Shown here: positions 1 to 64,000 of the stretch, piece after piece
Position numbering within the stretch: position 1 is the stretch's first letter
How the letters are laid out: every line of letters begins with the position of its first letter
NCBI GenBank assembly: GCA_965223905.1
Contig: CBDCXV010000010.1
Location: 1,088,001 to 1,152,000 of the forward strand
Direction: 5' to 3'
Length of the DNA: 64,000 bases
From: Candidatus Latescibacterota bacterium
GTDB lineage: Bacteria > Latescibacterota > UBA2968 > UBA8231
Notes under the pieces: model-generated
The model's input: only the letters and a program-made list of their open reading frames with translations
The model's database searches: none
Told to the model about the DNA's origin: nothing
Program-made: the position numbers and the translations under genes

Positions 1-344
1 TCCATAGCGCCCAGTGCACGAGAAATGGTGGCCACATCGGGTAGACGACGTAACCCCAGCAGCCGCTGCACCAAGGGGTCGTCGCGGTAGTAGTCCACGT
101 CCCGCAAGCGCCGGAAGCCCAGCAGCAGATGGACGATGACTACCAAGACGATGCGATGCGGCCCAAAGATGGGGAAGCCCTTCAGGTGCTGGAAGCACTG
201 CTTCAGTCGGGCCTTCAGATCCAGACGCTGGAATAGCGCCACAAAGACAATCACGCCAGCAAACGATGTGAGCTGCTGATCTTCGAATCGGATAACCGGC
301 ATCTTGTGAAAACGGGCCAGAATTGCTTGTTTGCTGAACTTCAC
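1..344 (-). CDS. IS1380-family transposase, N-terminal part (not in ORF track)
   Basis: Hand translation from GTG 344 (AGGAGG SD upstream): VKFSKQAILARFHKMPVIRFEDQQLTSFAGVIVFVALFQRLDLKARLKQCF...HLLLGFRRLRDVDYYRDDPLVQRLLGLRRLPDVATISR. It is collinear with ORF 19102..20142. Confidence 0.9.
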   Translation of the reverse strand, partial: MKFSKQAILARFHKMPVIRFEDQQLTSFAGVIVFVALFQRLDLKARLKQCFQHLKGFPIFGPHRIVLVVIVHLLLGFRRLRDVDYYRDDPLVQRLLGLRRLPDVATISRALGAM

Positions 345-474
345 TTTTGGTGCCCTCCTGGATTGAGGGGGTTGGTGTCTTCGCTAACACCATAGATCCC
401 CATTCTTCAGAGGCACCGCAAGTGACAATGCGGCAGTTCATTCCCTCACATCCGCAATTCTTATGCAACTATGG
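1..474 (-). mobile_element. IS1380-family element, transposase-5' end only (runs off window start)
   Basis: The transposase N-terminus aligns with the IS at 18641-20197. The terminal motif TTATGCAAC-TATGG (461-474) resembles TTATGCAAC-CAGAGGG at the end of the second copy. The exact end is uncertain by a few bp. Confidence 0.85.
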
Positions 475-585
475 AGTGAAATCAGCAAGAACGGCCCCGT
501 CAAGGTAGGTTCGTCAGAATCAAGCGCTGTTGCCTCGTCTGCTGCTGTGCAGGCTGCTACAGGAACTCCCCAGACCTATGGCTGA
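475..585 (+). pseudogene. 3' remnant of an IS-interrupted gene ending in a C-terminal Gly (probable metallo-beta-lactamase partner of the E2-E1-JAB)
   Basis: Open frame directly after the IS end: EISKNGPVKVGSSESSAVASSAAVQAATGTPQTYG*. Its TAT GGC TGA overlaps the ATG (578) of the next gene. The identity of the full protein is inferred from context only. Confidence 0.6.
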
Positions 586-2923
586 TGATCTCCATACGTC
601 AAATCAAAAAATAGAGGAGCCCGCCAATCTCAGCCCTGCGATAAATGAAGCAATTCTTGATCTGAAGAAAGCATTTTCAGATCAAACCATTGATGCACTT
701 TCTTGGAATAAGCACTACATAGCCATACCGCTTGATGTAGCGGTTGATTTGCCCGCCCGTGGCCCGGTTGGCTCCTTAGATATTCAAAAGCGAGAGCCGA
801 TCTACTTACTCCTCCATCGCCAACACTATCCTCATAAGGCACCCTCAGCCTGGTCCAACCGCAAGAATTTTCCTGCATCCATGTTGCCCCACCTGAACCC
901 AACATCACCGGGAATGGCAGCCAACTTCTGCCTTCACCGGGGCAATTTTGATAACTGGTTCGCAGAACACACCATCGTTGATGTCGTCCAACGGATTCGT
1001 AGTTGGCTACGTGACGCAGCCCGTGACCGGCTGATTCGCAAAGAAGGTGGATTTGAGTTTACCCGCATTTCAGATACGCTTGGCTATACCATCTATGAAC
1101 CATCCGCCTTAACCGAGGTGGTCTATAAAACATGGCGCCAAAACAAGGGAACAGCAGGCTTTTGTTTCTTGTGGTACGACCTGCTGAAAAATCCGAGCAA
1201 AGACCCCCTCATCGCCAAGGATACCTACGCCATACGCCTGGCGTGCTCACTCCTTAGCGAAGACACTGCAAAGCCACGTGAAGTCAGCTTGAAACTCAAT
1301 GGCTTTCACTCAGAGGACAACAAACTGGAACGCATGCTCTTTGGAGTGTTGGCATGGCCTAGCAAGAGGCAGGTCTGCGGGAGATACTTCACAGAACTGC
1401 CTGATACGCTCCGTGCCTTCGTGGAGTGGGGTAAAAGCTTCGGCATTCCAACAAGAACCGCCTTGCAGACCTATCTGTCCAAAGACCTCCAGCTATTGGG
1501 CGGCGTCCCGGTCACAGTCGTCATCCCCAGACCTCAACGAGTTATTGGGTCCAGCTCTCGGCTTGAACTTTTGAATTTCACAGTCAACGCAGCTGGTGAC
1601 CACTGGCCCGAGGATGGAGAATGGAATCTTGATGCAAAGGTCACAAGTATAGGGCACCGAGTCCCTCTCACAGTCCGAAGGGCACGCGATATCTCCTCTC
1701 AACCAGAGGATGTGGACTTCGGTCGCCTACTGTTTCTTGGGTGTGGTGCTGTCGGCTCAAAGCTGGCCCTTCACTTGGCCAAGAGCGGACAGCCGAACAT
1801 GACCTTAGCTGATTACGATGAGCTGTCGCCACATAACCTGGTCAGGCACGGTCTGCTGCACGAAAGCACCGGGAGGAACAAAGCTGAAGCCGTCAAAGAA
1901 GCTATACAAGGGATATTTTACGCGGACAAATCAGTAAAGGTTGACACATACAAATCTTCTGCTTTAGACCTATTTCTCGGCCAGAATCAGAGCATCCTAA
2001 AAGCTCACAAATGGATTATTGATGCCACTGCTTCTTCAATGATGCTGAATGCGTTGAGCCAGGCTAAGATTCCCGATACTCTCGCCTGCTGTCGCTGCGA
2101 AATAGCAGACCATGGCCAACTCGGTTTCTTGAGCGTAGAGGGTGCCAACCGGAACCCGCGACTTGATGACCTTCAGATAATCCTCTTTGATATGGCGCTC
2201 AAGCATCCTCTGCTGTCACAATGGCTCCAAGAAAACAAAGAACAGCGTGAACAGCAAATTGGTTCCGCGCTTGAGGAAATTAACATTGGCATTAGCTGTA
2301 GTTCCGAAACTATGCGCCTTTCAGATGAACTTGTATCACTGCACGCTGCTTCGTTTGCCACTGGTTTCCGTAGTTGTGCGAAGAAAGGAATACCGAACAG
2401 CGCAGGCAGAATACAAGTTAGTGAGTATTGCGAAAAAGGACAATTGACCAGTATTGTCCAGCACTACGATGTTGGGGCAATGACGGTCGTCTCCGCCCGT
2501 AATGATCCATCGTGGCAAGTGCGCCTCAAACATGGTCTTGTAGCAAAAATGCAAATTCTACTCCGCCATGCTAAGCCAAACGAGACAGGCGGCCTTTTAA
2601 TCGGCATGGTCCATTTCAAACGCAAGACTGTTTATATCACCCGTGTTTTGCCTGCACCTGCAGACAGTGTATCCAGCCCTTACGCATTTGTGCGTGGCAT
2701 TCAAGATCTCCCGGAAACCGTATACAAGATTCAAAACCTCACTGGTGGAATGCTCGGTTATGTAGGAGAATGGCACACACATCCAGACGGAGGACCAAAC
2801 TTGAGCTTGACAGACAGAGAAGCAGTTGAGAAAGTTAAATCAAACTTGGATAGCATTCCTCTGCCCACGCACGTAATGATTGTTACAGCCCGTGGCATTT
2901 ATCCCCATATTTTCACTCCCTGA
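578..2923 (+). CDS. Prokaryotic E2 - ThiF/E1 - JAB peptidase fusion (Cap2+Cap3-like; 6A-MBL/Pycsar/CBASS-type ubiquitin-like machinery)
   Basis: E2-like YPxxAP...FP...PHLN...FCL with Cys; E1 GCGAVGS, DYDELSPHNLVRH and a distal GISCSS Cys; JAB ETGGLLIG...YVGEWHTHP...S..D. ATG 578 is preferred over TTG 530. Confidence 0.9.
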   Translation: MADDLHTSNQKIEEPANLSPAINEAILDLKKAFSDQTIDALSWNKHYIAIPLDVAVDLPARGPVGSLDIQKREPIYLLLHRQHYPHKAPSAWSNRKNFPASMLPHLNPTSPGMAANFCLHRGNFDNWFAEHTIVDVVQRIRSWLRDAARDRLIRKEGGFEFTRISDTLGYTIYEPSALTEVVYKTWRQNKGTAGFCFLWYDLLKNPSKDPLIAKDTYAIRLACSLLSEDTAKPREVSLKLNGFHSEDNKLERMLFGVLAWPSKRQVCGRYFTELPDTLRAFVEWGKSFGIPTRTALQTYLSKDLQLLGGVPVTVVIPRPQRVIGSSSRLELLNFTVNAAGDHWPEDGEWNLDAKVTSIGHRVPLTVRRARDISSQPEDVDFGRLLFLGCGAVGSKLALHLAKSGQPNMTLADYDELSPHNLVRHGLLHESTGRNKAEAVKEAIQGIFYADKSVKVDTYKSSALDLFLGQNQSILKAHKWIIDATASSMMLNALSQAKIPDTLACCRCEIADHGQLGFLSVEGANRNPRLDDLQIILFDMALKHPLLSQWLQENKEQREQQIGSALEEINIGISCSSETMRLSDELVSLHAASFATGFRSCAKKGIPNSAGRIQVSEYCEKGQLTSIVQHYDVGAMTVVSARNDPSWQVRLKHGLVAKMQILLRHAKPNETGGLLIGMVHFKRKTVYITRVLPAPADSVSSPYAFVRGIQDLPETVYKIQNLTGGMLGYVGEWHTHPDGGPNLSLTDREAVEKVKSNLDSIPLPTHVMIVTARGIYPHIFTP

Positions 2924-2945
2924 CATAAATCGTATCGCAAGCATT

Positions 2946-3599
2946 ATGAAAAAACTTGATATCTACCAAACGCTCGCTGTCTTCATGCCGGGCTACTTTT
3001 TTGCTTTTGGCTCCTACATACTTCTGCACAGGCTTGGTGTTGCCATGCCATTTGAGATTTCGTCTATCGGCGGCAGCATTGCCTTGATTGTTATGGCCTA
3101 CGTCATCGGGCAACTGGTCCAAGTAGTTGGTAATGCTTTTGAGTGGCTATGGCGCAAAGTGCGCCCTGTACCTTCGGTGAGAATTCAAAAAGGAGATGAA
3201 AAGATTCTGACCTCACATCAACGTCAGCAACTCATTGACGCTATGAAGCAAAAGGTTGGCTTGCCCGACGGTGATGTCTCCAAACTACCCCGAAGCGAAT
3301 GGTTTTCATACGTAGGTTCAGTGGCCTCAGCAGTCCGTCAAGCAAAGCAAATGGAACAGGTGGATATCTTCAGTGCGCACTGTGGAATGTTTAGAGGACT
3401 CGTGGCCGCAAGTTTTCTCCTCGCTCTCGGCTCGTGGCTCCTTTTGGGAGAACAATGGCACCTGCCTGTTGCTACACTTATTGTGCTTGGTCTTCTTGCG
3501 CTCTACCGAATGGACCGCTTTGATAAGAATTACGCCAGAGAGTTGGTCCGACAGTTTCTGCAAATTGCAAGACAGGAAAACACAGACCAGAAGGACTAG
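2946..3599 (+). CDS. Four-transmembrane protein, putative defence effector
   Basis: Two N-terminal and two C-terminal hydrophobic helices around a soluble loop. It starts 22 nt after the JAB gene on the same strand. Confidence 0.75.
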   Translation: MKKLDIYQTLAVFMPGYFFAFGSYILLHRLGVAMPFEISSIGGSIALIVMAYVIGQLVQVVGNAFEWLWRKVRPVPSVRIQKGDEKILTSHQRQQLIDAMKQKVGLPDGDVSKLPRSEWFSYVGSVASAVRQAKQMEQVDIFSAHCGMFRGLVAASFLLALGSWLLLGEQWHLPVATLIVLGLLALYRMDRFDKNYARELVRQFLQIARQENTDQKD

Positions 3600-3629
3600 G
3601 GAATTAGCGAAAGATCGGAATTTTAGGTC

Positions 3630-3902
3630 CTATAACTCAATCCGCACGATCAGCTTGCCATCCAAACTCTCGTCCCGCAAATATCCTTCTTCCTCTAATT
3701 GCTCCAGCCAGCGTTTTAGTTCCACTACAGACACGCTGATTTCTTCGGCTATACGCTGAAAAGATGCCCGGTAATAGCCGGTTTTGGGGTTCATCCGGGT
3801 GAGAATGTAAAGGTAAAACCACAAGGCCTGTCCTTGCTGTTCAAAGTCCTGCAGGAACTTCCTTGGCCAGGTCCTGGAGTAAATTGTCAGTTGCTCTGCC
3901 AT
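3630..3902 (-). CDS. Small winged-HTH DNA-binding protein
   Basis: SFQRIAEEISVSVVELKRWLEQLEEEGYL is an HTH/wing pattern; 90 aa. Confidence 0.65.
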   Translation of the reverse strand: MAEQLTIYSRTWPRKFLQDFEQQGQALWFYLYILTRMNPKTGYYRASFQRIAEEISVSVVELKRWLEQLEEEGYLRDESLDGKLIVRIEL

Positions 3903-4012
3903 CTATCTCTACCATAGCAGATAGACGACGCAAGGGAACTGGGGCAGAGTTGCTCGGGCAGACGCGATGGGTCAGTCGCTTTATGCACCTATATTTGTGC
4001 TCCGACGCCGTT

Positions 4013-4041
4013 TTGAATACAGTCTGCGACTTCGGTATGAT
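4013..4041 (+). promoter_or_regulatory. Sigma70-type promoter
   Basis: TTGAAT-N17-TATGAT upstream of the AAGGAG RBS and ATG 4105. Confidence 0.55.
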
Positions 4042-4104
4042 ACTTCAGAGCCACCGACAGTGCGGTACGTCCATAGTCGCCAATTCCAAGGAGCTTCTAT
4101 CAAG

Positions 4105-4527
4105 ATGCCAGATATCTCAACCGTCCTAAAACAAGAAATCACTCGCCTCGCAAAAAAAGAGCTCAAACCAATTGCTGGAAGCCAGTCAAAACAAATTCAA
4201 GCTTTGAAAGCCACGGTTAGAGATTTGAAAGGCCAAATCGCTGCCATACAGAAATCTCTCACTAATGCTGCTACTCCTCAACCGTCACCGCCAGAGCAAG
4301 AAGATGAACAAGGAGCAATCCGCATCAGTCCAACGTCAATCAAGAAACACAGAAAACGCCTCCGACTTTCCCAGGCTCAATTGGGAAAGTTACTCGGAGT
4401 CAGCACTACTACCATCGTCTTCTGGGAAACTGGGAGGTCCTCTCCAAGTGGGACGAACAGGGAGCATATCGCCGAGTTGAGAGAAATGGGATTGCGGGAA
4501 GCAAAATCACTTTTAGAAACCATTTGA
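4105..4527 (+). CDS. XRE-family HTH regulator with N-terminal coiled coil
   Basis: N-terminus MPDISTVLKQEITRLAKKE; Cro/C1 HTH RKRLRLSQAQLGKLLGVSTTTIVFWETGRSSP; RBS supports a start at 4105. Confidence 0.85.
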   Translation: MPDISTVLKQEITRLAKKELKPIAGSQSKQIQALKATVRDLKGQIAAIQKSLTNAATPQPSPPEQEDEQGAIRISPTSIKKHRKRLRLSQAQLGKLLGVSTTTIVFWETGRSSPSGTNREHIAELREMGLREAKSLLETI

Positions 4528-4774
4528 AACACTTGGTTTATCTACCACGGGGCATCAATCTGACCTCCATCAACCCCCATAGCACAGTCACTCAATCTTG
4601 ATAATAGCCTTTGGAAATTTCTGCTTCAAAGCGGTAGATGCAGCTTTCCTGCCCAAAGCCAACGCCTCCTCCTCTGTCAGCCTTAACCGTTACTGTGAAA
4701 GTCGTGTCATTGACAAATTCCAAGCACTCCTAACTTCCTCCCAGTCACAACGGCACATTCCTGAACCCCAGAAT

Positions 4775-5461
4775 TCACACCTTGCTCGTCTTTGCCGATT
4801 GAGCCTTCGCATTTTGAACTCTTCTCTCGTTCCGCTTTTCGTACTCCAGACGCAACTGTTCATCCCGAGAAGGAAGATCATGATATATCTGCTGCGTAGC
4901 ATCACATATTTCTAATAATCCATGAACACGATCAAATCTCTTGGATGGACCATTTTCCCTCCAACAGCTTGGAGGGCCAAAATCACTCAAAAGCTCATTG
5001 CCCGTTAGAATCAAAACAGGATTAAGAGGGCGCTCACTCTTCCAGCGTTTCCTTCCAGCTTTGGCAATCCGAGTGATCTCCCGTAATTCCCGCTTATTTA
5101 ACTCTTTCCGCAGCGTGCAGAACGCAAGCACGGCTCCAGGAAACCTCTTCCCAATAGTTCGCATCCGCACAAAGTCCTTTTGCTCAAATGTGTCAAAGGT
5201 TTTGCACTCCCCAAAAATCACGCCTTCAGCAACACTTCCGAACAAAGATTCCTGCCACAAAATCCCGAAGTCTGCTTCCAATTTCTTGCCTTGCTCACCG
5301 TTGGCAATAAAACAATACGATGGCGTTACCTGTAGGCTATGCAATCGGCAAAGGAACTCCACGGCTAGCAGTACACAATATCCGCCATCAGCATGTCCGG
5401 GAATACTGAACGGTCCAGCTGTCTTGTAGTACCACACATTGCTTGAGCTAGTCCGAGACCC
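4775..5461 (-). pseudogene. C-terminal fragment of a protein with a PD-(D/E)xK-like nuclease motif
   Basis: EADF...IFGECKTF motif. There is no convincing start or RBS, and the frame closes at about 5462, next to the integrase fragment. Confidence 0.5.
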
Positions 5462-5477
5462 TCAAGCTCAACATTGA

Positions 5478-5936
5478 GTGATGGATTCAGTGGATCATTT
5501 GTTTCCCAGCCGCATGCGCATCGTCCGCAACCTCTGCCTGTATCGACAGAGGACGGAGCCACACTGCTTCATCCCAGACCTAGAGTTGTTCCCGCGCCCC
5601 CGTGCTCCGCGCCGTCCCTACGTCTTCAGCGAGCAGGATATGGTGCGGCTCCTGCATCACGCCGAGGACCTTGGTTCAAGCTCAAACTCACCGCTACGGG
5701 CCGAGGTTTATCGTCTCGCACTCGTCCTACTCTACACGGCCGGTCTGCGACGAGGCGAGCTCGTGCGCCTGACACTCTCCGACTACGATGCCGCGCAGCA
5801 AACCCTTCACATTCGGACCACCAAGTTCCACAAATCTCGGCTCGTGCCCCTGTCTCGCGACGCCGACCACGAGATGGACGCCTACCTCGAAGCACGTCGA
5901 CGGTTGCCGCACGGTCCGGATGCCCCTCTGCTGTAG
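5478..5936 (+). pseudogene. Internal fragment of a RIT-type tyrosine recombinase (RitB-like)
   Basis: PYVFSEQD...LLYTAGLRRGEL...IRTTKFHKSRLVPL. It lacks the HxxR and catalytic Tyr region and ends at a junction. Confidence 0.85.
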
Positions 5937-6031
5937 GAACTGATGGTGTGGCGGCTTGTCTGACGCTGCTGCATCAGGCGCTGTGTAAAGAAACGCTCCA
6001 CTACCGCAGCGAAGTTGGAGGGAGTGGTCAT
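5934..6031 (-). pseudogene. N-terminal fragment of a RitC-like tyrosine recombinase
   Basis: Hand translation MTTPSNFAAVVERFFTQRLMQQRQTSRHTISSY. Its start overlaps the preceding stop (ATGA). Confidence 0.7.
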
Positions 6032-6202
6032 GACCGAGCCTCCAAGCAGTGCTCAAGCCGTCGCATCGCCTCGCGCATGAGCTCGGGCGAGCCGCTCAAA
6101 TACCACTGCGTATCGGCAACATGCACGTGGCCGAGGTAGGCGGACAAGAGAGGCACACGCCGCTCGGGATCTTGACCGGCTCGATACCACCCAACGAGCG
6201 TC
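6028..6202 (-). pseudogene. C-terminal fragment of a RitB-like tyrosine recombinase
   Basis: WYRAGQDPERRVPLLSAYLGHVHVADTQWYL carries LGH and the catalytic Tyr. The upstream part of ORF 6028..6555 is not recombinase-like. Confidence 0.8.
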
Positions 6203-6866
6203 TTGGGTGTAGCATCGCTTTTACGCAGCGATTCTGTCGGGCATGTGTAAATGTGGTCTGCTGCAAGTACCAGTTCCAGAAGCCCTCCCATCGTTTCGAA
6301 TGCACCTGGACTCGTAGGTGGAAGTCCGCTGCACCTACCTGAGGGCTCACCGCGAGGAGGATGAACGGCAGCAGGCCTTTGAGAAGAGTATATCTGTTGT
6401 CGGTGACCCTCTTCGCCAATGGCGGTGCAGAATGTAACCTTAAAGAAGATCGAAGAAGAACCTGAACACCTGCAAGAGAGAATCGGATTTCTGTCTCCGT
6501 CGGTCGTACGGCTCGAGACTTGAGGCAGGAATCCAAATGCCCCGAGCTTCTTCACAGCATTCTCGCGAGCAGTCGATATGGGAAATTCAGGAGGGGACTG
6601 CGGTCACGCTATTTGTTGACGACATTACAGAGATTGAGAAAACGTACCCAGGCCAGCGCTGAACGCACATCAGCACATTTGAGGACCCCAAAGCCCATGA
6701 TGTGGGCCCGTCATACGATTTGGGCTGAACGGACGAATCTGGCACAATCGCAGGTGGAACATGATGCGACCTGCGAATCATCACAGCTATTCGTCGTGTC
6801 ACAGAGGGAGGCCCTTGAGACTCCAACGATGGCACCAAACAGCATTCGTGGCGAGTTTGGTTCAGT

Positions 6867-8165
6867 CTATCGTGAGTCGCTTGGAGCGTCGGTGAGGGGC
6901 GTCGGCGGCGTCTGCACTCGCGTGTAGAGGATCGCGTCGAGCACTTGCGGCCAAACGGCCTCCATGCTTCTGCCGTAGCCTATCAGCGAACAGAAGCACG
7001 GCTTCGCGAAAGGGCCCGGCCGCCGCAGGTCGACGAAGAGCGGCGTCTTGCCGTATCGGGCGCAGATGTCTTCGAAACTGCCCGGTGCTGGCTCGTCGAG
7101 CACGAAGCCGCGCCCGAAGCGTCCCGCCTGGCCCTCAGATGCAGCAAAGCCGATGGTGTAAACCCGCTCCCCGTACCACCCGTGCAGGTACTCCCCCATT
7201 GCCTTGCAGCCTCGGCAGAAGTCATCGTTGCCCTCTACGGAGACTTTGGTCAGGTTGTGCGCCTGATGGAATGTCGCTGCCCAGCAGATGATCTTCTTGT
7301 CGGGATAGCGCTCTTCGGCGAGCCAACGGAAGTTCTCGGCCATCCGGCCGTCGCGCATGTTCGTCGTGCCGTACCGACCGTGCTTTTGGGCGGAGTCGGG
7401 CGCGCCTTGCGCGTACTCGAACCTCTCGCGGGCGACGTAGTTGTCGAGGCAGTGCGACCAAAACGCGGTCTCCCTCTCCCCGTGCTTTGCCACCAGCGTG
7501 GGGCGGCTGTCGTCGAAGAGTTCACGCACGCGGCCGAGGGCGGCGACAGCCGCATCGTGCTCCCCCAGAGACGGCTTGTAGGGCCCGGCATTGAGCCGGG
7601 CGTCGGCGCGGAAGAGGGTGATTCTGTCGTCGGTGGAGATCTCCCCGACCGGCCTGAGCATATCATAGAGACGGATCAGAAATTCGCCCGCCAGCCGGCC
7701 CGAGCCGCGTGTGTCGAAGCCGGTGAGGCGAAGGGGCCGCCTCCCCCGGGTGCTTACGAGGTGCTCGAAGACCGGCAGCGCTTCCTTCACATTCCAGATC
7801 CCGAAGATCGAGGCGCGAATCGCGTCAAGCGCCAGCCCATTCTCGATTAGCGCATTCGCCATCTCGCACTCGTAGAGCCCCGACTCGAAGGCGAGCACCT
7901 CGAATCCCATCTCCTCGTGGAGGAAGCGGACGAGCCGCGCCTTGGCGCGGAAGGACTGACCGTCCCCGTGGCTCTGCTCTCCGAGCTGGACGATTCTCAC
8001 ATCCTTGAGGATCCGTTTGAGGGGGGCGAGGTCTCTTGTTCCGGCATTGAAGTCCAGGGTATGGAGACGCAGGGCGTGGCGGTCGAACCAACCCTTCAGC
8101 TCGTGGCCGAGCGGCTGCGAACCCTCTTCCAGGTGCAGTGGCGTAGCGGGGGCAGCCATACTCAC
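6867..8165 (-). CDS. Erythromycin esterase family protein
   Basis: VQLGEQSHG, GFEVLAFESG, GFD, RDGRMAEN, WAATFH and YTIGF motifs. The start is uncertain. Confidence 0.85.
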   Translation of the reverse strand: MSMAAPATPLHLEEGSQPLGHELKGWFDRHALRLHTLDFNAGTRDLAPLKRILKDVRIVQLGEQSHGDGQSFRAKARLVRFLHEEMGFEVLAFESGLYECEMANALIENGLALDAIRASIFGIWNVKEALPVFEHLVSTRGRRPLRLTGFDTRGSGRLAGEFLIRLYDMLRPVGEISTDDRITLFRADARLNAGPYKPSLGEHDAAVAALGRVRELFDDSRPTLVAKHGERETAFWSHCLDNYVARERFEYAQGAPDSAQKHGRYGTTNMRDGRMAENFRWLAEERYPDKKIICWAATFHQAHNLTKVSVEGNDDFCRGCKAMGEYLHGWYGERVYTIGFAASEGQAGRFGRGFVLDEPAPGSFEDICARYGKTPLFVDLRRPGPFAKPCFCSLIGYGRSMEAVWPQVLDAILYTRVQTPPTPLTDAPSDSR

Positions 8166-8418
8166 GCGCGAACCGGCTCTTGGGATGGTCCGTTCTTCTG
8201 AGGTTCGACTGGCAGGACGCCGTGGATTTGGCTTCTTCGTCTACTCATCGACACAGCAAGCGTCCTACCACAGATCCTCGATTCCATGTCGTCGTCAATG
8301 GCACTCGCTTGAATCACAAGGACAATCAGCAGGGCATCCATGGCCACCAGCCCTCCTTTTGCGCCGGCAGGTTGGTCTTCAACGTGGTGATGTCGGTATC
8401 GGGATCGTGGGAGCGCTC

Positions 8419-10257
8419 TCAGTCGTTTTGGAGCGACCGACCCCTCACCCAGTCCCGACTGTACCAATTTGCCTGCTCCCTCCACATACGTGCATACATG
8501 CCGTCGAGTGCCAGCAACTCTGCGTGGGTGCCTTGCTCGACAAGACGCCCTTCGTCGAGTACTACGATGCGGTCGGCCAAACGGGCTGAACCGAGGCGGT
8601 GCGAAACGAGCAGGGCTACAGAACCTACTGCCAGCCGGGCAAACCGCTTAAAGACGTCTGCTTCTGCCAGAGGGTCGAGGGAAGCGGTGGGTTCGTCGAG
8701 CACCACAACGGAAGCCTCCCTCATGTATGACCGAGCGATCGCGACCCGTTGCCACTCTCCGCCGGATAAGTCCGTGCCCTCGGCGAACTCTCTACCCAGC
8801 ATTGCGTCAAAGTCTCCGAGCCGCGTCAACAACTCACCTGCCCCACCCCTGCGAGCTGCCTCCTTCAGCGATTGATCTTCATCCAGTAGCTTCAGATTAC
8901 CAAAACCGATGTTGTGTCGCACCGAGAGGTGATATCTCATGAAATCCTGAAAAACTGACGATGTGTCCGCTCGCATGGACCTAGGATCCATCAAGTTGAG
9001 GGGCACACCGTCAATCTTAATTTCGCCCCCTGTCGGTTGGTACAACCCAAGCATCAGACGGACCATCGTACTCTTGCCCGCTCCGTTCGGGCCAACCAAC
9101 GCGATGGTTTCACCAGGCCCAATGCAGAAAGACACACCATCGAGGGCTGGATTGCTTTGACCGGGATAGGTGAAGCCGACGTCTTTCACCACGATTCCTC
9201 GAGTTCGACCGGCCGTTTTGGCGATTCCTCCCTTCTCTTCTTCATACGGTAGATCCAAAAACTGCAACAAATCCGCAAACCGGAGCACGCGTTCGTACTG
9301 CTGGCCAGACTGCGTCAACAACTCGGTCAGCGCGGTTTGGAAGCGACGTAACGTCTCGAACAACGCAACAAAAGCCGACACCTCCAACGCGCCGTTGACC
9401 GTTAACCAGATTCCAAAGGAAAGCGCCCCCACAAAACCAACATGCGATCCGCTATCAATGACTGCGCGACTCCTGCCCTGGCGATCGGCCAGCGCGACGC
9501 GGCAGTTCGCCAAAGGGCGAGCAAGCTGATACCACCTCTCCCGGAGATATTCACCTATCTGGAACAGTCGTATCTCCTTGGCGGCAGCGCGATCGGTCTG
9601 CAGTCGACTGAGATACTCGGACAGACGCGTGTTTTGGATCTGTTCCTTGTACAGCGAATATCGGCGCCGGCCATGCCGTAATCGGTTGAACATGATCGGC
9701 AGTCCGGCGACGACGACAGCGAGCAGTAAACGAATATCGTAGGAAATTAGGATACCAGCCAGAGACATCAGAATCAAAACGCCTTTCCAACTCTCGGCCA
9801 GTCGGATCATCATCATGATGAAGTCGCCGCTGTTTATGGAACGGCGCGCACTCACCAACAGATCAAAAAACTGAGGATCCTCGAAACGCTCCAACCTCAG
9901 TGCTTGGCTCTTCTCCATGAGCCGCTTTTGCAGCTGCCGCCGGAACTCCTCCTGCGAAAACGAATTGATCCAGATGTGCAACTGAAGCAAAAGCGACTCA
10001 AGCCCCTGGACTGCTGCTAGTAAGACGATCCAAGCCACAAGAGCCTTTAGCGGAGACGCGCCGAGGACGACGTTCTCAGCCACTCCGGTTGTCCGCTCTA
10101 GCACCCAAACGCCAGCGGATGGCAAGATCCCCAGCAATACCATATTCAACACGGTTACACTGCCGATAACGGGCACTGACCGTACGAGCATGACAAGCAG
10201 GGTCAGGCTCAAACGAAACATCGACAGCCATTTGCCTCCCCGCGTCTGCCCGTTCAC
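8419..10257 (-). CDS. ABC exporter, fused permease/ATPase (half 2)
   Basis: TM domain with AAKEIRLF; Walker A GPNGAGKS; signature LSGGEWQ; Walker B VVVLDE. A GTG start overlaps the upstream stop. Confidence 0.92.
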   Translation of the reverse strand: MNGQTRGGKWLSMFRLSLTLLVMLVRSVPVIGSVTVLNMVLLGILPSAGVWVLERTTGVAENVVLGASPLKALVAWIVLLAAVQGLESLLLQLHIWINSFSQEEFRRQLQKRLMEKSQALRLERFEDPQFFDLLVSARRSINSGDFIMMMIRLAESWKGVLILMSLAGILISYDIRLLLAVVVAGLPIMFNRLRHGRRRYSLYKEQIQNTRLSEYLSRLQTDRAAAKEIRLFQIGEYLRERWYQLARPLANCRVALADRQGRSRAVIDSGSHVGFVGALSFGIWLTVNGALEVSAFVALFETLRRFQTALTELLTQSGQQYERVLRFADLLQFLDLPYEEEKGGIAKTAGRTRGIVVKDVGFTYPGQSNPALDGVSFCIGPGETIALVGPNGAGKSTMVRLMLGLYQPTGGEIKIDGVPLNLMDPRSMRADTSSVFQDFMRYHLSVRHNIGFGNLKLLDEDQSLKEAARRGGAGELLTRLGDFDAMLGREFAEGTDLSGGEWQRVAIARSYMREASVVVLDEPTASLDPLAEADVFKRFARLAVGSVALLVSHRLGSARLADRIVVLDEGRLVEQGTHAELLALDGMYARMWREQANWYSRDWVRGRSLQND

Positions 10258-12326
10258 CGGTACCACTCCGCCTGAGTGTTGTACATCTCCCAGTACCTTC
10301 CTCTATCCACCATGAGCTCATCGTGGGTGCCCTGTTCAATTACTCGACCGCCCTCCATGAGGAATATCTGGTCAACAAACCTCGCAGATCCGAGACGGTG
10401 TGAGATGAGGAGTGTCGTCCTCCCTCTCGCGGCCGATTCGAACTGTCTGTACACATTCGCTTCTGCCATCGGATCAAGGGCAGAGGTTGGTTCGTCCAAT
10501 ATCATCACTTGTGGATCCCGCATGAAAGCACGGGCAATGGCGGTTCGCTGCCATTCTCCGCTCGACAGTTCGATCCCCCCATCGAAGGTCCTCCCAAGTG
10601 GAGTCTCGTATTTCTCTGCAAACCTCTCAACGACGCCGGCTATGCCGGCACGGACCGCGGACTGACGGACGCGCTCCACATTCTGAATGTCATCGACCAT
10701 TCCAAGGCCGATCACTTCCCTGACGGGGAGTTCGTACTTCACAAAATCCTGAAAAACGGCTCCAATGATTTTGCGAAGGCTGTGCCGGTCGATCTCGTGG
10801 ATTGGCGTCCCGTCAAACAGAATTTCGCCCGTTCCCAACGGATACAGACCGCATATCAACTTCGCCAACGTGGTCTTCCCGCAGCCGTTCTTGCCGACGA
10901 GAGCAGCAGACGTCCCGGCAGGGATTTCCATATCCAGGCCCTTTATTATCGGTTCCGCTGTTCCCGGATAGGAGAAGTGTAGGTTATTCACGCATATCCC
11001 TTGCTTCAGTGGGCCCGCGACACTTGTCAAGCCGATGCCCTTCGTAGGACTGCCCGGTAGCCAGTCATCGCCGACCGCCTCGCTCTTTCGGGCATCGGGG
11101 ATTGCGCTTTTGCCGCCAATTGGGATCTCACCCCTGTTCGCCTCTGCAAGGTCGTCATTGCGCAGAAAGTCCAGAACATATTGCACCTGCTCTCCGTTTT
11201 CCAAGCCCCAATAAAGGGCGTCTGCAGCTGCGCGCTGGGAATCAAAGTAATGATTTAGAGCCATGATCAGCGCTACGAACACCCCCAAAGTCACCTCGCC
11301 GTCGCCAAGAGACTGGGCGATGAACACGACCGCGCCAAAAACGAAAAGACGCTGAAAGATCGTCACCATCATGCCGAGCTTGAGATGATAGCCCTGCAGT
11401 GCCAAACGTTCTCGCGCCAATTCGCCGAAGAGCCTATCCCACCATCCAACTATGTAGGCTCCCAGCCCAAAGAGGCGGATCTCCTTGGCGGCCTCCCTCC
11501 CGAATAGCAACCCGCCGAGATAGTCGAGCCGACGGGTCGTCTCAGTCCGCTGAAAGAAAAGTGTGTTGACAGACGTCACTTCGGAAATTCTCAACAAAAA
11601 TGAGGGCACAAGCCAGGCGCAAGCGACGAGTCCCAGCACGGGCACATAAGCCCAAATCATCACGATCATGGTGAAGAGCGTTACGAGTTGGGTGCCCGAG
11701 CGCGTGAGATTCGACCAAAACCCAGTCACTGTGCTGACCGCGTTCCGAGCCCGCGTTATGGCGTCATGCACCGCCGCCTGCTCAAGGCTGATCAGATCTA
11801 CCTGCTCTGAACGTTCCAAAACCAGCCGCAAGACTTCGACGCGACCCCGTTCAAAGAGCCGCGCGAACGCGACCTCATGCAATACTCCCACAAGATGTCC
11901 AAGAAGCAGCCCGACCCCAAGGGCGCTCACCCACGGCAAGGCCCTCATGAAGCCATCCTCGACACCCGTGGCAAGCACATCGATCAGCTGCCTGCTCAGC
12001 CATATGGTGACCGCTGGCACTAGCCCACTCACCACCGTTGTACCGATGTAACACACGACAACAAAGGGATGAAGCGACCAGTGGAGGCCAACCGTAAATC
12101 GAAGCCACATGCCTAGATCGCTAGCGCTCTCTTGTGCGATCTTGATGCCGCCAAACAGGTAGCGCCACAGCGCAAGGAATATCCCGATGTCTTCTTGGCG
12201 GAAGGCTATATTGTGTCTCTCCGTCCGGGTCACTCCAACACTCCACAATCGGTTGGTGAAATCCTTACGCAAGGCGGGTTTCTTGCGCTCAACGCCAGGA
12301 TCACCCGCCAATAGGCACACAACCAA
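10254..12326 (-). CDS. ABC exporter, fused permease/ATPase (half 1)
   Basis: AAKEIRLF; Walker A GKNGCGKT; signature LSSGEWQ; MILDEPT. The true start probably lies downstream of 12326 (about 12233 or 12108). Confidence 0.9.
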   Translation of the reverse strand: MVVCLLAGDPGVERKKPALRKDFTNRLWSVGVTRTERHNIAFRQEDIGIFLALWRYLFGGIKIAQESASDLGMWLRFTVGLHWSLHPFVVVCYIGTTVVSGLVPAVTIWLSRQLIDVLATGVEDGFMRALPWVSALGVGLLLGHLVGVLHEVAFARLFERGRVEVLRLVLERSEQVDLISLEQAAVHDAITRARNAVSTVTGFWSNLTRSGTQLVTLFTMIVMIWAYVPVLGLVACAWLVPSFLLRISEVTSVNTLFFQRTETTRRLDYLGGLLFGREAAKEIRLFGLGAYIVGWWDRLFGELARERLALQGYHLKLGMMVTIFQRLFVFGAVVFIAQSLGDGEVTLGVFVALIMALNHYFDSQRAAADALYWGLENGEQVQYVLDFLRNDDLAEANRGEIPIGGKSAIPDARKSEAVGDDWLPGSPTKGIGLTSVAGPLKQGICVNNLHFSYPGTAEPIIKGLDMEIPAGTSAALVGKNGCGKTTLAKLICGLYPLGTGEILFDGTPIHEIDRHSLRKIIGAVFQDFVKYELPVREVIGLGMVDDIQNVERVRQSAVRAGIAGVVERFAEKYETPLGRTFDGGIELSSGEWQRTAIARAFMRDPQVMILDEPTSALDPMAEANVYRQFESAARGRTTLLISHRLGSARFVDQIFLMEGGRVIEQGTHDELMVDRGRYWEMYNTQAEWYR

Positions 12327-12416
12327 CCCTCGCCCACTATACCCTTTCGCTTTTGCTTCTCGCGGCGCAAAGCCGACCCTATCATTGTCGAATTGGAATC
12401 AACCATCTCAGGGGTG

Positions 12417-12723
12417 TTATCTTGGAGTTGACCCCGCATGTCGCGTAAAAACCCGCCGATGTTGACGGTCCCCCAGGGAGGGGGTGCACCGGTTGAGTAC
12501 CGTGATCAGGCGCATCATCCCCTCCACAGGTAGTTGGGATCGGTCTTGGTAAACTGTCCCAACATACGGGGGATAATGCGCCTGTACTACCTTGCCCTCC
12601 TCTATGCCCATCGCCGCAGGCCCTCTCCTCACCCACAGATTCTCCAGAGGAGCCAAGAAGAAGAATCAAGGCTACTATCGACAGGATAGAGAAACGACGG
12701 TGTCCCGTCGAGGGAGTCGGCAT
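12417..12723 (-). pseudogene. Possible degraded secreted-protein gene
   Basis: Signal-peptide-like RRFSILSIVALILLLG followed by short frames that switch register. Confidence 0.25.
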
Positions 12724-12759
12724 GTTGGTGCGTCGGATGGCTGTCGTGGGCGCCTGCCC

Positions 12760-12787
12760 TGCGATTACTTCAGTGCGATTACTTCAG
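12760..12787. repeat. Perfect 14-bp tandem repeat TGCGATTACTTCAG x2
   Basis: Read directly in the divergent intergenic region upstream of acoA. Confidence 0.85.
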
Positions 12788-12976
12788 ATAGATGCCGGAC
12801 TATCGGTTTATTTTTGCGGCGAGACCGCCGGTTGGTTCATCGACAGCTGAGGGCTTCAGCAGGTCACCGATATCGCCCCCACACCAATCAATAGATTTCG
12901 ATTTGGACACCGGGCACGTTGGGACTCGCGTCGACAGTTGCATATCTTTCCGGGGTATCTACTTGGGAGGTCAACT

Positions 12977-13981
12977 ATGGAACTCGACAAAGACAAACTG
13001 CTCAAGATCTACGAACGCATGAGCCTCATCCGCGAGTTCGAGGAGCGGCTGCACGTCGACTTCGCCACCGGAGCTCTGCCAGGCTTCGTCCATCTCTACG
13101 CGGGAGAAGAAGCCGTTGCGGTCGGCGTATGCGCCAACCTCATCGACGACGACTTCATCACCAGTACTCACCGCGGCCACGGCCATTGCGTCGCCAAAGG
13201 CGTCGACGTCAGGAACATGATGGCTGAAATTCACGGCAAAGCGACTGGAGCCTGCAAAGGCAAAGGGGGCTCGATGCATATCGCCGACGTCGACAAGGGC
13301 ATGCTCGGCGCCAACGGCATCGTCGGCGGCGGCTCTCCGCTGGCATGCGGCGCCGGCCTCACTGCCAAAATGAGGGCCACCAACCAGGTCTCTGTCTGTT
13401 TCTTCGGGGACGGCGCCTCCAACCAGGGCACAACCCTCGAGGGCATGAACCTCGCCGGCATCTGGAAGCTGCCGGTCATCTTCATCTGCGAGAACAATCG
13501 CTATGCCCAGTCGACTGCGGCCTCGTACCATGTCTCGGGAAATGACATTGCCGCGCGGGCGCGGGGTTTCGGCATGCCCGCGGCCGCAGTGGATGGCCTC
13601 GACGTGTTCGCCGTGTACGAGGCGACGCACGAAGCTGTCGCGCGTGCACGGCGCGGCGATGGCCCGACGTTCATCGAAGCTCAGACCTATCGCAACTACG
13701 GTCACTTCGAAGGTGACAGCTTTCTCTACCGTCCCGAAGAGGAGCAGGAGCTCCACCGTTCCCGTGACTGCCTGCACCACTTTCGCAGAGCTGTCCTCGA
13801 CCAGCACCTGCTGAGCGAATCCGAGCTGGCCGCTGTCGAGCAGAAGGCCAGAGACGCGATCGAAGAAGCGGTTGCTTTTGCCGGAGAGAGCCCTCGGCCC
13901 AATCCGGCTGATACCCTGACCGATGTTTACGTGGACTTCCCCGATTCACAATTGTGGCCATTTCAGGCGGCGCCGATATAG
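12977..13981 (+). CDS. acoA: TPP-dependent acetoin dehydrogenase E1 alpha
   Basis: LPGFVHLYAGEEA, STHRGHGH, GKGGSMH, TPP motif GDGA...ENN; GGGAGG RBS before ATG 12977. Confidence 0.9.
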   Translation: MELDKDKLLKIYERMSLIREFEERLHVDFATGALPGFVHLYAGEEAVAVGVCANLIDDDFITSTHRGHGHCVAKGVDVRNMMAEIHGKATGACKGKGGSMHIADVDKGMLGANGIVGGGSPLACGAGLTAKMRATNQVSVCFFGDGASNQGTTLEGMNLAGIWKLPVIFICENNRYAQSTAASYHVSGNDIAARARGFGMPAAAVDGLDVFAVYEATHEAVARARRGDGPTFIEAQTYRNYGHFEGDSFLYRPEEEQELHRSRDCLHHFRRAVLDQHLLSESELAAVEQKARDAIEEAVAFAGESPRPNPADTLTDVYVDFPDSQLWPFQAAPI

Positions 13982-13996
13982 AGGGGAATGAATGTC

Positions 13997-15019
13997 ATGG
14001 CTGACCGATTACTGAGTTACAGGGAAGCACTGAACGAGGCGCTGCGCGAGGAAATGCGGCGCGACCCCGCCGTGGTTCTGATGGGTGAGGATATCTCCGG
14101 GGCGCCTGACAGCGATGACCCCGAACATTTCGATAGCTGGGGCGGCCCTCTGGGCGTGACCAAAGGCCTCATCCACGACTTCGGGCGCGAGCGCGTTCGC
14201 GACACGCCCATTACCGAGTCGGCGTTCATTGGTGCCGGCGTCGGCGCTGCCGCTACCGGCCTGCGCCCGGTTGTCGAGTTGATGTTCATCGGTTTCATGG
14301 GGGTTTGCCTGGACCAGATCACCAACCAGGCTGCCAAGATGCGTTACATGTTCGGCGGCAAGGTGAAAATCCCCTTGGTCATACGCACGATGATCGGTGC
14401 CGGGTTGCGCGCTGCGGCGCAGCACTCCGACTCGATGTACTCGGTCTTCGTCCACTTCCCCGGCTTGAAGGTCGTGGCCCCGTCGACGCCGGCCGATGCC
14501 AAGGGCCTCATCACTGCTGCGATACGCGACGACGACCCCGTGATCTTCTGTGAACACAAGGTGCTTTATGACACGAAAGGTCCGGTACCCGAGGGAGACC
14601 ACGTCGTGCCGCTGGGCAAAGCAGACGTCAAGCGCGAAGGCTCAGACGTGACCATCGTGGCGATCTCGCGCATGGTCCACTTCGCTCTGCTAGCTGCCGA
14701 CGAGCTCGAGAATGCCGGCATCAGTGCCGAGATCGTCGATCCGCGTACGCTCGTGCCGCTCGACCAGGACACCACCCTGAATTCGATTCGCAAGACGGGA
14801 CGGCTGGTTGTTGTCGACGAGGACAACCCGCGCTGCAGCATGGCGACCGACATCGCCACACTTGCCGCAACCCAGGCGATCGAGTACCTGTGCGCGCCGG
14901 TCAAGCTGGTCACGCCGCCGCACACGCCGGTGCCCTTCAGCCCGGATCTCGAAGACACCTATATCCCTTCGCCCGGGCGCATCGTCAACGCAGTCCACGA
15001 AAGCCTCGCGCACAAATGA
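13997..15019 (+). CDS. acoB: Acetoin dehydrogenase E1 beta
   Basis: DTPITESAFIG, AAAQHS, FCEHK and PHTPVPFSP motifs. An alternative start lies at 13988. Confidence 0.9.
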   Translation: MADRLLSYREALNEALREEMRRDPAVVLMGEDISGAPDSDDPEHFDSWGGPLGVTKGLIHDFGRERVRDTPITESAFIGAGVGAAATGLRPVVELMFIGFMGVCLDQITNQAAKMRYMFGGKVKIPLVIRTMIGAGLRAAAQHSDSMYSVFVHFPGLKVVAPSTPADAKGLITAAIRDDDPVIFCEHKVLYDTKGPVPEGDHVVPLGKADVKREGSDVTIVAISRMVHFALLAADELENAGISAEIVDPRTLVPLDQDTTLNSIRKTGRLVVVDEDNPRCSMATDIATLAATQAIEYLCAPVKLVTPPHTPVPFSPDLEDTYIPSPGRIVNAVHESLAHK

Positions 15020-15063
15020 CCTCTCTGCCCGACGTGCATCTGTTGCACCACTGAGAAAGGCTC

Positions 15064-16440
15064 ATGGCTACCGAAGTCGTTATGCCAAAGTTGGGCCTAA
15101 GCATGCTGGAGGGCGTCATCGTCCAGTGGCTCAAGCAGGAAGGCGAATCCATTGAGAAGGACGAGCCCCTGCTCGAGGTCGAGACCGAAAAGATGGTCTC
15201 CGTCGTCGAGGCGCCCGCTTCCGGTATCGTCGCCAGAATCCTGCATCCTGCCGACAGCACGGTGCCGGTCAGTCAGGTGATCGCCGTAATCGCCGAACCC
15301 GGCGAGCCCCTGCCCGACATCGCTCCCTCAAGCGAACCCGCGCAGGACACGACCACACCGCCCTCGCCCGACGTTGCCCCCGCAACGCAGCCCCGACCGC
15401 CGTCGCCGGGCGGCATCGTTCCGGCGGTTCCCGCGGCGCGACGCCTCGCCGGTGATCGCGGTCTCGACCTCGGCGGCATCCCAGGTACCGGTCCCTCGGG
15501 CGTGATCACGAGAGCCGATGTCGAGCGTGTCACGGCCCCTGCCCCCCAGGCAATTGAAAAAGTCGCCTTCTTCAGCGAAGGTCATCGCCTCGACGGCCTA
15601 CTGTATAGACCGCGTGATCTGAAACCGGGGGAAGAACGCCCGGCCGTCATCCTGTGCGCGGGCTTCACCTATCTTAAGAGCCTGGTCATGCCCGACATCG
15701 CCAGAGTGCTCAACGCCGCCGGCTATGTTGCCTTTATCTTCGACTACCGCGGCTTCGGCGACAGCGGCGGACCGCGTTGGCGACTCATACCCGGTGAGCA
15801 GGTCAACGACATCCACGCTGCGTTGACCTTTGTCGCCGATCAACCGCACGTCGATCCCAAACGCCTCGCCGTTCTCGGTGTCAGCCTGGGCGGTTCGAAT
15901 GCCGTCGTCGCAGGAGCACTCGATCGACGCGTGGGTGCTGTGGTGGCGATCGAATCGATTGGCCACGGTGAGCGCTGGCTACGCAGCCTGCGTCGCCACT
16001 GGGAATGGCTGGAGTTCGAAGAGCGCTTGAGTCAGGACCGCTCTCAACGCGTAAGGACGGGTGAGTCTTGCCGTGTAGACCCTCTCGAGATTGTAGTACC
16101 CGATCCCGAGTCTCGAGAATTTCTGGAGGCGGTGTACCAGGAATACCCGCAGATGCGATGTGACCTGCCGTTCGAGACCGGCGAGGCACTGATGGAGTTT
16201 CGACCCGAGGCACATGTCGAGTTTATCGCTCCGCGACCGGTGCTGTTCATCCACGGCGAGGACGACCGCCAGGTTTCTGCCGACGAATCGCGCTGCATGT
16301 TCGAGCGCGCCGCAGGGCCGTCTGAGCTTCACGTAGTGCCCGGCATGGGCCACTTCGACTGGGTCATGTCCGGCAGTCCGGGATTCACTCGGGTGACCGG
16401 CCTGGTGCTCGACTTTCTGCGGCAACACATGCCCGTGTGA
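15064..16440 (+). CDS. AcoC-like protein: lipoyl domain + E1/E3-binding domain + alpha/beta hydrolase
   Basis: Lipoyl-Lys EVETEKM; PSBD PAARRLA...GTGPSGVITRADV; hydrolase FDYRGFGDS, nucleophile GVSLGG, HGEDD, GHFD. Confidence 0.85.
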   Translation: MATEVVMPKLGLSMLEGVIVQWLKQEGESIEKDEPLLEVETEKMVSVVEAPASGIVARILHPADSTVPVSQVIAVIAEPGEPLPDIAPSSEPAQDTTTPPSPDVAPATQPRPPSPGGIVPAVPAARRLAGDRGLDLGGIPGTGPSGVITRADVERVTAPAPQAIEKVAFFSEGHRLDGLLYRPRDLKPGEERPAVILCAGFTYLKSLVMPDIARVLNAAGYVAFIFDYRGFGDSGGPRWRLIPGEQVNDIHAALTFVADQPHVDPKRLAVLGVSLGGSNAVVAGALDRRVGAVVAIESIGHGERWLRSLRRHWEWLEFEERLSQDRSQRVRTGESCRVDPLEIVVPDPESREFLEAVYQEYPQMRCDLPFETGEALMEFRPEAHVEFIAPRPVLFIHGEDDRQVSADESRCMFERAAGPSELHVVPGMGHFDWVMSGSPGFTRVTGLVLDFLRQHMPV

Positions 16441-16456
16441 TGATCGACGCCACACA

Positions 16457-17437
16457 GTGACCACCGTTGGCATCATCGCGAACCCGGCCTCAGGCAGAGA
16501 CATCCGCCGGCTGGTGACGCACGCCACCGTCCTCGACAACGAAGAGAAAGTCAACATCGTCCGCCGGGTGCTGCTCGGGCTCGAGTCGGTCGGCGTCGAT
16601 CGGGTGTGGATCATGCCCGAGTCGTACGGCATCGGACACAACGCCCTTGACGGACTGAAGACGCGCCTCGATATCTCGATTCTGTCGATGAGCACGACCT
16701 TCACTCAAGATGACACGAAGCGCGCTGCCGAGTTCATGGTACGGGATGGCGTCAGTTGCCTCGTCACGATCGGCGGCGACGGCACCAATCGCGCCGTGGC
16801 CAAGACGTGCGCCGACGTGCCCCTGGTGCCGATCTCCACCGGCACAAACAACGCTTTTCCCTCGATGATTGAGGGCACAATCGCCGGTATCGTGGCCCGC
16901 GGTGTGGCCCACGAGACGGTGCAAACCATGCCGCGGCTGGATGTGTTTACCGGCGTCGATGATGACGCCCCGGACGAGGTGGCCCTCGTTGACGCCGCGG
17001 TATACGAAGGGCACTTCGTCGCCGCTCGCGCGCTTTTGGATGCCACGAGGGTCAAGGAAGTCTTATTGACCCGCGCTGAAGCCGGAAACATCGGACTGTC
17101 TGCCATAGGCGCTCACGTGCACAACGGCAGCCGCTCCCCCGATCAAGGCCTATATTTGCGCCTGGAACTGGGCGGACAACGGGTGCTGGCTCCCATCGCC
17201 CCGGGCGTCGTAATCAATGTGAGCGTCGCGGAGCATCGGCTGCTGAACCCGGGCGACGAAGTCCTAATCGAGCGAACCGATCCCTATGTACTGGCCTTCG
17301 ATGGCGAGCGTGAGATGGCGGGACCGTCCGGCGAATCGGTCCGCATACGCCTCAATGCTCGTGGCCCAAGAGTCGTTGACGCCGCCCGGGCACTCGAGGT
17401 GGCCGCCAGCGAAGGAGTGTTCGTCGAGAGTCCGTGA
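16457..17437 (+). CDS. acoX: AcoX / ATP-NAD kinase-like protein
   Basis: GIIANPASGRDIRRLV, GGDGTNR, STGTNNAFP and AFDGERE motifs. Confidence 0.88.
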   Translation: MTTVGIIANPASGRDIRRLVTHATVLDNEEKVNIVRRVLLGLESVGVDRVWIMPESYGIGHNALDGLKTRLDISILSMSTTFTQDDTKRAAEFMVRDGVSCLVTIGGDGTNRAVAKTCADVPLVPISTGTNNAFPSMIEGTIAGIVARGVAHETVQTMPRLDVFTGVDDDAPDEVALVDAAVYEGHFVAARALLDATRVKEVLLTRAEAGNIGLSAIGAHVHNGSRSPDQGLYLRLELGGQRVLAPIAPGVVINVSVAEHRLLNPGDEVLIERTDPYVLAFDGEREMAGPSGESVRIRLNARGPRVVDAARALEVAASEGVFVESP

Positions 17438-17505
17438 CAAGTCACCAAGACCGCGAGATATTTGGGACCGGGCGGCGGTCATCTCTGATGGGAATCACAA
17501 TGTGA

Positions 17506-18564
17506 TTATCTACTCTGCTGCTCGGGGAAAGGGGCCCGCAGATCGTAGCGTCCTTCCTTCAGGACCGGTAAGGTGCCATCTGCGACCATCATGTCCAAGG
17601 GACACTCGCGCGTTGTCAACGGCATGGTCACGACGCCCTTGATGCGCAGGGACTCGAAGATCGCCATCATGATCTCAAGCGTGTAACGCGCCTGCCCGGC
17701 GTTACTGCGGTGGCTTTCTACCCGGCCTTCGATCCAGTCGATTAACTCTTGATACTGATCGGTGGAAACGGGCGGTGGATCGATCTCTTGCCAATCACCC
17801 TTACCCTTGGCACCGCGATGCAGCATCAGTGTGCCCTCCTCTCCCCGGGCGATCTTGCCTTCCGTGCCGGTAATCTCGGGCATTGAGATCACCGGACCCG
17901 GCAGATCGCCTTCATAGATCCCACGAGCCCCACCTTCGAAACAGACCAATCCCATGCATAGATCCTCGCACCTGCTGCGTCGCTCCCAGCGATCGGTGGT
18001 GCGGCTGACTTGGCCGATGACCCAGAGTGTTTCGGGGTCCGAGAGGTAATAGCGCCATGAGTCGATGGCGTGAGTGGCGGTGTTGAGCAGTCCGGCGTCG
18101 GGTTTGGCGATGTGGTGGACGATCCGCGGTTCGCCGATTGCGCCGGCTGCAACTAGGCGGCGAATCTCGTTCAGGTCCGGGTCAAAGCGCCTATTGTGGC
18201 CGATGGCGAGCTTGACGTCGTGCTCGTCGCAGGCGGTGATCATGTCGTCGGCGTTGCCGAGATTGTCGGCGATGGGTTTTTCACCGAGGATTGCCATTAC
18301 ACCGGCTTTGGCGGCGGCGACGGTGGCCGCCGCGCGCGCGCCCTGCCAGGTGGGAATGCTGACGATGTCGAGATTCTCTTTTTCCAGCATTACGTCGTAG
18401 TCGGTGTAGGTCGTCGGCACCGCATACTCTGCGGCCAAGCGTTGGGCTGACTCCTGCGAGATGTCCATGGCCGCCACGACCTCGGCGTCGTCGCGTTGGC
18501 TCCAGCTTCTGGCGTGCAAACGGCCCATGGCGCCGCAGCCGATGATTCCCACTCGATAAGTCAT
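17506..18564 (-). CDS. Gfo/Idh/MocA oxidoreductase
   Basis: GIIGCGAMG, EKP and GHNRRF motifs. Confidence 0.92.
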   Translation of the reverse strand: MTYRVGIIGCGAMGRLHARSWSQRDDAEVVAAMDISQESAQRLAAEYAVPTTYTDYDVMLEKENLDIVSIPTWQGARAAATVAAAKAGVMAILGEKPIADNLGNADDMITACDEHDVKLAIGHNRRFDPDLNEIRRLVAAGAIGEPRIVHHIAKPDAGLLNTATHAIDSWRYYLSDPETLWVIGQVSRTTDRWERRSRCEDLCMGLVCFEGGARGIYEGDLPGPVISMPEITGTEGKIARGEEGTLMLHRGAKGKGDWQEIDPPPVSTDQYQELIDWIEGRVESHRSNAGQARYTLEIMMAIFESLRIKGVVTMPLTTRECPLDMMVADGTLPVLKEGRYDLRAPFPEQQSR

Positions 18565-18640
18565 TAGCTTGTGGTCCCCCCCCGTGCATGGTCAGCGTTA
18601 TCGACATCAACGCCAAGATAAGGCATCGGCGGTAGCATTA

Positions 18641-20197
18641 CCCTAACGTTGCAAAAACCTGTTTGAACGAGTATGAGGCGGTTGTGATCAGGCCGCTTGC
18701 TTCAGTGTTTCGAGGAAATGCAACAGATCTTTTTGGGCTTTTGGGTTCGAGTTCATCGTCAGGGTCAACTCGCCCTTGGGCTGGGTGAGCCGGCCGGCGC
18801 GTTGGATGAAGCGATGACGCAAGGTGTCCAGGGTCTGGAAGGTCCACGGCGGCGGACGTTTGGCGCGCGAATAGGTCGAGCGCCCCTGGGTGAGCATCTG
18901 CATTTCGCGCCCCAGGTTGTGAGCCATCCTCGCACACAAGGTGACCATCTGGTTGCCGAGTACCCTTCGGGTGGGGATCAGGTCCAACCCGGCCTGCTGC
19001 TTGGCCTCGCCGAAGATCCCTTCCTGAGCGCCGCGGCCCCCGTGGAAGAGGACCACGTTGCCTGCCGAGGTCCTCTTGTTGGTGACCAGGACGCGGTAGT
19101 CCTAGTCGGTTTCGCGAGGTTGAAACAGATCCAGCTGCAAGGGCTCCTTGGTCTGACGCTTGACCGTACGGCGCACAAAGACAAACCGATACGTGGCCGG
19201 CCGGCTGGCCGGTTTCCACGCACTCTCGAAATAGGAGCGTTCCTCATCCAGATAGCGCCAGCGCTTGCGGGACTCGATTTTGTGCTTGAGTACGGGGAAG
19301 CGTTCGAACGGCACGCTGAGAGTGGATTCGACGCCATACAGGTCGAGGAGAGTGAGCGTGTGTTGGCTGAAGAAGGCGCTGTCCAGTCGAGCCTCGAGCA
19401 CGGTGTGGGGAAGAAGGGCGCGCACGCGATCGAAGGCGTCCATCATGAACTCATGAGCGCCCTTGCTGTCATGGACGTTGCCGGGACGGTGCAGGACATC
19501 GAGGAATTGCCCGGTTTGGGCCACGGTGCCGAACAGGTTGTAGTAGCTGCGCGCGCCCTTTCTTTTGGGGTTGTAGCCGACAGCGGTGCCTTCGGCATGA
19601 CCGCGCGTGGACACCACCGAGCCGTCGAAGTCGAGGGTCAGACGGGCAAAACGCTCACGCTGCAGGGCGTTCCTCACCAAGGTCGAGGACAGCTGCCGCA
19701 CCGTGGCAATATTCGAGGGCTTCAGGGTCGCCAGGGTGCGACTGACGGTGGCCACGTCGGGGAGACGACGCAGCCCCAACAAACGCCGCACGACCGGATC
19801 GTCCCGGTAATAGTCCACGTCTCGCAGGCGCCGGAAACCCAGCAACAGATGCACGATGAGCAGCAACACAATGACATGGGGGCCGAAGATGGCCGAGCTT
19901 TTCACGGGCCGGAAGCATGACTTCAACCGGGCCTTCAGATTCAGCCGTTGAAAGAGCACGAAAAAGACGATCGCTCCGGCAAAGGAAGTAAGCTGTTGAT
20001 CCTCGAAGCGAAGACGCGGGAGCTTGGGAAAACGGGCACAAATCGCTTGTCTGCTGTACTTCACTTGCGGTGTCCTCCTAGAATGGGAGTCGGGTATGTC
20101 TTTGTCAACATCATCGATACCCAATTTCCAGAGGTGCCGCAAGTGACCATGTGCCCGAACAGAAGGGAAATTAGCGCAGTTTTATGCAACCAGAGGG
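18641..20197 (-). mobile_element. Complete IS1380-family element with inverted repeats and target duplication
   Basis: Imperfect IRs CCCTAACGTTGCAAAAA and revcomp CCCTCTGGTTGCATAAA. ATTA is duplicated at 18637-18640 and 20198-20201. Confidence 0.9.
18688..20064 (-). pseudogene. IS1380 DDE transposase with an in-frame TAG
   Basis: LDFDGS, ARLDSAFF and RGAQEGIFGEAK motifs. ORFs 19102..20142 and 18688..19056 share a frame, separated by one TAG (19102-19104). GTG 20064 has an AGGAGG SD. Confidence 0.9.
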
Positions 20198-20263
20198 ATT
20201 ACTAGGTGTCAGCATGAAGACTTTGACGGGTAGACGCGAAGGCGTTTATGTTCCCGAATCACC

Positions 20264-21349
20264 ATGAGCACCCCGTCTAAACGATCGGCTTCCTATCCGC
20301 TGCGCGCGGTTCCCGGGTACTACGGCACCCATTCCGGCATTCAGATCGGCACATACGTCTCGTCGCTGGCCAGCGACGAGGAGCTGCGATTCCTGCAGCA
20401 GCTCGGCGTCGAGTGGGCGATGCTCGCCGTACCTGACCAATCACTTCACAGCGTGGCGAACTACAAGGCCTGGATCGATCGGTTTGCGCACTTCGACATC
20501 CAGATCTACCGCATCGCCAACCAGAGCGTGCACAACATGGAGGCGGTCACCCTCGGGCTCGACGACCGCGACCGCAAGATCGACGAGTTCATCGCCTTCA
20601 TCCGCGACCTCGGCGCTGCGGGCATCCACTACAACACCTACGCGCACATGGCGAGCGGCACCTGGACTTCAGGGCAGACCACCGGGCGTGGCGGCATCGA
20701 AGCGCGCACGCTGGACCTGCGCGACGCATGGGGACGCTGGGACGGCAAGCGATTCGAGGGCGAGCTGCCACACGGGCGCCGCTACAGTGAGGAAGAACTG
20801 TGGGACAACTACGCCCACTTCATCGCCATGGTGGCGCCGGTGGCTGAGGACGCGGGGGTGTACATCGGTATCCACCCCGATGATCCACCGGTGTACGCGC
20901 TCGGCGGCGTGCCCCGGTGCATCTTCGGCACCTTTGCCGGCTACCAGCGTGCGCTGGAGATCGCTGCCAGCGATCACATCGGGGTCTGTTTATGCGTCGG
21001 CTGCTGGCTGGAGGGAGGTGCCGCCGGTATGGGTGCCAACGTGGTCGAGGCCATTCACACCTTCGGCAAGCAAGGCAAGCTGTTCAAAGTGCACTTTCGC
21101 AATGTGACCAATCCCCTGCCGGAGCCGTGGCGAGAGACGCTGATGGACGAGGGCTACATGGACATGTCGCTGGTGATGGCGGCGCTGGGCGAGGTCGGAT
21201 TCGACGGCTGCGCCATCCCGGACCACATCCCGCTCATGAGTGGCGAGGGCGGCGACCGGGCAGGCCTTGGCTACTCCATCGGCTACATGCGGGCTCTGAC
21301 GCAGGCGGTCAACACGCTGGCGGCGGCCGCGTCATCTGCACCGCGATGA
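20264..21349 (+). CDS. Mannonate dehydratase (UxuA)-like protein
   Basis: IHPDDPP, VHFRNV, EGYMDM and PDH motifs. It is divergent, so the substrate is uncertain. Confidence 0.85.
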   Translation: MSTPSKRSASYPLRAVPGYYGTHSGIQIGTYVSSLASDEELRFLQQLGVEWAMLAVPDQSLHSVANYKAWIDRFAHFDIQIYRIANQSVHNMEAVTLGLDDRDRKIDEFIAFIRDLGAAGIHYNTYAHMASGTWTSGQTTGRGGIEARTLDLRDAWGRWDGKRFEGELPHGRRYSEEELWDNYAHFIAMVAPVAEDAGVYIGIHPDDPPVYALGGVPRCIFGTFAGYQRALEIAASDHIGVCLCVGCWLEGGAAGMGANVVEAIHTFGKQGKLFKVHFRNVTNPLPEPWRETLMDEGYMDMSLVMAALGEVGFDGCAIPDHIPLMSGEGGDRAGLGYSIGYMRALTQAVNTLAAAASSAPR

Positions 21350-21392
21350 TCGACCTAGCCAGGGACCGCCCCAGACGCCAGAAGCGACGACG

Positions 21393-22252
21393 ATGCGTGT
21401 AGCGGTAACCGGCGCGCTTGGGCGCGCCGGCCGCTGGATCGTCCCAGAGCTGGTCGCTGCGGACACGAGGTGATCGGCGTAGACCTCCCCGCCCGGGCGG
21501 AGCTACCCGGCGCCCGCTACCGGCAGGCCGACGTCAACGACTACGCCTAGACGCTGTACGCCTTCGAGGGTGTCGACGCCGTCGTGCACCTGGCACGGGC
21601 AAGCCCGCATGCCAGCCCCAACACGGTGTTATCGCGTCAATACGTCAATACGATGACCGCCTGGAACGTGCTGCAAGCGGCCGAGGCGCTCGGCCTCGGC
21701 AAGCTGGTGCTGGCCTCATCAGTTAATGCCATCGGTGCGGCATTCAACCTGACGCGAGTGCCGCCGGAGTACTTCCCGATCGACGAACAACATCCGACCC
21801 GGGCCCAGGACCCCTACAGCATCAGCAAGTGGGCCGGTGAACAGATCTCCGACGGATTCGCACCCCGGCTTGCGGCGCAGGGTCACACCATACAGATCGC
21901 CAGCTTCCGCCTGCACGCGCTGCTCGACGACGAGGGCATCGCGCGCGCCGGGGGCGAGCGTGGTGACCCCGAGCAGCATGCCGCGGATTTTTGGAGCTAC
22001 ACCAGCCTGCGCGAGTGCGCTCGCGCCTGCCGGCTGGCCTTGGAGTCGTCATGGGCGGGACACGAGGTGTTCTTCCTCAACGCCGCCGACACGACGCTGA
22101 GCATGGCGACTGAACAGGCCATCGCGCAGTGCTACCCCGGCGTGTCGCTGCGCCGGCCGCTACCTGGTTTCGCCTCGGTGCTGGACACCCGCAAGGCCCA
22201 GCACTTCTTCGGGTGGGAACACGAGATCACCTGGCGTACCGGCTCGCACTAG
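21393..22252 (+). pseudogene. NAD-dependent epimerase/dehydratase, disrupted
   Basis: MRVAVTGALGRAG from ATG 21393; a 1-nt frameshift near 21460; in-frame TAG at 21548; then ASS and YSISK motifs. Confidence 0.8.
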
Positions 22253-22279
22253 CAGCCCGAGACCACCAGGAAGGACATC

Positions 22280-24151
22280 ATGGCCAGGAAGCGAATTGTC
22301 CAGCGCGACTTTCGCGACTACCAGCGCGCCCGTTTCGTCAATGCCCAGACGAGCGCCAGCGCGAGGCTGGCTCCCACTCTGATGCTGACCAACGAGCTTG
22401 GCGTCAACGGCGATATTCCAGATAGGCTAGGCCCGAACGACTGGGCCCGCGTCGAATTCGATGTTCCGTCGGCGCAGGTCAAGAGCGCCGAGGTGCTCTT
22501 CTATGTCAAGAGCCCCAAAAGCGCCCAGGAAAAACCGCTGCGCTTGCTGGTCAACGGAAGTCGCGTCAACCACTACCAGAAGGTCGAGCGCAGGCTGGCC
22601 GGCGGGTGGGATCGGGCGCGAATACCGGCTCGCTTTCTCAAGAAGGGCGTCAATGAGATCACTTTCGGCATGAACGGCGTGCTTTCCATTGACCCGAACT
22701 CGGGGGGGCGGAGCAGCCGCAGCTTCGACGGCGGGAAGACCTGGCATGCCAATGCTCTGGGGGCTGAGGGCCAGATCAAGGGCGAATACCTGGTCCGCTT
22801 GCGCCTCAAGGGATATCCTCCGCGTGGCGAACTGGTGTCACCGGTCTTTGACTTGGCCGCTGCGGAGGGGGGCGGCATTGCACCGCGCGTCGATATCCGC
22901 CGCATCCGGTTGACACACGAGAAAGAAGCGCCCCGGGGGACGCGGATCGACTTCGAAATGCGCTCGGGCTCCACGCCCACCTTTTCGCCTCGGCAGTGGA
23001 CTTCGTGGGCAGGGCAAACGGCGCTCGAAAGGCCCGGCCGCTTTGCGCAGTGGCGAGCTGTCCTGAGCTCGAATTCAGCTGCCGCGACCCCGGTGCTGAA
23101 GAGCGTGGCGCTGACGGTCGATTATACGGAGGCGCGAGGTTCGCTGAAGGGCGTCGAACTGCTCGAGCTCGATCAACCCGACATCGTCTACAGCTCCTAC
23201 GACTTCGAATATCTGGCGCCCCATCACCGCGTCGACCGACTACTCAAGCAGTACCGTCTGGAGGAAGTCATCGCACCCGGGGCGACCGAACTGGAGAAGT
23301 TCGCCCTGCTGCGCGATTGGGTTCACAGCCAGTGGCTGGGCTGGCAGGTATTCAATTACCCCTACTGTCCGCCGTGGGATCCGCTCGACATTCTCGAGAC
23401 AACCAAGGGCCATTGGGGCTTTGGCATGTGCACCCATTACGGGGCGGTCTTCGCAGGGTGCGCGTCGGCACTGGGCTACGTGGCTCGCGTTCTCATTGTC
23501 AATGGTCACTGCCTGGCCGAGATCTGGTCGGACGATTTACAGAAGTGGATTCTGCAAGACCCCGGACCTAGTGAAGAGTACGACGCTACGTACGAGAGTC
23601 GCGGCGTGCCCGTCAACGCGCTCGAGTTCCACCGGATGCACGCGGCCGGCAAGGCCCATCACCTGACGATCAACAAGCTGCCGCAGAAGAAGAAGGCGAG
23701 GATGACCAACGATTGGGGCAGCACTTTCTGTCGCTTCGGCATCCCTCTGCGCAACAATCATCTGGTCAAAGCGGAGCCCGCCGAGCTGCACCACGGCTAC
23801 AGCCATTACCACTGGGACGGGTACCTGTGGTGGTCCGTCGACATCGATCCGAAATACGCCGAGTATTCGTTGCAGACCTCACGCCCGGCTGATTTCTACT
23901 GGTCGGTCAACCAGACCCGCCTCTACCCTCGCGCCGGGGAGGAAAGAGGGATGTTGGCAATAGACGTGGAGACGGCGACGCCGAATTTCTCACATTATCA
24001 GATCCGGATCGGCAGTGGAGAATGGATCGAGGCCGAGGCGCCGCTGAGTTGGGAGCTATATCATGGTGAGAACGAAATGGAAGTACGCGGAGTCAACGCC
24101 TTTGGTCGAGCGGGCCGCAGTGCGCGGTTGAAGGTTGCCTGCACCGGGTGA
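22280..24151 (+). CDS. Transglutaminase-like domain protein with N-terminal beta-sandwich modules
   Basis: Cys-His-Asp triad: GMCTHYG...GHCLAEIWS...WILQDP; AGGAAGGA RBS. Confidence 0.8.
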   Translation: MARKRIVQRDFRDYQRARFVNAQTSASARLAPTLMLTNELGVNGDIPDRLGPNDWARVEFDVPSAQVKSAEVLFYVKSPKSAQEKPLRLLVNGSRVNHYQKVERRLAGGWDRARIPARFLKKGVNEITFGMNGVLSIDPNSGGRSSRSFDGGKTWHANALGAEGQIKGEYLVRLRLKGYPPRGELVSPVFDLAAAEGGGIAPRVDIRRIRLTHEKEAPRGTRIDFEMRSGSTPTFSPRQWTSWAGQTALERPGRFAQWRAVLSSNSAAATPVLKSVALTVDYTEARGSLKGVELLELDQPDIVYSSYDFEYLAPHHRVDRLLKQYRLEEVIAPGATELEKFALLRDWVHSQWLGWQVFNYPYCPPWDPLDILETTKGHWGFGMCTHYGAVFAGCASALGYVARVLIVNGHCLAEIWSDDLQKWILQDPGPSEEYDATYESRGVPVNALEFHRMHAAGKAHHLTINKLPQKKKARMTNDWGSTFCRFGIPLRNNHLVKAEPAELHHGYSHYHWDGYLWWSVDIDPKYAEYSLQTSRPADFYWSVNQTRLYPRAGEERGMLAIDVETATPNFSHYQIRIGSGEWIEAEAPLSWELYHGENEMEVRGVNAFGRAGRSARLKVACTG

Positions 24152-24278
24152 AGGGAAATCACCTGATTGACCTCACGCGGTGCCCCAGGCCTGGGTGCTA
24201 CCGGTAGTGCGGAGTGTGCAGAATTGATTCTCAAGATCAGAGTGATGGCAAGGCGATTTCAAGGGTGAGAGAGGGCTT

Positions 24279-25034
24279 ATGAAAGTCTTGGTGACCGGTG
24301 CTGAGAGTCGCCTGGGGAAGCAAATCATTGAAGAACTGGCCCCGCATCACAAGTTACGTCTCTGGGGAGCCGGGGAGGCGCCAGATGACCTGGGCGACCA
24401 ATCGGAGTGGTTGACTGGAGACCTGCGTGATGCCGGCACGGCGTGGCAGGCGGTACGGGGAGTGGAGGCGATCGTACACACGGGGGAACCGCCTCCCGGG
24501 CTGTCTGATGAAGATCTGGAACGTGAGCAGGAGCTATTGGATTTGGCCACACGGGGGACGCATGTGTTGTTCACAGCGGGTGTGAAGGCTGGGGTGAAGC
24601 GATTTGTTTATGGCAGCACGCTTCAGGTTTTCGAAGCCTATCCGGACGATGTGTTCATCACGGAGTTGTGGAAACCGAAACCCTCTCCGGAAATGTTTCA
24701 GATGACCCGGTATCTGGGGGAACTTACGTGTCGGGAATTTGCCCGCGATTTTCTGGTGGCGGTCACTGCGCTTCGCTTGGGCAAGCTGGTGGTGGCAGAA
24801 GAGGTTGCTGGCCAGACACCCGATTTGATGTGGGTGGACATTCGGGATGCTGCTCACGCGTTCCGCATGGCTCTAAACCGGGATGCCCGGAAGGAAGTGA
24901 AGTGGAGTCGGCGGCTTGCCCTGCATCACATCTGTGCAAATATACCGAATGGCAAATATCTGATCGGGACTCCGGGATTTCGACTCAATGGATTTGAGCC
25001 ACAGCATCAATTTGAGATCGGGGATGGAGCATGA
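24279..25034 (+). CDS. NAD-dependent epimerase/dehydratase family protein (degenerate motifs)
   Basis: KVLVTGAESRLG Rossmann start; YxxxK is replaced by FQMTR. Confidence 0.8.
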   Translation: MKVLVTGAESRLGKQIIEELAPHHKLRLWGAGEAPDDLGDQSEWLTGDLRDAGTAWQAVRGVEAIVHTGEPPPGLSDEDLEREQELLDLATRGTHVLFTAGVKAGVKRFVYGSTLQVFEAYPDDVFITELWKPKPSPEMFQMTRYLGELTCREFARDFLVAVTALRLGKLVVAEEVAGQTPDLMWVDIRDAAHAFRMALNRDARKEVKWSRRLALHHICANIPNGKYLIGTPGFRLNGFEPQHQFEIGDGA

Positions 25035-25747
25035 AAAAGGTGCTCTTACTCGGTGCATCGGGATTGGTTGCTCCCAACATCACGGCTGGGCTTGAACCGT
25101 ATTATGACCTGCGCCTGGCCGATATCAAGCCCCATCCAGATGGCAAACCGATAACGGAGGTGGATGTTCGCAACTACGATCAGGTGCTCGACGCCGCCCG
25201 GGGGATGGATGCGATCATGAATTTCACGGTCGTTCGCCCTCATGACCCGGTTCTGAGTTTTCACGTGAACACATTGGGCGCATTGCATGTGATGAAGGCG
25301 GCTGAAGCGTTGGGCATCAAGAAGGTCGTGCACACGGGTCCGCAGTTGATTCGCGGTGATTATGACCTGGATTTTGACGTCGCGGATGTGCCCCGGGCAG
25401 CGGGTGTAAGCTACTATGGAGCGACCAAGATATTGTCTTATGAGATCTGTCGAATTTACGCCAGGACCTGCGGCATTCAGACCATTTGTTTTGTGTTCAA
25501 TGGCATGGGGGCCAATCCTTCGGTACAAGATTATGGAAAAGACTTCCCCCCGTTCTTGATTATTTGGGAGGATTTACAGCAGGCTTGCCGGCTGGCTTTG
25601 GACATCGAAAAAGTGCCTGATGATTATCAGGATTTCAATATGACAAGTTTTGAAGGGCACGGGAAATACAATGCAGACAAGGCCCGAAGAATGTTGGGAT
25701 TTGAACCATCACAACGTTGGGAAGATTACTTCAAGCGGGAACTGTAG
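25031..25747 (+). CDS. NAD-dependent epimerase / uronate dehydrogenase-like protein
   Basis: LLLGASGLVA, LRLADI and YGATK motifs; ATGA overlap with the previous gene. Confidence 0.82.
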   Translation: MKKVLLLGASGLVAPNITAGLEPYYDLRLADIKPHPDGKPITEVDVRNYDQVLDAARGMDAIMNFTVVRPHDPVLSFHVNTLGALHVMKAAEALGIKKVVHTGPQLIRGDYDLDFDVADVPRAAGVSYYGATKILSYEICRIYARTCGIQTICFVFNGMGANPSVQDYGKDFPPFLIIWEDLQQACRLALDIEKVPDDYQDFNMTSFEGHGKYNADKARRMLGFEPSQRWEDYFKREL

Positions 25748-25805
25748 CGGCTGCCAGCGTGTTGTCACCTGATCGAATTTGGAGTTTTTCGCGAGGAGCA
25801 CAAGG

Positions 25806-27878
25806 ATGGATACGAGACGTGAGAGCGGCCTCTGGTTCAACAGACTTCTGAACGACCCTCAATACGCGACGCCCAATAAAGACATTGGCAATGTGGCCTC
25901 GCTCCTGGAGCGGATCGACTCCCTGGGCCCGCAGATCGTTCAGATTCCCGAATTGGGCCCTCTGCTCTACAGTGCGCCCTATCCGCCTCCACAGGAAGGA
26001 CATCACTACTCAAAGGCAGAGATCCATGAGCATCTGGAGCGGTGGCGTTGGTGCATTCAACAGATCCACCAGCGTGGTGCCAAGGCTGTTGGGGTCTTCA
26101 GCTTCTGTTACCATTACGGGGACCTGAAGCGCAGGTTGGGCTGGTTCGAATTTTGGGACAAGCTCTGGGACGAGGAACTCCTTGGACCCCAGCCGGACGT
26201 AGATCCCACGACGCTCTTCCAGCGCAGCCAGAACGGCCAGTCGATTGGATTAAGAAAAGAGCAAATGACGACGACCGATGTGTATTACGGCTGTCCAAAC
26301 AACCCGGCCTGGCGTCAGACCCTGAAGGCGATGCTCAAGGTTGCCATCGACCTGGGGATAGACGGATTCAATGTCGGGTTCAACTTTCGTAACATCTGTC
26401 GGTGTCCGTTTTGTCGGGAGGAGTTGAAGCAGTACTTCGGAAAGTACCCCCCTCAGACACTGCGCGAGAAATTCGGGATCGCGGACCTGGAGGATCCTGC
26501 CTGGTTGAATTTCACGGCCGACACATCGAAACCCGGGGATCTTGGCGCCGGATATCCCTTTAGGGTACCCCAGAGCCCATTGGAGTGGCTGGGGTTGGAG
26601 GCGAGACGATGCCAGCACTACTGGGAAAAGACGCGTTTCGACGAAATCTTTATGGATTACGGTCGTTCACTGAAGCCGGATCTGATCTTGTGCGAGTGGT
26701 TTCACTTCAACTTCACAGCGCCCAACGAACGATCTCTGCTGTCTCGTGATCTGTGGGCAAAGGGAGAGGACTACATCTGGTACTGTCATTTTCGGGGGCC
26801 GACCAACCTGCAAGAGGGCCACGTCTCGGACAGCACGTTAGGCGCGAAATATTGCCGCGCTATGGGCCGGGGCAAACCCTTTTTGGTGAATACCTACGAT
26901 ACGCGTTTCCGGGTGGGCGTAGCCGACCAGGTCGCCGGTGGCGGCATTGCGTGGGGGGTCCATAAACCGCCCGTGCATGAGGACGATATACAGGAATTAT
27001 CAACCTACTTTCGTTTCCTCCGCGAGCAGGAGCCATACTATCACCCCGCCACTTCTTACGCCGACGTCGCACTGGTCTATGCCGATCAGGCGATGCAACT
27101 TGGGGACGCACCCCGTCTTCGCACCCTGCAACGCCTGGGACGCCGGTTGATCGATGGTCATGTTCCCTTCGACATCGTGGTCGATGCAGACCTCTCTCCC
27201 GAAATCCTGAAACCATACCGTCTACTCATCCTGCCAAACGTCAAGTACCTGAGCACGAGACAGGTCGAACTCATCCGCGCCTTCGTCCAGGGCGGCGGCT
27301 GCTTGATTGCCACGGACGAGACGGCCTGCGGTGATCAGAACGGAACAACGCTTCTCAAGTGCATGTTGGAGGAGGTGTATGGTGCTCGCGTGAACGGTGA
27401 GATCTCGTTGAACGAGTTTGGCAAAGGCGCTTGCCTCTATATCCCGGAGGTGCCGCAGGACGAACGGAATCCCGGAGGCGGGTGCAAGGATGACATACCT
27501 CCGAGTCCGCCGGCGGATGCCTTTGGTCAGGATTTCCTGCACCGGCTGCGAGAGCTGGCCGAGCCACCGCTTTTGCAGACGACGGCCTCCTGGAAAGTGG
27601 CGCTCACGCCCTACTTCCAAGAGGCGCAAAGCCGCCTGGTCCTGCACATGGTCAACTATAACCGGGATGAGAGTGCTCCAAGTGAGGTCCCCATTCCAGA
27701 GCGGGATATCCAAATCTCGGTCCGTCTTCCAGAAAACAGCTCCACCGCCGACGTTCGTCTGCTCTCACCCGACCGCAACGGGGAGGAGTCCCTGCCGTTT
27801 GAGCAGGACGGGATGTATGGACGGTTCATGGTGCCGGAGGTGCTGGCCTACAATCTGGCCGTCGTGGACATGCGGTAA
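25806..27878 (+). CDS. Glycoside-hydrolase-like TIM barrel with GH42-type trimerisation (GATase-like) domain
   Basis: CPNNPAWR and CRCPFC metal motif; ADVALVY...VPFDIV...LLILPNV...LIATDE; LVLHMVNY C-terminal domain. Confidence 0.7.
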   Translation: MDTRRESGLWFNRLLNDPQYATPNKDIGNVASLLERIDSLGPQIVQIPELGPLLYSAPYPPPQEGHHYSKAEIHEHLERWRWCIQQIHQRGAKAVGVFSFCYHYGDLKRRLGWFEFWDKLWDEELLGPQPDVDPTTLFQRSQNGQSIGLRKEQMTTTDVYYGCPNNPAWRQTLKAMLKVAIDLGIDGFNVGFNFRNICRCPFCREELKQYFGKYPPQTLREKFGIADLEDPAWLNFTADTSKPGDLGAGYPFRVPQSPLEWLGLEARRCQHYWEKTRFDEIFMDYGRSLKPDLILCEWFHFNFTAPNERSLLSRDLWAKGEDYIWYCHFRGPTNLQEGHVSDSTLGAKYCRAMGRGKPFLVNTYDTRFRVGVADQVAGGGIAWGVHKPPVHEDDIQELSTYFRFLREQEPYYHPATSYADVALVYADQAMQLGDAPRLRTLQRLGRRLIDGHVPFDIVVDADLSPEILKPYRLLILPNVKYLSTRQVELIRAFVQGGGCLIATDETACGDQNGTTLLKCMLEEVYGARVNGEISLNEFGKGACLYIPEVPQDERNPGGGCKDDIPPSPPADAFGQDFLHRLRELAEPPLLQTTASWKVALTPYFQEAQSRLVLHMVNYNRDESAPSEVPIPERDIQISVRLPENSSTADVRLLSPDRNGEESLPFEQDGMYGRFMVPEVLAYNLAVVDMR

Positions 27879-27883
27879 GTGCT

Positions 27884-29839
27884 TTGCACCGTGTGAGCCT
27901 TTCCCTCCCGTTGGCACCTACTTTCCGCGCCCTCTTCGTGGGTACGCTGGGCGCTCTGGCCATCGGCGTCGGGGTGCCTTACGGCAACATGGTGTTGAGC
28001 GGCTCCCGGTTTGCCTCCTACTACAACACGCCGGCCGCCATCATCCTGTTCTTTTTCCTCGTCTTGTTTCTCAACTCCGTGTTGGGGCTGATTCGCCGCA
28101 CCTGGATGCTGAACCGCGCCGAATTGGCCTTGGTCTATGTGATGTGGATCGTCGCCACCGCCATTCCCGAAAAGGGACTGGTCTCTTTTCTGCTGCCGGA
28201 CATCACCAGTGTCATCTACTATGCAACACCCGAGAATCGTTGGGACGAAACGCTTCTGCCCGTTATCCCCGACTGGATCATCCCCCACCACGACTTCGTG
28301 CGCATCCAGCACTTTTATGAGGGCGCTCCAGCGGGCCGGGGTGTGCCCTGGATGCTATGGCTGCCGCCTCTGGCCTATTGGATCTCCTTTGTCCTGGCCC
28401 TTTACCTGGCGATGATCTCCATCATGGTCATCCTGCGCAAACGGTGGATCGAAAACGAACGTCTCGCCTTTCCCCTTGCCCAGCTCGCGATAGCCGTAAT
28501 CCAGGAGGACGATGGCGGGAAAAGCCTCATCCGGCCCTTCTTCAAGAGCTGGATCATGTGGCTCGGTTTCGCCGTCCCGGCCGTCCTCCAGAGCATTAAC
28601 GGGCTCCATCACTATTTTGCCGTGATTCCACGGGTCGACATTGGCACGGTCATTGGCCTGTTCCGCAACAGCGTACACCTGGAGCTCTACCTGAGTTTTC
28701 AGCTCCTCGGTTTTTCCTATTTCATCAAACCCGGTGTCGCTATTGCCCTGTGCGTTTTTGGACTTGTCAATGTCATCCAACGGGGGCTCTTGCTCATGCT
28801 CGGTTTCGGCGGGATGGATCCCGTCCTCGGCGCTTTCAGCTCCTATTCGAGTCCGCTCATCGTCCATCAGGGATTTGGCGCGATGCTGGTGTTGGTGCTT
28901 TTCGGCCTCTGGACCGCTCGAGGCCACCTGCGCCAGGTATTCAGAAAGGCCTTGAAGGGGGACGAATCGGTCGACGACTCGGCCGAGATCCTTTCCTACA
29001 GAGCCGCCGTTTTCATGCTCTTGGGCAGCCTGACCCTGATGGGCGTATGGCTGTGGAAATCGGGGCTGCCTGGTTGGATCGTACCGATCTACCTCTTCCT
29101 CGTCTTCGTCGTCTTCATCGGCCTCACCCGGATCGTCTCAGAAGGCGGATTGGTCTACGTTTTCGCACCGATGATCGCCTCCGATTTCGTGGCTGCCAAT
29201 TTTGGTACCCGCGCGTTGGGAGCTTCCGGGATCATCTCCCTCGCCTTCACCTACACGTGGGCCAGCGACATGCTCACCTTTGTGATGGCCTCCTGTGCCA
29301 ACGGGCTCAAAGTGGTGGAAGAGACCATTCAGAAAGGGCGGCGGCTCATTTTCTGGAGCATGCTGATCGCGATCGTCGTCTCCCTTTTCAGCTCCATCTA
29401 CACCGTCCTCGATCTGGCCTACCGCTACGGCGGCGTCAATACCGATTGGGGGCATTTCGTCAAGCACGCCAACTATCCCTTTGACAACGCCGCCGAGCGG
29501 ATAGAGTCTCTTGTGGGTCCCAACTGGACGAACTGGGGCTATACCGCCAGCGGCATCATCATCATGACCTTGCTCATGACAGCCCAGCAGCGTTTCGCCT
29601 GGTGGCCCCTCCACCCCCTCGGTTTCCCTATCAGCGGAGTGTCCACCTATATCCTCTTCAGCGTCTTCCTGGCGTGGCTGATCAAGACCGTCGTGTTGAA
29701 ATACGGCGGCCCCCCTCTCTACGTGAAAACGCGTCCCTTCTTCCTCGGCTTGATCCTCGGCCAGTTTGTCTCCGCCGCCGTCTGGTACGTCATTGATTAC
29801 CTCACCGGAACCAGGGGCAATCATGTGATGTTTGTATAA
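27884..29839 (+). CDS. DUF6785/DUF6784 polytopic membrane protein (putative transporter)
   Basis: Many TM helices; WIENERLAFPLAQL, WWPLHPLGF, LKYGG and RPFFLGLILG motifs. Confidence 0.8.
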   Translation: MHRVSLSLPLAPTFRALFVGTLGALAIGVGVPYGNMVLSGSRFASYYNTPAAIILFFFLVLFLNSVLGLIRRTWMLNRAELALVYVMWIVATAIPEKGLVSFLLPDITSVIYYATPENRWDETLLPVIPDWIIPHHDFVRIQHFYEGAPAGRGVPWMLWLPPLAYWISFVLALYLAMISIMVILRKRWIENERLAFPLAQLAIAVIQEDDGGKSLIRPFFKSWIMWLGFAVPAVLQSINGLHHYFAVIPRVDIGTVIGLFRNSVHLELYLSFQLLGFSYFIKPGVAIALCVFGLVNVIQRGLLLMLGFGGMDPVLGAFSSYSSPLIVHQGFGAMLVLVLFGLWTARGHLRQVFRKALKGDESVDDSAEILSYRAAVFMLLGSLTLMGVWLWKSGLPGWIVPIYLFLVFVVFIGLTRIVSEGGLVYVFAPMIASDFVAANFGTRALGASGIISLAFTYTWASDMLTFVMASCANGLKVVEETIQKGRRLIFWSMLIAIVVSLFSSIYTVLDLAYRYGGVNTDWGHFVKHANYPFDNAAERIESLVGPNWTNWGYTASGIIIMTLLMTAQQRFAWWPLHPLGFPISGVSTYILFSVFLAWLIKTVVLKYGGPPLYVKTRPFFLGLILGQFVSAAVWYVIDYLTGTRGNHVMFV

Positions 29840-29898
29840 TTCTACCTCAGCGCGGCGTAGAAAACTGCCCCGCCAGCCATAGCCGCAGGAGGTGTAGA

Positions 29899-32205
29899 AT
29901 GTCGAAGGAACTCAAGCTGCACAACGCCAACTATGATGTCGTTGCCTATGATCCGGCCGCCAAACTCGTGCGCGTGAACATAGATCTATATCAGGTAGCT
30001 CTCGACCAGAACAAGCCGCCTTCGGGTATTCTGTCCGGGTGCAAGGTCATCAACCTGACGAAGCACAAGGAGGTCCCCCATCGAGTTTACTACACCAATG
30101 ATCTGCAGTACGAGACGGAACAGGTATCGTGGCGACCGGAGGAAGGCGACGAATATCGCATAGAAATATCCGCCGAAGAAGACACGACGGCGAGCCTGTT
30201 TCCCGCTGTCGGCGCAGGTGAACCCTTGATGCTTGAAGAGGGGCCCCTGGATCTGGGCGCCTGCCATCCGCACCACACTGTCGCTGACTGGGATGGCGAC
30301 GGCAGACAGGACCTGCTCGTCGGCATTTCCGGAGAAGCGGGATACGTGTATTTCCTCCGTAATACGGCGGACGACGACAACCCGGCATTCCAGGCGGGTG
30401 TTCGGCTGAGAGCGGATGGGAAAGTCATAAAAGCCGCCGACGAGCAGAGGAAAGTTGGCATCACCCAACCGTGGGCAGGCGATTGGGACGACGACGGCCT
30501 TTTGGATTTGCTCGTATTGTGCGGGGCGAAAGGCGACGACTTCGAAAGCAGAATCACGTTCTACAAGAACGTCGGCAGCACGGGAAACCCACTCCTCAAG
30601 GACATGGGTCCGCTCCTGAACGAAAGAGGAGAACCTCTTGTGCTCAGTAGTGGAGCGCCCGGCTTCTACAACTGTTTCCATCCCACAGACTGGACGCGGA
30701 ATGGGACGAATGATATTCTGGCCGTGATCCCTGACGAGCAGTTTCACGGCGAGAAGCAACTTGTGCTTTTCGAGAACGTGGGCACGAGTGCGGTCCCCCG
30801 GTTCCGCCAGAACCCCGTACCGATAACCACCAAGAGCGGGAATGGGATCAGCTTTCGAGGCCTGATCGACGCCTTCCTGCCCGTGGACTGGATCAGGGAG
30901 GGCTTCACCGACATACTTCTGGCCACCTGCATGCACTACCGCACGATCTTTCTGTATGAAAATGCGGCAAAGAGCACGGAGGAACGGCCCGTTCTCCTGG
31001 ACAGCGGCCCCAGCCCGAAGTCTGGCAGCCCCGCAGCACCGGCGCCAGACGAATTCCAGACCGATTATCCCGCTCCAGCGCTGATGTTGCAGAACGGCGA
31101 AGAAGCCCGTCTGTGCGATGTCTCTCCACAGATATCCTCCATACAGGCCGTCCGTTGGGGACCCTCCTCCAAAAGAGAACTGATCGTCGCCACAAACGAG
31201 GGGTACCTGTGTCGCTTCAGAAACCTGTCCGCTTCAGACCAGAAGCCGGCCCTTGACAAGCCGGAAGCGATCAGAAGCAGGAATCCGGCGATATTCGTGG
31301 GTGCCTTCGCCGTCCCTGCATGCGCGGATTGGAATAACGACGGCAAACCTGACATGATCGTAGGCAGTGAATGGGGCGAGCTGCATTACTTCGAGAACGA
31401 CGGAACGCTCGAAAATCCCATGTTCGTCGAAAGGGGAAAAGTCTGCGCGGGCGGCGAGGTTATAAGGTATCCGGGGTGCTACAAACAGATTCTCGAGAAT
31501 TCGAACGGCTACAGCTCACCTATTGCCGTGGACCTGGACAGGGACGGCCTGATTGATTTGGTCGTATCAGAGAGCAGAGGGTATTTCAACTTCTATAGAA
31601 ACATCGGAACACCGGAGAAGGCCGTCTTCGACCAGAGCAGAAGGTTGTACCTCGGCGGGGAGGTGCTCCACAGTCCCTGGCGAGTCATGCCGGCGTTTTT
31701 CAACAACGATGGTGAAGACTTCACGAGCATGATCGCCAAAGAGGCGGACGGCACGTTTTACCTTTACATGAACAGTGAGGAGGACATCCTCACTTTCACC
31801 AAGGCTCGCTCACTTAGAATGGAGAGCGGACAGGCCCTCACCGACAACATGTATGGCAGAACCAGAATTGCCATGGTGGATTGGGATGGTGATGGCATCT
31901 GTGATCTGGTTCTGGGCACACACGGCCACCGGTTGATCATCCAGGGAGATAGCTACAGGCTGGAGACCGTGGGCGGCGGCGGCCAAGGCGCCGGGCTGAT
32001 TCGCTTTGAGAACACGGGGACCAATGCCGAACCGCTCTTCAAGCTCCCACGGGAGATGAGGTTCGGTGACGATATCCTGAAGCGCGGGATGGGACATGCC
32101 GTGAACCCCAGCTTTACCAACTGGTTTGGCCGCGAAAAAAACGACATGCTGCTGGGAACGGAGGACGGGCGAGTTTACCTCTACAGGCGGGAGCTTCTGT
32201 CGTAA
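29899..32205 (+). CDS. FG-GAP/VCBS repeat beta-propeller protein
   Basis: Repeated DWDGDGxxDL(L/V)VG...Y(F/Y)xNxG motifs; AGGAGG RBS; no evident signal peptide. Confidence 0.85.
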   Translation: MSKELKLHNANYDVVAYDPAAKLVRVNIDLYQVALDQNKPPSGILSGCKVINLTKHKEVPHRVYYTNDLQYETEQVSWRPEEGDEYRIEISAEEDTTASLFPAVGAGEPLMLEEGPLDLGACHPHHTVADWDGDGRQDLLVGISGEAGYVYFLRNTADDDNPAFQAGVRLRADGKVIKAADEQRKVGITQPWAGDWDDDGLLDLLVLCGAKGDDFESRITFYKNVGSTGNPLLKDMGPLLNERGEPLVLSSGAPGFYNCFHPTDWTRNGTNDILAVIPDEQFHGEKQLVLFENVGTSAVPRFRQNPVPITTKSGNGISFRGLIDAFLPVDWIREGFTDILLATCMHYRTIFLYENAAKSTEERPVLLDSGPSPKSGSPAAPAPDEFQTDYPAPALMLQNGEEARLCDVSPQISSIQAVRWGPSSKRELIVATNEGYLCRFRNLSASDQKPALDKPEAIRSRNPAIFVGAFAVPACADWNNDGKPDMIVGSEWGELHYFENDGTLENPMFVERGKVCAGGEVIRYPGCYKQILENSNGYSSPIAVDLDRDGLIDLVVSESRGYFNFYRNIGTPEKAVFDQSRRLYLGGEVLHSPWRVMPAFFNNDGEDFTSMIAKEADGTFYLYMNSEEDILTFTKARSLRMESGQALTDNMYGRTRIAMVDWDGDGICDLVLGTHGHRLIIQGDSYRLETVGGGGQGAGLIRFENTGTNAEPLFKLPREMRFGDDILKRGMGHAVNPSFTNWFGREKNDMLLGTEDGRVYLYRRELLS

Positions 32206-32255
32206 CTACTCGGACAACCAGTCGGTGAACTCCCTGCTGCCGGCGCGACGGGGAG

Positions 32256-34994
32256 TTATTCTTGAGTTCTTTGTTGCCGTTCATCGAAAAAGCGCCGCAC
32301 TTCCTTCGCAGGCAACTGAGAAAGAAGAGTTTTCCTGTAAGCGACTAGCCGGTGCATGATATTTCGCAAGGATGGAGTTGCCGGCAGGTGCTCCAAAGCC
32401 ACTTTCCCGTGCTGGATCGCATCGTCCACTTTCTTCAATTCCGTTGCCGATGTTGCATACCTGTCGATCGAGAAATAACGGCCCAACACTTCGGACCACA
32501 ACTGGGAGACCCGGCCGTACTTGTCGAACAAGTCGGATTCTTCCTCCTGGAGATTGACGACAAACCGCCGAAAGTCAACAGGCCGGAATGGGAGCGCGTC
32601 CAACAGGTTATTGTCTCCCAGTTGGCTGTACTGGTGGAAACCGAACGCGGTGAAGAACTCGAGGATTGGCCGGTCATCGGTGTGCACGGGGACTTCGCCG
32701 ACGTAATCCCGCACTCCGTCCTCATCCAACAGCAGGAAGTGCACGAACTGAAACGGATGCGTGATGTTCACGTCCTTCAGGTCCGCACTAATACTCGAAT
32801 TGTCAAACCCCTCCCGCAGGCGGTCGAGGTCGATCTCGAGCCGCCCGGGCGTCGCCACGAAGATGGAAAAGGTGGTGAAATCGTGGTTCATCGTCCACAC
32901 GCTCGGGTGCTCGAACACATCCGCAAACGTATGTAGCAGGATCTTGAACTCGGCTTCGCTGAGCTGTACATGCGGCGTCCAGGCACAGGCAATTCCCCCG
33001 CTGGCCAGCCGCGATTTCATGAGCACGAAATACTCCCGCGTATACAGATTGCCGTTCTGCTTGTATTGCAGGTTGGTCACGTCCGTCGAGATCACATCGT
33101 AGCGCTCGTCGGTTATGTGTAGATGATTGCGCGCGTCGTTCAGGATCAACCGGAAGCTGGGTTGCCGCAGGGCGTTGGTGTTCTGATGAAAAAACAGGGA
33201 GGCGGCGCGCACCACCTCGGGCTCAATTTCCGCACAGTCCGTTTCAATCTCGTGCAGCGTCATCGACCGCGAGGTCCCGCCGCTTCCAAAACCGACGGTC
33301 AAGGCCCGTTTGGGGTCTGGATGCAGCAGCAGCGGCAGATGGGCGAGCATTTTTGAATCGATCCGGTTGCTGAGCGAGGAGGCGGCCACGGCCTGGTCGT
33401 CGACGTACAGGGTAGTCCAGGAGGACTTGCTTCCGGACCTTGTGGAACGTTTGGCCATGACCGTTCCCGAGCGGCCGGCCTTGTACAGCAACAGCGTGGT
33501 AGCTCTGCTTGAGTCGCTTCGAGCCGGCACAATCCAGTTCCCATCTCGAAAGATTACATGGCTGTTTTTCAAGAAAGGATGGCCGTGGACGCCGTAGATG
33601 ACAGCACCAACTGCTAGCAAGGCGGAACAAGCCACCCAAACGAATCTTCCGCGAATAGGATCGTCTCTTCCGGCCAGCAGTGTGAGGCCAGCCAACAGGC
33701 AACTCGCGCAGCACAAAGACCCCAGGCTGCCAACCAGGCCCAGCAGTGGAATGAGAAAGAAACCCAGAAGCACCACCCCTGACATGGATCCCAGAGTGCC
33801 GATAAAGTAGTACCGGCCACTCTGCTCAGCAGTGGACTCCTTGCGCGGGATCAACACCTGGCAGAGCGCCGGATAGGCCAGGCCCATGAACACGGTCGGC
33901 AAAAAGACCATCGCCAGGGAAAAAGAGGCTTCGACACCCGTTAACATGGCCGGCGTCAGAGCCTCTCGTTTTGCCGGGATATCGATGAAAACTCTTTTCA
34001 TTGCCGGAAACGAGTATACCACAGGTAACGTGGCAAGAATTGTGAGCGCGGTTCCCAGATTGGAGACCACGAATACGGTCAACCCCTTTACCCGTCGCGC
34101 CAGCAACGGAAACAGCAGAATGCTGCCAGTAGAAAAACCCAGCAGGTACGTTGAGAGGAGGAGCGTGAAGGTGATAAGACTGTTGGTGGTGTAGATGGCG
34201 AGGATCCGGAACCAGAGGATTTCGTAACCCAGGGCAAGGGTTCCGGCGAAAAAATAGATGATGACCAGCGTCTTCGGAGACGGAAACGGTTCCATGCCGT
34301 TTTGGCTTTCCCGTGTTCCCGAGCCGGTGGCTTGTACCGCGCTGTCACGGCTCGGCCAGGCGTTGGACAAGGTGATCAACACCACCACACCGTTTACACA
34401 ACCAGCCAAATACAGGCTGGTCTGCACTCCCAATTCGCGGATCAGGACAAAACCCGTGGCCAGGCAGCCCAGCACTGCCCCAATCGTGTTGATGCCGTAT
34501 GCCAGCGCAACTCCGCGTCCGACGCCGCAGCCCTGTTCCACCAGGAGCCGGTTCATGGCCGGAATCGTGGCGCCCATCCCCAGCGTGGCCGGCAGGACGA
34601 CGATGATGGAAAGGACAAACCGGTAAAACAGGGACAGCAGCGGACCGGCCTCACTTCCCTGAAACAAGTGCAGGTAGACCTGGTCCGTTGCCGCCAGTAA
34701 GACGGGTACCGCCAGCGCCCATACTGCTATCCAAAGCTCCACCCAGCCGTAAAAGGCGAGGGTGTTATTGATACGTTTCAGCAATCTGCCGCCGAAGTAG
34801 CTGCCGAATGCGATACCGCAGAAGAATGCGGTCAGAATGGCAGTCGTGGCCGGGGCGCTGGCGCCGAATACCAGTATCATCTTTCGCTGCCACAAGGTCT
34901 CATAAATGAGAGCGCTGCAGCCGGACAGGAAGAACAACAGCACCAGCAATCTGGAAGAGAAGATTTTCCGCGGATCCTTTTTGACTATATCCAT
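32256..34994 (-). CDS. Fused multi-TM / spermidine-synthase-like methyltransferase
   Basis: FFLSGCSALIYETLW and MGATIP TM repeats; VGFGSGGT, AEIEPEVV, NDARNHL, YDVISTD and NLYTREYF motifs. Confidence 0.88.
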   Translation of the reverse strand: MDIVKKDPRKIFSSRLLVLLFFLSGCSALIYETLWQRKMILVFGASAPATTAILTAFFCGIAFGSYFGGRLLKRINNTLAFYGWVELWIAVWALAVPVLLAATDQVYLHLFQGSEAGPLLSLFYRFVLSIIVVLPATLGMGATIPAMNRLLVEQGCGVGRGVALAYGINTIGAVLGCLATGFVLIRELGVQTSLYLAGCVNGVVVLITLSNAWPSRDSAVQATGSGTRESQNGMEPFPSPKTLVIIYFFAGTLALGYEILWFRILAIYTTNSLITFTLLLSTYLLGFSTGSILLFPLLARRVKGLTVFVVSNLGTALTILATLPVVYSFPAMKRVFIDIPAKREALTPAMLTGVEASFSLAMVFLPTVFMGLAYPALCQVLIPRKESTAEQSGRYYFIGTLGSMSGVVLLGFFLIPLLGLVGSLGSLCCASCLLAGLTLLAGRDDPIRGRFVWVACSALLAVGAVIYGVHGHPFLKNSHVIFRDGNWIVPARSDSSRATTLLLYKAGRSGTVMAKRSTRSGSKSSWTTLYVDDQAVAASSLSNRIDSKMLAHLPLLLHPDPKRALTVGFGSGGTSRSMTLHEIETDCAEIEPEVVRAASLFFHQNTNALRQPSFRLILNDARNHLHITDERYDVISTDVTNLQYKQNGNLYTREYFVLMKSRLASGGIACAWTPHVQLSEAEFKILLHTFADVFEHPSVWTMNHDFTTFSIFVATPGRLEIDLDRLREGFDNSSISADLKDVNITHPFQFVHFLLLDEDGVRDYVGEVPVHTDDRPILEFFTAFGFHQYSQLGDNNLLDALPFRPVDFRRFVVNLQEEESDLFDKYGRVSQLWSEVLGRYFSIDRYATSATELKKVDDAIQHGKVALEHLPATPSLRNIMHRLVAYRKTLLSQLPAKEVRRFFDERQQRTQE

Positions 34995-35026
34995 GCTATT
35001 GGGACATATCGCCTGAGCTTACGAAA

Positions 35027-37213
35027 TCAATATACCACGGAGAGAGTGCCGATTTGCGCGTCGTCCGTGGCGGCGTCCAGCGCCAGTCGGTACACGTAGG
35101 TCCCGGGGGCGACGAGCCGTCCGGAGCGGTCCCGACCGTCCCACCTGAAATCATCCTGACCGCTTCTGGACAGATTGGGTGGGAGCTCTCTGATCCGCGT
35201 GCCGGCGAGGTCGAAGATCACCAGCGATATCGGGCGGTCCACCGTTACGTCGCGCAGCCCGTACGAAATGTTGGCCGTGTCATTGATGCCATCTCCGTTC
35301 GGCGTGAAGGGATTGGGGAACACACCGATCCCCACCAACAGGTCGCCACCCACGGGGGTCGTCACGCTCAGGGTGTTGCTGGAAAACCGGTAGGTCGCAT
35401 CTCCCGGTTCGACCTGCTGTTTGACCTGGGCAGGATTGCCACTGTTGTACACCCATCCTCTGAATTCGGTGCCGAAGCGCAGCACCGCAATGTTGAAGCC
35501 GACCTCGATCCGCTTGGCACTGTCTCCTTTCCCCTTGAGCCGGGGAAAATGGATGACGATCCGGTCATTCAGTATGTCTGGCGGGTAACCCGTCGTGGCG
35601 TCAGGGTCCGTGTAGGCTCCCAGGTCTACCGCCACACCGTCCACCTCAACCGAGCGAACCGTGTCGACGCGCGCATGAGTGAGGATTTCCAGGCGATCGA
35701 AGCCCAGATTCTCATCCAAAAAAGTGGGACGCACGACGTAGGAGAAAGTCGTCGGTGAGAAGGAGTCCACCTCGGAGGGCCAGATCTCACCCGTGATCTT
35801 CTCCGCTGCGAAATCCGGCGATAGCTGTAGCGTTAGTTCATCGAGCCGCGGCGCGGCGTTGGCCGTAGCGAAGAGCTCGATCTCGATCTGCATGTACCGG
35901 CTCGACCCCAGAGAGAGAAGAGGCGTGCCGTCTGTCCAGTCTTCGGGGGCCTGGGTGCGGTCGCGCAGACCCGCCTCGAACTCATAGGGCGGCGACCACG
36001 AGCCCCAGTTGTCAATATCCTCGACCCGGACAGCTTCGGCTTGCATGACATTGGCAGTCCCTTCCCCCGACCCAAAAGACGATGTAGCGGTAATTTGGTC
36101 GTATTCCTTCTTGGAGACAGGGACGGGGTTGTCGTTTGGGTCTGATTTGAAATACAGTCTTGGATCCGGCGTGTTCCCCGCACGGGTGCGGATCTGCACC
36201 CGCGTTCCTTTCGGCATGTCGCCACTCCAGCGAATCTTGCCCCAATTGACCTTGGTCCCGAAGTCCACGATGCGGGATAGGAAGGCGGTTTCTCTGACAA
36301 ATCCCTCGCCGTACACCTCGAACTCGGCGATCTCCCAACCGCGTTGGGTGAGTACCCTCAACGTGAGAAAGCGGATGGACTGGGTCGGGAAGCGCAGGTC
36401 CACGACCACATCCTCGCCTTCCGTCTCGAGGCGCAGCACTGTTGGCAGGAAGGCCTTGTGGCTGTATGTCCAGATTCTCTCAGGATTCGGCTCGCAGGGG
36501 CCGCTGCGCTTCAGGGGATACGAGCTGTCGGCGACGCGGATTTCGTATTGGTCTACGAAATTGTCGGCAAAGCTCACCTTGCCGAAGGCCTCCTCTGGTG
36601 GTTTGGGATCCGCCAAACTCCGGATATACAGAAGACCGTCCTCGCTGCCGAGACGGGGATAGAAGCGGATGCGGTTGATCGGCAGATCTGCGCCCAGATC
36701 GATGACGGTCGGTGCCCCGTTCAGGTCGAAGCCGGCTGCCTGGGGATTGAGGAAAAACGCAGTCGCCGGATCTCCGTCGAACATCGGCTTGACCAACTTC
36801 CGGAACCCGTATTCGCGGCCGCAGTCTCGCGAAAACCAGACGTCCCCTCCAGTAAACGGCAGGGGAATCGTGTTTTCGGATGACTGGGGATCGGCCAGCG
36901 TCAGGTTGACCGTTGGGTCTAGAAACCGCGGTCTAAGGAAGCGGATTTTGCGGCCGCCGATGGTGGTGTCCGCGAAATCGACCATCGACTCCTCGCCGCC
37001 ACCGTATGGCGTGGTGATCACCGGAACCGCCCCCTCCAGATTCCCCTGTGCATCGAAGAGCTGGTACACCCCGGCATCCTCGGACAGGGCGACCTGCCAG
37101 GGGTTGCCATCCTCACCCCCAAGTCGGTACTCCGTTCCACCCGGCGCATCGGAGGCGCTCAGCAACAGACCGCCCAACCACAGCGCTGAGGATCGTCTGA
37201 TAAGCCGAGTCAT
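35027..37213 (-). CDS. Secreted protein with discoidin-like domain and C-terminal FlgD-Ig/T9SS-type domain (paralog 1)
   Basis: Signal peptide; MFDGD...IDLG...IRFYPR; PNPFTPNGDGIND...WDGRD...GTYVY...SVVY. The start is taken at MTRLIRR. Confidence 0.8.
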   Translation of the reverse strand: MTRLIRRSSALWLGGLLLSASDAPGGTEYRLGGEDGNPWQVALSEDAGVYQLFDAQGNLEGAVPVITTPYGGGEESMVDFADTTIGGRKIRFLRPRFLDPTVNLTLADPQSSENTIPLPFTGGDVWFSRDCGREYGFRKLVKPMFDGDPATAFFLNPQAAGFDLNGAPTVIDLGADLPINRIRFYPRLGSEDGLLYIRSLADPKPPEEAFGKVSFADNFVDQYEIRVADSSYPLKRSGPCEPNPERIWTYSHKAFLPTVLRLETEGEDVVVDLRFPTQSIRFLTLRVLTQRGWEIAEFEVYGEGFVRETAFLSRIVDFGTKVNWGKIRWSGDMPKGTRVQIRTRAGNTPDPRLYFKSDPNDNPVPVSKKEYDQITATSSFGSGEGTANVMQAEAVRVEDIDNWGSWSPPYEFEAGLRDRTQAPEDWTDGTPLLSLGSSRYMQIEIELFATANAAPRLDELTLQLSPDFAAEKITGEIWPSEVDSFSPTTFSYVVRPTFLDENLGFDRLEILTHARVDTVRSVEVDGVAVDLGAYTDPDATTGYPPDILNDRIVIHFPRLKGKGDSAKRIEVGFNIAVLRFGTEFRGWVYNSGNPAQVKQQVEPGDATYRFSSNTLSVTTPVGGDLLVGIGVFPNPFTPNGDGINDTANISYGLRDVTVDRPISLVIFDLAGTRIRELPPNLSRSGQDDFRWDGRDRSGRLVAPGTYVYRLALDAATDDAQIGTLSVVY

Positions 37214-37275
37214 AGCTCTCTTTCCCTCCTGATTCCGACCCTTCGGGGCTGTGGCCTTGCACGCCATGACACGCC

Positions 37276-38268
37276 TTACCATTTCAGTACTTGCTCGATC
37301 TGCTTCTGCAGTTCGGTCTGCGCCACGGCGTGGATCTTCCGGGCTCGGTCCGTCCGGGCGAACTCCGCTACGTGACGCCGCGCCGCCCTCTCGTCTCCTG
37401 TCCGTTGGTAGACGTTCGCCAATGCCTGGTACACGTAGGGATCCTCCGGTGTCACCTCGAGGATTCTGCTCAGATGCTCAATGGCGGGGACGTACCGGCC
37501 CTGCCTCATCAGAAGCAACGCCAGACTCCAGCGAGCCCCGAGGTCATTCGGACTGTGCTCTACGGCTGAGCGCAGGTGCTTCTCCGCAAGATCCGTCCTC
37601 TCGGTCCGCCCCAATCGTACGGTCTCGCCGTCACCTTCTTCGAGCCTGATCAGCAGGTCCGCTATGCGGGTGCGGAGTTCCGGTTCTTGGGGGAACTCCT
37701 CCACCAAGGTTTTCCATTCTCCGATGGCGGCTTGCGTGTTGCCCAACCTCTGGTGCAGCCTGGCCAGCCGGTAGCGTACCGAACTCGAGTCCGGGGCCAT
37801 GGTCAGAGCGCGCCCGTAGGCCTCCGTCGCCGGTAACGGCCGGCCCGCCATCTCGTAGGCGTAGCCTAGTTGAGCCCACAGATCCGGCCACTGCGGCCGC
37901 CGGTCGGCGAGATCTTCAAAAACGGCTATGGCCTCGTCGTGGCGCTGCCTCCGGGCATAGGTCCTCGCCAGACGCAACCCGACCGACAGTGAATCCGGTT
38001 GACGAGCGAGAAATCTCCTGTACATCTCGATGGCCTCAGCCTGGTCCTGATCGTCGTACAACCTGGCCAGCCGCAACAAGGCCCCTTCGTGGTCTGCATG
38101 CCCTTCGAGGACCGACCGATACTCGCGGATGGCATGGGCCGTCATTCCTCGTCTTTCGTAGTCCTGACCGAGGCGGTAGTGCTGGCCGCCGTCCCTGAGT
38201 CGAAAAACAGCAGCCAGGCCTATCAGGCCGATCAGAATCGCCAGGACGGCGTAAGAGCGACGACGCAT
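37276..38268 (-). CDS. TPR-repeat protein with N-terminal membrane anchor
   Basis: N-terminal hydrophobic helix followed by serial TPR motifs. Confidence 0.85.
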   Translation of the reverse strand: MRRRSYAVLAILIGLIGLAAVFRLRDGGQHYRLGQDYERRGMTAHAIREYRSVLEGHADHEGALLRLARLYDDQDQAEAIEMYRRFLARQPDSLSVGLRLARTYARRQRHDEAIAVFEDLADRRPQWPDLWAQLGYAYEMAGRPLPATEAYGRALTMAPDSSSVRYRLARLHQRLGNTQAAIGEWKTLVEEFPQEPELRTRIADLLIRLEEGDGETVRLGRTERTDLAEKHLRSAVEHSPNDLGARWSLALLLMRQGRYVPAIEHLSRILEVTPEDPYVYQALANVYQRTGDERAARRHVAEFARTDRARKIHAVAQTELQKQIEQVLKW

Positions 38269-40956
38269 CTACTCAAGGCCGGCGAACACGGTGATGAAGC
38301 TCTGAGTAAGCGTCAGCGGAGCCCGCCCCCTCGGATCCCGGCGATCGATCTTCAGACCAAATTGGGTGATGAACTTGTACCCGAGGTAATCGGAGGCATT
38401 GGTGAACTGGCTGGCCGCGGCCACACCGTTGAAATCGTTGTCGTCCCTGATCAGATCATTCAGGAAGGTCAGTTCCAGTCCCGCCTGAAACGTAGTATGG
38501 CTCAACATGGGCAGCGCCAGGATCACGCCGCCGATTTCGGCCAGCTCCTCTCTTTTGTCAGTCGAGGCGAGATCGAGGGTCTGTTTTCGGTATTCGCTTT
38601 TCCAGCGGGGCTCGATCCACAGCCGGCCCAATTCGAAGCGATAGCTGGCTTTGTTGATCACGCCGAAGAAGTAATCGCGCTTGTTCAGATCCAGGACGTC
38701 GCGCTCACTCTGGTTCAGGCGCTGATGATAGAACTCCCATTTGAGAGAATTGACAGTACTCAAGCCGGCGTACTGATAATCGTGGCCGATCCAGAGAGAA
38801 TTCACCCAGGTATCCGGCGCTATCAGAGGATCGATGATTTTCGTCGCCTGCCCCAGGTGGACATCGACGTTTGGCAGAAATTGCAGGAGGTCGTTGGGGA
38901 TATCGTCCTTCACCGATTTCAACATGTCGAATAGCCTGAACCGACCGTAGCGGGGAAGGCTCCGGTCAACGGTGAGGAGAAGGTAGCTGATGTCATTTTT
39001 CTGGTCGGTGGAAATGAGCTCCTCACGCAGTACCCCGGCCATGAGTCGGATGCCCGGGGTCAGATGGGTCCCCCCATACACGTTGTACCCTTCGTGATCC
39101 CTGCGGTACGGAAAGTCCGGCTCCTCGTCGTTCTCGAACCGGTCCACCCAGACGTTGTTGTTGAGGTCGATGCCGAAGAGAAACTCGGGACGATCCACGT
39201 TGTGGCGCAGGAAAGCCTCGTCGTAGTCCGGCGTCAAATCGGGCAGGATGCGGTTGTCGTTCTGGTTGAAGTCCGAGATGAAATCATTGTTCTCGTCCCA
39301 GCCAGGAAAAACCGTGCGGTCACCTGCCGGATGGTCTCTGCGCTCGGTATCCGGATCCCTGTCCTGGTCGTCGTTGTCTTCCACGAATTCCACCGCGAAG
39401 ACGCGTTTATCCTCGTAATCGAAGCGGCCATCCTCGGCAGTGACGAAGGTGCGCGTGTTATAGCGGGGATCCATGCTGTAGGCTTCTCCAAAAACGAACC
39501 AGGGGTAGTCGGCTCGCGAGAGATTCACCATCCAGGCCGGAGCCGATCGCGCCCCTCTGATGCCGGACGAGAAAGAGTGATCCGCCGTGGATTTATTCGG
39601 GTATTTGGTGTAGGAATAACTCACATCGTATTCCCCGTAGAAGTCAAAGCCCTTCACCTGCCCTAGCTCCAGGGATATGCCCCAGATCTGTGTCGCTGTG
39701 GGCAGGCCGTACTCGAACTCCACGATCTGTAGATTGGTGTTGTCCTGAACGTTGCCCTCCGCCTGGGCGACCAGCAGCAGGACGGGCTCGTTGGTTCGAT
39801 TCAGCTGCTTGCTTGAGGTGACCCAGACCTGGTAGTCATTCCCCAGGACGAGTCGAAATGCGACCTTCTTGATTTCTTCCTTCGGCCTGCTGGCCCGGGT
39901 GGCAAAACTCGGGCCGTTGAAGTCGTACCGGAGGCGGATCTCTTCGGTGCCGTCGGCCGACAGGTGCCCCTCCTGTTCGAAACCACCTTCGATGATGGGT
40001 CCGAAGCGGATCCTTTTGCCCTCGTCTACGGTACCGTCCAGGTAGGTGATGATGATGTCCGATCCGGCCTGAAAGAAGGTGGCGCCACCGGCTCTGTCAT
40101 CGGGGGAATCATCCCTCAGCACGATCTCGATGAAATCGATGAATTCGTTCTGGTCAATCGTCAATTCCCCTGTAATAGGGTTGCCGGCAAACCCGGCGAT
40201 CAGCGTGTTGGAGTGGTGCGCATTGACGGACGTGAGCCCCAGTGTGGCAAAGTCTCCGACCTGAGCCGTGACCCGCCCACCGATCAGAGCGGTGGTATTC
40301 GTGACGAGTCGTTCGCCCCCGGTGGCCTCCCCCCCGGGCGAACTGAGCCGTGAGTATATGACCGTGGCCTGATATTTGTCGACAGCGTAGTCGAACTGCA
40401 CTCCGTCCCAAGCGGGTTTGGAGAAGGTCATCGGGGTGAGGGTGGTGCGCAGCTCATTGCCGATCGTCATGGCGTAATAGTGTTGCCCCTTGGTGTCTGT
40501 GGAGAGGAGGAGGCCGCTGAACCAGTTCTGGAAATTGGTTGACTTGAGCACAGAGCTGCCGAACTGCTCGGGCTGCCTCTGAGAATTGTTGAAGATCAGC
40601 CAACCCCGGGTGACGAAATTGCCGTAGAGATCGTAGAAGTAGTCGCCCTCGAGCGCCGAGTCCACGTATCTCTGGTAGGGGCTTCTGGCGTAGTTTGAGT
40701 ATTCCCACTGACGCCACCGGTATTCATTATAAAGCTCTTGGGGGATGTACCATTTCTTCACCGCTGGATCCAGGGCCCCGAACAGGACGCCCGGACCCTG
40801 CGGCTCATACGATAGTTCCCCACCCCGTTTCACCGAACCCAGGCGGGCACCGTAGTCCTGAGCCGATAGCTGCGCGGAGGCCAGCACGAAACTGCCCGTG
40901 ACACATACCAGGAGATGGACATATCTGCTCACGGCACGCCTCCTCTGTTCAACCAA
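38269..40956 (-). CDS. Large exported protein, probable outer-membrane beta-barrel with Asp/Asn-rich Ca-binding loops
   Basis: Signal peptide; alternating beta-strand patterns; DNDDQDRDPD, DENNDFISD and DLNNN motifs; ends SFITVFAGLE. Confidence 0.6.
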   Translation of the reverse strand: MVEQRRRAVSRYVHLLVCVTGSFVLASAQLSAQDYGARLGSVKRGGELSYEPQGPGVLFGALDPAVKKWYIPQELYNEYRWRQWEYSNYARSPYQRYVDSALEGDYFYDLYGNFVTRGWLIFNNSQRQPEQFGSSVLKSTNFQNWFSGLLLSTDTKGQHYYAMTIGNELRTTLTPMTFSKPAWDGVQFDYAVDKYQATVIYSRLSSPGGEATGGERLVTNTTALIGGRVTAQVGDFATLGLTSVNAHHSNTLIAGFAGNPITGELTIDQNEFIDFIEIVLRDDSPDDRAGGATFFQAGSDIIITYLDGTVDEGKRIRFGPIIEGGFEQEGHLSADGTEEIRLRYDFNGPSFATRASRPKEEIKKVAFRLVLGNDYQVWVTSSKQLNRTNEPVLLLVAQAEGNVQDNTNLQIVEFEYGLPTATQIWGISLELGQVKGFDFYGEYDVSYSYTKYPNKSTADHSFSSGIRGARSAPAWMVNLSRADYPWFVFGEAYSMDPRYNTRTFVTAEDGRFDYEDKRVFAVEFVEDNDDQDRDPDTERRDHPAGDRTVFPGWDENNDFISDFNQNDNRILPDLTPDYDEAFLRHNVDRPEFLFGIDLNNNVWVDRFENDEEPDFPYRRDHEGYNVYGGTHLTPGIRLMAGVLREELISTDQKNDISYLLLTVDRSLPRYGRFRLFDMLKSVKDDIPNDLLQFLPNVDVHLGQATKIIDPLIAPDTWVNSLWIGHDYQYAGLSTVNSLKWEFYHQRLNQSERDVLDLNKRDYFFGVINKASYRFELGRLWIEPRWKSEYRKQTLDLASTDKREELAEIGGVILALPMLSHTTFQAGLELTFLNDLIRDDNDFNGVAAASQFTNASDYLGYKFITQFGLKIDRRDPRGRAPLTLTQSFITVFAGLE

Positions 40957-40979
40957 CCACGGTCGCCAGTGACCGTCGT

Positions 40980-43900
40980 CTAGTAAGCCACGGCGATTGA
41001 CCGCAGCAACGTGATATCACCAGAGTCGGTCTCCAGTCTTATCTGGCAGATGTAGATGCCGGGCAGCACTTTTTGCCCGCTTGTATCGGTGCCGTCCCAT
41101 GGCATGACCGCTCGTCCACTGCTGACCATCTGCGACCTTTCGTACACCCGGCTGCCATCGAGCTGGTAGATTCGCATCTCGACCCGGCGCCTGGCACTGA
41201 TATCGAGGATGCTCATGTGGACGAGGGTTTCGTCATTGATACCGTCACTGTTGGGCGAGAACGGGTTGGGGGCAATCTCGGACACCTCGATAGCCTTGGT
41301 CTCGAGCGGCAGACCGATGGAGAGCGTATTCCCTTCGCGCAGCTTCGAGGCATCACCGGCTTCGACGTCCTGCCAGAGGGCTGTCGGGTCGGCACCTCCT
41401 GCCGCGTTGCGGACGGCGACGGCGAGGGTGGTGCCGTTCCTGAAGACGGGGGCTGCAAAGCGCACCCGTATCTCAGGGCCTGCGCCGACAACGGTGCCCT
41501 GCTTGTCCCCGGTCAGCCGTCTGTGTCCTGTCGCATCTAGCGAATCACCTTCGACGCCAAAGGGGAACTGCGGCCCGTCGCCGAGCAACACCCGGAAATA
41601 CCGTATGGGCCCCCTCTCTTCTTCCTCCAGCTCGCCCCAGATTAACTGGGGGACCTTATCTCCGACTGAGTCGATTTTCGTCAACCGAATCCTGCCGCCG
41701 GTAATGATCTGGCGAAAGTACAGGATTTTTCCCTGCTCTTCCTCTTCGAGCCCTCCATAGGCTATTGCCGAGAGCGGCAGACCTTCATGGTCCACGGGAA
41801 CCTGGTCGCCGGCAACCGTGACCGCGTTGTATGTCCTCTTGGCCTCGCTCGTGGGGAGTATGTTGACGGTTGAAGAAAATCGCACTCGGATGGAATCGGT
41901 GGAGCTTGTCACTACCTGTAGCTCCTTGCCTTCATCGTCCACGAAGATGCCATCGACCCCGGAGGGGTGGAATTCCTGTTTCGCTGCGCCGGTTTGGGAG
42001 TCGACACCCACGTCGATCCCGAGCAGGTCAACGGGTACTCCCGACGGCATGACCAGCCGCATTTCATCGAAGCCCTTGCTTCGAGATCCCACCGGCCGTT
42101 CGACGAAATGGGTCAGGATGAAGGCCTCGAAGGTGTCCACCCGCCCCGCAACCGCAACCTGCGTCGGCCACAGCTCAGCGAGAAGGTCTTCGCCCACCAA
42201 CTCCGTGAGTCCTATGTCGATGGAGCTGATCGACGCTGCCGCCTCGCGGGCTCGGCTTTTCAGCTTGACCTGGAGCTGGAGAAACTTCCTTCCCCCGGGC
42301 GAGGTGACGGGCACCCCCGGATGCTCATAGTTGCGACTCCAGGCGCTCCAGCCGACGGTGGGTACGAAGGTCGTGTCGGACGTCCGCCAGGAATTGAGCA
42401 GACGATTCCATGTGGCAAGGTCGATCTCGTGGCCGGTATTCTTGTTGTAATAGCGAATTTCCTTCCCGAGAATGTCGCCCGTGCGAGTCTGGACCTCCAG
42501 ATCAGTTCCAGACGGGGTATCGCCGACCCATGAAATGCGGGCTGGAGTGCTCCCGGAGGGAATCTCGATCAAGTCCGAGGTCAATACCGCCTCGGCGACA
42601 TGTCCTCGCGAAAAGAGCCCGTATTCAGCGATGCAGGCACTGGTGTTCGCGAGGTTTTGCAGATCCTTCGTAGTGAAGATTGTCATCTCCAGAAACCGCA
42701 ACTGCCGGGGGGGATCGTACACGTCCATGAGTTGCTTGTAATTGTTCACCGAGTTTTCTGTGCGTTCCGGAGGACTGAGGGGTTCCCAATTGAACCCTCC
42801 GGTCGCGTCGCGGCTGCCGTCTGAGCTGCGGTGTATGTATCCGTCGAAGTCCTGGCACGCGCGACCGAGAATATCCACTGCCGATACACGGACGATGTCC
42901 AGCCAGAAGGTGGCACCGAGGTCGACCGTCAAAATCCCGGCAGGGGCCCCCGGAATCGGGATTTCGTGATCGTAGAAGGTGCTGAAGTCTCCGTCGAAGG
43001 CGAGGGGCGGAGGATTCAAAACGGACGGCACGAGGAGACTGAAATTGCCGCCACCTTCTAGAAGATTCGGGCTGATGTTGTCCCCGAAACCCCACACCTC
43101 GAGGTCGGCCAGGCGGGGGCGCTCGTGACGGTAGTAGACTTTGCTCCCCTGCCGTGCCGCCGGCAATCGGTCGTATTCGTCCTTTTCAATCGGTTCCTCG
43201 ACCCCTTCCGAATCCTTGACAAAATGGAGGACATCGCCTCGATCCCCACTGTCCAGAGCGGTCCATTCCGCCTCGGAAATCTCCGTGTGCCTGCCGCCCC
43301 TGGTGTCGGTCACCACGATCCGGATGGTTTCGACCATTCTGCCCGTCCACCCTGGGGCTGCTTCCAGATTGTCCTGCAGCGGAACCGAGAAAGTCCGGAG
43401 CGCGTTGGGCTTGTCCGTACCCCCCACAACCCGCAACTGCAGCTGCAGTGCATTCTGCGTGACCGGCTCCTGATGGAAAGAAGTCAAGACCTTGAACTGA
43501 CGGAACGGATCGCCCTCCCCCTCGTCTGCGAATTTGAGAACCAGCGAATCCACGGGCACGGTCCGACCGAGGTCCACTTCGATCCACCATCGCTCGATCG
43601 GGTCATCGGAATCCGGCTCCCAGCATGTCGCCTGGATGCCGTCGAGGATATTCGCGGCTGAGTCCGGGTTCGAGCCCACGCGACTGATGCCAGGTTTGAC
43701 GAAATACTCGTAGACGGGCACTTCCCGACCCCCTTTTTTCTGCGTCAGGATCTCGCCCAGCGGGTCGCGCTTCACCGTGCTGTCGATGTTGGGGATGGCA
43801 ATGTCGTCGTTCTGGCGTCTCAGGTCCGGGAGCTTCCGACGGAATGTATTGAGATCGTCGAGGACGTTGTATCGATCCCGGAAGCGCCACGGTTTGACTC

Positions 43901-44135
43901 CCCCGGCAGTCACATCGAGGGCGTGAGTGGGCAGCTTCCAGTTGTGCCAGTGCCCTCTCCCCGCGCTGACGATCACCCGGTCTTCGCCCAGGACCAGGTG
44001 CCCTTTGTTGCTCTGGGGGTGAACGGATTGCGGGGCACCTAGAAACAAGGCCAGTCCCAAGACATGGATGAGTGAGACCGGGACACGGCTTGGCCCGGCG
44101 CCCGTGGCGAGCGCGCAGCTGACAGGCTGCCTCAT
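40980..44135 (-). CDS. Secreted protein with two discoidin-like domains and C-terminal FlgD-Ig/T9SS-type domain (paralog 2)
   Basis: AGGAGG RBS 5 nt before ATG 44135; WIEVDLG and TVDLG motifs; PNPFSPNSDGIND...WDGTD...GIYICQI...AVAY. Confidence 0.82.
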   Translation of the reverse strand: MRQPVSCALATGAGPSRVPVSLIHVLGLALFLGAPQSVHPQSNKGHLVLGEDRVIVSAGRGHWHNWKLPTHALDVTAGGVKPWRFRDRYNVLDDLNTFRRKLPDLRRQNDDIAIPNIDSTVKRDPLGEILTQKKGGREVPVYEYFVKPGISRVGSNPDSAANILDGIQATCWEPDSDDPIERWWIEVDLGRTVPVDSLVLKFADEGEGDPFRQFKVLTSFHQEPVTQNALQLQLRVVGGTDKPNALRTFSVPLQDNLEAAPGWTGRMVETIRIVVTDTRGGRHTEISEAEWTALDSGDRGDVLHFVKDSEGVEEPIEKDEYDRLPAARQGSKVYYRHERPRLADLEVWGFGDNISPNLLEGGGNFSLLVPSVLNPPPLAFDGDFSTFYDHEIPIPGAPAGILTVDLGATFWLDIVRVSAVDILGRACQDFDGYIHRSSDGSRDATGGFNWEPLSPPERTENSVNNYKQLMDVYDPPRQLRFLEMTIFTTKDLQNLANTSACIAEYGLFSRGHVAEAVLTSDLIEIPSGSTPARISWVGDTPSGTDLEVQTRTGDILGKEIRYYNKNTGHEIDLATWNRLLNSWRTSDTTFVPTVGWSAWSRNYEHPGVPVTSPGGRKFLQLQVKLKSRAREAAASISSIDIGLTELVGEDLLAELWPTQVAVAGRVDTFEAFILTHFVERPVGSRSKGFDEMRLVMPSGVPVDLLGIDVGVDSQTGAAKQEFHPSGVDGIFVDDEGKELQVVTSSTDSIRVRFSSTVNILPTSEAKRTYNAVTVAGDQVPVDHEGLPLSAIAYGGLEEEEQGKILYFRQIITGGRIRLTKIDSVGDKVPQLIWGELEEEERGPIRYFRVLLGDGPQFPFGVEGDSLDATGHRRLTGDKQGTVVGAGPEIRVRFAAPVFRNGTTLAVAVRNAAGGADPTALWQDVEAGDASKLREGNTLSIGLPLETKAIEVSEIAPNPFSPNSDGINDETLVHMSILDISARRRVEMRIYQLDGSRVYERSQMVSSGRAVMPWDGTDTSGQKVLPGIYICQIRLETDSGDITLLRSIAVAY

Positions 44136-44146
44136 GTGTGCCTCCT

Positions 44147-46072
44147 GTGCGCCGGTCACACCGGCGAGGTGTTAGAGGTGAAAGTCCTTTGTGTTGAAGG
44201 TGTAGCGAACCACGACAGCCCCGAGTCATGCGTGTGCGCCGGTAACGGCGCAGGCGAAGCGTTGGCAGGGGGGAGCGTAGGTCCGGTATGGAGCCGCGAA
44301 AGAAATGAATCCCTTTCGGGTGGCCGACCCGTTAGGAGGCGAGGGAAGGCCCCATCGGTGGGCGCGATATCGCCAGCGTCCATCGGACCCGGCGCGGTCA
44401 GAGGCCCGGCGCAGGCGCCCAGGCACCTCGTACGGGAACCGGGAGGTCCGGCGGTTGGCCCGGGGGGATGGTCCCCGGGTCCGCATCGGGAACCCGAAAG
44501 GGGCACGCCGATGACGCACGACCGCCGGAAGTCGGACAGCCCCATACAACCGGGGAACCCCGCGCACAAGGGGGGTCAGTCCGCTGCGCCCCCGGCGGAG
44601 CGGGGGGAGGGAAGGGGGCTGGGCAAGGGGAACGCGAGCGAGCACCCCAGGTCCCGGGCGCAGATCCGGACCGACCTGCACCAGGCGCTCGAACGCGTAC
44701 GACAAGCAGCGGTTCGAGACAGGGAGTTGCCGTTCACGACGCTGTGGCATCACGTCTAGACCATCGAGCGCCTCCGGGAGGCCTACCTCGGCCTCAAGCG
44801 GCAGGCCGCACCGGGGGTCGATCGCATGACGTGGAGCGAGTACGGGCAGGGGTTGGAAGCACGTCTTCAGGACCTGTCGGCCCGGCTCAAGCGCGGCGCG
44901 TATCGAGCCAAACCGGTCAAACGGACGTACATCCCGAAAGGAGACGGAGGCAGGAGACCGCTGGGCCTTGCGGCGCTGGAGGACAAGATCGTCCAGAAGG
45001 CGACCGTGGAGGTGCTCAATGCGGTCTACGAAGTCGATTTTCTGGGATTCTCGTATGGGTATCGACCGGGGCGCAGCCCGCACAGGGCGCTGGATGCGTT
45101 GGCGGTGGGGATCCAACACCGCAAAGTGAACTGGGTACTCGACGCGGACATCCGTGGGTTCTTCGACACCATCGACCACGAAGGGCTGATGAGGTTCGTC
45201 GAGCACCGTGTGCGGGACCGACGCGTGGTGCGCCACCTCAGGAAGTGGCTCAACGCGGGGGTCCTGGAAGAGGGCAGACGTATCGACGCAGAGGCAGGGA
45301 TGCCCCAGGGGGCCAGCATTTCGCCCCTGTTGGCAAACATCTACCTGCACTACGTCTTCGACCTGTGGGCGCAACGATGGCGAAAGCGACGCGCGCAAGG
45401 GGAGGTACTCCTGGTGCGCTACGCGGACGACCTCGTGGCCCGCTTTCAACACCGAGCCGACGCCGAGGCGTTCGGCGCCGACCTGGCCGCGCGGCTGGCG
45501 AGGTTTTCCCTGCAGCTGCACCCGGACAAGACGCGACGGATCGAGTTCGGGCGCTTTGCCGCGGAAAACCGGCGCCGACGGGGCGAAGGGAAACCCGAAA
45601 CGTTCGATTTTCTCGGGTTTACCCACAGCTGCGACCAGACGCGCCGGGGCAAGTTCATCGTCCTGAGACAGACGGCCAAGGAGCGGATGCGGCGAAAGCT
45701 CAAAGAGGTCAAGGCGATCCTCCAACGGCGGATGCATGACCCCGTAGCCGAAGTGGCGTGCTACCTCCGCCGCGTGATCACCGGGCACCTGAACTATATG
45801 GCGTGCCCCGGAATGGTCCGGCGCTGTGCGCGTTCATCAAGGGCATCGCCATCCATTGGTAGCGGGCCCTCAAGCGACGGAGCCACAAAACCAGGGTCAC
45901 GGGGCGGCGCATGAAGGATCTCTGGTACCAACTGTTGCCTCCTCCGCGCATCACTCACCCCTATCCCGAACAGCGCTTTGCCGTCATGACCCGAGGCAGG
46001 AGCCCAGTGCGGTAACTCCGCTCGTTGGGATCTGTGGAGGGGGTGGTCAGTAATGGTCATTCCTACTCCGAC
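44147..46072 (+). mobile_element. Group II intron (probably bacterial class E-like), inserted antisense to the operon
   Basis: 5' GTGCG at 44147; RT ORF in DIV; domain V GAGCCCAGTGCGGTAACTCCGCTCGTTGGGATC; domain VI ending CCTACTCCGAC at 46072. Confidence 0.92.
44511..46015 (+). pseudogene. ltrA: Group II intron reverse transcriptase/maturase, disrupted, no endonuclease domain
   Basis: VLDADIRGFFD, PQGASISPLLAN, VRYADD and FDFLGF motifs. TAG at 44757, a 1-nt frameshift near 45797 and TAG at 45860. Confidence 0.9.
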
Positions 46073-46092
46073 GCGGAACTGCTGACGTGGCG

Positions 46093-47745
46093 TCAACCTT
46101 CCAAAAGACTTTCGGGCAGTGCTTCGGCAAGACGGGACTCGAACACCCTGACCTCGGCGGCGTATTTGTCGCGCAGCTGTCCCAGCAACTCCTCGAAGCC
46201 TTCCTTTGCTTTTTGCACCAGCAGCAGCTGCGTGGCCTGTTGCTTCACCGTTGCATACGGTTGCTGCGTCTGTGGCTCCTTGCGCAGCACGGTGAATATC
46301 GACCATCCCCCCTTCACTTCGACGGGACCGACGATCTCCCCCTCAGGTGCTGCCATGATGGCCGCCAAGAGCCTGGGATATATGATCCTTTCGCGATTAT
46401 GAAAGTGAAATTGGCCCGTGGACTCCCGGGCCCCCTCCCTCAAGCTGCTGATCGTGAAGTCCTCCCAGGGCTCTCCCGCTACCAGCCGCCGATGCACCTC
46501 CTCCGCCTCGTCCCTGGTGGAGGACAGCACCTCCTTGATATAGACCGAAAGCTCGGTCATGAACAATTCGGGGTGGCTGTCGTAATACTCCCTCACTTGC
46601 TCCTCGGATAGGCTTACGCGTTCGGGCACGGCGGACTTCCTCATCGCTTCGAGCAGGGTTTGCTCCACGGTTTGCTCCTCGAACTCGCGGACGTCAAGTC
46701 TGTCGTACAACCCGGCCTGCCGGGCGGCCGCGTCGAACAGGGCGGGACGGAGGACCAACTCCTCGAGGGTGGAGACGGTCTTTGCGCTGTCCGCCAGCTG
46801 TTGGAAATGGTCCGGCCGCCCCATGACTTCGTAGGCCTCGGCGACCGTTATCTCGCCACCCTCGAATCCGTACAGTACGACCCCGCTCTTTTCCGCTGCA
46901 GCGGTCTCCTTGTCGCGATAGGCCTCCCGGAGTTCGGTCAATCCCTCCGGATGAAGCCTGACCCGAAAGGACTCCCTGAGCGCTTCGAAGTGCTCCCCTG
47001 CCAGCTGGGATATTTTGCCCCCCAGGAGGTGATGCCTTGCCGCAAACCGGTACTTTTCAAACGGTACCGGGCGTTCTTGTGTGAATCGGAGGACGGACCA
47101 ATCGTTCGCTACACGCTGAGGTTTTGAGACCTCACCCAGGGGCAGAGAGACGAAGAGATCCGGTGGGATGCCGACCTTCGCTATATTGTACCGGTCCACC
47201 CACGTAAAGTGCCCTCCCGCGCTGGCGGAGCGCTCCTCCACGGAATACTCACGGGCTACTTCCTCGAAAGGACGGCCCGCCTCCAGTTCACCCACGACCT
47301 TGTCGATGTCTGCTCGAGTTTTCACCACAATCGCGGTGAACCAGCGTTCGATCTGGAAGCCGTGATGGGCGGAGAATGCGCGCAGCTCCTCCTCCGGGAC
47401 CTCGATTTTCGACAGGATCTTGTTATAGCGGTAGAGGGCCCGCACCTTCGTGTCGACCACATTCCGGACCGACTCCCGCACCGTCAAGGTCGTGTCCAGA
47501 CCACGGGATTTGGCCTCCATCAGCAACAGGCGGCCGTCTATGAGGGACTGCAGGTAGTGTCGCCGTGCTGCCTCGCCTGTTTTCTCTGTGCGCAATCCAG
47601 GCGCCAAACGGCTGACGAATTCTCGCAAGGCGGAGGGCGTAATCTCGTGCGATCCCACCACGGCCACCACGTCGTCCTGCTTCGGTTGACTGCAGCAGAC
47701 CAGCAGGCTTGTGAAAACGGCTATGGCGATCTGGACGTAAACCAT
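46093..47745 (-). CDS. PpiC/parvulin-type peptidyl-prolyl isomerase lipoprotein (SurA/PrsA-like, two PPIase domains)
   Basis: Lipoprotein-like signal ending in Cys; FEEVAREYS...GG; GEVSKP; GEIVGPVEVKGGWSIF. Confidence 0.85.
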   Translation of the reverse strand: MVYVQIAIAVFTSLLVCCSQPKQDDVVAVVGSHEITPSALREFVSRLAPGLRTEKTGEAARRHYLQSLIDGRLLLMEAKSRGLDTTLTVRESVRNVVDTKVRALYRYNKILSKIEVPEEELRAFSAHHGFQIERWFTAIVVKTRADIDKVVGELEAGRPFEEVAREYSVEERSASAGGHFTWVDRYNIAKVGIPPDLFVSLPLGEVSKPQRVANDWSVLRFTQERPVPFEKYRFAARHHLLGGKISQLAGEHFEALRESFRVRLHPEGLTELREAYRDKETAAAEKSGVVLYGFEGGEITVAEAYEVMGRPDHFQQLADSAKTVSTLEELVLRPALFDAAARQAGLYDRLDVREFEEQTVEQTLLEAMRKSAVPERVSLSEEQVREYYDSHPELFMTELSVYIKEVLSSTRDEAEEVHRRLVAGEPWEDFTISSLREGARESTGQFHFHNRERIIYPRLLAAIMAAPEGEIVGPVEVKGGWSIFTVLRKEPQTQQPYATVKQQATQLLLVQKAKEGFEELLGQLRDKYAAEVRVFESRLAEALPESLLEG

Positions 47746-47929
47746 GCTTGTGCTCTCCTCACGCGTTGCGTGAATAGGTGACTGAATGCTACCGTACGAC
47801 CACTACCTGCTTTTCCCAGCCTATCCCTTCCTTACCCACCAATTGGTGGAATCGTACTCGATATTGTACCCTCAGAACAAGATGCCAAGAGTACCGGCTT
47901 AGGTCGTCAATCCGCGAATCGTATCGCCT

Positions 47930-50821
47930 TCAGCGCCGGCGCGCCCCAAGCAGGTGCTCCAGTTGCCTGCGAGTCCCACTCAACGACGGATCGACCTCGA
48001 GGGCTGCTCTGTAGGCGTCGATGGCCTCGTCCATCTTGCCCTGGGCGGCGTAGACCTCACCGAGGTTGCTGATGGTCGGGGCCAGTCCCGGTCTCAACCG
48101 TATAGCTTTCTGGTAGGCCTGCACGGCTGCTTCGAGTAGCCCCGACTCGAAATACGCCCGCCCCAAATCACTGAGGGCCTCCACGAGGCTCGGGTCGACT
48201 TGACCGGCCTTAATGTAGGCCTCTATGGCCCGCGTGAGATACCCCTTGTAGTGGAACGCGGCACCCATTCCATAGTGCGCCATACCATGGCCGGGATCGA
48301 GCTTGACGGCCTTCCCGAATGAGGCAAGGGCCTCGTCGTAGCGCCCTTGCTTGACGTATGCCCGACCCAGGCGGTAGCGCCATTCCGCTACATCCGGATA
48401 CTGCCTGATCTTGTCCTCGTACAGGTCCACCTGGTCCTGCACAGGCTGCAGCCGTTCGAAAATCCGTTGCTCCCGTTCAGACGCCTCTCGTTGAGCTTCA
48501 ATCTCGTACAACCGGACCAGCTGCAGGTGCGGCGCCGGCGCGTAGGGAGCCACCTTCGCCGCCCTCTTGAACGCTTTTTCTGCGGCCACCGTGTTCCTGA
48601 GGCGCAGATAGGCGAGTCCCATCCGGGCGTAACTTTGCCAGGGCGATGGATCCAGGGCGATGGACCGCTTCAGTGATTCTATGGCCCTTTCAGGCTCGTC
48701 GAGAGCCAGATAGACCGCCCCCAAGAGCGCCTGGATTTCCGCCCATGAGGAATCCAGTTGGACCGCCTCTTCGAGGACAGATGCTGCTTCCCTGGGTCTG
48801 CCCAGACCGGCATGGAGAGTGACCCCCAGGGCGTAATAGGCCTGCATGTAGTCGGGACGCAGCTGAATCGCACCCCTCAACAAGCCCAGGGCCTCCTCGT
48901 GACGTCCCTGGTCGTAGAGCCCGGTCCCGCGTGCGTAATGCTCGTCCGCCGTCAGCCTGGAGTTCACGACGTGGGTGCTCGGCACCTCCGGCTCGGGCCC
49001 CAGCGCCGATGTTGTGACCTCAGTCGCGACAGGCTGCTGCTTCGCGCCCGGCCCGGCGTACATGGCGATCACATCTTCCACTCCCTCCCGCACTACGAGA
49101 TAGTTGCGCAGCTGTGGATCCTCGAGCACCTGCTGACTCCCCGATGGCCAGCGAATTTCTATGCGGTCCACCCGCTCGTTCCCGCCCAGGCCGAAGACAA
49201 GCCGCGGATCGTGCTGTGACTGGAACCCGTATCCGCGATGCACCTCCCGCACCTGAGCCAAAGTGCCGGCCACCACCCGTACCCGCGCTCCGATGGCGTC
49301 CCGGTTGCTCTGGGCACCCTCGAGCTGCAGACCGAACCAGTTGTTGCCGTTGCCGCCGTCGTTCCGCAGCAAGGACGGCTTGTCGTTCAGGTTCATCAGC
49401 AGCACATCCACGTCGCCATCGTTGTCGTAGTCCCCGAGAGCCGCGGCCCTGGTCACCTTGGCGATGGCCCAGCCGGGACCGGTCTCTCGCCCTGCTTCGG
49501 CATAGCGGCCGTGCTCATTGTGATAGATCAGGTTGCGCTGCGCATAGCGCATGCCGGAGGGGTACTGCTCCAGCTGCGGGTACAGATGCCCGCAGGCTGT
49601 GAACAGGTCGAGCCAGCCGTCGTTGTCGTAGTCGAAAAAGCCGTTGCTCCAACACAGCAGAGGGCGCACCATCTCGAACAGGCCGGCAGCGAACGTCATG
49701 TCCGCAAAGGTGCCCTCGCCCTGGTTCTGGTAGAGGGTGTTCACGTCGTCGGAGAAATTGCTGACTACCAAGTCCAGATCCCCGTCGTTGTCGTAATCAC
49801 CGCTGGCCGCGCCCATGCCGGCCTGGCTCCTGCCGTCTTCGCTGTAGGCCACGCCGGCCACAACCCCGACCTCCGCCAATTGCCAGTCCCCGTCGTTGCG
49901 CAATAGCAGATTGGGCGCCGTATCATTGGCCACGTAAATGTCGAGATCCCCGTCATCGTCGTAGTCGCCGAAGACGACTCCGAGTCCCGGATGGGCCACC
50001 CGGTCCAAGCCTGTGGCCGCGCTCATATTCGTGAAGCTGCCGTCCTTGTTGTTCCGGTAGAGCACGTCTGGTTGGTGCGGCATGGCATCGGGACCGGCCA
50101 TGACGTCGAGCCCCTTGTAGAGTCCAATACCCGGCGGGTTCGCCAGGTCGAACCCGAGATAGTTGGTGACATACAGATCCAGAAAGCCATCCCCGTCCAC
50201 ATCCCCGAAGGCTGCGCTCGATCCCCATCTCTCATCGGCCACACCGGCGCTCTCGGCGAGCTCGACGAAGCCGCCATCACCGTCGTTGCGATAGAGCCGG
50301 TTGGGTCCCCAGTAAGTCACGTAGAGGTCGGGATCACCGTCATTGTCGTAGTCTCCCACGGCACAACCCATCCCCCAGCCGGTGTGGCCGATGCCGGCCT
50401 TTTCGGTCACCTCCCGGAAGACACGCCTGTCCTCGCCCTCCCGTCCTGGCGCTGGTCGATTGTGGTACAGTCTGTTCGTGGCACCTTCCACGGGACCGTC
50501 CAGCCTCGTGCCGTTGACGACGAACAGATCCAGCCACCCGTCGACGTCGTAGTCCAGGAAGGCGGCCCCGGCCGACATGCTTTCCAGCACGTACATCTGA
50601 GTCGGGCCGCCAGACACGTTCTCGAAATCCAGTCCCGCCTCCTCACTTACATCCACGAACTGGACGTGTCCCCGTGTCGACACGCCATCCATCCCGCCGT
50701 CGTCTTGCCCCGAGCGTTGGGAACAACCCGGGACGAGGATGAGGCCGATGAGACAGGTTATTGACTTGGCTTTCAGGTTGGACATACTTCCTGGCCCAGG
50801 ACATTCATCTTTCGTCGCCAT
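47930..50821 (-). CDS. CRTAC1-family FG-GAP + ASPIC/UnbV + C-terminal TPR lipoprotein
   Basis: Lipobox-like LVPGC; GDYDNDGDxD repeats; SNRDAIGARV...QSQHDPRLVFGLG...IRWPSG; TPRs. The start is 50821 or 50785, not 51010. Confidence 0.88.
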   Translation of the reverse strand: MATKDECPGPGSMSNLKAKSITCLIGLILVPGCSQRSGQDDGGMDGVSTRGHVQFVDVSEEAGLDFENVSGGPTQMYVLESMSAGAAFLDYDVDGWLDLFVVNGTRLDGPVEGATNRLYHNRPAPGREGEDRRVFREVTEKAGIGHTGWGMGCAVGDYDNDGDPDLYVTYWGPNRLYRNDGDGGFVELAESAGVADERWGSSAAFGDVDGDGFLDLYVTNYLGFDLANPPGIGLYKGLDVMAGPDAMPHQPDVLYRNNKDGSFTNMSAATGLDRVAHPGLGVVFGDYDDDGDLDIYVANDTAPNLLLRNDGDWQLAEVGVVAGVAYSEDGRSQAGMGAASGDYDNDGDLDLVVSNFSDDVNTLYQNQGEGTFADMTFAAGLFEMVRPLLCWSNGFFDYDNDGWLDLFTACGHLYPQLEQYPSGMRYAQRNLIYHNEHGRYAEAGRETGPGWAIAKVTRAAALGDYDNDGDVDVLLMNLNDKPSLLRNDGGNGNNWFGLQLEGAQSNRDAIGARVRVVAGTLAQVREVHRGYGFQSQHDPRLVFGLGGNERVDRIEIRWPSGSQQVLEDPQLRNYLVVREGVEDVIAMYAGPGAKQQPVATEVTTSALGPEPEVPSTHVVNSRLTADEHYARGTGLYDQGRHEEALGLLRGAIQLRPDYMQAYYALGVTLHAGLGRPREAASVLEEAVQLDSSWAEIQALLGAVYLALDEPERAIESLKRSIALDPSPWQSYARMGLAYLRLRNTVAAEKAFKRAAKVAPYAPAPHLQLVRLYEIEAQREASEREQRIFERLQPVQDQVDLYEDKIRQYPDVAEWRYRLGRAYVKQGRYDEALASFGKAVKLDPGHGMAHYGMGAAFHYKGYLTRAIEAYIKAGQVDPSLVEALSDLGRAYFESGLLEAAVQAYQKAIRLRPGLAPTISNLGEVYAAQGKMDEAIDAYRAALEVDPSLSGTRRQLEHLLGARRR

Positions 50822-51012
50822 AGTGATCCTATACAGCCTCTTAAGTAATCGCTGCCTGTAAGCGCAACTATTCATGACGCCGTGTGCCATGTATGACAGT
50901 CGTGGTTTCTTATGTATTGTGTGACGCATGAAATAGAAACGCCTGGCTCGATAACACCGTGTGCTGCGCCCCTCGGCTTGGCGCCATTTGACGAAGGTAG
51001 TCAGTTGCAAGA

Positions 51013-53094
51013 ATGAGTGCCGCTCTGCGTTGCTCCCTCCTGTTTCTGCTCCTCTTTTCCCTCGTCCCGCGATCCGGTCTTGCGCTCGAGACCTTCACGA
51101 CCGGCGAGAGCGGACAGTTCGACTGGCACGGTGAAGGAATTGCGCCGGTCGACGTCATCGATGCGCTGCATCGCGATGTCCTCAATCGGCGCACGAGGGA
51201 TCGCGACAGCCTCGTGGTGGGCAATGCGCCCGGGAACCTGATCGCATTCGACCCGGCGAATTTCCCGGATGCCGTCCACATTCTGCGCCTCGGAGATGAT
51301 GAGAACATCGCCCTCGGCACCATTGAGCGAGGCGGCAGTATCCGGTCACCCAATGTCTCCTTTCTCAAGCCCGGTACGCTCGAGGAGCTCCTTTCGGACG
51401 AGCCGGAGGGGGTGTTGAAGGCCTTCGAACGCAAGAGTCCCGATAACCCTCTGGGCGTTGTCATCTTTCTCGACCTCGGGGCGCGCATAGGCGTCGAGAA
51501 AATCCGCTTCTATCCGCGCAACACCATCCACTCATCTCCAACCACCCCCTTCGAGAACGACTTCCTGAGGGCTTTCGACCTGTCCATCAACGACGGGATT
51601 ACCCTGACGGAAAGCGGGAGTCCGATTTGGGGTGTGCCGGTGGTGTCCGAAAAAGACAACCAGAATACCGTGGCGGTGGTAGAGTTGGAGCCACCAAGGG
51701 TGATCCGGCACATACGCCTCGGCGCGCGCTCGGTCGTTGACTTCGAGATCGACGAGATCGAAGTAATCGGCAAGGGCTTCCTGCCTTCTGCTAGCTACAT
51801 CTCCGATATTTTCGATGCCGGACAACCCGCTTTGTGGGGAAACCTGCGCTGGACTGAAACCGTGATCGGCGATCCCAGGCTCTCCCGGATGGCAATTCGG
51901 ACGCGTACCGGCAGCGATTCTTCCTACTTCGTCTACAACCGCAAGCGGGTCGGCGATCCACTGGCTCCAGAGATCGCCACCTCCGTGCAGGACCCGACGC
52001 GTGAAATGGATCTGGCCGAGTACATGGGCCATTGGCCGCAGCGCGATAGCAGAAACCGCGACTGGACAGCCGGCTCTGTGACAGACGATCAGGTCAACTG
52101 GAGTGGGTTCAGCGCCCCTTTCCCGGAGCATGCGGCCAACGGGCCCGGGCTGCCCGTGCGCTCTCCCAGTCCCCGCCGATACTTCCAGTTTCAGGTGGAC
52201 TTTCTCAGCAGCGATCTGGAGGCCGCCCGCGTTCTGCGGTCTGTCTCCCTCGATATGCTGAGGCAGGCCATGGCCGATTCCCTCATCGCCGAGATCCACC
52301 CGCGAGAGGTCGAGGTGTCCGAGGTTGTTTCCTTCACCTACGCTGTGCGCACGTGCATGCAGACCGACGGCGGCCTCGGTTTCGACATCATCGAGGTCCG
52401 CACACCCGCCCGAGTGCACAGCATCGATGCGGTGAGCATATCAGATTCGAACGGAGAGCTTGTAGCGGCCCGTGCATTCGCCGGTGTCGACGATCCCTCC
52501 ACGACTGCCGGAATTGCCATCCTCTCGGTGGCTGAGGACCGCTTCATTCTCAGCCTTCCCCCGCTCCGCGAAGACGACACGCTCATACAGATTCGATTCA
52601 GCACCGAGGTCCTGAGCTACAGCACGACCTTTGCCGGATTGGTCAGACTCACCGGCGAGCCGGAAATCGCGCAGACGGTCACCTCGGGGGATGCGACATT
52701 TCTTGGCGAGGATGATGATCCCGACTTTTCAGGCACGACGGTTCTCAGTCCTCTTGTACTTGGGGGGGGCCAATTGCTCGACAATGTGGAGCTGGCGCCC
52801 AATCCGTTCACACCGAATGGGGACGGTGTCAACGACCAGCTTTCCGTCCGCTACAGCCTGCTTTCTCTTGCAGCCGGCCGCCCCGTCGGTATCAGTGTCC
52901 ACGACCTGAGCGGCCGTCTCGTACGGGTCATTCACGACAGCCCCGAGCGCAGCGGCCGTTACCGCGACAAGACCTGGGATGGACGGGATGCCCGGGGTCA
53001 ACTGGTGGCGTCGGGACTGTACATCGTGCGAATCTCGGTGGCAGGAGACGCTCTCGAAGAGGAACAGGCCCGGGTAGCAGCAATCGCGTATTGA
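51013..53094 (+). CDS. Secreted protein with discoidin-like domain and C-terminal FlgD-Ig/T9SS-type domain (paralog 3)
   Basis: Signal peptide; LDLG...IRFYPR; PNPFTPNGDGVND...WDGRD...GLYIV...AIAY. Confidence 0.82.
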   Translation: MSAALRCSLLFLLLFSLVPRSGLALETFTTGESGQFDWHGEGIAPVDVIDALHRDVLNRRTRDRDSLVVGNAPGNLIAFDPANFPDAVHILRLGDDENIALGTIERGGSIRSPNVSFLKPGTLEELLSDEPEGVLKAFERKSPDNPLGVVIFLDLGARIGVEKIRFYPRNTIHSSPTTPFENDFLRAFDLSINDGITLTESGSPIWGVPVVSEKDNQNTVAVVELEPPRVIRHIRLGARSVVDFEIDEIEVIGKGFLPSASYISDIFDAGQPALWGNLRWTETVIGDPRLSRMAIRTRTGSDSSYFVYNRKRVGDPLAPEIATSVQDPTREMDLAEYMGHWPQRDSRNRDWTAGSVTDDQVNWSGFSAPFPEHAANGPGLPVRSPSPRRYFQFQVDFLSSDLEAARVLRSVSLDMLRQAMADSLIAEIHPREVEVSEVVSFTYAVRTCMQTDGGLGFDIIEVRTPARVHSIDAVSISDSNGELVAARAFAGVDDPSTTAGIAILSVAEDRFILSLPPLREDDTLIQIRFSTEVLSYSTTFAGLVRLTGEPEIAQTVTSGDATFLGEDDDPDFSGTTVLSPLVLGGGQLLDNVELAPNPFTPNGDGVNDQLSVRYSLLSLAAGRPVGISVHDLSGRLVRVIHDSPERSGRYRDKTWDGRDARGQLVASGLYIVRISVAGDALEEEQARVAAIAY

Positions 53095-53107
53095 AGGTGA
53101 TTCCCGA

Positions 53108-54025
53108 TCACGGCTGGATCGCGTAATCCTCGTTCCCAAACTCCTCGACCAACTCCGATACCTGACGATCCCCGGGTCCGCGGCCTGGATGGATGATGAG
53201 GCGATAGCGGAACACAACGCTGTCTTCGGCTGAAATCGTCATGCTCGCGTCGAGGTTGTCATCGGCCTCGAAGCGGGAGACGCCGAAGGGATTCGCCGTG
53301 AACAGACCGTAGCCGCGGACCATCCAGTAAGTGGGGTAGCGGGGGTTTTTCGGATGGTCGACCATGGTATGGCCCCACTCCTCCCCGTTCGCCAAGGGGC
53401 CGGAGTAATCGCACCAGGCAGCGCGCTTTCCCCAGGTCACCTCCTCGCCGTGGCCGCTGTCGAAGACCCCGCCCTCCGAGTTCTCGATGCGGCCATCGCC
53501 GGTGGCGTCCATCGAAGTCGCCACTCGCAGGGACAGCAGCCCTGCGTCCTTGGTATCGCCCAGGGTCACGTCACCGTATCTCGCCCTGAGCTCGTTCCGC
53601 TGGTCCATCACTCGCAGATCGCCGACCGCGCGTATGTGTATGGTGCGTCGTTCCTTCAGGAGGCGCTGTCCCTCGGGGCCGAACCAGTCCACGATCCCGT
53701 CGATGGTGGCGGCGTCTCCGGCGAGTCCGACAACCGGTTCGCCCCGCTGCAGCATGGCGCCGTGGCCGTGACCTTCTGCCCATAGGTTGAATCCATTGAC
53801 CATCTCGTGGGCCGTGTAGATGCTCCGGTGATGAAAGTGGTCATCGGTTTCCCCTTCGTTTTCCTCTGTCGGGTACCCGCGCGTCAGGCGTTGGCCGCCC
53901 GGGGTCAGTACGGGGTAGAAGTAGGGCCTGCACACGAAGTGGCCATAGCGGTATTCCGTAAACAGCCGTCCGTCGACGGTGACGACGGCCTTGAAGTCCT
54001 GCGATTGAAGCTGGACATCGATCAT
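53108..54025 (-). CDS. DUF6807 / 'PmoA-family' soluble beta-sandwich protein
   Basis: RPYFYPV..P.G..LTR...DHFHHRS, WCDYSG and DHPKNPRYPTYW..RGYGL..ANPFG motifs. Confidence 0.8.
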   Translation of the reverse strand: MIDVQLQSQDFKAVVTVDGRLFTEYRYGHFVCRPYFYPVLTPGGQRLTRGYPTEENEGETDDHFHHRSIYTAHEMVNGFNLWAEGHGHGAMLQRGEPVVGLAGDAATIDGIVDWFGPEGQRLLKERRTIHIRAVGDLRVMDQRNELRARYGDVTLGDTKDAGLLSLRVATSMDATGDGRIENSEGGVFDSGHGEEVTWGKRAAWCDYSGPLANGEEWGHTMVDHPKNPRYPTYWMVRGYGLFTANPFGVSRFEADDNLDASMTISAEDSVVFRYRLIIHPGRGPGDRQVSELVEEFGNEDYAIQP

Positions 54026-54117
54026 CGTGGATCCTTCCAGGTTAAGATCTCCTCAAGTTTAGAAAAAACAACTTATTACGTCAAATTAATGAAGGGGATC
54101 CGGGGGCAAAAAACTGC

Positions 54118-54146
54118 TTGTGCCTGCGCTTGCCAGACCATATCTT
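54118..54146 (+). promoter_or_regulatory. Sigma70-type promoter candidate
   Basis: TTGTGC-N17-TATCTT in an AT-rich divergent intergenic region. Confidence 0.4.
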
Positions 54147-54270
54147 ATTTTGTGCATTAGACCTATACTAACGCGGATCGATGAAAAATTCTAAAAAAAG
54201 AGCAGGCGAAAAAGGAGTGGAAAAGAAGGGTCACTCGCAAAGGGACTTTGCAGTCCCAGGAGGGCGTTTG

Positions 54271-55218
54271 ATGAGACGAGTCATTTTGCTGGGAATGGCC
54301 GCGCTTCTCGTGGTTGGTCTGGCGGGAATGGCGGCAGCCCACAAGCCACCGGGAGAAACCCGCTTCGCTTTCCAGTGGCCGGATGGGGCTATTCCCCAGA
54401 TGGATGGGGACCTCTCGGAATGGGATGTCGTGCCACCACAGTATGAGATCACCAACCCGGATCTCTTCCAGGTGCACGCTTTTGGAAAGCTGGGTTTGGA
54501 TACGCCACGGGGTGGAGTCGACGCAGCAGATATGTTCATACGCCATCGCATAGGGTGGAATGACAACACCAACCGGCTCTATTTCGCGACTTCGGTGTTT
54601 GACGACGAACACGATCGGAACCACACGGACAATTGCCTCTGGGACGATGACGACTGGGAAGTCCGTGTGGCTCCTAACATTCCGCAGGAGGAGCAAAATT
54701 CAGGTAATACTGAAGGGGCTATCATAAATTCCCCGATATTCCTCATCGCAGTTCCGCCTTTCGAGGGTGCTCCGATAGGCATTACCGGGTACCTCGATTA
54801 TCAGCCCTGGCAAGCCGCTGCAGACTTCCTGGCGGAGGGGAACACGGAGATTTGGGAGTTCGGCTGGGATTTCGAAGGTGAACCGCTCGGCGAGTCGACC
54901 TACTTCTACGAGCTGTCCTATCGTTGGATCGAAGCCGCACCCCCAGGAGATGTGCCCAGTTTCGACGACCTGACCCTCGTGGATCTCGAAGAGGGGGACA
55001 TCCTCCACATAAACATCATGAACGTTGACCAAGACCCAACTCTTGCAGAGGCTGGCCTAAAAGACAATGGTACATCGAAGTACAGTGGTGCCTGGTCGAT
55101 TTCTCCCGGACCGGACAACTGGCCGGAAGTCGACTTCGTGATGGCGGAGTTGGAGAATGTTGACTTTAGGACGGCGATCGAAGACAAGACCTGGGGGGCT
55201 ATCAAGGCCGGCATGTGA
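54271..55218 (+). CDS. Secreted acidic protein, CBM9/DOMON-like, with C-terminal TWGxIK motif
   Basis: AGGAGG RBS; signal peptide; PQMDGDLSEW...IGWN...LYF...DD motif; ends TAIEDKTWGAIKAGM. Confidence 0.75.
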   Translation: MRRVILLGMAALLVVGLAGMAAAHKPPGETRFAFQWPDGAIPQMDGDLSEWDVVPPQYEITNPDLFQVHAFGKLGLDTPRGGVDAADMFIRHRIGWNDNTNRLYFATSVFDDEHDRNHTDNCLWDDDDWEVRVAPNIPQEEQNSGNTEGAIINSPIFLIAVPPFEGAPIGITGYLDYQPWQAAADFLAEGNTEIWEFGWDFEGEPLGESTYFYELSYRWIEAAPPGDVPSFDDLTLVDLEEGDILHINIMNVDQDPTLAEAGLKDNGTSKYSGAWSISPGPDNWPEVDFVMAELENVDFRTAIEDKTWGAIKAGM

Positions 55219-55259
55219 ACCAATAAAATCGGCTGTTTTTCGCCGACATTGCTCAACCG

Positions 55260-55304
55260 ACCCCTGTTTCGTTCCCGAAGGCGGAAGCGGAACAGGGGTT
55301 TTTT
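55260..55304 (+). terminator. Rho-independent terminator
   Basis: Stem ACCCCTGTTTCG...CGGAACAGGGGT followed by a T run, just after the stop at 55218. Confidence 0.8.
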
Positions 55305-55380
55305 GTCGATGCGCGACTGCTTTTGTCGATCCGCGACTGACGCTCGACGCTCGGCAATTACTGAGTCTGCTTTTATTTCC

Positions 55381-55890
55381 GGCTCGTCAGTAGCGTGGGG
55401 TGAATTGGGGTACGGGTAAATCGCCAAGCTGATGGAATGAAGCGATTTGGAGTGCCTTGAAGGTGCGGAATCCGAATGCTTTTCTCACCGTCAGATTCCA
55501 TTTCAGGTTCAAGCCCTCGACAATGCCGTTGTTGAACTGCTTCTTGGCCCTGAACCAATTGAGGATGAACTCTTGATGACGCCGCAGCATCTTGGCGATG
55601 TCTTTCATTGGGTTCGATGTTGCTTCTCATCGTACGGAAACACCAGCGCTGGAGAAACTTCCCTGCCCCCAGCGGTAGAGGTCGGTCAGGTGGTGCTTGC
55701 CCGTGCTCCAGGGGACCTTCTCGACGACCACCCGGCCGCAGGCTTTGCAGGCAACCCGGCGCATGCCATACACCAGAAAGACCGGGAACCCCCAGAGGGG
55801 AACAAACTCGAACAGCCGTGCCTCGGTGGCCGTGTCATAGGTGGGGGACAAGTGACCGCAGCCGCTGCACGCGCCCCTGGAATTTTTCCA
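55381..55890 (-). mobile_element. ISL3-family remnant with a large internal deletion
   Basis: Zn-finger part (CSGCG..PTYD...RRVACKAC...VEKVPW) is fused near 55668 to the C-terminal part (NGIVEGLN...RKAFGFRT). A GGCTC terminal repeat sits at 55381; the other end is missing. Confidence 0.85.
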
Positions 55891-55892
55891 AT

Positions 55893-55929
55893 GAAAGCGG
55901 CCTCGGAGGAGGCATTCGGGGCCGCTTTC
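55893..55929 (-). terminator. Hairpin immediately downstream of lptG
   Basis: GAAAGCGGCC...GGCCGCTTTC inverted repeat with a weak U tract. Confidence 0.5.
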
Positions 55930-55933
55930 CGTT

Positions 55934-57001
55934 TTACGAGTGTGCCTTCTTGAACAGCATCAGGCCCAGAAGGCCGAAAACGAGATTGGCCGCCCAGGCC
56001 CCCTGCCATGGGGGGATGATCTCGTTCCAGCCGAGCGCCTGTCCCGCCTTGACGCAGGTGTAGAGCAGGAAGCAGATCAGCACGCCGAGCCCGAAGCTGG
56101 CGGCGCGTCCCGAGCGACGGGTGTTGGCGGCCAGCGGCGCCGCGACCAGGACGATGGCGAAGGATGCGAGGGGAAAGGCGATTTTCAGGTGCAGGTCGAC
56201 GAGGTGGCGGGTGGCGTCCTCGCCGTTGGCGCGGGCGCGGTCCACGTAGGATCGCAGCTCACCGAAGTTCATCTCTTCCGGCTTCTTCCGCTGCCGCGAG
56301 AAATCGCCGGGCTCGAGGGTCAGGGTCGTAAGGGTCAGGGTGTCGAAGGAACTTGCCTCGAAGCGATCCCCGGCCAACCCGTAGCGGGTTCCATCGATCA
56401 GCACCCAGCGCCCCTCCTTCCATTCCAGCCGCTCGGCCGCGGCGCGCTCCCCGGTAAGCTCCCCGGGACGGCTCTCCCAAAGCACCTGCTGGGCCCTCTG
56501 CCGGGTGTGGTCGTAGGAGCGCGCGAACACCAGCTGTCCGCCGACGTCCTGAAGCAGCACCAGCCGCCGCGATCCGTCGCTACGGCTGTACGAGCGGATG
56601 TCGTCCCTGGTCGTGTTGTAGCGGAACGTTGCCGGAGGAACGACGTACTCCGTGAACAGCATGGTGCCGCCGCTGAACAGCAGGGCGCAGGCAAGCACCG
56701 GAACAAGGAGGCGGCGGAGACTGACCCCGGCCGCCTTCATCGCCGCGATCTCGCCCCGGTGCGCGAACCCGGTGAGGGCGAACAGGGTGGCGAGCATCGC
56801 CGCGGCCGGCAGGATCAGCACGATCCAGTAGGGGCTCCGGAAGAGGTAGTATCTCAGAATCTGGCCGGGCTGCGCGGCGTGGTCGAGGAAGGTGTCGATG
56901 CTCTCGATCAGGTCGACGATGGCGGCGATCAGCCACAGGGCCACGACGCTGATGGCGAGCCAGAGGGCGAACCGCCGCAGGAGGTAGAGATCGAGGATCA
57001 T
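55934..57001 (-). CDS. lptG: LPS export ABC permease LptG
   Basis: MILDLYLLRRF start overlaps the lptF stop (ATGA); GEIAAMKAAGVS, PEEMNFGEL, KIAFP and AWAAN motifs. Confidence 0.88.
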   Translation of the reverse strand: MILDLYLLRRFALWLAISVVALWLIAAIVDLIESIDTFLDHAAQPGQILRYYLFRSPYWIVLILPAAAMLATLFALTGFAHRGEIAAMKAAGVSLRRLLVPVLACALLFSGGTMLFTEYVVPPATFRYNTTRDDIRSYSRSDGSRRLVLLQDVGGQLVFARSYDHTRQRAQQVLWESRPGELTGERAAAERLEWKEGRWVLIDGTRYGLAGDRFEASSFDTLTLTTLTLEPGDFSRQRKKPEEMNFGELRSYVDRARANGEDATRHLVDLHLKIAFPLASFAIVLVAAPLAANTRRSGRAASFGLGVLICFLLYTCVKAGQALGWNEIIPPWQGAWAANLVFGLLGLMLFKKAHS

Positions 57002-58377
57002 CGCACGCGGGCTCCCGGGCGGTAGTAGGCGAGGGCAGTCAGCAGCCGTTGGCCGAAGCGGCCCCCGGTCGGCTGGTCGAGGGCGACCACCCGCAGCAAC
57101 AGGATGCCGAGGCCGCCGAAGCAGAGATTGGGAGCCCACATCGCCAGGGCGGGGGGAAGGTACCCGCGGTCTGCCAGGCCCTCGCCGCCGATCAGGAACA
57201 TCCAGTACACAAAGAAGAAGACCAGGCTGAGGACGACGGCTGTCGCCGCCCCCCGCGTGCGCACCAGGGCGCCCGCCGGGGCCCCTACGAGTACGAAAAC
57301 GATGCATGCCGCGGCGATCGAGAATTTCTTGTGAATCTCCACGAGATAGGCGTTTGCGCGGCGCTCGCGGTTCTGGTTGAGGCGCCTCTGCCTGTGAAGC
57401 TGTTTGGCGATTTTCTCCGCCCTCGCCGGGAGCGACGGTTCGGACAGCCCTTCTCCGGTCTCATCCCCGGCAGTCGTTCCGTAGCTGGCCGCCACCGTGT
57501 CGAGGAAGGCGTGCACGGCAGAATCCATCGCCGCGGCTTCCCGGTCCTGCTCGACGCGATAGTCCGCCACCGCGGTCATCATGGCGCCGATATCCATCTC
57601 GCGGTCGCTGCGGTAGGAGGAGGAAGAAGAAGGGTATTTCCGCGAGGCGCGGTCGCGGTCCGTTATGTGAATCACCTGGCGCTCGAAGCGTCCCTCGACG
57701 AACTGAAGGGGATCGTCCGCGTCGATGCGGTGGAATTCGCCGTCGAACAGGGTCAAACGCATGTACTCACCGTCGTCGAAGATCCGCACCTCTGCCGAGT
57801 CAGCGTGCAGGGTCTGCGGCGGGCCGCTGCGGCCGCCGTCGACGAGGGTCAACCCGTAGAGCCTGTTTGCCTCCTCGTCGACGCGCCGGATCAGCAGGCT
57901 GTAGCCGCCCAGATCGCGGATGAAGAGGCCTTCCTTCTGCTTGAGAACGAGGGCGGCCTTGCGCCGCTTCAGGTCGGCCTGGATGCTGCGGGCCTTGTGG
58001 TTCCAGTCGGGGAGCACGCGATCGTTGAAAAGGACCATCAGCGCGGTCAGAGCCGCGGCGGCCACAAGGACCGGTTTCATCAACTGAACCAAGCTGATGC
58101 CGCTCGATTTCAGGGCGAGGATCTCGCTGTCGGCCGAGAGCCGGCCGAACGCCATCAACACCGCAACGAGCACGGCCATCGGCACGGCGAGGGCGACTAT
58201 CCAGCCGAGGTTGTAGAAGAAAAGCTGTCCCGCAGCGATGAACGAAAGCCCCCTGCTCAACACCCGGTCCATCATCTGCAGCGCCACGTCGATGACCAGC
58301 ACGAAAACGATCAGGGAACAGCCGAACAGAAACGGGCCCAGATGTTGTGAGAGGACGTAGCGTGAAAGTGGATTCAA
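56998..58377 (-). CDS. lptF: LPS export ABC permease LptF
   Basis: LSRYVL..HLGPF, FGRLSADSEILALKSSGIS, EIHKKFSI and MWAPN motifs. The start is probably TTG 58377. Confidence 0.88.
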   Translation of the reverse strand: MNPLSRYVLSQHLGPFLFGCSLIVFVLVIDVALQMMDRVLSRGLSFIAAGQLFFYNLGWIVALAVPMAVLVAVLMAFGRLSADSEILALKSSGISLVQLMKPVLVAAAALTALMVLFNDRVLPDWNHKARSIQADLKRRKAALVLKQKEGLFIRDLGGYSLLIRRVDEEANRLYGLTLVDGGRSGPPQTLHADSAEVRIFDDGEYMRLTLFDGEFHRIDADDPLQFVEGRFERQVIHITDRDRASRKYPSSSSSYRSDREMDIGAMMTAVADYRVEQDREAAAMDSAVHAFLDTVAASYGTTAGDETGEGLSEPSLPARAEKIAKQLHRQRRLNQNRERRANAYLVEIHKKFSIAAACIVFVLVGAPAGALVRTRGAATAVVLSLVFFFVYWMFLIGGEGLADRGYLPPALAMWAPNLCFGGLGILLLRVVALDQPTGGRFGQRLLTALAYYRPGARVR

Positions 58378-58613
58378 GGGAACCGCCCGGCTTTCGGTGC
58401 GTGTTTCTTTAGGGACACTCCCGTGTAGGAGCGGAAACGTAGCCATCTCGGGACGAGGAGGGCAGCATACGCTCGGCCAAGCCCGGGAAGGGACGTTCCG
58501 ACCCACGGAAGAAACGGCGCGGAGGGCTCGGAATAGACCGGAGGCCGGCCCGCCAAGCCGCAGAGACCGACCTTGGCAGAGATAGTCTCCGCTGCCGCAG
58601 AAGGTGGCCCCGC

Positions 58614-58643
58614 TTGATGTAATCTAAGCCTTTATGCTATGTT
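58614..58643 (+). promoter_or_regulatory. Promoter candidate for sprA
   Basis: TTGATG-N18-TATGTT with an extended -10 TG, in an AT-rich patch between divergent genes. Confidence 0.3.
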
Positions 58644-58985
58644 TATTAAAGATTTAACTCACCCCACGGATCCGCGTGGAAAGGCCCCTCTTGACGGTTT
58701 CCCCAACTGATCCCGCCCATCTCCGGAGTCCGCTTATCGCTCCATAGCGAACGTGTGTAGGACCCTGCTCGGCGGCGTCGGCGCCCGCTGAAGCGGAGGA
58801 AATGCTCCAGGACTCCAGTAGCGTGTCCTGCGATCCGTTCGGCCTGCGTCAGGCCCTTGCGGGCTCACCCGTATGCGGGCGGATTCCCCGGACATGCCCC
58901 AAGCCATCACCGGTTTGCGAAGGACCATGCACGACACTCGCGGTACGATCCTTGCTGTACATCCGTGCCGTGAACGGAATTCGTC

Positions 58986-61900
58986 ATGAGCGTCAGATCT
59001 CGACTCACCGAGAAGAGGGCCCGGTTCGGGTTCCTGGGCTTCTTCGCGTGCACCCTGTGTGTCCGGATGTCGGCAGCCGAGGTCGGGTTGCGCGGCCAGC
59101 CCATGGTCGGACCAGTGGCGCAGCTGTTTCACCAGCCGCTCGAATACGGCGACATCACGCGCCCGGGCCAGCCGCTGCTGCGCTGGCGCTGGAAGAAGCC
59201 GATGCTGGAATCGGCGATGCCCTTTGACATGAAGGAGGTCACCGTCGACTCCAACGGCGTTCACTACACCCCGGTGGCGGCCGGCTTTCCAAGCAGCCCC
59301 ACCGTGACCCTGAAGGTCGATGACTACCTCGACCTGGGGTACGACCACACTCTGAGAACCCGGTGGCGGGATACCGTGCGCCGCAACCAGAAGGTGACGG
59401 CGGCCCGTCAGGCAGGGCGGCGAGGGCGCTTCGAGTGGAGGGTCCCCTTTCCCGCCCCGGCCCCGGTGCGGCGCTTCATCGGCGACGAGGGCAGCCTGAG
59501 GATCAACGGCAGCCATACCGCTACCCTGGCCGGAAAGAGCCAGTGGACCGCGGGCGAGGTGAGAACCAGGGCCGGAGGGCCGTCGAAGTTTCCGTCCCTT
59601 TCGATGGAGCAGGAATCGAAATTCTCCGTCGAAGGCAGCGTCGGCGAGGCGATCAACGTGCGCATCGATCAGGACTCGCAGCAGCTCGGCCAGGGGTTTG
59701 CCAGCGGCTTCAAGGACAAGCTGGCCAACGAGATCAAGCTCGACTACAAGGGGGACGAGGACGACATCTTCCAGGAGGTCGTCGCCGGCAACACCACCCT
59801 GGCCCTGCCGCAGACCCGCTTCGTGACCTTCAACCAGCAGCACAAGGGGCTGTTCGGAATCCGCGCCAAGGGGCGCCTGGGGCCGATGGCGTTCACGACC
59901 ATCGCGAGCCATGAAAAAAGCGAGAGCAACAGGCGCACTTTCCGCGGCGGGGCTCAGGTCGACACCTTCACGGTGAGGGACCACGACTACATCCGCAACA
60001 CCTACTTCTTCCTGGGAATGCGCTATCGCGACCGGCTCGGGGACTTTCGCGAGGTGGCCTCGACCCAGCCGCGCGGCCTCGTGCAGGCCGACATCATCGA
60101 CGAGGGCAGCCTCGAGGTCTACATAAACGACTTCAACACCAACAACGACGCCGAGCTCCTGGCCAAACAGGCGGTGGCGACAGTCGACGCCCAGGACGCG
60201 CAACTGGCCGCGGCGGGAGGTTCGCCCATCGAGTGCTTCGACGCCAGCGGTCCGGTGGACCGCACCGGGTGCCGCGAAGAGGGAACCTGGCACAGGCTCG
60301 ATCCCGACAACGACTACTCCCTGGTACGCGAGTTCGGCTTCATCATTCTCAACCGCTCCGTCCAGGATCGCCACGCCCTCGCCGTGAAGTACCGCACCGT
60401 CGGCGGCGAGGAGTCCGGCGCCGGCGGGGATCAGCTGCAGCTCAGGCTTATCAAGGCGCGCAACGCCCGCCCCGACTTTCCGACCTGGGACCTCGAGTGG
60501 AAGAACGTCTACCGCATCGTTCGCGGCTTCTCCCGGGGCCGCCAGTTCGAAAGGGACAAGATCCGCGTCGAGATCCTCGAAGAGGTGCCGGGGCGCGAGC
60601 CTTCCCCTTCCCAGGGCAGGAAGTCGCTGCTGCAGATCATGGGCCTCGACACGCACGGTCAGGACGCGGGAACCCCTCCCGATCAGCTGATCGACGCCGA
60701 CTACATCGGTCTCGACGAGAGCCGGGGGGTGCTGATCTTTCCGGACCTGACCCCGTTCGCCCCCAGCGACCAGCGCTTCTCCGCGCTCAAGAATCAGGTT
60801 CCCAAGATCTACAACTCGCACCAGCGCCGAGACCAGGAGGAGGTGAGCCGCTTCCTGGTCCAGGTCGTCAACAGCTCCGGCGAGCAGCGCATCAACCTGA
60901 CCCAGGGACGCCTGGCCGGCATCGACCCGGAGTCGGTGCAGGTGCGCCTCAACGGGAAAAGGCTGCAGCGCGACGTCGATTTCACCGTGTCGTCGTTCAC
61001 CGGCGACGTCACCTTCCTCGGCGAGGTGCAGAACAGCGTCGCCGACCCCGGGGCCGAGCTGGAGATCAGCTACGAGTCGCAGGACCTGCTCGGCCTCGGC
61101 AGCCAGCAGAAAACCCTGCTCGGCACGCGCGGGGAGTACGAGTTCCTGGGCGGGGACGCGACCGTGGGGGGCACGATCCTCTACAACAACGTGCGCAGCG
61201 CCGAACCCCGCGTCCGCGTCGGCACCGAGCCGGCGCGCACCGTGGTCTGGGACCTCGACCTCAAGGCGAAGTTCGACGCCCCGCTGCTGACCCGGGCGGT
61301 CGACGCCCTGCCGCTGCTGAAGACCGCGGCGAAGTCCGATCTCTCCTTCCACGCCGAGGTCGCCCAGAGCCGCCCCAACCTCAACACCAAGGGGCGCGGC
61401 TACATCGACGACTTCGAGGGCAGCGAAAGGCCGGAGGAATTCCGTGTATTCCGCAGAAACTGGACGCCGGCGAGCCGGCCGCTGGGCCTCGATGGCGAGG
61501 ACCGCGGCAGGATGATCTGGTACAACCCCTACAACAGGATCGCTCTCACCGAGATCTGGCCGCGGCAGGAGGATCAGATCGAAGCCAGCGAGAACAAGGC
61601 CGAGGTGCTGGTGATGGAGCTGACCCCCCTCGACGGGGTTCCGGAGTCCTGGGAAGGCCTTATGACCTGGACGACGGGAGTGCGCGATTTCTCCCAGAGC
61701 AAGTTTCTCGAGGTCTGGCTGCGCGGCACCGAGGGGGTGCTGCACATCGACCTGGGTTCGATCGACGAGGACTGGATCGAGAACGGCGTTATCGACACCG
61801 AGGACATCCCGTACGCGGGAAGCAGAACCGGGGACAACGTGGTCTCGAAGGAGGAGGACGTCGGCATCGACGGCCGCGACGACGCCGGGGAGCTCGCTTT

Positions 61901-64000
61901 CTACCTCGCCGCGGCCGGAGTCGGTACGGAGGGGCTCCCGGTGGAAGAGATGCGGGAACGGTTCCGGGCCCTGCCCCAGTACGATGACCGCGACCCGGGC
62001 GATCCGGAAGGGGACAACTGGCACTACGACTCGAGCCGCAGCCGCGAGGACTACAGCCGCATCAACGGTACCGAAGGCAACCGCAACAGCGAGACCGGGA
62101 AACGTCCCGACACCGAAGACCTCAACAACGACGGCATTCTCAACCGCAGCAACGACTACTACCATCACGTCATCGACTTGTCGGACGGCGGCCATGTCCC
62201 GGGTTCCGAAAGCCCGGCGGGCTGGCGTCTCTACAGGAGGCCGCTGTTCGACGAGAGGGTCGGACGCGCCGGTTCCCCCGACTCGAGCCGCATCGAGTAC
62301 GGGCGCCTGACCCTTGCAGGCGGCTCGCCGGCACCCGGGGAAACCACCCTCAAGGTGGAAATCGCCAAGATCGAGATCATCGGCAACGACTGGCAGGAAC
62401 AGGAGATTGCGGTGCTGCCCGGTGGCATGCCGCTCGAACCGGACAGCGAAGAGAGCTTCAACGTCACCGTGATCGGCACCGACGAAAGCCTGACCTACAA
62501 GCCTCCGCCGGGGGTCAAGGTCCGGCGCCAGCCCAACTCGAGGGCGCGGGAGAAGGAGCGTTCCCTGGTGCTGGAGTACGGCGACTTCGAAGCGGGGCAC
62601 CAGGCGGTGGCAACCAAGGTGTTGGCTGGCAAGTCGGACTACACGAAGTACACGCGGCTGAAAATGTTCGCCCACGGCGACTCGTCCGGGACCTATCTCG
62701 TCGACGTCGACTCCAGCGAGATCGAGCTTTTCGTGCGCTTCGGGCGGGACGGTTCCAACTACTACGAGTTCGCCACGCCGATCTTCCCGGGCTGGGACGA
62801 GCGCAACGAGGTCGACGTCGACCTGCTGCAGATGGCGCAGCTGAAGGCGCTGCTCGAGGAGGGCCGCACCGACGAGCTGGGAAATCCGGTTGCCGAAATC
62901 GACACGGTGATCGTCGATCCCGACCTCCGCGACGGCACCCCGGCGACCTACCGCGTGCGCGGCAGTCCGTCGATGCAGCAGATCAGGCAACTGGCCATCG
63001 GGGTGCGCAACCGCAGCGCCCTGCGTAGCTACTCGGGGCGCCTGTTCACCGACGAGCTGCGCCTGGACGAGGCGCGCAACGACCCCGGACTGGCGGCCTA
63101 TGCACGCGTCAACAGCTCGCTGGCCGATTTAGTCAACGTCGACGCCTCGGTCGACTGGCAGGGGGAGGACTTCCGCACCATCACCAACACCGGCCGCAAG
63201 CAATCCGACTTCCGGACGGCGCTCAACACCACGACCAACCTGCACAAGTTCCTGCCGGGGAGCTGGGGTTTCTCCATCCCGGTCAAGGCGACCTACTCGC
63301 GCAACCAGAGCCTGCCCCGCTTCGGTCCCAACTCCGACGTCGAGCTGAACCCGCAGGAGAAGCAGGAGCAGAAGTCGCGCCGGGCCAAGGAGCTCTACGA
63401 GATCTCGATCAGCAAACGCTCGAGCAAGAACTGGCTCACCCGCTGGTCGGTAGACCAGATCAACTTCCGCATGTCGCGGACCCGCGAGCGCGGTTTCTCC
63501 CCGATTCGCCCGCTCGAAAACAGGGACAACCAGAACCTCAGCTTCAGCTACAAGATGCCCCTGCCCAAACCGTCGTTGCGGATTCTCGCCTGGCTCCCGG
63601 GCTTGGCGCCGGACTCGTGGTCGAAGACCGAACTGCGCTTCATGCCGACCACCGCCAACTACTCGATGTCCGTCAATCAAAGGGAGTCGGCTACCCTGCA
63701 GCGCTCGAACGTCGATACGACCTTCCAGGAAGACTTCGCGATGAGGGAAACCTACACCGCCAAGGCCAATCCGCTGAAAGCCCTGTCGGCGAATTACAGC
63801 CTCCAGATAAACCGCGACCTGCGCAAGAAGTACGACCTCAGGAAGCTGAGCTTCGGCCGCGAGGTCAGGCGAAACCAGAAGGCGGACGTCAAGCTGACGC
63901 TCAGGTTCCTGAAATGGCTCGACCAGAGCTATACCTTCCAGGCCAACTACGAGGAGATCAACGATCCGAGGAGAAGGCAGGCGCAGGCGGTCATCGACTC
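58986..64000 (+). CDS. sprA: SprA/Sov-like type IX secretion translocon (runs off window end; absent from ORF track)
   Basis: Hand translation from ATG 58986 gives a signal-like N-terminus, then NEIKLDYKGDEDDIFQEVVAGNTTLALP...KGLFGIRAKGRLG, later YIDDFEGS, LHIDLGSIDED, DTEDLNNDG and NYYEF. These are hallmark SprA motifs. Confidence 0.9.
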   Translation, partial: MSVRSRLTEKRARFGFLGFFACTLCVRMSAAEVGLRGQPMVGPVAQLFHQPLEYGDITRPGQPLLRWRWKKPMLESAMPFDMKEVTVDSNGVHYTPVAAGFPSSPTVTLKVDDYLDLGYDHTLRTRWRDTVRRNQKVTAARQAGRRGRFEWRVPFPAPAPVRRFIGDEGSLRINGSHTATLAGKSQWTAGEVRTRAGGPSKFPSLSMEQESKFSVEGSVGEAINVRIDQDSQQLGQGFASGFKDKLANEIKLDYKGDEDDIFQEVVAGNTTLALPQTRFVTFNQQHKGLFGIRAKGRLGPMAFTTIASHEKSESNRRTFRGGAQVDTFTVRDHDYIRNTYFFLGMRYRDRLGDFREVASTQPRGLVQADIIDEGSLEVYINDFNTNNDAELLAKQAVATVDAQDAQLAAAGGSPIECFDASGPVDRTGCREEGTWHRLDPDNDYSLVREFGFIILNRSVQDRHALAVKYRTVGGEESGAGGDQLQLRLIKARNARPDFPTWDLEWKNVYRIVRGFSRGRQFERDKIRVEILEEVPGREPSPSQGRKSLLQIMGLDTHGQDAGTPPDQLIDADYIGLDESRGVLIFPDLTPFAPSDQRFSALKNQVPKIYNSHQRRDQEEVSRFLVQVVNSSGEQRINLTQGRLAGIDPESVQVRLNGKRLQRDVDFTVSSFTGDVTFLGEVQNSVADPGAELEISYESQDLLGLGSQQKTLLGTRGEYEFLGGDATVGGTILYNNVRSAEPRVRVGTEPARTVVWDLDLKAKFDAPLLTRAVDALPLLKTAAKSDLSFHAEVAQSRPNLNTKGRGYIDDFEGSERPEEFRVFRRNWTPASRPLGLDGEDRGRMIWYNPYNRIALTEIWPRQEDQIEASENKAEVLVMELTPLDGVPESWEGLMTWTTGVRDFSQSKFLEVWLRGTEGVLHIDLGSIDEDWIENGVIDTEDIPYAGSRTGDNVVSKEEDVGIDGRDDAGELAFYLAAAGVGTEGLPVEEMRERFRALPQYDDRDPGDPEGDNWHYDSSRSREDYSRINGTEGNRNSETGKRPDTEDLNNDGILNRSNDYYHHVIDLSDGGHVPGSESPAGWRLYRRPLFDERVGRAGSPDSSRIEYGRLTLAGGSPAPGETTLKVEIAKIEIIGNDWQEQEIAVLPGGMPLEPDSEESFNVTVIGTDESLTYKPPPGVKVRRQPNSRAREKERSLVLEYGDFEAGHQAVATKVLAGKSDYTKYTRLKMFAHGDSSGTYLVDVDSSEIELFVRFGRDGSNYYEFATPIFPGWDERNEVDVDLLQMAQLKALLEEGRTDELGNPVAEIDTVIVDPDLRDGTPATYRVRGSPSMQQIRQLAIGVRNRSALRSYSGRLFTDELRLDEARNDPGLAAYARVNSSLADLVNVDASVDWQGEDFRTITNTGRKQSDFRTALNTTTNLHKFLPGSWGFSIPVKATYSRNQSLPRFGPNSDVELNPQEKQEQKSRRAKELYEISISKRSSKNWLTRWSVDQINFRMSRTRERGFSPIRPLENRDNQNLSFSYKMPLPKPSLRILAWLPGLAPDSWSKTELRFMPTTANYSMSVNQRESATLQRSNVDTTFQEDFAMRETYTAKANPLKALSANYSLQINRDLRKKYDLRKLSFGREVRRNQKADVKLTLRFLKWLDQSYTFQANYEEINDPRRRQAQAVID

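What the first reader, a model, noticed from the sequence alone, without database searches (positions are those of the whole stretch)
475..585. Hidden remnant of the conjugated partner: a flexible tail ending in ...PQTYG* coupled to the E2-E1-JAB start
Seen: the 111 nt between the IS end and the fusion gene are an open frame (EISKNGPVKVGSSESSAVASSAAVQAATGTPQTYG*) overlapping ATG 578, and the ORF track misses it. Established: in type II CBASS, Cap2 (E2-E1) activates the exposed C-terminal Gly/Ala of the upstream CD-NTase and Cap3 (JAB) cleaves it. E2-E1-JAB fusions also pair with a metallo-beta-lactamase-fold protein in the 6A-MBL system. Inference: this Ser/Ala-rich tail with a terminal Gly is the conjugation handle of a non-ubiquitin enzyme, most likely an MBL, and IS1380 inserted so as to sever it.
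Basis: partly seen in the sequence, partly recalled or inferred. Interest (0 to 1): 0.8.

Follow-up and report, generated by a model that had tools for sequence, protein, structure and literature searches.

The report
IS-severed tail of a 6A-MBL defence enzyme

Summary
Window 482-585 is the 3' end (residues 351-384 and the stop) of a 384-aa MBL-fold gene. Its first 350 codons lie 1.55 kb to the left, outside the window. A 1551-bp IS1380-family element with a 5-bp target duplication (TGAAA) splits the gene; removing it in silico joins the halves in frame. Both genes score above NCBIfam's curated cut-offs for the anti-phage 6A-MBL system (MBL enzyme; cap2_3 E2-E1-JAB fusion). Of 119 homologues, 117 carry ...YG within the last 30 residues, 114 of them 0-3 residues from the end. 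In 35 of 67 related loci the fusion gene's start codon sits inside the Tyr/Phe-Gly codons. A complex model places the tail's C-terminus in the JAB active site (0.61 against 0.01 for the best control). Conjugation through the Gly is inferred by analogy with type II CBASS and was not shown here. The system is already catalogued, so novelty is low: this is a naturally tail-less, probably inactivated copy. A side lead: a Csx27-like membrane protein or a patatin gene often follows the fusion, giving a CBASS-like three-gene layout.

The parts
1..476 (-). Right-hand 476 bp of a 1551-bp IS1380-family element. The whole element is window -1074..476, which equals G000:C10:1086926-1088476 and L001:10926-12476. 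The transposase gene is on the - strand with its start codon at window 344; the terminal inverted repeat is at 461-476.
   Evidence: The 458-aa transposase scores 231 bits against a cut-off of 180 on NCBIfam NF033539 IS1380 and Pfam DDE_Tnp_1_4 gives 1.4e-39. The ends are imperfect inverted repeats, 12 of the first 16 bases matching. A 1552-nt contig of another organism's run (X23) covers exactly L001:10926-12477 with 2 differences. There is one copy in this genome and a 74% relative on C9.
477..481 (.). Right copy of the 5-bp target-site duplication TGAAA. The left copy is at window -1079..-1075 (C10:1086921-1086925).
   Evidence: One search prints both copies directly flanking the inverted repeats.
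482..585 (+). Severed 3' end of the 6A-MBL system's MBL-fold enzyme gene: residues 351-384 (ISKNGPVKV...TPQTYG) and the stop at 583-585. The 5' part, codons 1-350, lies outside the window at -2125..-1076 (L001:9875-10924).
   Evidence: In-silico excision gives a 384-aa ORF with the junction ...LLPIEFE|ISKNGPVKV. Homologue P0002 reads PLPIEFEISKNGPVKV there. Tail identity to P0002 is 83%. The 5' part scores 388 bits on NF058524 6A-MBL_enzyme, and its model has an MBL fold.
577..582 (+). Tyr-Gly codons TAT GGC. The fusion gene's ATG (578-580) is made of the last two bases of Tyr and the first base of Gly.
   Evidence: One search shows the sequence. The same arrangement occurs in 35 of 67 related loci that have a fusion gene: 32 with ATG and 3 with TTG.
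578..2923 (+). E2-E1-JAB triple-module gene (6A-MBL cap2_3), 781 aa, apparently intact.
   Evidence: NF058523 scores 541 bits against a cut-off of 320. Pfam finds Prok-E2_A, ThiF and Prok-JAB. A profile search hits PDB Cap2 chains at about 2e-18. The columns invariant across 26 homologues are all present: C118, G388/G390/G393, D482, C574, E669, H733, S743 and D746 (plus nearly invariant H735).
2946..3599 (+). 217-aa membrane protein gene 22 nt after the fusion gene's stop; a possible third component (Csx27-like / PDC-M48A family).
   Evidence: Homologues lie directly after the fusion gene in L027 and L030, and remote relatives are aligned in A4. Eight of 9 members hit PADLOC Csx27 and others hit PDC-M48A. 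This link was only partly followed up.

Best explanation
Window 482-585 is the last 34 codons of the MBL-fold enzyme gene of a 6A-MBL anti-phage operon (MBL enzyme, then the E2-E1-JAB 'cap2_3' fusion, then probably a membrane protein). The operon sits on a low-GC island next to a serine recombinase. A 1551-bp IS1380-family element inserted between codons 350 and 351 and duplicated TGAAA. The left fragment now encodes the complete catalytic domain followed by 23 IS-derived residues that end in Arg. The native Ser/Ala-rich tail ending in ...TPQTYG is left without a start codon, directly in front of the fusion gene. In the intact system the tail is most likely the handle by which the fusion protein acts on the enzyme. 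By analogy with type II CBASS, the E1 module would adenylate the terminal Gly, pass it as a thioester to the E1 and E2 cysteines, and conjugate the enzyme to a target. The JAB module would trim any residues after the Gly and reverse the conjugates. Shown here: the gene anatomy, the family membership, the conservation of the Gly, and a model that docks the tail in the JAB site. Inferred: adenylation and conjugation, that conjugation primes the enzyme, and that this copy is inactive because the handle is lost and the fusion gene is cut off from the operon promoter.
For: Anatomy. The left half is an ORF running into the IS. Excision of the IS with one copy of the TGAAA duplication gives a stop-free 384-aa protein. 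Its junction matches homologue P0002 and alignment A1. The IS boundaries are confirmed by an independent 1552-nt contig.

Family. NF058524 (388 bits against 220), NF058523 (541 against 320) and IS1380 NF033539 (231 against 180) all pass their cut-offs. The model has mean pLDDT 87 and an MBL fold, with the ComEC MBL domain 9ic4 as best match at E 2.7e-12.

Handle. Of 119 non-self homologues among the best 120 of 1366 hits, 117 have YG within the last 30 residues: 58 end in G, 30 have 1 more residue, 19 have 2, 7 have 3, 2 have 8 and 1 has 22. Sixty-eight of 80 genome loci have a fusion homologue downstream. In the stricter count of 77 judgeable loci (fusion required within 2.5 kb), 54 of 67 with a fusion have aromatic-Gly within the last 4 residues, against 2 of 10 without a fusion. 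Thirty of the 32 loci whose start codon is not embedded in these codons still keep [YF]G 0-4 residues from the end.

Complex model. Score 0.61, best of 3 controls 0.01. That mark was reached by 58 of 80 solved complexes and 2 of 110 mismatched pairs. The runs agree in at least 82% of contacts and the partner's pLDDT is at least 55. Tail residues 19-35 contact residues 669-766 of the fusion, including E669, H733, H735, S743 and D746.

Literature. Iyer 2006 describes the operon in table row 6a (passages). Ye 2024 states that 'Type II CBASS... [quoted passage not shown] Jenson 2023 shows that Cap2 forms a thioester with the C-terminal Gly of cGAS and that Cap3 cleaves at the C-terminus (passages).
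Against: No biochemistry was done: adenylation, thioester and isopeptide formation are untested for any 6A-MBL protein in the papers I could read. The one experimental paper cited for the system (van den Berg 2024) is not held. The complex model put the tail in the JAB site, not in the E1 adenylation site, so it supports recognition by the peptidase and not activation by E1. The pass may also reflect likeness to solved JAB-tail complexes. It used my own alignments, so the calibration counts hold only roughly. Thirteen of 67 fusion-linked loci do not have aromatic-Gly within the last 4 residues: 11 have it with 4-5 trailing residues, and L029 and L044 end in Gly without an aromatic residue before it. 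Loss of function in this copy is inferred only. The promoter scan is a consensus match and no RNA data were examined. The only run whose contigs cross both junctions (X19, 0 differences) may be the sample the genome was assembled from.
Confidence: 0.85

Rival explanations
1. The tail is only a JAB-recognised pro-peptide or autoinhibitory C-terminus. On this reading the peptidase trims or releases it to switch the enzyme on, and no E1/E2 conjugation of the enzyme takes place.
For: The complex model docks the tail's last 17 residues in the JAB active site and not in E1. Fifty-nine of the 117 homologues with the YG motif carry 1-22 residues after the Gly that would need trimming.
Against: Fifty-eight of the 117, and this window's copy, end exactly at Gly, so there is nothing to trim. 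The E2 Cys118, the E1 glycine-rich loop and Cys574 are invariant in 26 fusion proteins. That conservation is hard to explain if only the peptidase acts. The precedent in CBASS is conjugation.
Confidence: 0.08
2. The Tyr-Gly end is conserved at the DNA level because it holds the start codon of the downstream gene (translational coupling), not because the protein needs it.
For: In 35 of 67 loci the ATG or TTG of the fusion gene lies inside the aromatic-Gly codons. In the window this is TATGG at 577-581.
Against: Thirty of the 32 loci without an embedded start still have [YF]G 0-4 residues from the end, mostly GFG encoded as TTC GGN. Eight of 10 judgeable loci without a fusion gene lack the motif, so the motif tracks the partner protein and not a start codon alone.
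Confidence: 0.03
3. The insertion is an assembly artefact (a chimeric join at a repeat) and the gene is intact in the organism.
For: The genome is a draft of 11 contigs with 5% contamination. The only run whose contigs cross the junctions may be the source sample.
Against: A perfect 5-bp duplication flanks inverted repeats exactly at the break, which is the signature of real transposition. Two contigs of 5.7 and 6.2 kb in X19 cross the left and right junctions with 0 differences, and no IS-skipping joint was reported. Contigs can hide rare alleles, however.
Confidence: 0.03
4. The frame is a chance ORF, or an independent leader peptide of the fusion gene.
For: It has its own ATG at 463.
Against: That ATG lies inside the IS end. 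The peptide is 83% identical to a homologue's C-terminus and joins in frame to the left half.
Confidence: 0.01

Closest known systems
6A-MBL anti-phage system (Iyer, Burroughs and Aravind 2006, operon type 6a; NCBIfam NF058524 and NF058523; named as a defence system in papers that cite van den Berg 2024)
   Same: Both proteins pass the curated equivalog cut-offs. The gene order is MBL then E2-E1-JAB, with overlapping stop and start.
   Different: This copy is split by an IS 34 codons before the stop. The NCBIfam MBL model (346 positions, matched at residues 10-350) does not cover the tail at all. A third, membrane-protein gene follows; I could not check whether that is part of the published definition.
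Type II CBASS (CD-NTase with Cap2 E2-E1 and Cap3 JAB)
   Same: The E2-E1 part is related to Cap2 (PDB 7tsx, 7tsq and 7to3, about 2e-18). The JAB part is related to Cap3 (NF050170 at 6e-7, below its cut-off). The substrate enzyme ends in a conserved Gly only when the conjugation genes are present (compare Jenson 2023). Patatin or membrane-protein genes often follow.
   Different: There is no CD-NTase. The enzyme is MBL-fold with an HxDxDH motif. Cap2 and Cap3 are fused into one polypeptide. No cyclic-nucleotide sensor domain was found.
PADLOC candidate system PDC-M48 (A is a membrane protein, B is an MBL protein)
   Same: Relatives of the downstream membrane protein hit the PDC-M48A models (best 1.9e-64). 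The MBL part hits PDC-M48B weakly (2.7e-7, residues 9-83).
   Different: The window's own membrane protein hit only Csx27 (1.9e-4), not M48A. As its A/B naming suggests (not checked), PDC-M48 has no E2-E1-JAB gene.
IS1380 family insertion sequences
   Same: The transposase scores above the cut-off. The element is 1551 bp with imperfect terminal inverted repeats and a 5-bp duplication. That these sizes are typical of the family is recalled, not checked.
   Different: It is a single copy in this genome. Near-identical or related copies occur in other organisms' runs and in marine metagenomes.
ComEC beta-lactamase-like (nuclease) domain, PDB 9ic4
   Same: It is the best structural match (E 2.7e-12, TM 0.71 by target length) and the only PDB sequence-profile hit (E 0.0027).
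   Different: Identity is 17%. The 6A-MBL enzyme has extra inserts and the C-terminal tail. Nuclease activity is only suggested.

Membership tests
6A-MBL anti-phage system | MBL-fold enzyme of the 6A-MBL family | tested here: met
   NF058524 scores 388.4 bits against a cut-off of 220 on residues 10-350 of the 5' fragment. The fold search confirms an MBL fold.
6A-MBL anti-phage system | Triple-module E2-E1-JAB protein (cap2_3) | tested here: met
   NF058523 scores 541.1 bits against a cut-off of 320. Pfam finds Prok-E2_A, ThiF and Prok-JAB in that order.
6A-MBL anti-phage system | The two genes adjacent in one operon | tested here: met
   The remnant's stop overlaps the fusion gene's ATG. After in-silico excision the genes are contiguous. 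Sixty-eight of 80 related loci show the same pairing. In the genome as it stands, the IS separates the catalytic part from the fusion gene.
6A-MBL anti-phage system | Intact, expressible genes | tested here: not met
   The MBL gene is interrupted after codon 350; the fusion gene is intact. It is therefore filed as a disrupted member.
6A-MBL anti-phage system | Protection against phage | not testable with these tools
   Known only from citations of van den Berg 2024. That paper is not held.
Type II CBASS | CD-NTase (cGAS/DncV-like) signalling enzyme | tested here: not met
   The upstream enzyme is MBL-fold. It gave no CD-NTase hit in Pfam, PADLOC or NCBIfam.
Type II CBASS | Cap2-like E2-E1 and Cap3-like JAB | tested here: met
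   PDB Cap2 chains match at about 2e-18. PADLOC E1-E2 and JAB models match at 1e-27 and 1e-25. Here the two are fused.
Type II CBASS | Substrate enzyme with a conserved C-terminal Gly or Ala | tested here: met
IS1380 family | IS1380-type DDE transposase | tested here: met
   NF033539 scores 231.4 bits against a cut-off of 180.
IS1380 family | Terminal inverted repeats and a short target duplication | tested here: met
   Twelve of the first 16 bases pair and the duplication is the 5-bp TGAAA. The ends are confirmed by the X23 contig.
Ubiquitin-like modifiers (beta-grasp) | Beta-grasp fold of the conjugated protein | tested here: not met
   The conjugated partner is a 350-residue MBL-fold domain with a tail. 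It may work like a Ubl at its C-terminus but is not one.
Beta-lactam-hydrolysing metallo-beta-lactamases (resistance enzymes) | HxHxDH zinc motif and similarity to class B beta-lactamases | tested here: not met
   The motif is H74-x-D76-x-D78-H79. Pfam Lactamase_B gives only E 0.13, below its cut-off. The best structural match is a competence-protein (ComEC) MBL domain. There is no sign of a resistance gene.

The most novel reading that the evidence does not exclude
6A-MBL may really be a three-gene, CBASS-like pathway. The MBL enzyme occupies the place of the cyclase and is primed by conjugation through its terminal Gly. A Csx27-like membrane protein, or in some loci a patatin phospholipase, would be the killing effector. 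On this reading 'MBL plus membrane protein' units without the fusion (PDC-M48, L033) are the type I form, in which the enzyme lacks the terminal Gly. The enzyme would then make or release a signal rather than acting as the terminal nuclease. This window's IS allele would be a natural mutant with the handle removed.
Probability: 0.3. Interest if true: 0.6.

Novelty: new member of a known kind. Interest (0 to 1): 0.3.

Why it matters
The system is already catalogued, so the finding itself adds one disrupted member. Its value is as clean comparative support for a mechanism that, in the papers I could read, is stated but not demonstrated for MBL pathways. The enzyme's tail ends in a Gly that tracks the presence of the E2-E1-JAB partner. 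The Gly is followed by 0-3 removable residues in 114 of 119 homologues. It is modelled into the JAB active site. The curated family model does not cover the tail, so annotation pipelines will not notice when it is missing, as it is here. The frequent membrane-protein or patatin gene after the fusion suggests that the two-gene definition may be incomplete.

Tried and rejected
I expected the marine metagenome runs with a word share of about 0.31 to hold the uninterrupted locus, that is, the empty site. Laying X1 and X2 showed that they hold only IS-related sequence, within L001:10924-12477, and nothing from the flanks. That idea is rejected.

No IS-skipping joint was seen in X19. Contigs hide rare alleles, so this says nothing about an empty-site allele.

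A DNA search of 40 relatives found no copy of the MBL gene apart from one 33-base chance match. No empty site is therefore available from kin.

A blastn search of plasmids with window 1-480 found no match.

Pfam alone barely sees the MBL fold (Lactamase_B at E 0.13). NCBIfam, PADLOC and the fold search were needed.

The other family of 4-TM proteins found downstream (L002, L004, L009, L032) and the patatin proteins (L012, L015) gave no PADLOC hit.

A second structure prediction, of intact homologue P0014 with alignment A5, was meant to see how the tail is modelled. 'Flexible tail' therefore rests only on composition, on the variable middle columns, and on a partner pLDDT of 56-58 in the complex.

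Searches for a mechanistic paper on 6A-MBL found only citations. Van den Berg 2024 and Ledvina 2023 are not held. The terminal Gly or the third gene may already be described there or in supplements, which are closed.

Full report
**Observation.** The window is G000:C10:1088001-1152000. Window 463-585 is open and reads MQLWSEISKNGPVKVGSSESSAVASSAAVQAATGTPQTYG*. The stop TGA at 583-585 overlaps ATG 578-580 of a 781-aa gene (578-2923) that carries Prok-E2_A, ThiF and Prok-JAB domains in that order. To the left, the window begins inside a transposase gene on the minus strand.

**What lies across the IS.** I read the contig to the left of the window (L001 = C10:1076001-1092000).
- An ORF on the + strand starts at L001:9875. 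It contains a THPDQDH motif and runs into the transposon.
- The element's ends are imperfect inverted repeats (12 of the first 16 bases match), flanked by a perfect 5-bp direct repeat, TGAAA. The copies lie at C10:1086921-1086925 and window 477-481.
- The element is C10:1086926-1088476, 1551 bp.
- Its 458-aa transposase passes the NCBIfam IS1380 cut-off (231 bits against 180).
- The boundaries have independent support. A 1552-nt contig in another organism's run (X23) covers exactly L001:10926-12477 with 2 differences, and a marine-metagenome contig (X2) diverges from the stretch at 10924.
- Contigs of run X19 cross both junctions with 0 differences, but that run may be the source sample.

Removing the element and one repeat copy inside a script gives a stop-free 384-aa protein with the junction ...LLPIEFE|ISKNGPVKV.... 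The closest intact homologue, P0002 (77% identical), reads PLPIEFEISKNGPVKV at that place. The homologues listed are mostly 380-387 aa long. The 35-residue tail is 83% identical to P0002's, no more diverged than the rest of the protein. The fusion gene keeps every column that is invariant in 26 homologues. The insertion therefore looks recent.

**What the genes are.**
- The 350-residue 5' part scores 388 bits on NF058524, 'anti-phage 6A-MBL system MBL-fold protein' (cut-off 220).
- The fusion scores 541 bits on NF058523, '6A-MBL system cap2_3 protein' (cut-off 320).
- Pfam alone barely detects the MBL fold (E 0.13).
- An AlphaFold model built on a 27-sequence alignment (mean pLDDT 87, pTM 0.90) matches MBL-fold structures. 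The best match is the ComEC beta-lactamase-like domain 9ic4 (E 2.7e-12).
- Invariant residues form an HxDxDH variant of the metal motif (H74, D76, D78, H79), together with H197, D238 and H265/H266.
- In the fusion, C118 (E2 region), G388/G390/G393 and D482 (E1 nucleotide site), C574, and the JAMM residues E669, H733, S743 and D746 are invariant, and H735 is nearly so. Assigning C118 and C574 as the catalytic cysteines is my inference from their position.
- PDB Cap2 chains are the closest solved relatives (about 2e-18).

**The tail in homologues.** There were 1366 database hits at E <= 1e-5, and I examined the best 120. Of the 119 non-self proteins, 117 have YG within the last 30 residues: 58 end at the Gly, 30 have one further residue, 19 have two, 7 have three, 2 have eight and 1 has 22. 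The two exceptions are P0040 (...PWGT) and the truncated P0101.

In 80 genome loci from many phyla, archaea included, 68 have a fusion homologue downstream on the same strand. For the motif count I dropped three loci: L028 and L069 have too little downstream DNA, and L065 is a fragment. One more locus, L051, counts as lacking a fusion in this stricter tally, because its fusion lies 4 kb away. Among the 77 loci left, 54 of 67 with a fusion have an aromatic residue followed by Gly within the last 4 residues. Of the other 13, 11 have that motif with 4-5 trailing residues, and L029 and L044 end in Gly without a preceding aromatic residue. Of 10 loci without a fusion, 8 lack the motif. The terminal Gly therefore tracks the conjugation partner, as Jenson et al. 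reported for cGAS in CBASS (passages read).

**A possible confound, tested.** In the window and in 35 of 67 loci, the fusion gene's start codon is built from the last two bases of the Tyr/Phe codon and the first base of the Gly codon (TATGG). DNA-level constraint could therefore mimic protein conservation. However, 30 of the 32 loci without an embedded start still keep [YF]G 0-4 residues from the end.

**Docking.** A complex model paired the whole fusion (alignment A2) with the 35-residue tail (alignment A3). It scored 0.61, and the best of 3 controls scored 0.01. That mark was reached by 58 of 80 solved complexes and 2 of 110 mismatched pairs. The runs agree in at least 82% of contacts and the partner's pLDDT is at least 55. 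My own alignments were used, so these counts hold only roughly. Tail residues 19-35 contact fusion residues 669-766, including the JAMM residues, and the terminal Thr-Tyr-Gly lies next to F704 and H733. This supports recognition of the tail by the peptidase module. It does not show adenylation by E1, and it may owe something to solved JAB-tail complexes.

**Mechanism.**
- Shown: the anatomy, the family membership, the conservation of the Gly, and the modelled JAB contact.
- Inferred by analogy with type II CBASS: E1 adenylates the Gly, thioesters form on the E1 and E2 cysteines, the enzyme is conjugated to a target and thereby primed, and JAB trims the post-Gly residues and reverses the conjugates. 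The analogy rests on Jenson 2023 (passages) and on the statement by Ye et al. 2024 that MBL pathways conjugate their enzymes (passages; the reference list points to van den Berg 2024, which is not held).
- In this genome, the left fragment encodes the catalytic domain plus 23 IS-derived residues ending in Arg. The handle has no start codon of its own, because the ATG at 463 lies inside the IS.
- The only + strand promoter-like site upstream of the operon (L001:9803-9831) is now 2.7 kb from the fusion gene. A transposase gene in the opposite orientation lies between them, together with one further consensus match inside the MBL gene (L001:10617-10646) (consensus scan only).
- I therefore read this copy as inactivated. 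That is an inference.

**Context.** The operon lies in a stretch of about 47-54% GC between flanks of 65-68% GC. The IS interior is 61% GC. Upstream there is a large serine recombinase gene. The MBL gene was not found in the 40 relatives searched. The system thus sits on an acquired island.

**Side lead.** A 217-aa membrane-protein gene (2946-3599) follows the fusion gene's stop after 22 nt.
- Of the 30 closest loci with a fusion, 15 have a gene for a protein with at least two predicted membrane spans directly after it. Three have a patatin-like phospholipase (Pfam). Four have another ORF. Eight have none on that strand within 200 nt (the membrane-span count is a crude hydropathy rule).
- Eight of 9 aligned members hit PADLOC Csx27 (best 9.6e-12), and several hit PDC-M48A (best 1.9e-64). 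The MBL part hits PDC-M48B weakly.
- One locus, L033, has the MBL and the membrane protein without a fusion, and its MBL lacks the terminal motif.
- This layout recalls CBASS type I against type II, but it rests on few loci.

**Known or new.** Iyer et al. 2006 described the operon type as row 6a (passages). Later papers name 6A-MBL as a defence system and cite van den Berg 2024 (passages). NCBIfam has equivalog models for both proteins. This is a disrupted new member of a known kind. My searches found no held paper that demonstrates conjugation of the MBL enzyme or describes its tail.

Noticed in passing
window 2946-3599 (+); L027:9477-10076, L030:9477-10076, L012:9457-10587: A Csx27-like / PDC-M48A-like membrane-protein gene follows the E2-E1-JAB gene here and in 15 of the 30 closest loci; in 3 of the 30 a patatin-like phospholipase gene takes its place. 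This suggests a third, effector-like component.
   Followed up: partly
L033:5986-7161 and 7837-8430: An MBL homologue is followed by the same membrane-protein family with no E2-E1-JAB gene, and this MBL lacks the terminal aromatic-Gly. It may be a 'type I' form. It is a single example.
   Followed up: no
L051:7101-8504 (Acidobacteriota MAG): A second, unrelated mobile element sits directly after the MBL stop and pushes the fusion gene 4 kb away. It has two ORFs of 104 and 268 aa, and another copy lies 3.5 kb upstream. This is a second case of an IS hitting the same operon.
   Followed up: no
L001 about 5500 to window about 5400: A low-GC island (47-54% against 65-68% in the flank) carries a large serine recombinase (L001:7859-9568), an AbiGi-like gene (L001:7143-7463, - strand), several HTH genes (window 3630-3902 on the - strand, 3967-4527 on the + strand) and an unassigned 220-aa ORF (window 4775-5437, - strand).
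   Followed up: partly
L001:4134-5438 (-): A 434-aa ORF at the island's left edge looks like another transposase. I judged this by eye from the translation (zinc-ribbon-like CxxC pairs); it was not searched against any library.
   Followed up: no
window 5478-6555, both strands: Overlapping ORFs on opposite strands include a stretch that reads like a tyrosine-recombinase fragment (by eye). This may be a broken integrase at the island's right edge.
   Followed up: no
L001:10926-12476 (the IS): Related copies of this IS1380-family element appear in many marine and seawater metagenome runs from 13 studies (word share about 0.3), and near-identical copies appear in two other organisms' runs (share 0.65). 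Only X1, X2, X19 and X23 were laid.
   Followed up: partly
L071, L073-L076, L079 (Nitrotoga / Nitrosomonadales): More distant MBL homologues of about 416 aa stand alone beside sugar-nucleotide genes. They have no fusion gene and no terminal Gly, so they are probably a different, non-defence branch.
   Followed up: no

Follow-up and report, generated by a model that had tools for sequence, protein, structure and literature searches.

The locus at the start of the analysed DNA, a stretch of 64,000 nucleotides referred to here as the window, is very probably a 6A-MBL-type ubiquitin-like anti-phage operon carried on a low-GC mobile island of ~12 kb. The operon encodes, in order, a ComEC-like MBL-fold enzyme with a C-terminal Gly tail, an E2-E1-JAB fusion, and a Csx27-family four-helix membrane protein (4TM). 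In this genome, which contains one cap2_3 gene (n = 1), the system is most likely disabled because an IS1380-like element cuts the catalytic body of the MBL from its Gly tail. The locus is a new, IS-disrupted example of an already known system, and the 4TM is no new component. The 6A-MBL identity and the nuclease/membrane-partner mechanism proposed below for the intact form, taken together, are given a probability of about 0.55. A preliminary description of this DNA presented the three genes as one unit, and all three exist, but the MBL gene is split by the IS and only its last 35 codons and stop codon lie inside the unit as described.

The E2-E1-JAB fusion (cap2_3) is intact and occupies positions 578–2923 on the plus strand (781 aa), with the ATG at 578 as the probable start within an ORF of 530–2923, and it scores 541 bits against the NCBIfam model NF058523 (6A-MBL_cap2_3), for which the cut-off is 320. 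The Pfam domains follow the order Prok-E2_A, ThiF, Prok-JAB. The E2-like domain (731–1069, plus strand; PF14457, E = 2.1e-13) has an invariant H105 and a catalytic-type cysteine, C118 (codon 929–931), and the E1 adenylation core (1718–2041, plus strand; PF00899, E = 1.2e-15) has G388-x-G390-x-x-G393, D412, R423, K435, and D482, with the E1 cysteine C574 located beyond the core (codon 2297–2299). The JAB/JAMM metallopeptidase domain (2558–2863, plus strand; PF14464, E = 8.3e-10; PADLOC JAB, E = 1.2e-25) carries E669, H733-x-H735, S743, and D746, which, like C574, are invariant in 27 sequences. Across the same alignment of the window protein with 26 homologues, the fusion retains 34/34 invariant columns, and a search of the PDB with the fusion family profile returns CBASS Cap2 as the top match (7to3, E = 7e-23). 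The E2 cysteine, E1 nucleotide motif and cysteine, and JAB HxH..S..D signature that had been reported for an intact fusion are therefore all present in the sequence.

Upstream of the fusion, the MBL gene enters the window with its last 35 codons and stop (478–585, plus strand), which were recognized by frame translation and alignment with five intact homologues and encode a flexible tail with PQTYG at its C-terminus; the TGA stop overlaps the start of the E2-E1-JAB gene (ATGGCTGA). The first 349 codons are found 1.55 kb upstream of the tail codons, beyond the IS and outside the window (L003:11875-12921), and this part scores 389 bits against NCBIfam NF058524 (6A-MBL_enzyme), with a cut-off of 220. 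The two halves fit the intact homologues without loss or overlap (residues 20–369 and then 370–404 of the L005 protein), and the insertion point falls between codons 350 and 351. The inserted IS1380-like element measures 1551 bp (G000:C10:1086926-1088476), and its right-hand 476 bases make up window positions 1–476 on the minus strand. It encodes a 458-aa DDE transposase that starts at window position 344 and runs past the window start, the full ORF matching Pfam DDE_Tnp_1_4 (E = 1.4e-39). The ends of the element are 16-bp imperfect inverted repeats, with 12/16 positions matching by eye and an exact core of 9 bp in the aligner output. A target-site duplication of 5 bp, TGAAA, has its right copy at 477–481, and the left copy closes the N-terminal part of the MBL gene 1556 bases upstream. 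The genome carries 16 more full- or near-full-length IS1380-like matches (73–77% identity) plus shorter fragments.

The preliminary description allowed the Gly-tailed gene to be either an MBL or a nucleotide cyclase, and the first of these branches was the right one, as the 6A-MBL_enzyme match indicates. The MBL family profile has its best PDB match in the beta-lactamase-like domain of ComEC (9ic4, E = 4e-9), and the same structure is the best Foldseek match of the model of the L004 homologue (E = 6e-12; target-normalized TM 0.72). An H-x-D-x-D-H motif is invariant in the family. Judged by these profile and fold matches, the gene product is a ComEC-like MBL-fold protein and not a cyclase, and the CBASS/Pycsar reading was rejected since NCBIfam, the PDB profile search, and Foldseek all place the Gly-tailed gene among the MBLs. 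The tail itself is disordered in the AlphaFold2 model of the L004 homologue (pLDDT <50). Among the 43 MBLs encoded directly upstream of a fusion, a Gly is the final residue in 17 and stands 1–4 residues from the end in 24, so that 41/43 have it at or near the C-terminus; the other two C-termini could not be scored because the ORFs are merged. The Gly tail is absent from 10 further proteins, namely eight MBLs of seven modules without E2-E1-JAB and the second MBLs of L004 and L041. Presence of the tail on the MBL thus tracks the presence of E2-E1-JAB, and tail-less MBLs pair with the 4TM family where E2-E1-JAB is absent.

The 4TM gene (2946–3599, plus strand) encodes a Csx27-family protein of 217 aa, and its ATG at 2946 follows the stop codon of the fusion (2921–2923) by 22 nt, as had been described. 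Hydropathy gives four hydrophobic segments at about residues 9–29, 41–63, 149–168, and 175–195, in agreement with the four-helix membrane protein described earlier, in a layout of two helices, a predicted cytoplasmic loop of ~85 aa, and two further helices. The K+R counts of the N-terminus, loop 1, loop 2, loop 3, and C-terminus are 2/0/13/0/4, which fits an N-in, C-in orientation, and in the AlphaFold2 model (pLDDT 95.6) residues 137–216 form one continuous helix that is compatible with three or four membrane passes. The window protein matches the PADLOC Csx27 model with E = 1.9e-4, scores 13.3 bits against NCBIfam CAS_Csx27 (cut-off 65), and is assigned to no family by Pfam or NCBIfam. Its family, which comprises 4550 cluster representatives, is nevertheless placed in the Csx27 family in the wide sense on profile grounds, because 61 of 148 members match the PADLOC Csx27 model (best E = 9.3e-15); the link is transitive, with no direct strong match. 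PADLOC "tm_4" is matched by 19/148 relatives. The two sequence clusters of the family are joined by an hhalign probability of 45% (E = 2e-4) and by profile matches of E ~1e-5. Comparison of the 4TM model with the PDB by Foldseek returned nothing at E ≤ 0.001, and a wide VIA-align comparison gave a best Z of 6.9, made up of long-helix matches within the noise range of helical models, from which no fold was assigned. The nearest ESM Atlas clusters are annotated "hypothetical protein" and have no Pfam family, and a metagenome scan with alignment A3 returned no relatives.

The composition of related loci bears on whether this third gene is part of the operon. An MBL gene lies directly upstream of the fusion in 43 of 80 related loci, and profile searches find 4TM relatives in 29 of these 43; in 25 loci the gene comes immediately after the fusion in the same orientation, at gaps of 5–162 nt. 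Because of this recurrence the 4TM is judged, from gene content, to belong to the system; co-occurrence of 4TM and E2-E1-JAB genes had been set as a test in the preliminary description, and it is what the survey finds. In seven of the 43 loci a patatin phospholipase occupies the place of the third gene, and 4TM or patatin jointly cover 36/43. At the 10 other 4TM loci from the phylum of the window, an MBL-fold gene is near the 4TM gene in all 10 and E2-E1-JAB in only four; the MBL gene is adjacent (≤~90 nt or overlapping) in nine and ~1.2 kb away in the tenth, the weak L104 match. Forms that combine 4TM and MBL without E2-E1-JAB therefore exist, as in the PADLOC candidate PDC-M48. The third gene does not, however, make the operon the undescribed variant that it was first taken for, given the Csx27 matches among the 4TM relatives and the association of Csx27 with ubiquitin systems, which is credited to Makarova et al. 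(2019); through its Csx27-family membership the 4TM essentially corresponds to an already named protein of this system, an outcome that the preliminary description had set as a refutation.

A mechanism for the intact form that combines an MBL nuclease, JAB trimming, E1/E2 conjugation, and a 4TM membrane partner is proposed here, each step by analogy, at close to even odds. The MBL would be a metal-dependent DNase and the effector of the system, a role suggested because of the ComEC profile and fold matches, the invariant H-x-D-x-D-H motif, and the related defence MBLs, which are reported to be Zn-dependent dsDNA nucleases, likened to ComEC and latent until processed. JAB would remove the 0–4 residues beyond the tail Gly and would also reverse conjugates; after trimming, E1 would adenylate the exposed Gly, a thioester would pass from C574 to C118, and the MBL would be ligated to a target. 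The Gly tail is the putative E1 substrate because it is found in 41/43 MBLs, is disordered, and is missing where E2-E1-JAB is missing. Conjugation would prime or localize the nuclease, as Cap2 and Cap3 are reported to do for the cGAS-type enzyme of type II CBASS (Ledvina et al.; Jenson et al.). The 4TM would be the membrane partner of the nuclease, docking or activating it at the inner membrane, the site of phage DNA entry, and 4TM plus MBL would in this way mirror ComEC, in which a channel and the same MBL domain form one polypeptide; the partnership is suggested because of the 29/43 loci with a 4TM relative and the MBL gene near all 10 4TM loci of the phylum. Several observations count against this account as a whole: the swap for patatin in 7/43 loci is a pattern common among interchangeable killing modules and agrees better with a membrane effector than with a dock, the window 4TM has a weak Csx27 match of its own (E = 1.9e-4; 13 bits vs 65), Csx27 proper is reported to be a Cas13b repressor with no obvious nuclease-docking role, and the two 4TM clusters are joined by an hhalign probability of 45% and profile matches of E ~1e-5. 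A complex prediction for the L004 MBL and 4TM gave a score of 0.00, which was counted neither for nor against binding.

An unlikely but serious alternative, and the one favoured in the preliminary description, is that the 4TM is a killing effector, a pore-forming or depolarizing protein that would cause abortive infection when triggered by conjugation of the MBL or by its own conjugation. Patatin phospholipases take the same position in 7/43 loci, as CapV does in CBASS, 36/43 loci have one or the other protein there, and Csx28, another accessory membrane protein of type VI-B systems, is reported to form pores. This reading leaves a ComEC-like nuclease without a clear role, and no route is known by which an MBL hydrolase would signal to a membrane protein. 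No column of the 148-member 4TM alignment has Lys in at least 40% of sequences, which gives no indication that an acceptor lysine is conserved. Nor can conjugation be a general trigger for the 4TM, since some of the MBL-fold genes with which it pairs have neither a Gly tail nor an accompanying E2-E1-JAB.

The closeness of the MBL to the ComEC nuclease domain could instead point to a competence-related device for ubiquitin-regulated DNA uptake or degradation, with the 4TM serving as an ssDNA channel and any defence being a by-product, a hypothesis that three later papers credit to Makarova et al. (2019). This is improbable, as secondary sources count 6A-MBL among the anti-phage systems with experimental support and NCBIfam names it accordingly, the locus lies within a mobile island of low GC that also carries AbiGi-like remnants, and the MBL, which must meet cytoplasmic E1 and E2, has no signal peptide-like start. 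Less credible still is a 4TM that stands outside the 6A-MBL operon as the remnant of a neighbouring two-gene module of membrane protein and MBL such as PDC-M48. L041 does carry two genes after the fusion that match PDC-M48A (E = 4.6e-65) and PDC-M48B (E = 3.3e-147), and L004 has a PDC-M48B-type MBL after its 4TM, but a second MBL occurs in just three of the 29 4TM-carrying loci (L004, L041, and L044) and tblastn finds none of the PDC-M48B type in the window. The short same-strand gaps to the fusion in 25 loci and the lack of a PDC-M48A match for the window 4TM also argue against a separate module.

Comparison with described systems places the operon closest to 6A-MBL, or operon type 6a, with which it shares the E2-E1-JAB triple module beside a specialized MBL, both proteins passing NCBIfam cut-offs (NF058523 and NF058524). 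Anti-phage protection by 6A-MBL is attributed by secondary sources to van den Berg et al. (2024). The MBL gene here differs in being split by an IS, and the type is described as "usually with two genes" (Iyer et al., 2006; PMC1779556), wording that agrees with the two-gene account in the preliminary description, yet 29/43 loci carry a Csx27-family third gene. Two NCBIfam models named 6A-MBL came up, one per enzyme, and the 4TM proteins are above no NCBIfam cut-off. The 4TM resembles the Csx27 family of type VI-B1 CRISPR-Cas13b in its size of ~200 aa and four predicted membrane helices, and also in its company, since three papers citing Makarova et al. (2019) relate that four-helix Csx27-family proteins are tied to natural-transformation and ubiquitin-system components, as seen here with competence-type and ubiquitin-system genes. 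It is unlike Csx27 proper in scoring 13.3 bits where the cut-off is 65 and in having no cas13b-sized neighbour, as no ORF of >800 aa is found in the 9 kb listed on either side of the locus.

Type II CBASS is similar in that, among solved structures, its Cap2 is the nearest to the fusion, the partner enzyme is Gly-tailed, and a variable downstream position holds a membrane protein or patatin phospholipase. In contrast to CBASS, the enzyme that would be conjugated here is an MBL-fold hydrolase rather than a nucleotide cyclase, a single chain unites the Cap2 and Cap3 parts, and no second messenger is known. Similarly, the two-gene PDC-M48 combines a small multi-pass membrane protein (A) with a ComEC-like MBL (B), and 4TM relatives without E2-E1-JAB in the phylum of the window adjoin PDC-M48B-type MBLs; these MBLs lack a Gly tail and E2-E1-JAB, however, and PDC-M48A does not match the window 4TM at E ≤ 0.01 and matches only one of the 148 family members, weakly. 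ComEC, HamM, and the Avs-linked MBL share the MBL subtype and H-x-D-x-D-H motif, ComEC providing the best profile and fold matches, but the membrane protein here is separate, small, and unrelated to the ComEC channel domain, and the regulator is E1/E2/JAB where HamM and the Avs-linked MBL have a trypsin-like protease.

The locus itself carries little weight, since the system is already described and this copy of it is broken and lies on a mobile island in decay. The interest lies in a third gene that is Csx27-family, and above no NCBIfam cut-off, in two thirds of related loci and patatin in another sixth. It is tentatively suggested, with the odds somewhat against it, that 6A-MBL is a three-part system requiring a Csx27-family protein (or patatin) and may represent the conjugation-regulated "type II" of a much larger and so far unrecognized class of defence modules that pair a membrane protein with a ComEC-like nuclease, in which PDC-M48 would be "type I" and the Csx27 of type VI-B a recruited member. 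If the pattern holds, 6A-MBL test constructs should carry the third gene, and Csx27, a poorly understood CRISPR accessory, joins a nuclease-tied family of 4550 cluster representatives.

A scan of window positions 400–4200 gave promoter and terminator counts not above those of shuffled sequence, and no tRNA genes are found in the 18 kb of L003, which takes in the left edge of the island and ends ~1.5 kb before its right edge. The island, at about G000:C10:1081500-1093500, begins ~6.5 kb before the window starts and ends near window position 5500. Its non-IS sequence has a GC content of 0.43–0.55 and the IS within it 0.55–0.62, against 0.57–0.71 in the 7.5 kb upstream of the island and 0.53–0.66 in the 10.5 kb of the window that follow it. 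The island contains an IS, a serine recombinase, split AbiGi-like ORFs, and an integrase fragment, so the AT-richer island with mobile debris that was noted earlier is borne out by both the drop in GC and the gene content.

The E2-E1-JAB fusion gene of the window (G000:C10:1088001-1152000) lies in an ORF at 530-2923 on the plus strand, with a probable ATG at 578, and encodes a 781-aa protein in which the Pfam domains Prok-E2_A, ThiF and Prok-JAB follow in that order. The protein passes NCBIfam model NF058523, "anti-phage 6A-MBL system cap2_3 protein", with 541 bits (cut-off 320), and in an alignment with 26 homologues (20-59% identity) it keeps all 34 invariant columns, among them H105 and C118 in E2, G388-x-G390-x-x-G393, S394, D412, H419, R423, K435, D482 and C574 in E1, and E669, H733, H735, S743 and D746 in JAB. 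The closest solved protein to the fusion-family profile is CBASS Cap2 (7to3, E 7e-23). The next gene runs from an ATG at 2946, 22 nt past the fusion stop at 2923, to 3599, and its 217-aa product has four hydrophobic segments, so that both the intact fusion with its motif residues and the four-helix membrane protein (4TM) of the preliminary description were borne out. That description had been divided over the gene upstream, which was either an MBL, giving an undescribed 6A-MBL variant, or a cyclase of a CBASS or Pycsar system. In the 14 kb examined 5' of the window (L003), the ORF at L003:11875-12996 matches NF058524, "anti-phage 6A-MBL system MBL-fold protein", at 389 bits (cut-off 220), which upholds the MBL and not the cyclase. 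The identity of the locus as a 6A-MBL operon is firm, and its mechanism is read by analogy.

The ORF at L003:11875-12996 is the N-terminal piece of the MBL gene and runs into an insertion sequence beyond codon 349. This element (L003:12926-14476, 1551 bp, right end at window position 476) has 16-bp imperfect inverted repeats and a 5-bp duplication, TGAAA, on both flanks, and codes for a 458-aa DDE transposase (DDE_Tnp_1_4, E 1.4e-39) on the strand opposite to the MBL ORF. The C-terminal piece, at window positions 478-585, supplies 35 residues ending in PQTYG, and its stop codon and the fusion's ATG overlap; the two pieces fit intact homologues without gap or overlap, residues 20-369 of the L005 homologue corresponding to the first and 370-404 to the second. 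The catalytic body of the MBL is cut off from its Gly tail in this genome, and because of this split, together with the finding of no second cap2_3 gene in the genome, the system is probably inactive here. Relatives of the insertion sequence elsewhere in the genome comprise 16 full- or near-full-length matches (73-77% identity) and shorter fragments, and the IS1380-like family is abundant in this genome. One of these 16 copies lies inside the window at 18640-20151 (G000:C10:1106640-1108151), and the 15 others lie at other places in the genome.

No Pfam match was found for the MBL protein. The profile of its family matches the ComEC beta-lactamase-like domain (9ic4, E 4e-9; 30bt, E 1.8e-7), 9ic4 is again the top Foldseek match of the AlphaFold2 model of the MBL at locus L004 (E 6.2e-12, TM 0.72 on target), and an H-x-D-x-D-H motif is invariant in the family. 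Related defence MBLs, HamM and an Avs-linked MBL, are described in two reports as ComEC-like, Zn-dependent dsDNA nucleases that are latent until cleaved (PMC12799240; bioRxiv 2025.11.14.688446). Gly occurs at or near the C-terminus in 41/43 MBLs, as the last residue in 17 and followed by 1-4 more residues in 24, the other two tails being unread in merged ORFs; the tail motifs are P[QK]TYG, KSYG, APRAG and I[IKST]QG. In the L004 model (pLDDT 85.6) the final 22 residues fall below 50. The Gly tail is absent from the eight MBLs checked in seven modules lacking E2-E1-JAB, and L004 and L041 each carry a second MBL that lacks it too. Such a distribution would be expected if the tail is an E1 substrate, by analogy with the cGAS tail in type II CBASS (Ledvina et al., preprint; Jenson et al., 2023).

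The 4TM protein matched no Pfam family and no NCBIfam model above cut-off. A word-indexed search returned only four homologues; an exhaustive profile search reached 4550 cluster representatives with an E of at most 0.001, of which 2058 had an E of at most 1e-10. When 148 family members were scanned with PADLOC, 61 matched Csx27 (best 9.3e-15), 19 the type VI-B-associated "tm_4" model and one PDC-M48A, with the window protein itself matching Csx27 at 1.9e-4. The Csx27 four-helix family is reportedly linked, in a 2019 abstract by Makarova and colleagues, to natural-transformation and ubiquitin-system components and to a proposed ssDNA channel. An N-in, C-in topology fits the sequence, since the excess of K+R is confined to the two termini and the long middle loop. 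The AlphaFold2 model, built with the family alignment as input, is all-helical (pLDDT 95.6) and has no convincing PDB neighbour; in it residues 137-216, which take in segments 3 and 4 and a C-terminal amphipathic tail, form one high-confidence helix of 80 residues, a prediction that conflicts with a simple four-pass hairpin. Position 146, within a Y-G-x-x-R motif before helix 3, is Cys in the window protein (codon 3381-3383) and Tyr in 98% of the 148 members, including the four closest relatives; this may be a further hint of decay, under relaxed selection after the IS insertion.

The fusion protein, used as query against genome contigs, matched 80 loci, 43 of which carry an MBL homologue directly upstream of the fusion (tblastn), and all 1637 ORFs of at least 90 aa from the 80 loci were searched with membrane-protein profiles. 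A Csx27-family 4TM gene is present in 29/43 MBL and E2-E1-JAB loci; it lies directly downstream on the same strand, with gaps of 5-162 nt, in 25, directly upstream of the MBL in two (L006, L038), convergently in L011 and 1.8 kb downstream in L030. In seven loci a patatin-like phospholipase holds the third position, assigned by PF01734 (E about 1e-19) in L032 and L052, the two that were scanned, and by blastp grouping with these in the remaining five, and the last seven have a CHAT-NB-ARC-TPR gene (one), a weak trypsin-like match (one), ORFs without a recognised family (L019, L020, L021), no ORF (one) or a contig end (one). Seven additional 4TM matches fall in loci without a tblastn MBL match, and none in the 30 loci whose match to the query is confined to E1/JAB. 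In blastp comparisons the 4TM proteins fall into two clusters with a moderate link (hhalign probability 45%, E 2e-4; helix 2, loop and helix 3 in register), and the deep profile recovers members of cluster 2 (E about 1e-5) without any unrelated match. The system crosses domains. Trios of MBL, E2-E1-JAB and 4TM occur in archaeal MAGs (L006, L007, L008; Methanothrix/Methanosaeta, Methanobacteriota), with fusions 45-49% identical to the window protein. Plasmid records from Emticicia oligotrophica (L106, NC_018742, 5724-6437) and Hymenobacter (L105) pair an MBL and a third gene annotated "hypothetical protein" with a fusion annotated "ThiF family adenylyltransferase"; on the Emticicia plasmid the third gene is a 4TM family member (E 6e-33).

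In the reverse direction, the 4TM profile matched 10/168 genomes of the phylum, including that of the window. Four of ten non-self 4TM loci in the phylum are MBL, E2-E1-JAB, 4TM trios; the other six have one or two MBL-fold genes near the 4TM and lack E2-E1-JAB, the MBL adjoining the 4TM in five and standing about 1.2 kb off in L104 (weak 4TM match). The MBLs of these E2-E1-JAB-less loci match PDC-M48B (E down to 3.7e-136), the MBL-fold component of a two-gene PADLOC candidate. Because some 6A-MBL loci carry an extra PDC-M48B-type MBL, the two kinds of module can be nested; second, tail-less MBLs of this type stand beside the trio at L004:9139-10023, L041:8556-9431, about 9747-10583 in L032 and L033, and L044:2815-3726.

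These pairings bear on how the system may work. The reading that we prefer, with a probability of roughly 0.45, is that the MBL would be a DNase effector whose tail Gly is uncovered by JAB, which would also undo conjugation; E1 and E2 would join the tail Gly to a target, so that the nuclease is primed or placed, and the Csx27-family protein would be the membrane partner of the nuclease. Its main support is that the 4TM is constantly paired with MBL-fold genes, whether E2-E1-JAB is present or absent. The main rival, that the 4TM membrane protein is itself the killing effector, finds its best argument in the patatin that takes the 4TM's gene position in some loci; conjugation as its trigger is opposed by the absence of a conserved lysine across the 4TM family and by the pairing of the 4TM with tail-less MBLs, and we consider this rival somewhat less likely than the preferred reading.

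Operons of type 6a were described as "usually with two genes" (Iyer et al., 2006, PMC1779556), and a review and a preprint credit the anti-phage activity of 6A-MBL to van den Berg et al. (2024) or name the system among jumbo-phage defences. According to citing papers, Csx27 was placed in a four-helix family encoded with natural-transformation and ubiquitin-system components, and an ssDNA channel was proposed (Makarova et al., 2019). Because these summaries tie the Csx27 family to those components, the trio is, on their account, already in print; a literature search found no item joining Csx27 with MBL terms among the matches listed. The MBL gene and the co-occurrence of the 4TM with E2-E1-JAB (29/43 loci; 4/10 non-self loci in the phylum) stand from the earlier interpretation, its "undescribed variant" does not, and the locus is a newly found but IS-disrupted example of a known system.

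The surrounding low-GC island carries further genes and gene fragments. Two adjacent minus-strand ORFs, roughly 4.5-5.3 kb 5' of the window, match AbiGi (Pfam), at L003:8750-9142 (C-terminal part, E 1e-3) and 9143-9463 (N-terminal part, 9.5e-8), and the pair looks like an abortive-infection gene broken by a frameshift or stop. A large serine recombinase of 569 aa with Resolvase, Recombinase and Zn_ribbon_recom domains (L003:9859-11568, plus strand) heads the island, upstream of the MBL gene, and is likely the island's integrase. A 220-aa ORF at window positions 4775-5437 (minus strand), without a Pfam or PADLOC match at E 0.01 or better or an NCBIfam match at 0.1 or better, has by eye a D...E-x-K-like pattern. 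A 152-aa tyrosine recombinase fragment at window positions 5478-5936 (plus strand), which covers positions 4-86 of 172 of the Phage_integrase profile, lies at the island's right edge, where GC climbs from 0.48 to 0.62.

What the first reader, a model, noticed from the sequence alone, without database searches (positions are those of the whole stretch)
44130..44350. Group II intron whose EBS1 is a Shine-Dalgarno sequence, inserted at the complement of a ribosome-binding site
Seen: the 5' exon ends ...GCCTCCT|GTGCG (44140-44146), which is the reverse complement of the AGGAGG RBS of the - strand gene starting at 44135. In domain I, within the GCCGAC...GGAAGGC frame where EBS1 normally lies, the loop reads AGGAGGC (44334-44340), a 7-nt perfect match. 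Established: EBS1-IBS1 pairing determines target choice, and IIC introns use terminators or attC sites as safe harbours. Inference: an AGGAGG EBS1 steers insertion to the non-coding strand just upstream of RBSs, an abundant intergenic niche that spares ORFs. It would also complement the CCUCCU anti-SD of 16S rRNA.
Basis: partly seen in the sequence, partly recalled or inferred. Interest (0 to 1): 0.72.

Follow-up and report, generated by a model that had tools for sequence, protein, structure and literature searches.

The report
Intron that homes to gene starts
This is a decayed copy of a mobile group II intron from a widespread lineage that pairs with the mirror image of a gene's ribosome-binding site, and in some sublineages its start codon, and so lands backwards just in front of genes, a way of choosing targets I did not find described.

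Summary
A 1926-nt group II intron lies at 44147-46072. An empty orthologous site in a related genome fixes both boundaries. Its 5' exon ends GCCTCCT (44140-44146), the complement of the AGGAGG ribosome-binding site of the minus-strand gene starting at 44135. The EBS1 loop reads AGGAGGC (44334-44340).

- All three 5' junctions of this intron in the genome lie just 5' of an AGGAG-N6-7-ATG on the opposite strand. Only 4% of the genome's 24,180 AGGAG sites look like that.
- 87 of 90 distinct metagenomic junctions, retrieved through an intron-internal EBS1 pattern alone, have an ATG 9-15 nt from the insertion point.
- Target genes are unrelated in function.
- In an IEP tree, SD-type introns fall in one clade.
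- In the window's sublineage and others, a second loop (EBS2, here AAAUGA at 44303-44308) pairs with the complement of the start codon and covaries with its flanks.
- In the commonest sublineage, SD-to-ATG spacing is narrower than in natural genes (Fisher 4e-10).

This copy's reverse transcriptase is broken. The RNA looks IIE/IIF-like. Seven literature searches found no report of this targeting.

The parts
44147..46072 (+). Group II intron, 1926 nt (5' GTGCG ... CTCCGAC 3')
   Evidence: The empty orthologous site in G016 abuts at exactly these ends. Rfam hits for D1-D4 and D5/D6.
44140..44146 (+). IBS1 (GCCTCCT), the last 7 nt of the 5' exon and the complement of the AGGAGGC ribosome-binding site of the minus-strand gene
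   Evidence: Perfect 7-nt complement of 44334-44340.
44132..44137 (+). Candidate IBS2 (TCATGT), containing the complement of the ATG at 44135-44133
   Evidence: TCAT (44132-44135) forms 4 contiguous pairs with AUGA of the EBS2 loop, and 5 of 6 positions pair with AAAUGA. The homologous loop and exon covary in relatives L217, L218 and L219.
44181..44407 (+). Domain I core (Rfam group-II-D1D4-6)
   Evidence: 163.5 bits, E 2.6e-47, full-length match 1-225.
44303..44308 (+). Candidate EBS2 (AAAUGA) in the unpaired junction loop 44299-44314
   Evidence: The loop is unpaired in the Rfam consensus and in the fold of 44290-44400. The same loop holds the EBS2 of sister lineages.
44334..44340 (+). EBS1 (AGGAGGC) in the terminal loop of the hairpin 44324-44348
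   Evidence: EBS1-IBS1 covariation across relatives.
44512..46015 (+). Decayed intron-encoded reverse transcriptase/maturase: in-frame TAG at 44757-44759, frameshift near 45797, second TAG near 45860; the stop codon lies inside D5
   Evidence: Three-frame translation. RVT_1 at 1.5e-36. The intact relative in L016 is 492 aa, TIGR04416 342 bits, with no endonuclease domain.
46000..46032 (+). Domain V, 33 nt with a 5-nt apical loop (GCGG-UAACU-CCGC)
   Evidence: RF00029 alignment and fold.
46035..46072 (+). Domain VI with bulged A at 46065, and the 3' end ..GAC
   Evidence: RF00029 alignment at 34.2 bits, below the gathering score of 40. The 3' end is conserved as ..CUACYSCGAY in relatives.
46073..46092 (+). 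3' exon: the remaining 20 nt of the original 31-nt spacer between the two minus-strand genes
40980..44135 (-). Target gene (1051 aa; F5/8 type C and CHU_C type IX secretion domains), whose SD (44146-44141) and ATG (44135-44133) form the target
   Evidence: The orthologue in G016 is 85% identical over the first 300 aa.
46093..47745 (-). Upstream neighbour, a SurA-like peptidyl-prolyl isomerase, now separated from the target gene by the antisense intron

Best explanation
The element is a copy of an endonuclease-less, IIE/IIF-like mobile group II intron whose own reverse transcriptase is broken. It belongs to a lineage that retrohomes into the DNA strand complementary to translation-initiation regions.

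The excised intron RNA, bound to its reverse transcriptase, reverse-splices into DNA where two pairings can form:
- EBS1 (AGGAG-type, itself a Shine-Dalgarno sequence) pairs with CTCCT.
- In the window's sublineage, EBS2 (..AUGA) pairs with ..TCAT, the complement of the start codon.

The intron therefore lands antisense, immediately 5' of the SD of an opposite-strand gene. The SD, spacer, ATG and ORF stay intact, but the gene is cut off from whatever lay upstream.

Shown here: the boundaries, the two complementarities, their covariation, and the near-exclusive location at SD+ATG across many hosts.

Inferred: that these pairings act during DNA integration (by analogy with studied introns); that cDNA synthesis is primed by host replication, as for other En-minus introns; and that the abundant metagenomic 'short' sublineage, which has no AUG in that loop, reads the start codon by some other contact.
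For: **Identity**
- RF02005 at 163.5 bits; D5/D6 alignment.
- RVT_1 at 1.5e-36.
- The intact relative IEP scores 342 bits on TIGR04416 (cut-off 300) and has no endonuclease domain.
- An empty site exists in G016.

**EBS1 = SD**
- 7 of 7 pairs in the window.
- 36 of 47 relatives have at least 5 Watson-Crick pairs from position -1, against 9% in shuffles.

**Location**
- 3 of 3 own 5' junctions lie at AGGAG-N6-7-ATG, against 4.0% of all AGGAG sites.
- 19 of 19 junctions in the same bacterial family, three of them the own-genome copies, have CAT 8-15 nt upstream.
- A metagenome scan used only the intron-internal pattern CCGAC-N4-TAGGAG-N5-GGAAGG. Of these, 87 have an ATG at offset 9-15.
- 9 of 10 sampled target ORFs carry unrelated Pfam families.

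**Lineage**
- All 56 SD-type rows lie in one 66-row IEP clade; 4 changes on the tree against 41 in shuffles.

**Direct reading of the ATG**
- The EBS2 loops pair with their exons: CCAUGA with UCAUGG (L218), CCAUG with CAUGG (L219), GAAUGAA with UUCAUUC (L217), AAUGCCC with GGGCAU(U) (L018/L019), GCAUG with CAUGC (L013), CAUGA with UCAUG (L027).
- In L162, AUAUG faces CAUAC, a compensatory change.
- Flanking pairs number 34 of 72, against 25.3 in permutations; 186 of 10,000 permutations reached that value.
- The long-D1 sublineage has the ATG at one fixed offset in 6 of its 8 sites, with a seventh shifted by one nucleotide (L162) and the eighth, the 189-nt L125, at offset 13.
- Short-sublineage targets have the ATG at offsets 8-11 in 4 cases and at 12-15 in 77. 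Natural AGGAG-led genes give 29 vs 28 in the same loci and 201 vs 287 in the host genome. Fisher tests give 3.6e-10 and 4.2e-12.
- Several sites have SD+ATG but no real ORF: 4, 5, 14 and 16 codons, one upstream of a tRNA, and the window genome's second copy with 24 codons.
Against: - In the window itself, EBS2-IBS2 is only 4 contiguous pairs. In the second own copy and in L227 it is just the 3 pairs of CAU.
- The commonest metagenomic sublineage has no AUG in the EBS2 loop and shows no loop-exon complementarity beyond shuffles (3.51 vs 3.44; 62 of 300 shuffles as high). How it finds the ATG is unknown.
- The permutation support for EBS2 covariation is modest (p about 0.02), and the rows are related to each other.
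- Selection against intragenic insertions must contribute, and I could not separate its share.
- Nagy et al. 2013 found EBS2-IBS2 dispensable for self-splicing of IIE/IIF introns in vitro (passages read). A role in integration is therefore an inference.
- This copy, and the 3' part of a fourth copy held at a contig end, share the same frameshift and the second TAG. No intact IEP of the lineage is in the assembly (93.6% complete). The element may no longer move here.
- The D5/D6 Rfam score is below its gathering threshold (34.2 vs 40).
- No experiment shows mobility.
Confidence: 0.75

Rival explanations
1. Safe harbour by selection only. The intron inserts at any CTCCT-type sequence through EBS1 alone. 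Copies inside genes are purged. Because most intergenic AGGAG motifs are real ribosome-binding sites, the survivors sit next to start codons. The AUG in the EBS2 loop is then incidental.
For: - The abundant short sublineage has no AUG in the loop and no detectable EBS2 pairing.
- Its ATG offsets (12-15) fall inside the natural range.
- Bacterial group II introns are generally found outside housekeeping genes (Zimmerly & Semper 2015, passages read).
- W2 and L227 pair only through CAU.
Against: - Offsets 8-11 hold about half of natural AGGAG-led starts but only 4 of 81 short-sublineage targets.
- The long sublineage has a single fixed offset in 6 of 8 sites.
- EBS2 flanks covary with the exon.
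- Sites with SD+ATG but no real gene (5-6 cases) outnumber sites without an ATG (2-3), although chance would give an ATG there only about 6% of the time.
- An insertion between a gene and its upstream DNA is not obviously harmless. In the window it splits a 31-nt spacer between two same-strand genes.
Confidence: 0.2
2. Chance. One intron happens to sit beside a ribosome-binding site, and the EBS1 match merely reflects that.
For: CCTCCT-like strings are common in a 64% G+C genome; AGGAGG occurs 8,190 times.
Against: 3 of 3 own junctions, 19 of 19 family junctions (three of them the own-genome copies) and 87 of 90 metagenomic junctions share the arrangement, against a 4% background.
Confidence: 0.01
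3. Domesticated regulator. The SD-like EBS1, or the antisense arrangement, serves the host or the element by sequestering the 16S anti-SD or by producing antisense RNA across the target gene's start, rather than serving only for target choice.
For: The host 16S ends in ..CACCTCCTTT, which is complementary to EBS1. Transcripts that include the 5' exon would be antisense to the target gene's start.
Against: - EBS1 varies in step with each copy's own exon, as expected for a targeting element.
- Copies decay.
- The orthologous site in a relative is empty.
- No promoter-like site was found in 43900-46400 (0 found).
Confidence: 0.03

Closest known systems
Bacterial group IIE / IIF introns (computationally defined lineages; ribozymes characterised by Nagy et al. 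2013, PMC3753933)
   Same: Small ribozyme, about 440 nt without the ORF. IIB-like domain I with EBS1 and EBS2 in DId. 5-nt apical loop in domain V. IEP without an endonuclease domain. 5' GUGCG and 3' AY ends (family traits taken from the paper's Introduction).
   Different: I could not place the IEP against named E or F references, so E versus F, or a sister group, stays open. The nearest solved RTs by sequence are IIC enzymes (GsI-IIC, 141 bits). The passages and Introduction of that paper that I read give other IBS sequences for one studied intron and do not mention an SD/start-codon target.
Group IIC introns that insert after intrinsic terminators or into attC sites (Robart 2007; Quiroga 2008; Leon and Roy 2009-2010, as cited in Zimmerly & Semper 2015, PMC4424553)
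   Same: Endonuclease-less retroelements that use a generic, genome-wide motif instead of one homing site. attC introns also sit antisense to the neighbouring genes (that point is recalled, not from a call). A sister lineage found here inserts right after a hairpin (GCAGACCTC-N7-GAGGTCTG|).
   Different: IIC introns lack EBS2 and recognise a DNA stem-loop plus a short IBS1. Here the motif is linear (SD plus start codon), an EBS2 is present, and there is no terminator at the site (0 found).
RmInt1 (class D) and EcI5 (CL/IIB1) homing-site recognition
   Same: Target defined by EBS1/IBS1 and EBS2/IBS2 pairing plus contacts in the distal 5' exon around -13 to -18. For EcI5, positions -18, -17, -15, -14 and +5 are critical, and A-14 is an RNA-DNA pair (IBS2a) (Monachello et al. 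2021, PMC8643678, passages read). RmInt1 also lacks an endonuclease domain.
   Different: Those introns recognise one specific 20-35 bp homing site, often inside another mobile element. This lineage's site is made of the two near-universal signals of bacterial translation starts, so a genome offers many sites in unrelated genes.

Membership tests
Group II intron | Conserved 5' end GUGYG and 3' end AY | tested here: met
   GTGCG at 44147 and ..GAC at 46070-46072. Both ends coincide with the empty-site junction in G016.
Group II intron | Domain I-IV secondary structure | tested here: met
   RF02005 at 163.5 bits against a gathering score of 49; full model 1-225 matched.
Group II intron | Domain V and domain VI with a bulged branch-point A | tested here: inconclusive
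   RF00029 scores 34.2 bits, below its gathering score of 40 (E 2.2e-4 in a 2.5-kb search). The alignment shows D5 and a D6 with bulged A at 46065. The third D5 pair is G-A instead of G-U, and this is conserved in relatives.
Group II intron | Intron-encoded reverse transcriptase/maturase in domain IV | tested here: met
   RVT_1 at 1.5e-36 in the window's remnant. The intact relative in L016 scores 342 bits on TIGR04416, cut-off 300. The window copy carries two stops and a frameshift.
Group II intron | EBS1-IBS1 pairing at the 5' splice site | tested here: met
   7 of 7 pairs in the window. 36 of 47 relatives have at least 5 Watson-Crick pairs, against 9% in shuffles.
Group IIC | No EBS2; insertion after a stem-loop (terminator or attC) | tested here: not met
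   An EBS2 loop is present and pairs with the exon in several sublineages. No terminator-like site was found in 43900-46400.
Group IIE/IIF | 5-nt loop in domain V instead of a tetraloop | tested here: met
   GCGG-UAACU-CCGC in the window. The 12 relatives printed share the 33-nt D5 with five nucleotides between GCGG and CCGC. Over the wider set the folded loop lengths vary: 4 nt in 25, 5 nt in 16, 3 nt in 10, 6 nt in 3. The trait is taken from Nagy et al. 2013, Introduction.
Group IIE/IIF | Small IIB-like ribozyme (450-700 nt without the IEP) with EBS1 and EBS2 in DId | tested here: met
   44147-44511 plus 46000-46072 comes to about 440 nt, at the lower edge of the range. EBS1 and EBS2 as above.
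Group IIE/IIF | Alpha-prime motif at the tip of a stem-loop in DId3, plus an extra bulge loop | not tested
   A stem-loop follows the EBS1 hairpin (44352-44384), but I did not test an alpha-alpha' pairing.
Group IIE/IIF | IEP groups with named class E or F proteins in a phylogeny | not testable with these tools
   No named class E or F reference sequences were on hand. Against PDB sequences the best hits are IIC RTs (141 bits), ahead of IIB (113 bits) and IIA (112 bits).
Endonuclease-less (En-minus) group II introns | IEP lacks the C-terminal DNA endonuclease domain | tested here: met
   The L016 IEP is 492 aa and its only Pfam hit is RVT_1. The window remnant ends about 70 aa after the frameshift.

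The most novel reading that the evidence does not exclude
This lineage is a fourth kind of bacterial group II intron targeting, beside homing sites, terminators and attC. It is a retroelement whose homing site is the translation-initiation region itself, read in mirror image through an SD-sequence EBS1 and a start-codon EBS2.

In the commonest sublineage the start codon is still sensed at a fixed distance without any visible RNA pairing. That would need a protein contact or something tied to translation initiation, for example the SD-like EBS1 engaging the 30S anti-SD.
Probability: 0.3. Interest if true: 0.9.

Novelty: new variant of a known kind. Interest (0 to 1): 0.82.

Why it matters
Zimmerly & Semper (2015, passages read) list three target specificities for bacterial group II introns: specific homing sites, intrinsic terminators and attC sites.

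A lineage that reads the complement of the Shine-Dalgarno sequence and the start codon would add a fourth. Its target exists in front of many genes in most bacteria.

It offers three things:
- A natural case in which EBS2 has a visible job in target choice, in a class where EBS2 is dispensable for self-splicing in vitro.
- A simple, testable rule for where these elements land.
- A possible starting point for insertion tools aimed at gene starts.

It also raises the question of what an antisense 1.9-kb insertion between a gene and its upstream signals costs the host.

Tried and rejected
**Hairpin upstream of the site, as for IIC introns.** Short hairpins can be drawn in the three own flanks, but at different distances and within coding DNA. 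I did not pursue this. The terminator scan found none.

**Outward promoter in the intron.** No sigma-70-like site was found in 43900-46400. That scan does not cover other promoter types.

**Replication-strand bias.** GC skew around the three copies is weak and changes sign (-0.012 to +0.005), so it says nothing.

**EBS2 in the short sublineage.** No complementarity beyond shuffles. The AUGAAAG hairpin near the 5' end also contains AUG, but it is conserved in non-SD lineages too, so I rejected it as a start-codon reader.

**One-nucleotide difference in D1 length.** The 173-nt and 174-nt forms have ATG offsets 12:13 of 21:14 and 7:19 (Fisher p = 0.019). This is suggestive only, because D1 length is confounded with lineage.

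**Thermodynamic folding of the EBS1 hairpin.** z = -1.5, and the MFE pairs part of the loop. It is not informative on its own.

**Class assignment from solved RTs.** Inconclusive.

**Literature.** Seven searches found no paper describing group II intron insertion at ribosome-binding sites or start codons.
- Simon et al. 2008 (RNA 14:1704) is not held and could bear on this; Toro et al. 2002 (Gene 299:245) I did not look up.
- Toro & Martinez-Abarca 2013 has no text on targets ('find' only).
- Supplementary files were not consulted.

Full report
**What is in the window.**

The + strand reads ..CTCATGTGTGCCTCCT|GTGCGCC.., with GCCTCCT at 44140-44146 and GTGCG at 44147. On the minus strand this is AGGAGG-CACAC-ATG, and the ATG at 44135 opens a 1051-aa ORF with F5/8 type C and CHU_C domains.

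Rfam's group-II-D1D4-6 model matches 44181-44407 at 163.5 bits (gathering score 49). A permissive scan adds domains V and VI at 45998-46072, at 34.2 bits against a gathering score of 40. Between them lies a reverse-transcriptase ORF (RVT_1, 1.5e-36). It carries an in-frame TAG at 44757, a frameshift near 45797 and a second TAG near 45860.

The intron runs from 44147 to 46072 (1926 nt). A genome of the same family but another genus (G016) has the orthologous gene pair with an uninterrupted spacer..gtgcctcct|gcggactgctgac... BLAST splits that locus into two abutting blocks that match window 41736-44147 and 46073-47562. Before insertion, the spacer between the upstream peptidyl-prolyl isomerase gene (47745-46093, minus strand) and the target gene was 31 nt.

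**EBS1.**

The hairpin GCCGAC..GGAAGGC (44324-44348) carries AGGAGGC at 44334-44340, a perfect 7-nt complement of the last 7 exon nucleotides.

I fetched 80 loci encoding IEPs 59-69% identical to the window's, chosen by protein only. I then located their 5' ends and the homologous loop. After deduplication, 36 of 47 form at least 5 contiguous Watson-Crick pairs with their own exon counted from -1. When exons are dealt to other introns, 9% do. The 11 misses are mostly one mismatch or a G-U pair.

The loop is therefore EBS1. The single-sequence fold is not decisive by itself.

**The pattern repeats.**

The host assembly has 7.9 Mb in 11 contigs and is 93.6% complete. It holds three 5' junctions of this intron:
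- the window copy;
- a copy truncated at intron nucleotide 1188, at C10:75434, with flank ..CCATGCTTCGACTCCT| and EBS1 AGGAGAC;
- a 137-nt fragment at C1:1642912, with flank ..TCATGAATCTTCTCCT|.

A contig end (C7) holds the 3' part of a fourth insertion with a different 3' flank. All three junctions are the complement of AGGAG-N6-7-ATG.

In this genome AGGAG occurs 24,180 times. Only 8.2% have an ATG 4-9 nt downstream, and 4.0% have one that opens at least 100 codons. SD use is weak here, although the 16S rRNA ends in the canonical ..CACCTCCTTT.

In 60 other genomes sampled from the same family, the 5' 324 nt of the intron found 16 further junctions. Four of these lie in one repeated flank and two appear orthologous. 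With the three own copies that makes 19 junctions, and all 19 have CAT 8-15 nt upstream of a CTCC(T)-type end.

**Metagenomes.**

One scan of metagenome contigs used only an intron-internal pattern, CCGAC-N4-TAGGAG-N5-GGAAGG.
- In 101 of them I could find a GTGCG-type 5' end at the expected distance. The other 19 were cut by contig ends, had variant 5' ends, or were unrelated pattern matches.
- After removing identical flanks and flanks shorter than 25 nt, 90 junctions remained.
- 87 have an ATG on the opposite strand 9-15 nt from the insertion point. One of the three exceptions has a GTG.

Of 48 target ORFs that close within their contig, 31 have at least 100 codons, 10 have 40-99 and 7 have fewer than 40. 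Ten of the long ORFs were scanned against Pfam. Nine carry families that have nothing in common: alpha/beta hydrolase, IS110 transposase, ArdC-N, two metallo-beta-lactamase folds, short-chain dehydrogenase, glyoxalase, AAA/DUF4143 and isocitrate lyase. What the sites share is the translation start, not the gene.

**Phylogeny.**

I built a FastTree of 131 IEP fragments: the window's plus 130 from the genome contigs and metagenome loci that gave at least 300 aligned residues and no stop. All 56 SD-type rows fall in one clade of 66 (local support 94). The sister clade of 59 has none. The label needs 4 changes, against 41 in shuffles.

Two caveats apply. Most SD rows were retrieved through their EBS1, so the informative rows are the 19 genome-contig loci in that clade. 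Of those, 8 are clearly SD-type, 2 are SD-like (AGGUG, CAGAGG), 6 have other targets and 3 are unresolved. The window's branch is also long (0.34).

More distant relatives target other sequences. Some insert right after a hairpin, others at ..ATCGCCATTACA|.

**The start codon is read too.**

Pairing through EBS1 alone cannot explain the result. About 96% of AGGAG sites in the host are not gene starts, yet none of the copies sits at one.

The unpaired junction loop upstream of the EBS1 hairpin (window 44299-44314, AAAGAAAUGAAUCCCU) is where sister lineages keep an EBS2. The ..CCATTACA lineage, for example, has GAUG facing YAUC at -13 to -10. In SD-type sublineages this loop contains AUG and pairs with the exon around the start-codon complement:

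| Intron | EBS2 loop | Exon |
|---|---|---|
| L218 | CCAUGA | UCAUGG |
| L219 | CCAUG | CAUGG |
| L217 | GAAUGAA | UUCAUUC |
| L018 / L019 | AAUGCCC | GGGCAU / GGGCAUU |
| L013 | GCAUG | CAUGC |
| L027 | CAUGA | UCAUG |
| Long-D1 metagenomic sublineage | (U)CCAUG | CAUGG |
| L162 | AUAUG | CAUAC (a compensatory change) |

In the window, AUGA (44305-44308) pairs with TCAT (44132-44135), which is four contiguous pairs. In the second own copy and in L227 only CAU pairs.

Over 18 intron-exon pairs, the four positions flanking AUG/CAU form 34 of 72 Watson-Crick pairs, against 25.3 in permutations; 186 of 10,000 permutations reached that value. The position next to the codon pairs in 13 of 18 cases through three different pair types. 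This is real but modest support, and the rows are related.

**Spacing.**

In the long-D1 sublineage the ATG is at offset 10 in 6 of 8 sites. A seventh is shifted by one nucleotide together with its insertion point. The eighth, L125, has a 189-nt D1, lacks AUG in the loop and has offset 13.

In the short-D1 sublineage (80 sites) the offsets are 12 (29 sites), 13 (36), 14 (8) and 15 (4), with 0 at offset 11 and 1 at offset 10.

Natural AGGAG-led first ATGs with at least 100 codons are spread more widely. Offsets 8-11 against 12-15 give:
- 29 : 28 in the non-target genes of the same loci;
- 201 : 287 in the host genome;
- 4 : 77 in the short-sublineage targets.

The Fisher tests give 3.6e-10 and 4.2e-12.

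Yet the short sublineage has no AUG in the loop and no loop-exon complementarity beyond shuffles. Something other than that loop measures the distance. I cannot say what it is.

Several sites also have SD+ATG at the right distance but no credible gene: 4, 5, 14 and 16 codons, one in front of a tRNA gene, and the host's second copy with 24 codons. Only two or three sites lack an ATG. If location were only a matter of surviving selection, non-genic sites should rarely have an ATG there. Some of these short ORFs could be decayed or real small genes, so this point is suggestive only.

**What kind of intron.**

The intact relative IEP (L016, 492 aa) passes NCBIfam's group II RT/maturase model (342 bits, cut-off 300). 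Its only Pfam hit is RVT_1, so it lacks an endonuclease domain. The ribozyme is about 440 nt without the ORF. It has EBS1 and EBS2 in domain I, and a 33-nt domain V with a 5-nt loop.

Nagy et al. 2013 (Introduction read) give the 5-nt DV loop, small size, IIB-like EBS1/EBS2 and an alpha-prime stem-loop as the marks of lineages IIE and IIF. They say IIC lacks EBS2. I therefore file the RNA as IIE/IIF-like and not IIC. E versus F is left open, because no named references were available. The nearest solved RTs by sequence are IIC enzymes.

**Mechanism, shown and inferred.**

Shown: the anatomy, the two complementarities, their covariation, and independent insertions in front of unrelated genes in many hosts.

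Inferred from studied introns: the pairings act during reverse splicing into DNA. EBS/IBS pairing sets the DNA target (Zimmerly & Semper 2015, passages; Monachello et al. 2021, passages). Nagy et al. propose that the EBS2 of IIE/IIF introns serves homing because it is dispensable for self-splicing (passages). Also inferred: En-minus priming comes from replication.

The insertion leaves SD, spacer and ATG attached to the gene but places 1.9 kb of antisense intron between the gene and its upstream DNA. The intron cannot be spliced from that gene's transcript. I found no promoter-like site in or around the intron.

**State of this copy.**

The window copy's IEP is broken. The C7 copy shares the frameshift and the second TAG; the first TAG lies outside the part held. 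So a defective element moved at least once, was copied by recombination, or was helped in trans. No intact IEP of the lineage is in the assembly.

**Novelty.**

Zimmerly & Semper (2015) name three target specificities: homing sites, terminators and attC. Seven full-text searches found nothing on ribosome-binding-site or start-codon targeting. 'Not in print' therefore means not found in this library.

I rate this a new variant of a known kind: an ordinary class of retroelement with an undescribed, generic and abundant target.

Noticed in passing
L034, L049, L051, L052, L058-L060, L066-L072 (5' junction near locus position 2403): A sister lineage with EBS1 CAGAC, multi-copy within single Acidobacteriota assemblies, inserts exactly at the 3' end of a hairpin (GCAGACCTC-N7-GAGGTCTG|). 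There is no T-run and IBS1 lies inside the stem. This is IIC-like behaviour in an IEP clade whose other members carry an EBS2.
   Followed up: partly
L026, L032, L033, L038, L043, L044, L047, L048, L053, L073, L074 (5' junction near 2406): Another sister lineage (EBS1 UGUAAUG, EBS2 GAUG) sits at many similar sites, ..(T)GGCGAAAAATCGCCATTACA|TCTCA.., which include a short hairpin. This may be a repeated host element. I did not identify it.
   Followed up: no
G000:C7:20676-21490 (contig end): The 3' 815 nt of a fourth copy of the window's intron, 99.6% identical, with a different 3' exon that starts with T. It shares the window copy's frameshift and second TAG, so an IEP-defective element was propagated.
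   Followed up: partly
G000:C10:75435-76900: The second copy's target is an SD+ATG followed by only 24 codons. It lies in a region with short repeats and an AlpA/excisionase-like ORF, probably an integrated mobile element.
   Followed up: partly
G000:C10:1987722-1987954; C11:1963194-1963450; C11:95981-96239 (L003, L005, L006): Three further group II introns of other lineages in the same genome (RF02005 at 94.9, 48.9 and 37.4 bits). L006 has EBS1 CGUAUAA facing exon UUAUAUG. Their targets are not SD-like.
   Followed up: partly
whole genome G000: SD use looks weak for a genome with a canonical anti-SD. Of 24,180 AGGAG sites, only a few hundred stand at offsets 11-13 in front of a long ORF's first ATG.
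   Followed up: partly
window 46000-46032 and relatives: In domain V the third base pair of the catalytic-triad helix is G-A (GAGC...GAUC) rather than the usual G-U. This is conserved in all relatives printed.
   Followed up: no
L091 (upstream of the junction): One metagenomic target is a 4-codon ORF (ATG TCC TAC TTA TAA) about 300 nt upstream of what translates like ribosomal protein S21. It may be a leader peptide or a fortuitous SD+ATG.
   Followed up: no
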